Source of the DNA: a virus
Lineage: Duplodnaviria > Heunggongvirae > Uroviricota > Caudoviricetes
Direction: 5' to 3' (one strand)
DNA: 23,366 nt
Virus record (IMG/VR): IMGVR_UViG_3300037400_001691
Span: 64,001 to 87,366 of that record
Every line of letters starts with the position of its first letter. Position 1 is the first letter of the stretch. Of the stretch, positions 1-23,366 are shown one piece after another. The position numbers were made by a program, and so were the translations under genes. The notes under the pieces are model-generated. The model saw nothing but the letters and a program-made list of their open reading frames with translations. It had not been told where the DNA came from and ran no database searches.

Positions 1-846
1 AAATGTACACTTTATGAAATTCCTTGTATGTTTGCAATTCCCGAAGTCAATAATGAGGATAAGGAAATTAACTGGGAACTTACAATGAGTAAGTTGGAAG
101 AGAAAGTTAAATTAGCAAATGAAAATGGAATATTGTTCTCTGAATTTGGAACAAGACGTCGTTTTAATTATGCTGTACAAGATAAAGTATGTGCATATCT
201 TAAGGAAAATGCAAAGACTTGTGTAGGTACATCAAATGTACACTTTGCAATGAAATATGATATGAAGCCAATTGGTACACACCCACATGAGTGGTTTATG
301 TTCCATGGTGCTCAATATGGTTATAAGGCTGCAAACTATGTTGCATTGGAGAATTGGGTAGATATTTATGATGGTGATCTTGGTATTGCACTTTCAGATA
401 CATACACAACAGATGCATTTTTCCGCAGTTTCTCACTAAAGCTTGCAAAGTTATTTGATGGAGTTCGCCAGGATTCTGGAGATGAATATGAATTTACTGA
501 TAAAACAATCAATTTCTATAAATCAAAGGGAATAGATTATCATAGTAAGACAATTGTATTCTCAAATGCTCTTGATTTTTCAAAAGCTCTTAAGATTTTG
601 ATGTATTGTAAGGAAAAAGGAATTAAATGTTCATTTGGTATTGGAACAAATCTTACTTGTGATGTATATGCACCAGATTGTACAAAATATGACGCAGAAA
701 ATATTGTTATGAAGATGTCTCGTTGTCGTATGAACACTAATCAATTTTGGTATTTAACAATTAAGATTAGTGATGATCTTGGTAAGCATATGGGAAACGA
801 TATAGAATTTAAAATAGCTATTGAACAACTTAATTTGAATAAATAA
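1..846 (+). CDS. pncB: Nicotinate phosphoribosyltransferase, 5'-truncated by the window edge
   Basis: Frame is open from base 1 (KCTLYEIPCM...). NAPRTase motifs: FSEFGTRRRF, GTSNV, PIGTHPHEW (phospho-His region), IALSDT, GVRQDSGD, IVFSNAL, SFGIGTNL, KISDD. Confidence 0.95.
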   Translation, partial: KCTLYEIPCMFAIPEVNNEDKEINWELTMSKLEEKVKLANENGILFSEFGTRRRFNYAVQDKVCAYLKENAKTCVGTSNVHFAMKYDMKPIGTHPHEWFMFHGAQYGYKAANYVALENWVDIYDGDLGIALSDTYTTDAFFRSFSLKLAKLFDGVRQDSGDEYEFTDKTINFYKSKGIDYHSKTIVFSNALDFSKALKILMYCKEKGIKCSFGIGTNLTCDVYAPDCTKYDAENIVMKMSRCRMNTNQFWYLTIKISDDLGKHMGNDIEFKIAIEQLNLNK

Positions 847-848
847 TT

Positions 849-1685
849 ATGGAAAAAGAATATAAATTTGATGTAGCAGAAGTTACTAATAATCTAGTCC
901 TTTGGATTAGAGAATGGTTTGAAAAGAACGGTAAAGGATGTAAAGCTGTACTTGGTATGTCTGGTGGTAAAGACAGTACCATTACAGCTGCGCTTCTTGC
1001 AAGAGCGTTGGGTTCAAATAACGTTGTTGGTGTAATGATGCCAGATCTTGGTCAAGGACTTAATGAAGCTGACGAAATTTGTAAATTTCTTGATATCAAT
1101 TGTATTTATGCTCCTATTGATAATATAACAGGAGCATTTTATGATTCAGATATTACAATAGACAATGGTATTTGGTCATTAAACAATTTCAGTAAACAAG
1201 CTGAACAAAATATTCCTCCTCGTGTTCGTATGACTATGCTTTATGTAATTAGTCAAACACTTAATGGTCGAGTAATCAATACTTGTAATCTTTCTGAAAA
1301 TATAATTGGTTATGAAACCATCTTTGGTGATGCTGCTGGAGATATGTCACCACTTGGAAATCTTACAGTAACTGAAATTCTTAAGATTGGTGATTATATT
1401 GGAATTCCTTATAAATGGGTACATAAAACTCCAGACGACGGACTTCCAAATAGTAAACCCGATGAAGAAAAGTTTGGATTTACTTATGCTGAATTAGATG
1501 ATTTTATTCGTACAGATAATCCTGAAACAGAAGATGGTCATTGGGCTAAAATTGAATCTATGATTTATGATTCAAAATTTAAACGTGAATCAATGGCAAC
1601 ATTTAAACCTTCAGACGAAGAACTTTATATTGATAATTTATGTTCAGAAAGTAATGAGTCTAAAAACGATTATGAAGTATTTTAA
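849..1685 (+). CDS. nadE: NH3-dependent NAD+ synthetase (278 aa, no glutaminase domain)
   Basis: LGMSGGKDS PP-loop, RVRMTMLY, NTCNLSE, GYETIFGDAAGDMSPLGNL, KTPDDGL, DEEKFGFTYAELD. Confidence 0.95.
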   Translation: MEKEYKFDVAEVTNNLVLWIREWFEKNGKGCKAVLGMSGGKDSTITAALLARALGSNNVVGVMMPDLGQGLNEADEICKFLDINCIYAPIDNITGAFYDSDITIDNGIWSLNNFSKQAEQNIPPRVRMTMLYVISQTLNGRVINTCNLSENIIGYETIFGDAAGDMSPLGNLTVTEILKIGDYIGIPYKWVHKTPDDGLPNSKPDEEKFGFTYAELDDFIRTDNPETEDGHWAKIESMIYDSKFKRESMATFKPSDEELYIDNLCSESNESKNDYEVF

Positions 1686-1695
1686 AATTTAATAA

Positions 1696-2244
1696 ATGAG
1701 AAATCAACCTTGTTATGATGAGAACGGGAAATTTATTGGATGGTTTTCCCGTTCTTGTGCAGTTACTAATATGGTAATTGCTCGTGATTATAAATTTAAT
1801 TTTTATATTCTTGCTTCAAAAAGAGGTAAAGGTACTCCAGACCCAGAATTTGTTGGATGCTGGTGTTTACCTTGTGGTTATCTTGATTTTGATGAAACTA
1901 TAGAACAAGCTGCAAGACGTGAAACATTTGAGGAAACAGGTGTAATTGTTCTTCCACGTAATATGACATTTAAAAGTTATATGGGAAATCCAAATAGTGA
2001 TAAAAGACAAAATGTTTCATTCCGATTTATTACTTTCTTAGATAGACCTATTTCTTCATATAAGCTTACATCTAAATATTCTGAAAAAGATGAAGTAGAT
2101 GATATAGCTTGGATTCCACTTAAAAAGATTGATAATTATAAGTGGGCATTTAATCATAAGGATTTAATCAAAATGTTTAATCTTAATAAATCAACTTTAT
2201 TCTTTAAATATTATTGGTTTCATATTAAAAAATTATTTAAATAA
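1696..2244 (+). CDS. Nudix hydrolase (ADP-ribose pyrophosphatase-like), 182 aa
   Basis: Nudix box GYLDFDETIEQAARRETFEETG preceded by WCLPC. Substrate is inferred only from gene context. Confidence 0.9.
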   Translation: MRNQPCYDENGKFIGWFSRSCAVTNMVIARDYKFNFYILASKRGKGTPDPEFVGCWCLPCGYLDFDETIEQAARRETFEETGVIVLPRNMTFKSYMGNPNSDKRQNVSFRFITFLDRPISSYKLTSKYSEKDEVDDIAWIPLKKIDNYKWAFNHKDLIKMFNLNKSTLFFKYYWFHIKKLFK

Positions 2245-2262
2245 AATATTTAATTGATAATT

Positions 2263-2826
2263 ATGAATAAAATTTTAATTATTGTTGATTTTCAAAAAGA
2301 TTTCTGTGAAAAGACAGGAAGTCTTTATGTTCCTGGTACTGAAATAGCTAAAAAGAACATTTTAAAGTATCTTGATACTGAAAAGCCAGATGCTGTGTGT
2401 TTTACTTTAGATTGGCATACACGTCATGATGAATCTTTTAAAAGAAATGGTGGTATATGGCCAGATCATTGTATTCAATATTCAGAAGGTGCTGCAATTG
2501 ATCAAGATATTATAAAAAAATGTATTGATAATAATATTCTTTATACTACATTCTTAAAAGGAGATGGGAAAGTAGAAGAATATGGTGCTTTTGGATATGA
2601 TGCAAGCAGTCCTCTCTTTAATCTTGATAATGATAATAAATTAACTTTTGAAAGTTATACAGGAAAAAGTTATTTTACATTTTGTAAAGATAATGAATAT
2701 ATTATTTGTGGTCTTGCTGGAGATTATTGTGTAAAATCTACATATGATAATCTTAAGAAATATGGAATTAACGTAACTCCTTTCTATGAAGGAATTGCAT
2801 TTATTGGTGAACCTTTTAAATATTAA
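2263..2826 (+). CDS. pncA: Nicotinamidase/pyrazinamidase (isochorismatase-like cysteine hydrolase), 187 aa
   Basis: IVDFQKDF, GSLYVPG, LDWH, WPDHC, GLAGDYCV (catalytic Cys). ATG at 2263 preferred over the TTG at 2254. Confidence 0.92.
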   Translation: MNKILIIVDFQKDFCEKTGSLYVPGTEIAKKNILKYLDTEKPDAVCFTLDWHTRHDESFKRNGGIWPDHCIQYSEGAAIDQDIIKKCIDNNILYTTFLKGDGKVEEYGAFGYDASSPLFNLDNDNKLTFESYTGKSYFTFCKDNEYIICGLAGDYCVKSTYDNLKKYGINVTPFYEGIAFIGEPFKY

Positions 2827-2831
2827 ATTAT

Positions 2832-3089
2832 ATGAATCTTTATTTGTTAATTTGTTTTATTGTAATTGCTCTATTGCTTGTAGAAACATACAATAGAATT
2901 GGTAAGTTAAATTCTAAAATTAAGGATTTAGAGAATAAAACCAACAATGCATTTTATCAGAAGTCTCGTGAAGTACAAGATTTAGCTTCTGATTTCTATA
3001 CTTTAAGACGTGCTTATGAAAATCATAAGCATAGGTATGAATACGAAGGTGATACTTTGTATATTAAAGAACCTATTGAGCAAGAATAA
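2832..3089 (+). CDS. Hypothetical protein with N-terminal hydrophobic anchor and coiled-coil-like segment, 85 aa
   Basis: MNLYLLICFIVIALLLV is hydrophobic. The ORF packs tightly between its neighbours. Confidence 0.75.
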   Translation: MNLYLLICFIVIALLLVETYNRIGKLNSKIKDLENKTNNAFYQKSREVQDLASDFYTLRRAYENHKHRYEYEGDTLYIKEPIEQE

Positions 3090-3091
3090 TT

Positions 3092-3370
3092 ATGAATACA
3101 CTTGATAAAATAAAGTGGATTTCACGACATCAAGAAATTAATCCACGATTATCCGAAATACATGAGTTTACTACTATACCATCTGATCTTTGGTATGATA
3201 TTTTTTGCGTTAAACAAAATGAACTATGTTTATATCCATATCTTGCATATCATGCTTTATGTTATTTAGAAGAAATAGAATCTGAAGAAGTGAAGAATAA
3301 AATATATGAATTGTTCGATAAAATTTATTTAGATGTTTGTAACGGATATTGGGGATTCTTTTATAATTAA
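3092..3370 (+). CDS. Hypothetical protein, 92 aa
   Basis: ORF fills the operon gap, with an aataattATG start context. Confidence 0.7.
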   Translation: MNTLDKIKWISRHQEINPRLSEIHEFTTIPSDLWYDIFCVKQNELCLYPYLAYHALCYLEEIESEEVKNKIYELFDKIYLDVCNGYWGFFYN

Positions 3371-3375
3371 TAGAA

Positions 3376-4008
3376 ATGAAACTTGATAATTTAATAAACG
3401 ATTTTGGAGATGGGTCTGGTGTGTTTTTCACATCAGATACCCATTTCGGACATAATGGAATTATAGAATGTACTCACCGTCCATTTAAAAATGCAGACGA
3501 AATGGATGAAGCATTAATTGCTTTATGGAATCAAACAGTAGGTCCAAACGATATTGTATTTCATTTAGGTGATTTCTGTTGGAATGGTTCACAAAAGTGG
3601 GTAGAGATTCTTAAACGATTAAATGGAGTAAAGTATTTAATTGTTGGGAATCACGATTTAAAACGTCTAAAAGGAAACGTTTTACAATATTTTGAAGATA
3701 TTAAATTTCAAACTGTTCTTCAACTTGAGGATTGGAATGTATGGTTAAATCATTATCCTTTCCTTTGTTATGGAGGAGCTTGGAATAAAAACCGTAAAGT
3801 AGCACAAGCATTTGGTCATGTTCATTATGAACCTCTTTCACAAGGTCTTGATGTGGATAGGCTTCAATATTTATTTCCTGCACAATACGATGTAGGTGTA
3901 GATAATAATGGATATATGCCTATTAGTTGGGCTGAACTTAAATCAAAATTTGAAAGATTTAACAAAGCAGATAAGAATATGATACGTTATAAATCTTTAG
4001 AATTCTAA
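3376..4008 (+). CDS. Calcineurin-like metallophosphoesterase, 210 aa
   Basis: Motifs FTSDTHFGH, HLGDF, VGNHD, NHYP, FGHVH, DVGVD. Confidence 0.92.
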   Translation: MKLDNLINDFGDGSGVFFTSDTHFGHNGIIECTHRPFKNADEMDEALIALWNQTVGPNDIVFHLGDFCWNGSQKWVEILKRLNGVKYLIVGNHDLKRLKGNVLQYFEDIKFQTVLQLEDWNVWLNHYPFLCYGGAWNKNRKVAQAFGHVHYEPLSQGLDVDRLQYLFPAQYDVGVDNNGYMPISWAELKSKFERFNKADKNMIRYKSLEF

Positions 4009-4157
4009 TGATATATAGACGTTATCAATATTGGGGTCCAGGTGCTAAAATCGTTTGGACTTCTTGGTTTAAATATGATACTAAGAAATCTTTAGATGAT
4101 TTAAAGAAACAAAAACCTATATTTAAAAATCTTTTAGAAGAATATAAAGAAGTATGA
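4008..4157 (+). CDS. Small hypothetical protein, 49 aa (MIYRRYQYWG...EEYKEV)
   Basis: Not in the ORF track. TAATG overlap with the upstream stop and ATGA overlap with the downstream start; fills the gap exactly. Confidence 0.7.
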   Translation: MIYRRYQYWGPGAKIVWTSWFKYDTKKSLDDLKKQKPIFKNLLEEYKEV

Positions 4158-4666
4158 CAAACGATATAACAAATAAAAATGTACTATTTTTTGACCTTGA
4201 TGGAACACTAATAAATACTATTAATGGAAAGACATTTCCTGCTGGTGTTTGGGATATGGAAATTGATCTTAGAGTACTAAGTAGATTAGATCAACTTAAA
4301 CCAGAGTATATATTTATTGTATCAAATCAAGGAGGAATCGAAAAAGGATTTGTAAATCAAAAATCTTTTGCTGCTAAGTTTGAGTATGTAAAACGAGCAA
4401 TTTTTGATTATTTAGGTGACGATAACATAGTTGTTGATGGTATGTATTGTACTAACAATGATAAAGCTAACGAATATCGAAAACCTAATACAGCAATGCT
4501 TGAAACATTACTTAGAAAGTATAACATTTTAAATACTAAAGAAACAATGCTAATGGTAGGTGATGCTTCAGGTAAACCTGGAGATTTTTCAAGTTCTGAT
4601 AAGAAGACTGCTGAAAATTTTGGCATAGATTATCTCGATATAGAAGATTTTATTTCTTTAATTTAA
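4154..4666 (+). CDS. HAD-superfamily phosphatase, polynucleotide 3'-phosphatase (PNKP/PNK3P-like), 170 aa
   Basis: FFDLDGTL (DxDxT), VSNQGG, RKPNTAM, MVGDASGKPGDFSSSD. Confidence 0.88.
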   Translation: MTNDITNKNVLFFDLDGTLINTINGKTFPAGVWDMEIDLRVLSRLDQLKPEYIFIVSNQGGIEKGFVNQKSFAAKFEYVKRAIFDYLGDDNIVVDGMYCTNNDKANEYRKPNTAMLETLLRKYNILNTKETMLMVGDASGKPGDFSSSDKKTAENFGIDYLDIEDFISLI

Positions 4667-4671
4667 ATTTT

Positions 4672-5019
4672 ATGTTAGGAATGACAAATAATCGAGAACC
4701 TGTAAAAGGTAAAATTGCAAGAAAACTTCGTTCTATTTTAAAACGAATTGGTTTTAAAAAAGAAAAAACAGTATATGTTCTTTTAGAGCGTTGGGATTTT
4801 GGAGATTATCCAGATTCTATGGTTGTAGGTGCGTATACTACTTTTGAAGATGCACTAGCTCGTCTTGATCGAGATAGATTCGATGATGAAGCAAATGGTA
4901 TTGGTTTCGAATATGAAATTGATACAGAAAGACACGGAGATAGTTATAAAGTTACTTATCATGAAATAGATGATTATAGATACTTAGAATACGAAATATA
5001 TTCTTGTATACTTAATTAA
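4672..5019 (+). CDS. Hypothetical protein, 115 aa (basic N-terminus, acidic C-terminus)
   Basis: Operon packing. The start could alternatively be the ATG at 4681. Confidence 0.7.
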   Translation: MLGMTNNREPVKGKIARKLRSILKRIGFKKEKTVYVLLERWDFGDYPDSMVVGAYTTFEDALARLDRDRFDDEANGIGFEYEIDTERHGDSYKVTYHEIDDYRYLEYEIYSCILN

Positions 5020-5021
5020 TT

Positions 5022-5288
5022 ATGGAATTAACAGGAGAAATTTTACAAAGAAATGGATTTAGTTGTAATCATCCAGAAAGAGTTTTAAAGACTTATTATT
5101 ACGATAAGGTATTCGGTTATGGAATTACAGCACAGCAAATGTTTGATCCTTTAACTAACAGTACATTCTGGTATGTTGTAGCACAAAATGGACCGAATAA
5201 TAGTGCAAGTGTTACGGGAATTAAAACATTAGAAGATTTTCAATCTGTAATCAATCTTGCTAAAATTGATCTTTTAATATATAACTAA
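5022..5288 (+). CDS. Hypothetical protein, 88 aa
   Basis: Operon packing, ttaattATG start context. Confidence 0.7.
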   Translation: MELTGEILQRNGFSCNHPERVLKTYYYDKVFGYGITAQQMFDPLTNSTFWYVVAQNGPNNSASVTGIKTLEDFQSVINLAKIDLLIYN

Positions 5289-5452
5289 TGAATAATTCAC
5301 TCAAAAATTATTTAGAATGGAGATTTAGGCATAATAACATTCCAAAGTATCACAGATATTGTGATACTTGGATTGAAAATATTCCTAAATCTCAATTGTG
5401 GTATTATGAGATTGAAATGTCTCATTTAATAAATAATGGAATTTATGGATAA
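5288..5452 (+). CDS. Small hypothetical protein, 54 aa (MNNSLKNYLEWRF...GIYG)
   Basis: Not in the ORF track. TAATG overlap with the upstream stop; fills the gap before the YqeY gene. Confidence 0.7.
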   Translation: MNNSLKNYLEWRFRHNNIPKYHRYCDTWIENIPKSQLWYYEIEMSHLINNGIYG

Positions 5453-5469
5453 TTTAATATTTAAAAATT

Positions 5470-5910
5470 ATGATAAACATCAATGAACTTATAAAAGACG
5501 CACTGAAAAGTAAAGAGGCTGATAAGCTTAAGGCTTACAGAAATTTAAAAGCTAAGATTATGGAGTATAAGACAGCTAAAAATGCTAAACCTTATGATAA
5601 TCAAGCTGAAATTCAAATCATCAAAAAGATGTGTGATTCTCTTAAAGAGTCCGAAAATAACTACAAAAAAGCCAATAGACAGGATTTATTTGACGAGTGT
5701 ATAGTTGAAAGGAGAATACTAGAACAGTTCCTCCCAGTGGCTGCTACACCTCAAGAAATCGAATTAGCAGTCAAAGAGTCAGAATATTTTGTCGATGGAA
5801 AAATTGACAAGAAATCTATGGGATTAGTAATAAAAGAGGTAAAATCAAAATTTGATTTTGTAGATGGAAAACTCGTATCAGAAATCGTAAAATCTTTTAT
5901 TAATGGATAA
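5470..5910 (+). CDS. GatB/YqeY domain protein, 146 aa
   Basis: Pattern LIKDALKSKE...RNLKAKI...Y..ANRQDL...E..ILEQFLP...KKSMGLVIKEVK...DGKLVSEIVK is typical of YqeY. Confidence 0.85.
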   Translation: MININELIKDALKSKEADKLKAYRNLKAKIMEYKTAKNAKPYDNQAEIQIIKKMCDSLKESENNYKKANRQDLFDECIVERRILEQFLPVAATPQEIELAVKESEYFVDGKIDKKSMGLVIKEVKSKFDFVDGKLVSEIVKSFING

Positions 5911-6934
5911 TATCGTTGAGAAAGCGAAGCAAGTATTAACAGAAATGTTTGTTGATGATAATTTAGCTACATACGATGGAACTATTTGGGAAGTTTGTGT
6001 ATTTGGGAAAATATACGGAACTTTTTCCAGATATTTCCACTATGGAGCAACACCAGAAACACAATGGGATGATTATCATTTTCCTCATAAAGAAGTATAT
6101 GGTTCAAATGATTCGTATAATGCCTTCTTAAAAGAGTTTAAAGAAGATGGATTTCATTGGTGTGGATATATTTTTACAGAATATGGAATTATAACGCATA
6201 CAGAAATAATGTTAAATTGTGATGAACTTCCCGAAAGAATTAAAAAGACATTAGTTTTAAAGGAAAATCAATCACATTATTCTGTTGCTAAATTTCATGG
6301 TGGAGGTATATATGTTAAACCTTCTAAAGTAAAAGTAGTTGGTGAAGAAGTAAAAGATAATTATAATGATGATTTACCATATGATAGTTATTTCAAATTT
6401 ATTGAATCTGATGATTCTGGAATAGCTATGTTACATGGACTTCCTGGAACAGGTAAATCTTACTTCTTGAGATATTTAATAAATAAATATTCAAATACAA
6501 AGTTTATTAAGATTGATAAAGAAGTATTTGATAATGTTGATTCCGAAACATTTTCTGAATTTTTAGATAGATTTGATAAAGCAGTTTATATCATTGAAGA
6601 TTCAGAAACAATAATTCGTTCAAGAGAAAACGGAATAAATGATTATATGCCTACGATTCTTAATCTTACAGATGGATTAGAATCAGACGAAAAAACTGTT
6701 AAATTTATATTTACTTATAACACAAGTGATGTAAATGTTGACGAAGCATTAAAGCGTAAAGGAAGAACTAAGATAACATATGAATTTAAGGAATTAGAAT
6801 TAGACAAAGTTGCTAACTTGTTTAAGAAGTTTGGAATAACTGATAAACCTAATAAGAAAATGCGCCTTTGTGATATTTATCATTATAAAGATGCAAATGG
6901 TAATGAAAAGAAATATACTAAAATAGGATTTTAA
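5903..6934 (+). CDS. AAA+ ATPase with uncharacterised N-terminal region, 343 aa
   Basis: Walker A GLPGTGKS, Walker B-like YIIEDSE, ILNLTDGL, sensor FTYN, arginine finger DEALKRKGR. Confidence 0.9.
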   Translation: MDNIVEKAKQVLTEMFVDDNLATYDGTIWEVCVFGKIYGTFSRYFHYGATPETQWDDYHFPHKEVYGSNDSYNAFLKEFKEDGFHWCGYIFTEYGIITHTEIMLNCDELPERIKKTLVLKENQSHYSVAKFHGGGIYVKPSKVKVVGEEVKDNYNDDLPYDSYFKFIESDDSGIAMLHGLPGTGKSYFLRYLINKYSNTKFIKIDKEVFDNVDSETFSEFLDRFDKAVYIIEDSETIIRSRENGINDYMPTILNLTDGLESDEKTVKFIFTYNTSDVNVDEALKRKGRTKITYEFKELELDKVANLFKKFGITDKPNKKMRLCDIYHYKDANGNEKKYTKIGF

Positions 6935-6936
6935 TT

Positions 6937-7125
6937 ATGACAACATCTTTAGTAATTTTATTCTTTATAGCATTACTTGCAATTCTATTTCCGTGTTTTA
7001 TATTAGATTGTATATTAGAAATTATAATATTAATTTTTATAACTCCAGTTATAATTTACAATCTTATTTTTTCTACAGGAGAACGAATTTATGATAAGAT
7101 TTTCAAAAACAAACGAAATAAGTGA
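6937..7125 (+). CDS. Small membrane protein, 62 aa
   Basis: About 45 mostly hydrophobic residues followed by a basic tail (KIFKNKRNK). Confidence 0.65.
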   Translation: MTTSLVILFFIALLAILFPCFILDCILEIIILIFITPVIIYNLIFSTGERIYDKIFKNKRNK

Positions 7126-7234
7126 ATTATCTTTAATTCAATCTTCTGCTCCAGAATCTTATAAAAAGATTCTGGAAAATTTAGATACTCCTCCTTTAAT
7201 AGGAATAATTAATGTTAAATTTTTAAACTTTTGA
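7091..7234 (+). CDS. Possible small hypothetical protein, 47 aa (MIRFSKTNEI...KFLNF)
   Basis: Not in the ORF track. Overlaps the previous gene by 35 nt and ends 1 nt before the ATG at 7236. Confidence 0.45.
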   Translation: MIRFSKTNEISELSLIQSSAPESYKKILENLDTPPLIGIINVKFLNF

Positions 7235-7235
7235 T

Positions 7236-7664
7236 ATGTATATAGCTAGTGGAACCTATAATTGGGCTGATGAAATGGATATTCCTTATATAATTATACT
7301 CACTGATGTCCAATATAAAAATTATCTTAAATTTAGAGAAAAATTTCCAGATTTTGTAGTAATTCATGTTTGTTGTGGAACTAACGAAATTGCTGATGTA
7401 GAAGTAAATGATTTTGACTTTCAAGAAATTTGTACTGAATATCTTAAAGTAATTAGAAAATATATTCCTATTTGGAAATTAAGACTCGATTTATTTGAAA
7501 AAGTAGAAGAATATGTAGAAGAAGAATTTGAAGATTCTGAAATTCTTTTACCTGCTACATTATTCAATTTACCAGAAGATTTATTTACTAAATATCTAAA
7601 TTTAATCATAGAATACGATAAAGATAGACGTGATTTAATAATTGACGATTACGGAAAAAAATAA
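7236..7664 (+). CDS. Hypothetical acidic protein, 142 aa
   Basis: Last ORF before the terminator hairpin. Confidence 0.75.
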   Translation: MYIASGTYNWADEMDIPYIIILTDVQYKNYLKFREKFPDFVVIHVCCGTNEIADVEVNDFDFQEICTEYLKVIRKYIPIWKLRLDLFEKVEEYVEEEFEDSEILLPATLFNLPEDLFTKYLNLIIEYDKDRRDLIIDDYGKK

Positions 7665-7670
7665 CGCACA

Positions 7671-7719
7671 AAGGGCGACTTGATTGGATAAACTCCAGTC
7701 AGGTCGCCCTTATTTTTTT
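7671..7719 (+). terminator. Intrinsic terminator at the convergent junction
   Basis: 18-bp stem AAGGGCGACTTGATTGGA (7671-7688) / TCCAGTCAGGTCGCCCTT (7694-7711) with two G.U pairs and a 5-nt loop, followed by ATTTTTTT. Confidence 0.9.
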
Positions 7720-10700
7720 ACTCTTGTGAATTAACTTTAAGTGTATGGAAAACAGGTTTAAATTGAGTAAATAAAGCATTACTTCTACCTATTCCTGTCC
7801 AAATATTTTGATCTCCAAATACTGTATCCCAAACATTGGTTGCTTGATTACCGAAATATTCAAAAGCAAATGGTGTCCAATTTATAGCAGGATCTCCAAT
7901 TGAATTAATAAAGTTAAAGTCTAAGATTGAGTTTCTAACTGATTTTATAGCAATATTCATTGCAGATAATTTCAGTGCATCACCCATATCTGTTTCACTT
8001 GAATTTTTCTTTTCATCATCATAAGCACTTCCAAGAATCATTGCTAATATATTACCAACAATTAAGAACATTATTAAATCATATCCTAATTGTGTCATAT
8101 TAGAACGATAAGCATTTCGTAAGTTAGCATCTTCATTATACCATAATTCTTGCCAAGCGTTATTCCAACCATTATAATATATATTACTAGCGAAAGTATT
8201 CATTGTTGAAACAATTCCTTCTTTCCAATTTCCTTCCCAACGAACTACTTTTTCTACAGAAGCGTTTTCATCACCTTCTTTCACAGGAGGTTCATTAAAT
8301 AATATATTTCCATCCTTATCTTTTTGATAATAGTATTGAATTGTGTTTCCATTTTCATCTTTTTCAGTATATGGAACCCAACGTCCTTCAAGTTTTACAC
8401 TACCATGAGCAAGATATTGATTCTTTTTACCAGACCAGAATGTCTTAAACTGCATGAATAATGAACCCCAAAGTGTAGATTGAATCATAGATTTCTTTTC
8501 ATGTGAATAGTAACCATAAATTGTATCACTAAGTGATTTCATTGATTCTGCTTCTAAGTTAGTATAAGCACGTGGAAGTTTAGTTTTCTTTGATAAATCA
8601 AGTTTAAACTTAGTTCCATCTGGATTCATAGCATTTTCTTTTTCAAATTGTCTTGCATTAGCAATATAAACCATTTTAGCTTTTTCATATTCTTGAGGAT
8701 TAGATCTATCATCATCAAAAAATGCTTTGTATCTCTTATCTTTTGCACAGTCATATTCAATTGTTCCATCTGATTTAATTGTGTGAGCTTCATAAGCACC
8801 TTCATTAATCATTTTAGCAACGAATATTGTCATTCTATTATAATAGTCTGGACGTGAGGCAAATTTAAATAAGAAATTATTGAAATTAAATATTCCATTT
8901 TGGTCAGTCTTTATTTTATCAATATATGTATTCATATCCATATCATTGATACCATAAAGTCTGTTAAATTGCTCAATTAAAGTTGGCTTATCAGTATAAG
9001 CTTGTGGATTACATAGTTCTTTGTAAACTATTTTTGCAGCTGATAACATATTATTTAATGTAAATGCGTCAGTTCCATCTGGTTTACGAATAATTAAAGA
9101 AATGTCATTCCAAATACCTTGTATACTCTGATAGAAGAATTGAACAGGAGAGAAACCAAGAGCAAGTTTAGAAGCTGCTGCTTTAAGTTTATTTGCTATT
9201 TCATTAGCAGCTCTATATTGTTCTGGAATAATTGATTCATTTTTAATTTTACTCTTAATATATTTTTCAAGATAATCAATATCATTTTTAAATCCACCTT
9301 CAACATTTTGATTAAAACCTTGAACAGTAAGATTTATCATAGAAGCCTTAATCATTGGGAATACTTCATCAATTCTTTGTTTCATTTGATAAGCAAAAGT
9401 ATGCTTTAAGAAAAGTGTTTCCAAATTAAGTTCATAACGACCTCTTGCTAATATTTTTTCTCTTGAAATTCCTTCTCCATAATCAAATCCATTTACCATT
9501 GTAAATAGATTTTCTACATTCTTTTTAGATTCATTATATGTTCTTTGAACTTCATCACTAAATACACCTTCTAATTTAGCTTTAGCTCTTTCATAAGCTA
9601 CTTTAGGAATCCATCCTTTCATTTTATCTTTAAAAGCAGCAAGTAATCCGTCTTTAGCAGCAATTACAGATGTATCTCCCTCACAAAGTGGTATTCTAAA
9701 GTATTTATCTGGATCTCTATCAGGATCGTATCCACGATTTCCATTAATAATAGGAAGTACATACTTTAAAAATTCTCTTTCAGCATCATTTAATAAAGCA
9801 TTTGAATCATATGGATTTTTAAAATATACATCGTTATTTTTAAATTCATACATATTTTTGTATAAAGATGCTTGATTTCCTACTGTATTTTCTTGTAACC
9901 ATCCGAAATTCTTAGATTTCTTTAACTTTTCAGTTAATTCGCGCATTTTAGCAGCGGGTTCTTGTATATCAGCACGTACGTTTTGGTAAGCCTCTGTTAC
10001 AAGTTTAGTAGATAAGTTAAGAGTATCAGATTTTAAGTTACCAGGGTTATCAAGCATATTACCACTAAGTCCAAATTTGTGAACCATTAAAGTTTCACAC
10101 CATGCAGCATGGTCATGTAATTGTTGTCTAAAGTTTATACCTTTAAGTTCAGCTAAAGCAAGTGAACACATATTATATAATGCTATATGATCTCTTGCTA
10201 ATTGGTCTTGGTTTACAGTATAGTTCTTTAATGCTCCTTCTTTATCAGTAGTTTCAAGTTGTTTCATAAGCTTTTGAATAGCATCTATTTTATCATCAAT
10301 AGAAGTATCACTTTCAACTGCTGTATCAAGCATATTTTTACAAGTCTTAAAGTCTCTATATTTTGGATATGGATCTTCTTCATCCTTTGTCATAATATCA
10401 GAAAGTTTAGTTCTTGCAAGTTGAACTTTAGCACCCATTTTAATTTTACCATTTCTAAAGTTATTTCCAACTTTAATTTTAACATTACTTACTTGTTCAA
10501 TTTCATTAAATGTATCAAGTAATTCTTTATTAGATGCTGCTTGAATACCTTCACCTAGCATAGGGTCTGCTACTAATATTTCTCCAATATAAGCTTGATC
10601 TCTTTGAATAAGAGTATCAAGTTGATTAATTGCAAGCATAGTTTCCATTAACTCAATGTTACCATAAGTTGCTTGCATCATCATAGAGTCTGGGTTAGAT

Positions 10701-12520
10701 TGGAAATATAAGTCAGATTTAAAAGCTCCTCCTAATGTAGTGTGTTTATCACTACCAAAATTATATTGTCTTTTTAAATTTTGAGAAGAAATTTTAATAA
10801 AATTATATTGTCTATTCTTTGCATTGAATAGTGTAACAATACCAAGTGCTTCTAAAGGTTTAAATTGTTCTCCTGTACAAACTTCCCAGTTTTTATTACA
10901 ATAAGGAGCAACCATTCTTGCAAACCATGCTTGTCCACCTTTATCAGCAAATTCAACTCCTTCTGGAGATCCGTGTGCAATAGCAGTTTTAATACGTTCT
11001 TTAATTGTAGCTGTAAATCTTTCACGGAATTTAGGTCTATCTTGTAACCATTTAAGAACTTTTTTAACAAGTTCATCTTCTGCATTTGGTTCAGAAGCAT
11101 CAACAGTTATTGGTTTACTTGTAGAACCTTTTGGTTTAAATACGAGTTTACCTGTTTCATCAGGTTCAAAAGCATTATTATCTTCACAGATTTTCTTAGC
11201 ATCCTCATATTCATATGTTTTATATTGTGCATATCCAGGAAACCATGTACCAATAGTATCTTGAATATTACTTAAAAAGTCTTCTGTTGATAAATTAAGT
11301 TGATATTGATAATCAACAATTTGTGCAAGTTTTTCTTGTGTATTTTGATTGTTTACTTCAACACTTATATCTTTAATTATTCCAGATGGACTAACTTGGA
11401 ATCCTGTATAAGTATATTTATCATCAAAATATTGAAAGTCAGCAATTTGAATTGGAATAATATTAAATGATGTATCAGTAATTCTTAATCCAGCTTTAGC
11501 TAATAAGTTACCATAAGTACCAATTTGGTATCTATATGCTAATTTTTTAGAGTCGTTAAATTCTTCATATGGATGAACAGATGTTTTATAATCGACAATG
11601 TGTGGAAATCCTTCTCCATCAATAACAAGTAAGTCAATAATACCCATTAAAGTATCAATTCCTTTTTCATTAGGATTTACAACTTTACCTGTTATTTTAA
11701 ATTCTGGAAAAAATATAGGAGTACCTTTACTACCAAATTTATCCATAACAGATTGTTCAATTTTAGTACATTGTTGAAGAGCTTGTGTCAATTGAGAGTC
11801 ATCCATTAAATCTGTAAATTTAACAGTATCTCCTTTTTTATTTTTATATGTAAGTTTAGATAATTCAGATTTCATTACATCTAAAAATGAAGGATCTGTT
11901 TTTAATATATCCTTATAATAAATGTAGTTTCCATCTGCATCTAATTTATCAGTACCTCCTTCTTGAACTCTTGTAAAATATAATTCAAGTACAGAGTGCA
12001 TAGCATCACCAAATAATGCTTGATGATCCCATTTTGTTTTTATAGTATCTTTTAAAAATTCTTGTTGTGCTAAAGTATAACATTTAGGCATATTATTTAC
12101 ATCCCAGCCTAAAACTTCTGAAAATACTTTCTTTTCATCGTCAGTATAATTTCCTTCAGCCCAATCACCGAAACGACCTTTCCAATAGTTATCTTCTCTA
12201 AATTCTGGGAATAGAAGTCTTCCATCTAATTCAAATCCAGATAAGAAACTATTTACACCTTGATATGGTGCTCTAAATTCATAAGAATCTCGTTCATCAG
12301 AAAGTATTCTATGATTTCGAGCATAATCATATTCAGCTTCTAATCTTGTAGCTTCGTCTGTTACCTTTTTTAAAGTATCTAAAGCTACTGCTTGATGAGT
12401 TGATATTTGGAATACAATATCACCCAGTTCTTTTCTTAAATAATTTTTTGCTAATAAAAAATCATCTAATTCAATTTCAGAATTAAATTGATGTCCGTCT
12501 AATAAATATACACAACTCAT
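7718..12520 (-). CDS. Large (1600 aa) putative virion-cargo protein with N-terminal PD-(D/E)xK (RecB-like) nuclease domain and a C-terminal hydrophobic helix
   Basis: Motifs FGDAMH, FPEFKI, GIIDLLVID, IVDYKTS, YQIGTY. Hydrophobic LIMFLIVGNILAMILGSA near the C-terminus. ATG at 12520 overlaps the upstream TGA (ATGA), so it is preferred over the TTG at 12526. Virion localisation is inferred from crAss-like gene context. Confidence 0.8.
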   Translation of the reverse strand: MSCVYLLDGHQFNSEIELDDFLLAKNYLRKELGDIVFQISTHQAVALDTLKKVTDEATRLEAEYDYARNHRILSDERDSYEFRAPYQGVNSFLSGFELDGRLLFPEFREDNYWKGRFGDWAEGNYTDDEKKVFSEVLGWDVNNMPKCYTLAQQEFLKDTIKTKWDHQALFGDAMHSVLELYFTRVQEGGTDKLDADGNYIYYKDILKTDPSFLDVMKSELSKLTYKNKKGDTVKFTDLMDDSQLTQALQQCTKIEQSVMDKFGSKGTPIFFPEFKITGKVVNPNEKGIDTLMGIIDLLVIDGEGFPHIVDYKTSVHPYEEFNDSKKLAYRYQIGTYGNLLAKAGLRITDTSFNIIPIQIADFQYFDDKYTYTGFQVSPSGIIKDISVEVNNQNTQEKLAQIVDYQYQLNLSTEDFLSNIQDTIGTWFPGYAQYKTYEYEDAKKICEDNNAFEPDETGKLVFKPKGSTSKPITVDASEPNAEDELVKKVLKWLQDRPKFRERFTATIKERIKTAIAHGSPEGVEFADKGGQAWFARMVAPYCNKNWEVCTGEQFKPLEALGIVTLFNAKNRQYNFIKISSQNLKRQYNFGSDKHTTLGGAFKSDLYFQSNPDSMMMQATYGNIELMETMLAINQLDTLIQRDQAYIGEILVADPMLGEGIQAASNKELLDTFNEIEQVSNVKIKVGNNFRNGKIKMGAKVQLARTKLSDIMTKDEEDPYPKYRDFKTCKNMLDTAVESDTSIDDKIDAIQKLMKQLETTDKEGALKNYTVNQDQLARDHIALYNMCSLALAELKGINFRQQLHDHAAWCETLMVHKFGLSGNMLDNPGNLKSDTLNLSTKLVTEAYQNVRADIQEPAAKMRELTEKLKKSKNFGWLQENTVGNQASLYKNMYEFKNNDVYFKNPYDSNALLNDAEREFLKYVLPIINGNRGYDPDRDPDKYFRIPLCEGDTSVIAAKDGLLAAFKDKMKGWIPKVAYERAKAKLEGVFSDEVQRTYNESKKNVENLFTMVNGFDYGEGISREKILARGRYELNLETLFLKHTFAYQMKQRIDEVFPMIKASMINLTVQGFNQNVEGGFKNDIDYLEKYIKSKIKNESIIPEQYRAANEIANKLKAAASKLALGFSPVQFFYQSIQGIWNDISLIIRKPDGTDAFTLNNMLSAAKIVYKELCNPQAYTDKPTLIEQFNRLYGINDMDMNTYIDKIKTDQNGIFNFNNFLFKFASRPDYYNRMTIFVAKMINEGAYEAHTIKSDGTIEYDCAKDKRYKAFFDDDRSNPQEYEKAKMVYIANARQFEKENAMNPDGTKFKLDLSKKTKLPRAYTNLEAESMKSLSDTIYGYYSHEKKSMIQSTLWGSLFMQFKTFWSGKKNQYLAHGSVKLEGRWVPYTEKDENGNTIQYYYQKDKDGNILFNEPPVKEGDENASVEKVVRWEGNWKEGIVSTMNTFASNIYYNGWNNAWQELWYNEDANLRNAYRSNMTQLGYDLIMFLIVGNILAMILGSAYDDEKKNSSETDMGDALKLSAMNIAIKSVRNSILDFNFINSIGDPAINWTPFAFEYFGNQATNVWDTVFGDQNIWTGIGRSNALFTQFKPVFHTLKVNSQE

Positions 12521-13575
12521 GAGCAAAATTCTTCTAGTCTATGTTCTCTCATTAATGCTGCTTTAGTATTCATTTCAATACGATGTAAAGTATTATCATC
12601 AAGAGAACCTTTAAAATTATTAGTAAGTATTGAAGATTTAACTTTTTTAGCTAGATCTCTAAGTGTCATATTTCCTAATTCTGTTTTATTAACATTATTA
12701 ACACTAAATTGTCCCATAAGAACAGAATCAAAAACACGAGTTAAATCATAAAATAAATTATATTTTGTAGATTCATCTAAATCATCAAATTTAGAAGGAA
12801 ATCCGGTTAAATATTTAGAAAATTCTTCAACTAATATCTCTTCATTAATATCGTTTCTTGTTCTATCTGCAAACTACTTTATCATAAGTGGATAATCTTC
12901 AAAATTATTTACTTGTGATAATAAAGATTGATATAACTTTGGATTAGTAAATCTAATTGAACCAAGAAATAAATGCATCATTTCATGTAAAGGTGCATCT
13001 ATATCAGCAACCTCTGTATTGATATAAATATTACCATTATATACAAATGCAGATGTATGTTTTGCGTCTGGTACTTTATCTTTCCATTCTTCAGACATAA
13101 GTTCAGATGTACTAATTGGAATTATTCCAACCCCGTATAATCTTGCTAATTTATTAATAGTTTGATTTAATAAAACTGTACTATTTACATTTTTATCAAA
13201 TTCTACTATGTCTTTATACTCATTATAAAATCTAGAAGGTCTATGTTCTATTTCAACATGAGCTGTTGTTTTTAAAGGAATAAGAGTCACTTCTAAATCT
13301 CTATAATCGTTGTTAAGTACAACATTCGCCTCTTCTATAGATTTTGTTCCTGTAGCTCTTAAAATTTGATCGATATTTGCAGAAGTATCAGTCATTTCAA
13401 GAGATTCTTTAAGGTCTGGTTCTGAATTACTTTCGGCTAATTCATCAACATAAGGAAATCTATCATATTTATCTAAGAAAGGTCTACATTGTGCTAATAA
13501 TTCAAAATCAGAGAGTCCAGACTTCTTTTTCAAAGTCTGGTACTCTACTGAATTAATATTTATACATGATGCCAT
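12517..13575 (-). CDS. Zincin-like metalloprotease domain protein, 352 aa if the in-frame TAG (12874-12876) is read through
   Basis: GNIYIN...APLHEMMH (HExxH, residues 197-201). After the TAG the same frame stays open for 118 codons (FADRTRNDINEEILVEEF...EEFCS) and ends in a TGA overlapping the next ATG. This joins track ORFs 12874..13575 and 12517..12717. Confidence 0.8.
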
Positions 13576-13577
13576 AT

Positions 13578-16500
13578 TTAGTTACATTCACCTTTTTCTT
13601 GGCTAATTGCTTGATTTAAATATTTTTCATAAAGATCTAAATTATAATCTTCTTTCATATCTACTGTATGCTTAGGCATTGTTTTTAATTTTGGATATTT
13701 GCTTATTAAGTCATTAAATCCTTTAATATTAAATACATTACCTTGTTTATCAAAAGTTATATCTGTAAATGTACCATCTTCTAATTTCATTTTATAAGTA
13801 ACCAATGTAATTCCATTTTTAATTTCATCATAACTCATAAAATAATTATTGATGTCTTTATTTCGTAAATCGTCGTTTTCTTGTTTTACATATTCATTTT
13901 TAGCATTGTTATCACTTAAAACACGATGATAAGCAGCATCCGAATCCATTCCATCAAAATCCATATAATATTGTATGTCATCACGGAATTTAGCTTTTGT
14001 TGCTTTTACCCAAATTTCTGTAATCATTAATTCTGGATCGTGAGCATAAATTTTATCAGCCGTAGCTTCATATGGACTTTGGTTTCTTAAAATGTAAGGA
14101 TATAACTTATCTTCTTCAAATGGAATTTCTTCATTAAAACTAGATTCGTATTTATGAAATTCAGAAAGACTTAAACCATCTTTATCATGGAAATTCTCAA
14201 ATATTGGCATTAAAGATTGTTGTCCTTGTTTACCATAGTGAGCAATTAATCCATAATAATAGAATAAATCTATAAGTGGAATTTCTTTATCACCTAATAG
14301 ATAAGTAGCTGTAGATAACTTATTAAACTCAGATTTATACATATTAAAGATGTTTCTTTCTTCATCAGTAGAAGGAAGCATATTAATAGGAAGAGTATAA
14401 TAAATTATAGGATTGTGTGTAATTGTATTAGTTAATAATGCTGTTGATAAATCTTTAATAAACTTATTATTTTTAATACGAGAGGAGGTTCTTTCCTTAC
14501 TTCCCATATTTCCTTCACTTTGTAGTTTAGGAATAATTTCATTTTCCATTAAATATTTAAATGCAGCATCACCCTCTGTTGTTCCTAATCTTATTACACC
14601 TCCATCTTTTGATACTTTCTTTCCTAAAATAGTAGGAATTCCCTTAGGAATTTCTAATACAAATCTATCAGGATTATCAAGCATCCAAGACTTTCTTATG
14701 TAATCAGAATAGTAATTACTTAATCCTTTAAACAGATAACGCTTATCTTTACTTGAAGTTATACCTAATGAAGCGATTAATTCTGAACCTTTCTTATAAG
14801 TTTCTTCAAATCTCTTATTAGTATTTCTACAAGTTTCAAAAGCAACTGCTAATGATTGTAAATATCCATCAAAATGAGGTACAGAGCCAACAGCATCTAA
14901 AATATTAATAGTATGCTTTACTCTATCGTAAGCTTCAATTTGTTCTTCTCTATAATCCTTATCAAAACAGAATCTAACAATATCTATTTTATCTGGTTTT
15001 GGAGATTTAATTTCTGGATATTTAAAATCTTCTATATTTCCACGAACAGCTTTATTTAATTCTTTTCTATAATATTTTCTATCTATAACTTGTTGTCTAT
15101 CTTTAACAAGATCGGCAATTCCCATAACTTTTTGAAGAACCTCTTCTGATTTTGTTACAAGACCTTTATTAAGTCCGTATAATTGACCTAAGATCTTCAT
15201 TTCAGAAGCACCCTCATATAAAGTTTTTAGAGATTCGTAAATTTTATAGTTTTCGCTATTTGTATCTTTAATAAGATCTACTTGTCTTACATACTCTTTT
15301 AAAACTTCAATTAATTGATTGTAACGTTGTAAATCTTCAGTAGCAACTTTTTCATTAATTTTCTTTTTAGTTAAAGAAATATAACTAAAACTATTTTTTA
15401 AATCATCAAGATGTTTTAATTTAGTTTCTAAATCTACATTACTCCAAGCAAACTTAGTCATTATAAGTGAAGGAGACAACTTTTTCTCAAGTAATTTGTA
15501 CTCTTTAGCGTCAAATAATCTTCTTGATAGAACTTTAACGTAACTTTCACAAGGTTCATTATTAATAAATATGTTTTCATCATATTTAGCAATTAAGTCT
15601 TTTGGACCTGTTTCTAAATAATCAAAAACTTTATCTATTGAGAATACACCTTTAGTATTAGTAAATACATTACTCTTAGTAAGATCGTTTAAAAGTAAAC
15701 CAATATCAGAAGTCATTAATTTTACTATTGAATTAATATCCATTCCGATAGAAGTTCCATAAACGTACATACCTAAAGTTTTAATACCAGCATTTAATTT
15801 ACTTAACTGTAACTCTTTAGCGTTATCAGTTGCAAGTGAAAGTAAAGCTGAAAGGATAAGAGCTGCATCAGTATCATTATCAATTTTTGCTAATTCTGTT
15901 TCACTAAATCCAGCTTGTAACATTGGATTTAAATTAGACCAATACTCAAAATGCTTATAGCCTAATCCAGGTATATACATTGTAACAGGATTATATTTAC
16001 CTCTAGAGTCATAGAATCCTAATTTTAAACGTTGTTTTTGTTTATCAGTACCATAATTTATAATATAGTTTTGATAAGTAGTTGTTCCGAAATAACTTTT
16101 CATACCTACTGCACAAATACTAATACCATCTTTACCAACTTGGTTATCTTCAATAGATTCTGCCTTGTTAACAAAGTTACCAGGTGTACGTTCATCAATA
16201 AGTTTACTTACTTTGAAGTTTTTAGTTAAACTCTTAATAGGACCAGTCATAGCATCTACTGAACTACCTGCTTGAATAAGGTTAGCAGGAGTATCAATAA
16301 TTTTATACATATCGTACATTGATTGGTTTTTACCAATAGCTAACAATGTAGATTGTGATAGTCCGTTAAGATATTCATTATGTAAGTTTACTATATCAGC
16401 AATAGCTTGATCAAGTCTAAAACCATCTGTAGTAGTTACAGGATTATCTAAAACTAAACCTTGTGCTATATTTTTATTATCTTGTTCACTAAGTTCATAT

Positions 16501-16844
16501 AATCCATTTTGGTTTACATACTTTATAAACTCAGCAAGAAGTTTTAAATTAGTAGGTTCTTTTAATATAAGATGGATTTTTTTTCCATTTCTTACATCAA
16601 ATAATGCTCCAAATTTTGCAAATATTTCACGATATTGTGCTTTCGCTTTACTATCATGTACTTTAACAACTTCTGGATCAGCAGAATCACGTTTTATCAT
16701 TTCAACAGGTTTACCTATAGGGAAAGGTAAGCTCATTGAATCGTTCATGTTTTGCATATTCGTAATATCTGCATAAGGAGACCATAACTTTAATCGACCA
16801 CTGTTATCTATATCATAAGCTGCTATAGATACAGCATCAATATC
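13578..16844 (-). CDS. Giant phage RNA polymerase, exon 2 (1088 aa, begins DIDAVSIAAY)
   Basis: The frame is open 29 codons upstream of the track ATG (16757), back to the intron terminal G at 16845. Joining to exon 1 restores GSDY-DID. Confidence 0.88.
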   Translation of the reverse strand, partial: DIDAVSIAAYDIDNSGRLKLWSPYADITNMQNMNDSMSLPFPIGKPVEMIKRDSADPEVVKVHDSKAKAQYREIFAKFGALFDVRNGKKIHLILKEPTNLKLLAEFIKYVNQNGLYELSEQDNKNIAQGLVLDNPVTTTDGFRLDQAIADIVNLHNEYLNGLSQSTLLAIGKNQSMYDMYKIIDTPANLIQAGSSVDAMTGPIKSLTKNFKVSKLIDERTPGNFVNKAESIEDNQVGKDGISICAVGMKSYFGTTTYQNYIINYGTDKQKQRLKLGFYDSRGKYNPVTMYIPGLGYKHFEYWSNLNPMLQAGFSETELAKIDNDTDAALILSALLSLATDNAKELQLSKLNAGIKTLGMYVYGTSIGMDINSIVKLMTSDIGLLLNDLTKSNVFTNTKGVFSIDKVFDYLETGPKDLIAKYDENIFINNEPCESYVKVLSRRLFDAKEYKLLEKKLSPSLIMTKFAWSNVDLETKLKHLDDLKNSFSYISLTKKKINEKVATEDLQRYNQLIEVLKEYVRQVDLIKDTNSENYKIYESLKTLYEGASEMKILGQLYGLNKGLVTKSEEVLQKVMGIADLVKDRQQVIDRKYYRKELNKAVRGNIEDFKYPEIKSPKPDKIDIVRFCFDKDYREEQIEAYDRVKHTINILDAVGSVPHFDGYLQSLAVAFETCRNTNKRFEETYKKGSELIASLGITSSKDKRYLFKGLSNYYSDYIRKSWMLDNPDRFVLEIPKGIPTILGKKVSKDGGVIRLGTTEGDAAFKYLMENEIIPKLQSEGNMGSKERTSSRIKNNKFIKDLSTALLTNTITHNPIIYYTLPINMLPSTDEERNIFNMYKSEFNKLSTATYLLGDKEIPLIDLFYYYGLIAHYGKQGQQSLMPIFENFHDKDGLSLSEFHKYESSFNEEIPFEEDKLYPYILRNQSPYEATADKIYAHDPELMITEIWVKATKAKFRDDIQYYMDFDGMDSDAAYHRVLSDNNAKNEYVKQENDDLRNKDINNYFMSYDEIKNGITLVTYKMKLEDGTFTDITFDKQGNVFNIKGFNDLISKYPKLKTMPKHTVDMKEDYNLDLYEKYLNQAISQEKGECN

Positions 16845-16892
16845 CGTTTACCATATATCTTTCAATATATGACTGACTATATCTTCATATAA

Positions 16893-17597
16893 TTAATTTC
16901 CAATTATATGTCTCGCGCTTCGAAAGTTATCAGTTTTCTGATAAGCAATAAATTCTTCTTTTGTAAAATTATCTCTAATTTTATATAATAAAGATGGAAC
17001 TTGTTCTATATATGGTTTAATTATATTTACGAAATTTGTACAATCTTGTTCAGATGATGTTGCTAAAGAATATGTATTTTTTCCTTCTTTAAAAGGTCTA
17101 AAATTAATATTCCAAATTTCTTTAAAATATGCAATCATCATATTAATTGTTTCTTCATCTACACAAGTAGCAATTTTACAAGTATGTTGTATAGAACTAC
17201 GTTGAATAGAAGTATTAACATTAATACATCCATCATCCATGTACCATATAGCTAATCCTAATGGGTTTAACCAATTTAATAAATTTCTAGTAAAAGTTTT
17301 CTTTGGTTTATAAACACTTCTTCTTAATGCTTTAATTGTAGGATTTGTTTTTATTCTAACATATAAAACTTTATTTCCTAAATTATATCCACATTTAGAT
17401 ATATATTCTTTTAAACCACCGTGTTCAAACCCATATTTTTCTAATAATTTAATTTTCCATTCTAAAAATTCTCTTTGAGATTCTGAATGCGATAATTTAT
17501 AATCTGGATGATTTGTAATTGTTCCATCTCCAATTAACATTGAAATTAATAGAGATTTTTGTTCTTTAGTAAGTTTTCTTTTAATTTTTCTTGCCAT
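16893..17597 (-). CDS. Intron-encoded LAGLIDADG homing endonuclease (two-motif, single chain), 234 aa
   Basis: Motif 1 LLISMLIGDGTI, motif 2 LAIWYMDDGCI, typical SHSESQREFLEWK segment. Confidence 0.9.
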   Translation of the reverse strand: MARKIKRKLTKEQKSLLISMLIGDGTITNHPDYKLSHSESQREFLEWKIKLLEKYGFEHGGLKEYISKCGYNLGNKVLYVRIKTNPTIKALRRSVYKPKKTFTRNLLNWLNPLGLAIWYMDDGCINVNTSIQRSSIQHTCKIATCVDEETINMMIAYFKEIWNINFRPFKEGKNTYSLATSSEQDCTNFVNIIKPYIEQVPSLLYKIRDNFTKEEFIAYQKTDNFRSARHIIGN

Positions 17598-17631
17598 TTC
17601 ATTTAAATTTTAACATTAAACTTAAATGAAA
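17597..17631 (-). promoter_or_regulatory. Hairpin covering the endonuclease translation-initiation region
   Basis: Perfect 10-bp inverted repeat TTTCATTTAA / TTAAATGAAA (17622-17631 and 17597-17606). The last paired base is the A of the ATG. Regulatory role is inferred. Confidence 0.55.
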
Positions 17632-17937
17632 GCTCTCTACTCCCTTTCGGGATAGTCGATGAACTTTCATCCTTATACAAAATAAAAATATAAAATTTTG
17701 CATCAATTTACAAGTCCTATATTTAATTTTTGCATCTAGGATGCTTAGCTGCGGATTGTCCAATTCTTTTCTTTTTTACTATACCTTTATTAGTTAAATA
17801 AAGCCTTTATGTATATTTCTATCATAAATTAGTAGAAAAGACTCTAAGGAGTTTCCCGTCAGTTCACGAGATTTAACGACTACAACGATTTATGAATTAA
17901 TTCAAAGGTTCGTATGTCAATTTCGGACTGAAATTCA

Positions 17938-20900
17938 ATAGTCAGAACCTTGTAACCAAATCTGAGCTGTAGAAACAAAAGCTGTATTGATGTTTGGATT
18001 ATCAAATGCTACAATCTTCATAGGCATGAAAGATTGCATTGATTGAGAAGGTGTACGAGAAGCAACAACCTCAAGAGACTTTAAGAAAGATGTATGCATT
18101 TCTGCACCAATCTTATTGAAATATTTTGCTAAAGGATGATCGGAATAAACATCTATTCCATGACGCTCTTCTAATAAAGCGTTCATTTTTCTCATTTCTT
18201 CTAAATTAGCTTCAGAAGCTTCTGCTTCATCCACTCCTCTATCAAAAGCATCAACATTATTTTCAGTTAAAAACTTATAGAATTTCTTTGCTGATTTGTT
18301 TTTACTATTTTCAAACATTGCTACTGTAGTTTCATCAAATTCATTTTCTGAAATCTTAGCAGTAATGTAATTAAGATGGTCTATATAGAATTGTTCGTTT
18401 TTAGTAACGATTATTTCATTACCAGCATTATCAACATAGATTTTATCTTCATCACTAGATAGTTCATAAATATGATTTCCATCTAAGTCAGTACGATAAA
18501 GTTTTCCGTTTTCTTGTATTTTATTTATTTCAATTTTACGGAGTCCGTGTTGTTGTAAAAGTGGCTCTGAACTAGTTATATAATAATGATTTAATTTTCC
18601 GGTATATTTATTTTTACTACCATTTAATAAAGCAAAAGTATATAAATCATCACTGATTGTTGGAGCAACATCCTTAATTAACTTTTTAGTAAAGAAATTA
18701 GGATCATTCTTTATATCATCAAGAGAATCGTAAGTATCTAAATTAAATTCATCAATAAAGATTTTAGGAAGAATTAATTCGTAAGGTTCAGTTTGAATAG
18801 AAGTTTTATTTACTATTACTGAATGACCATCAATAAGAACTGAATATTCTTCGCCTTCCTCTTTCTTAACAAATTCTTCAGTTTGAGGAGATAAAACAAG
18901 TGTATCTTTTCTTACAACTCTTCTTAATAAAGTTTCTAATTGTTTTTTATTTAATGAAGTAGTATCTGTTCCACCAAATAAATAAGCATATTTAACTTTA
19001 AAAGCAAGTAATCCTACATCAGGAGTATCTTTTAATTCAAATAATGCTTGAATTGAATCTAAATCCCATAATGTAAAATCAGATTCAATATCACTTCCAG
19101 AATTTGCAATTTTTCCTGTAAAGTGAACATCGTAGTTTGCTAATTCTCTACCTTTAGTAATGTCTTCAACAATAGAAATATGTTGTCCGTTTACAATTTC
19201 ATTCTTAAGTTTCTTATATACATAAGGGTCTGTTATTTTAATAGATTCTTCAGATCCGTCTATAAAATAACTTCTTCCTATTTTAAGATTTTTAAGAGTA
19301 ACTGTACGAGCACTCATTCCATTTACATCTCTTGTTTCAAGAACTTGAGGTGCAAAACTATCTTGTAAAGATTGAAGATATTCTTGAGGAGTTTTTCCTT
19401 GTTCTTCTGCACGTTTTCTAATTTCTTCGAATTTAACAGTTCTAAATCCTCCATTTCCATTTGGAACTTGATAAAGTTGCATAATGTTATAAGATGGAGT
19501 TAATACTGATAAAATTCCAGGTATTTTCATTTTAATACCAGAATTAGTAAGGAATACAGAAATTGTAGAAATAAATTTAGCATAAACAGCAGGATTATCA
19601 CGAGGAAGTTTATCAAGATAATCTTGTTCTGTTAAAGTTCTACCTTTTTTAACTTCTTCAATTAATTCTTGAGCAAATACTGATAGTAAATCACTTTCAC
19701 TCATTGTTTGTTTAGATAAAGCTTTAACTACAACATTTACAGCTGCTTCAACTACTATTCTTTGACGATCTTTTGGTTCAAGATTTTTATTTCCGAATAC
19801 TTCTTTAATAGGATTAAGCAAATCTGCTGTTCCTACATCAGTAAGTGTTCTAAGAGCTTTGAACATTTCCATAGAATCATCAAGAGAGAATCCTCTGTGA
19901 GCACAAGCATTAACTACCTGTGTCATAAGAGAAAGTTCTGAACCGTCAGCGTGGTGCTCTTTATCAAGCTGAATACCTGCTTGATACATATGAATTTTCA
20001 TAAAGTTTAAAGGTTCATCATCATAATATAAATTCTTTGTATTTATATTAGCAGCACCTTGTTTTACTGCACCAGCAGTAGGCATATAATGTATATCAGA
20101 ATGTTTTAAAGGTTGATATACATCGTCTTGTGTTCTTGCATTTTCAATTTCCTCTTGTGATAGAGGTGTTCCATCTGCTTTTGTCCAGATAGAATTCATT
20201 GCTGCAACAACAGATTTTATAGAGTTTTCAGATGGAATAAACTTAGCTCCTTTTTGTTCATATGAATCTAAACCTCCGAATAATTGCCATAAAGTATAGT
20301 TAGAATTAACTAAGAATCCTTTACCTCTTTCATTTTCATTAGTTATAAATAAATCAGTAATATCATCACCATTTTCTGATTCATATGTATAAAGTTTTCC
20401 ATCAGCGTCTATATTAACAGGAGTTCCTTCAATTCTATATCTATTAGGTTCTTCTGTTGGAATTATGTTATTAACACTATAGAAAGTTCCATTCTTTTTA
20501 ACAATATATGGAAGTGTAAATGTGTCTCTTGTACTATATTTCTTAGTAATATCAAGAACTATAGGATTTCCATTTACATCAAACCAAGTTTGTTGTGTCA
20601 TTTTCCACATCATCTTTTCTAAGAATGGAGAGTTACGCATCCAATCATTAGTAAGACCGAAACCAGCAGTTTTAATGATACCACCACTACCTGTTGATTC
20701 ATCATAGAAGTGAACGAATTGTTTCTTACTAATACCTGCTTTTGCAGCACCAAGAGATTCATTTTCAAGATAAACAATAAATGGATTTACAAAAGTAGCA
20801 CCATCAAATGGTTTAACACCATCGTCAATATCACCACTTACATTATATTGAATATCTTTAACATCATCAATAACAGCGATATTATAATCAGAAGGAATTC

Positions 20901-23366
20901 CATTTAATAAACCTAATGCAAATTCTTGCATGGCAGCAGTCATAGATACATTACGTTTATGTTGAGCTTGGAAACGTCCAGCTTCCTCATGCTCTACATT
21001 ACCATCATCCTTTTTAACAGGGTGATTACACAATGTACCAACTGTTAAGTCCATCCACTCTTGAGAAATTAAATAATCTAAATAATTATATTTATCAATA
21101 AGTGGATTTAATTCAAATTTATAAGCATCAGAATCTAAGAAATCTATAACATCAGGAATAACTTGTGGATCATATAGTAAATCCGCATTAGTAAGTCTAT
21201 CCATTAAATCGTTATATATGTCTAAGATTTCATTATCAATGTGGTCACGTCTACCTCTTAATGCTTCAAGTAAATTATTTTTAACTGGAATTAAATCTGA
21301 TTTATTTAATATTCTATGTGGAACTCCATTTATAGTTACATATCCAAGAACCATTTCACCTAAAGTATTATCTACCCAACGAGGATCATGAGATGATTTA
21401 GCTGAATTAGTAAAATAATCTTTAATATAAAGTGATTCTGGTGAATTATCAGTTAAATCTACTTTAAAATCGCATCTTAATAAAGAACCAATAACGTCAG
21501 CTTTCTTATGTTTAAAGAAATCAGATGAAAGTTCTGGAATATTAAATCTTTTTTGGTATTCAAGTAATACTTTATTAGGTTTAATACTTCCATCTTTATT
21601 AGTAATAAAGTGCATCTGATCAGTTATTGATATAGGTGCGTGTGGATGTTGTAGATTATAATCTTTAATGAAAGCATTTAAAGCACGAGCAGAATCATAT
21701 AAAGGTTTTCCATTTTTATACATTATATTTCCTTCTAAATCTCTTCTTATATGTCTTTCATTAAATTTATCAAAAGATATTTGTGTATATTCAAGACTTT
21801 CTGATTTTGTTGATAATATAGTATTTAAATCTTTATTTATTTTATTTACTACATTATCGTAGAATTTTTTAAATTCTGTATTTATAAATCCTTCAAGTTC
21901 TCCAGCAGTTAAATCTTTAAGAGCTTTAGTTTGCCCAGCGATTATAACTTCTTTATTTCCATCTATTACTAAACGTCCGACAGTGTTTTTATCAGAGTTT
22001 ACAGAAGGAAGAATTGCAAATACACCATCACCTACTATTGAACTAAATGATTTTCTTGGAATTAATCCAGAGATATAATCTTGTAAGAACATAGCAGATG
22101 TAAACTCATTTACATTAAATTTAGTATGATCTTGTACTTGATTTAAATCATAAAATTCACGAGCAGTATAAATTCCTTTAATTACACCATTTTGTAAAAG
22201 GAACATATTTCTAGATGCTGAATTTTGTGTTTTATTTTGTAATTCAAATTGAGATTGTACTGAACCTAAAAGACGACTTAAAGATTGTTGTGATTGAGAG
22301 TTACCAGAACCACTCTTAATTTGAGAAGATGATAATAAACCTTGTTCAATAGAAACAGCCTTAGCAATCATTTCTAAAGTATTAATATCTTTTTTAGGGA
22401 TTATATCAATTTCACCTATATTAACATCAATCTTAGGAGAATTTTCTTGTCCAAGTTGAGCATTTAAACAATCTTGCATTTTAGTTTTTGTATCAATACC
22501 TTTAAGAATATCATTAGAAATAAAGATATTAAGTAATGTACGTCCAGCTAAATTTACTAAAGATTTAAAATTAGTATTTACTTCTGAATCACTATTAGAC
22601 ATATATCTAATAGTATCACGATTAATATTTAATCCTAATACATTATTAATTCCGTTAAGTAATTCAATTCCGTCTGTAGTATTAATATTAATTTCTTCAA
22701 TTTCAGAGTCTTGTTTATCACCTCTTTTATAGTATTTTATTTCTCCGTCTTTAGCTACAATAAGATAAATATCAGAATTAGGAAATTCTATTTTTAAACT
22801 CTTAAAATCTTCAGATTTATCAGTTTTATTAAAAGTTCCTTTTAAACTAATTCCTCTAACATTTCCAGAATGATTTTCTCCAGAGATATAAACTCCAGGA
22901 AGTTTACTACTATTTTTAGTTTTAATTGTTTGTCTAATATTTCGTAAGATTCCATCCATACGAGTATTTAACATATTTCTTACTTGAATTTGACCGTTTT
23001 GTCCACGATAATACTGTAAGAAATTAATTCTAAAAATAGAGTCAGCTACTTGTGATAATTCTTCATATATATAACTCTTAGGATCTCTACTTGAAATAGC
23101 ATTTACAGAATTAACTCCTGTATTACCTGTAAGTCCCATATGAATTGAATATATGATATTCTTATCAGAGTCTTTTAAATTATTTAATATACCTGTATCT
23201 TTAATATAATCATATAGAACAGGGTGAGATAATACTTCGAAAACAGCTGATAAATATCTTTGAGGATTTTTTCTAATTCTATTTATAACTTGTGTAAAAG
23301 TTAAACCTTGCACAGCGTTCCATGTTAAAGGAGAAAGTATTTCATCAAGACCTTTTCTATCTATTT
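17938..23366 (-). CDS. Giant phage (virion-type) two-barrel RNA polymerase, exon 1, 5'-truncated by the window edge
   Basis: Frame is open to the window end (at least 1809 codons). Motifs PFDGATFVNP, KQFVH, IKTAGF and SRTPSQSMQS...WLQGSDY. The spliced product is at least 2897 aa with catalytic DYDID. Confidence 0.88.

Follow-up and report, generated by a model that had tools for sequence, protein, structure and literature searches.

The block of genes at the start of the stretch analysed here is best read as a phage-borne deamidating NAD+ salvage module that likely keeps NAD+ available in the infected cell and that is crippled in this particular record; the probability of this reading is put at about 0.6. 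The stretch, referred to below as the window, comprises 23,366 nucleotides and corresponds to bases 64001-87366 of the 87,366-bp IMG/VR virus record IMGVR_UViG_3300037400_001691, which has an estimated completeness of 48% (87 kb). Window positions 1-2826 hold the C-terminal part of PncB, followed by NadE, a Nudix hydrolase and a PncA-type nicotinamidase (Table 1). The window edge truncates pncB, and the remainder of this gene, a NADAR gene and nadD lie just upstream.

Table 1. The NAD+ cassette and its downstream neighbours, in window coordinates.
Feature	Position	Strand	Basis or remark
pncB, C-terminal 281 codons; nicotinate phosphoribosyltransferase	1..846	+	TIGR01514; Pfam NAPRTase
nadE; single-domain NH3-type NAD+ synthetase, 278 aa	849..1685	+	TIGR00552; Pfam NAD_synthase; PHROGs
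Nudix hydrolase, 182 aa; probably ADP-ribose pyrophosphatase, NadM-Nudix/NrtR type	1696..2244	+	Pfam 1.6e-15
PncA-type nicotinamidase, 187 aa from ATG 2263; TTG 2254 also in frame	2263..2826	+	Isochorismatase fold
Two small ORFs, 85 and 92 aa	2832..3370	+	Retained 3' of pncA in close relatives
Metallophosphoesterase, 210 aa	3376..4008	+	Pfam Metallophos 2.7e-09; phrog_547 3.8e-50
YqeY-like protein, 146 aa	5470..5910	+	Pfam YqeY 2.3e-23

Organisation and phage context of the locus

The original prediction of four adjacent, co-oriented NAD-metabolism genes separated by 2-18 nt was confirmed by the open reading frames and family scores. The intergenic gaps are 2 nt (pncB/nadE), 10 nt (nadE/Nudix) and 9 nt (Nudix/pncA; 18 nt with the PncA ATG at 2263), and pncB, nadE and the broken nadD of this record together span 3.1 kb (genome 62642-65685). 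Downstream of pncA, the two small ORFs occupy an equal position in two close relatives (L084 and L083), and a family search with them gave zero matches over cut-off. The metallophosphoesterase is tied to NAD genes in both the close and the more distant phage group, with a homologue at most 5 kb from pncA in most related loci, and the YqeY-like gene is a repeat neighbour of NAD genes that comes after Nudix in 47 + 10 related loci. Two hairpins, at window 4033-4063 and 7671-7711, were the sole features to stand out in a promoter and hairpin scan, in which the sigma-70 signal was at chance level and uninformative.

The phage context that had been proposed was borne out, as the window lies inside a virus record and the same genes occur in viral genomes of 174-188 kb that are 96-100% complete according to CheckV. 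It is extremely improbable that the block derives from a host chromosome or from a bacterial operon binned in error, a concern for which the original prediction had pointed to the flanking sequence. The nearest cellular PncBs are those of Bacteroides/Phocaeicola, and the PncB of one 'viral' contig (L010) is nested among Bacteroides sequences, but the block sits mid-record between flanks of phage type (a tRNA array, LAGLIDADG endonucleases, ThyX and giant ORFs) and its synteny extends across many viral contigs, complete ones included. Moreover, identity to Bacteroides PncB is merely 55-58%, and 23 of the 24 phage PncBs in the tree form a single clade beside Bacteroidaceae PncB at this level, which suggests long retention in phages. 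The giant ORFs were blank in Pfam and PHROGs except for a PD-(D/E)XK domain in a 1602-aa protein, and resemble those of phages of 174-188 kb only distantly (25-28%).

Enzymes of the cassette

NadE scores 148.9 bits on TIGR00552 (cut-off 63.65) and matches Pfam NAD_synthase (8.7e-46) and phrog_11189, 'NAD synthetase' (1.5e-46); its PP-loop, SGGKDS, lies at residues 38-43 of a protein that has no glutaminase domain. The PncB fragment in the window passes the curated equivalog threshold of TIGR01514 (298 bits; cut-off 269.55) and matches Pfam NAPRTase (6.9e-57), and the 395-aa PncB of a relative reaches 370.9 bits over model positions 2-395 of 399. The phospho-histidine of family I PncB enzymes is carried by a GT-x-x-HEW motif, which is present as IGTHPHEW at residues 187-194 of the 377-aa PncB ORF.

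Judged by its sequence and modelled fold, PncA is a divergent member of the nicotinamidase family. It obtains 56 bits on the curated NCBIfam model PRK11609, where the cut-off is 174, and 27.7 against 27 on Pfam Isochorismatase, while phmmer against solved nicotinamidases gives 3e-14. The catalytic triad (D9, K99 and C156, numbered from ATG 2263) and the metal ligands (D50, H52 and H69) are invariant in 13 phage homologues, and all six residues align to those of P. horikoshii PncA. An AlphaFold model (pLDDT 83, pTM 0.84) was used for a fold search, in which PDB ranks 1-14 were all nicotinamidases (TM 0.60-0.70).

The Nudix box (GX5EX7REUXEEXGU) is intact at G61-V83, and 10 phage homologues all share its residues G61, E67, R75, E76, E79, E80 and G82. 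Specificity for ADP-ribose (ADPR) among Nudix enzymes goes with a proline about 16 residues past the box and with a family-specific AFxH motif; P99 and the WAFxH motif (WAFNH here) are invariant across the phage homologues. The best PDB and NCBIfam matches, all under curated cut-offs, include NrtR (3gz5/3gz8), NadM-Nudix (2qjt) and NtrR, in keeping with the probable assignment in Table 1. An intact catalytic box without a DNA-binding domain points to an enzyme and not to an NrtR-type regulator.

The NADAR gene within the cassette (Pfam 1.2e-45; PDB 8bau, 2.9e-28) is variably present, being found in L084 and missing from L083. Relatives also carry a 273-aa gene between Nudix and pncA that is absent in this record, and for which family searches gave no family, only coiled-coil noise.

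Lesions in nadD and pncB

The step from NaMN to NaAD, which the original prediction had left without a gene, is encoded just upstream of the window by nadD, intact in relatives and broken here. The nadD frame here retains GSFDPPHIGH and ISSTEIR (the HxGH and ISSTxxR motifs) and scores 54.9 bits on Pfam PF01467; for the relative P0010 the nadD models are the best matches, at 88-91 bits, below their equivalog cut-offs. The frame is interrupted inside the family match by TGA at codon 38 (genome 62753-5) and TAG at codon 47 (genome 62780-2). Relatives that are 84-96% identical have Trp at both positions, and the residue opposite the TAG is an invariant Trp, not Gln. A search with an exact nadD 30-mer gave zero other IMG/VR contigs. 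Another sample carries nadD with a different Trp-to-TGA nonsense codon, so NadD loss recurs independently. With nadD broken, conversion of NaMN to NaAD must come from host NadD in this case.

The start of pncB is also lost. In relatives the gene begins at the position matching genome 63659, 342 nt before the window starts, and start-codon alignments give ACG here (genome 63659-61) against ATG in all relatives, the next ATG being codon 19 (genome 63713). The N-terminal SILDTDLYKFTTSYAY motif (LDTDxYK type), invariant in 16/16 other aligned phage copies, lies upstream of this ATG, and a complete PncB ORF with a usable start is therefore lacking. The 18 codons 5' of Met19 are still open and conserved and begin two bases past the NADAR stop, so that translation might be initiated by coupling at ACG or ATT. 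Since the ATG is gone, PncB would be produced via weak non-AUG initiation, or not at all. The 377-aa PncB calls in other contigs were considered as further start-loss alleles and rejected: L103 retains the ATG, and its 377-aa call is a gene-caller choice only.

The stops and the ACG start could be assembly or sequencing errors, or be read through by recoding, in which case the cassette would really be intact. This is very unlikely. Each of the three changes is a single transition, but the exact 122-aa broken NadD product was also obtained from the Logan assembly of SRR12668996, the nonsense codon of the other sample is a different one, and the large ORFs of the window have no internal TGA or TAG. 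Genome-wide stop recoding that would rescue nadD was ruled out, given that TGA serves as a stop in ATGA overlaps and that the 18 tRNAs of the record include zero suppressor tRNAs; reading TGA or TAG as sense gains the ORFs a few codons only.

Conservation and selection

Close relatives (84-96% identical) have the intact arrangement nadD-NADAR-pncB-nadE-Nudix-(273 aa)-pncA, apart from the NADAR gene in L083, and pncB, nadD and nadE are all intact in both L083 and L084. Of the contigs in the same protein clusters, the two longest measure 183,745 and 185,785 bp. The conserved synteny that the original prediction had suggested searching for in other phage genomes was found in a more distant phage group, where pncA, pncB, nadE, nadD and Nudix occur together within 13 kb or less in 63 of 80 IMG/VR loci, which argues that the grouping is not by chance. 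Judging by these loci, the five-enzyme deamidating set seems to be the usual form among large phages that infect Bacteroides-type hosts in the human gut. The L084 branch is under purifying selection, with 15 non-synonymous to 52 synonymous changes across five genes.

It is possible, with the odds leaning against it, that the block is a decaying remnant in this genome. With NadD and the start of pncB gone, it would no longer rebuild NAD+, and activity would be left to individual enzymes (NadE, Nudix, PncA, NADAR) at best. Three inactivating-type point changes in two genes, the absence of the 273-aa gene and the recovery of an identical broken nadD fragment from a second assembly fit this account, as does the pattern of substitution. 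On the branch of this record the NAD genes have accumulated 35 non-synonymous and 37 synonymous changes, which differs from the ratio for L084 (p = 0.0015); for pncB alone the figures are 12:15 against 1:18 (p = 0.006), and in the PncB tree the length of the own branch is about 13 times that of the L084 branch. However, control genes nearby lean the same way (15:22 on the own branch, 12:32 for L084), so that the relaxation is no peculiarity of the NAD genes (p = 0.54). The record's own substitutions in PncB, PncA and Nudix fall at variable columns, and the catalytic residues are all retained. Furthermore, host NadD can fill the missing step, and coupled initiation could still supply PncB. Inactive enzymes, which the original prediction had named as grounds for refuting it, are thus found in part: nadD has two stops and pncB has lost its start.

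Proposed pathway and function

In an intact salvage module, PncA would convert nicotinamide to nicotinate, PncB would join nicotinate and PRPP to give NaMN, NadD would convert NaMN to NaAD, and NadE would amidate NaAD to NAD+, for which the ammonia released by PncA could be a supply. The Nudix enzyme would most likely cleave ADP-ribose to AMP and ribose-5-phosphate, from the latter of which host Prs can regenerate PRPP. Searches found Prs and Adps absent in this record and in three relatives; with no phage Prs, the link from ADPR to PRPP needs the host. The NADAR protein inside the cassette belongs to a family that takes ADP-ribose off DNA bases and may do so here. The module forms part of a conserved set in large gut phages whose PncB is nearest to that of Bacteroides/Phocaeicola, and its likely purpose is to supply NAD+ during infection, also where NADases of the host defence set nicotinamide and ADP-ribose free. 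The gene identities, catalytic residues, conservation and lesions are shown by the analysis, whereas the substrates, the flux and a possible gain against host defences are inferred.

The pathway put forward in the original prediction therefore stands as to gene identities and the Nam-NA-NaMN-NaAD-NAD+ plus ADPR-cleavage logic, on family scores, catalytic residues and the fold match. Its claim to a novel third NAD-restoring pathway does not hold: Preiss-Handler pncB-nadD-nadE clusters of Bacteroidota gut phages were published in 2024 (PMC11662467), and NARP3 (PnuC+NadR) has been described (PMC13464706).

A counter-defence role for the cassette is plausible. The literature searched yielded no experiment on any phage PncA/PncB/NadE route, including a counter-defence role, and nothing relevant on 'NARP4' or on nicotinamidase against anti-phage NAD+ depletion. 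NARP2, in which phages express classical salvage enzymes, defeats Thoeris and DSR2 (bioRxiv 10.1101/2024.02.11.579819), and phage NADARs neutralise DarTG1 (PMC11825919). It is tentatively proposed, at somewhat less than an even chance, that the intact set of five enzymes (PncA, PncB, NadD, NadE and a Nudix that cleaves ADPR), joined at times by NADAR, represents a fourth NAD+-reconstitution counter-defence route, specific to large Bacteroides-infecting gut phages, by which both NADase products would be recycled via nicotinate; recurrent NadD loss would then mean that the phage has to supply only host-limited steps. Cost counts against such a role, as this route takes four steps and several ATP versus two steps in NARP1 and NARP2. 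Nicotinamide also inhibits sirtuin-type enzymes, and its removal could even favour SIR2-type NADases.

Alternatively, the cassette may be a general auxiliary metabolic module that provides more NAD+ for phage replication whatever the host defences, with no specific counter-defence role. This is on balance unlikely. Li et al. 2024 see in clusters of this type a means for the phage to make NAD+ independently for its own needs (PMC11662467), NARP2 lifts NAD+ even without a defence system (bioRxiv 10.1101/2024.02.11.579819), a host pncA-pncB1-nadE operon is upregulated in PA5oct infection (PMC7318152), and the direct substrate of the cassette would be PRPP, not ADPR. However, PncA and an ADPR-type Nudix would target exactly the two NADase products, and an anti-DarT-type NADAR gene sits inside the cassette. 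In addition, searches for a NAD-dependent ligase found none in this record (87 kb) or in a relative of 188 kb that is 100% complete, so that an obvious phage consumer of NAD+ is missing in this group; another relative gave one weak sub-threshold match, and among relatives only a 376-kb jumbo phage has such a ligase over cut-off.

Depleting NAD+ is among the main ways in which bacteria resist phages, and three phage routes that rebuild it have been proven; the deamidating route, if true, would be a fourth and would bear on gut phage-host dynamics and on phage engineering past NADase immunity. This record by itself adds little novelty. The natural allele series to which it belongs (intact, nadD-null, and nadD-null with pncB start loss) could reveal which steps the phage needs.

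Comparison with known systems

The closest published counterparts are the Preiss-Handler clusters of gastrointestinal 'NAD-jumbo phages', such as pncB-nadD-nadE of Kuafu_71, for which independent NAD+ synthesis and possibly counter-defence were proposed from bioinformatics only (Li et al., Microbiome 2024; PMC11662467). Phage-borne pncB, nadD and nadE, gut phages and Bacteroidota hosts are common to both. In contrast, the nearest relatives with complete genomes measure about 184-186 kb in this case, below the 200-kb jumbo threshold; the cassette adds PncA, an ADPR-type Nudix and NADAR, of which Nudix and NADAR are unmentioned in PMC11662467; and nadD and the pncB start are damaged in this record.

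Like NARP1 (Adps + Namat), the cassette would rebuild NAD+ from NADase products around a central phosphoribosyltransferase-fold enzyme. In NARP1, however, ADPR is pyrophosphorylated and nicotinamide joined directly, whereas here ADPR is probably cleaved and not reused whole, and a Prs- or Adps-like gene was not found. NARP2 similarly uses classical salvage enzymes and PRPP to convert nicotinamide to NAD+, and its NatV presumably has a Nudix domain as well. It follows an amidated two-step route via NMN, as opposed to the deamidated four steps via nicotinate, NaMN and NaAD predicted here, and consists of Nampt/NadV and Nmnat/NatV of Vibrio phage KVP40 (Osterman et al., bioRxiv 10.1101/2024.02.11.579819). 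NARP3, a PnuC-like transporter and a NadR-like enzyme of phage Bas30 (PMC13464706), likewise restores NAD+ in phage infection from classical bacterial NAD genes, but it imports nicotinamide riboside, shares zero components with the present cassette and already holds the name of 'third' pathway.

Bacterial salvage operons (e.g., pncA-pncB1-nadE of P. aeruginosa; PMC7318152) cluster the same enzymes, which here are phage-carried, and the ADPR-linked NAD regulons of NrtR and NadM-Nudix (PMC2330246) similarly tie a Nudix/ADPR module to NAD salvage. Finally, the orphan NADARs that T4-like phages use against DarTG1 (PMC11825919; biochemistry in PMC11543638) are stand-alone phage NADAR domain proteins like the one predicted here, which differs in being embedded, variably, in an NAD salvage cassette.

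The NAD gene cassette

The record is a linear IMG/VR virus sequence of 87,366 bp with a CheckV completeness of 48%, and the window covers its positions 64001-87366. Four consecutive ORFs lie at the start of the window, with gaps of 2, 10 and 9 nt, the last being 18 nt if the fourth ORF begins at the ATG at 2263. The original prediction described these as adjacent, co-oriented NAD metabolism genes (pncB, nadE, Nudix and pncA) with gaps of 2-18 nt, which the ORF calls and family matches bear out, and the enzymes were read correctly, as judged by family scores, motifs and the PncA fold match. Upstream of the window, the record contains the missing part of pncB, a gene with a NADAR domain and a nadD frame. 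Because this frame carries GSFDPPHIGH and ISSTEIR motifs, the conversion of NaMN to NaAD, for which the original prediction had no enzyme, belongs to the cassette.

Coordinates of the cassette and associated features
Feature	Position	Strand	Evidence
nadD frame	genome 62642-63187 (L002:12642-13187, upstream stretch of this record)		
NADAR-domain gene	genome 63171-63656		Pfam 1.2e-45; PDB 8bau 2.9e-28
pncB, C-terminal 281 residues, family I nicotinate phosphoribosyltransferase	window 1-846	+	TIGR01514 298 bits (cut-off 269.55)
nadE, single-domain NAD+ synthetase	window 849-1685	+	TIGR00552 148.9 bits (cut-off 63.65); SGGKDS motif
Nudix hydrolase	window 1696-2244	+	Family match; intact Nudix box
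PncA-like, isochorismatase family	window 2254-2826	+	Weak family match; best NCBIfam nicotinamidase/pyrazinamidase
Metallophosphoesterase	window 3376-4008		
YqeY	window 5470-5910		
Hairpin	window 7671-7711		18-bp stem, 9 G-C pairs, T-run
1602-aa ORF	window 7718-12526	-	PD-(D/E)XK nuclease domain, residues 164-348
262-273 aa gene of relatives	L084:8943-9764; L083:6870-7658		No family; coiled-coil-like
nadD, sample ERR3515514	L102:1-550		Trp codon (in DYW) = TGA

The PncA-like protein has sequence matches to nicotinamidases of known structure (P. horikoshii 1ilw at 3e-14) and keeps the Asp-Lys-Cys catalytic triad and the Asp-His-His metal site, all six residues being invariant in 13 phage homologues. 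The 14 best PDB fold matches of its AlphaFold model (pLDDT 83) are nicotinamidases. In the Nudix protein, the Nudix box, a proline 16 residues after it and a WAFNH motif are invariant in 10 phage homologues. WAFNH is shared with its best PDB/NCBIfam matches, NrtR, NadM-Nudix and NtrR; given the box, proline and motif, ADP-ribose is the likely substrate.

The strong hairpin at the junction of the plus-strand block and the minus-strand giant-ORF block is likely a bidirectional terminator. Neither Pfam nor PHROG gave a match for the remaining giant ORFs, of 1059 and 1792 aa.

Lesions in this copy

With nadD upstream, the pathway is more complete than could be seen from the window, yet this record holds a partly broken copy. 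The nadD frame is interrupted in-frame by TGA at codon 38 and TAG at codon 47, where relatives 84-96% identical have Trp (EVWFVP and QNPWKE) in a NadD of 180-183 aa. Stop-codon recoding was rejected as a rescue: TGA ends genes in ATGA overlaps, stops read as sense lengthen ORFs by only a few codons, the 18 tRNAs include no suppressor, and the TAG aligns with Trp rather than Gln. The same 122-aa NadD remnant occurs, identical, in the Logan assembly of another run (SRR12668996), and sample ERR3515514 lacks these two stops and has TGA at a different Trp codon. This indicates that NadD loss is real and recurrent, through independent inactivation events within one phage species.

The pncB gene of this record has ACG where every relative has its start codon, and no ATG follows until codon 19. 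The 18 codons before that ATG encode SILDTDLYKFTTSYAY, which is invariant in 16 other aligned phage PncB copies at identities down to ~50%. Across the five NAD genes, non-synonymous to synonymous substitutions number 35:37 on this record's branch (two stops counted) versus 15:52 on the branch of a close relative, L084 (p = 0.0015), and for pncB alone 12:15 versus 1:18 (p = 0.006). Because neighbouring control genes trend in the same direction (15:22 versus 12:32), the relaxation cannot be assigned specifically to the NAD genes. Substitutions specific to this record in PncB, PncA and Nudix sit at variable columns.

Conservation in other phages

Two close relatives, L084 (17 kb, ENA) and L083 (67 kb, Logan), share the order nadD-(NADAR)-pncB-nadE-Nudix-(273-aa gene)-pncA, followed by the same small ORFs, metallophosphoesterase, PNK-type 3'-phosphatase, YqeY and AAA protein. 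NADAR is variable, being present in L084 and absent from L083; this record lacks the gene between Nudix and pncA. For this phage species, the protein clusters comprise 61 and 64 members, and the contigs that carry them reach 183,745 and 185,785 bp.

The gene set also occurs in more distantly related IMG/VR contigs of 95-190 kb (PncB ~50% identical), two of which (174 and 188 kb) are rated 96-100% complete. Their order is pncA-pncB-nadE-(AAA)-nadD-Nudix-yqeY, and all five enzymes occur together in 63 of 80 loci. The linkage of YqeY and metallophosphoesterase to the NAD genes is kept in both phage groups despite differing gene order, YqeY lying directly 3' of Nudix in ~57 loci; we know of no role for either in NAD metabolism.

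Outside the species, the closest PncBs (75-86% identity) are on phage contigs of 158-435 kb (L003-L007, positions ~5100-7125), where the pncA next to it shares only 36-42% identity and the other nearby genes are unrelated. This disparity suggests that pncB alone was exchanged between large-phage lineages. The nearest cellular PncBs are from Bacteroides and Phocaeicola (55-58% identity), beside which a maximum-likelihood tree, whose root is not established, places 23 of 24 phage PncBs in one clade (support 85/98). On L010, a 60-kb IMG/VR contig, PncB is nested among Bacteroides PncBs with no other cassette genes nearby; this contig, classed as 'viral', probably contains host-derived DNA, or its pncB was acquired separately.

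Proposed pathway and role

In the intact cassette, PncA would most likely convert nicotinamide to nicotinate, PncB would join nicotinate and PRPP into NaMN, NadD would convert NaMN to NaAD, NadE would re-amidate NaAD to NAD+ using ammonia, and Nudix would split ADP-ribose into AMP and ribose-5-phosphate. Since neither this record nor three relatives yielded a phage Prs, the return of ribose-5-phosphate to PRPP would need the host. In this record, NaAD formation would also depend on host NadD, and we infer that PncB supply would depend on initiation at ACG or ATT, two bases downstream of the stop codon of NADAR.

The cassette could protect the phage from NADase defence systems or supply NAD+ more generally. 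The evidence leans slightly towards conflict, because searches of this record and of the complete 188-kb relative found no NAD-dependent ligase and because NADAR is embedded in the cassette. NADAR enzymes strip ADP-ribose from DNA bases (PMC11543638), and those of T4-like phages neutralise DarTG1 (PMC11825919).

Comparison with known systems

Published phage NAD+-restoring pathways comprise NARP1 (Adps+Namat) and NARP2 (Nampt+Nmnat; bioRxiv 10.1101/2024.02.11.579819) and NARP3 (PnuC+NadR; August 2026, PMC13464706). The list of Iyer et al. (2022) is confined to NadV, NadM and NadR (PMC9503650). PncB is annotated in isolated phages, e.g., Atu_ph07 and Phosso, and PHROGs includes a phage NAD synthetase family. 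No experiment on a deamidating phage route emerged from the literature search, and a counter-defence role for it is a candidate only. The suggested novelty of the route is not borne out, given that a phage Preiss-Handler route had been put forward in print before: Li et al. (2024) described 174 gut 'NAD-jumbo phages' with complete salvage or Preiss-Handler pathways, pncB-nadD-nadE clusters (Kuafu_71) and Bacteroidota hosts, with a passing mention of phage pncA and no experiments reported (PMC11662467). However, that paper makes no mention of Nudix or NADAR (PMC11662467), both of which sit in the present cassette.
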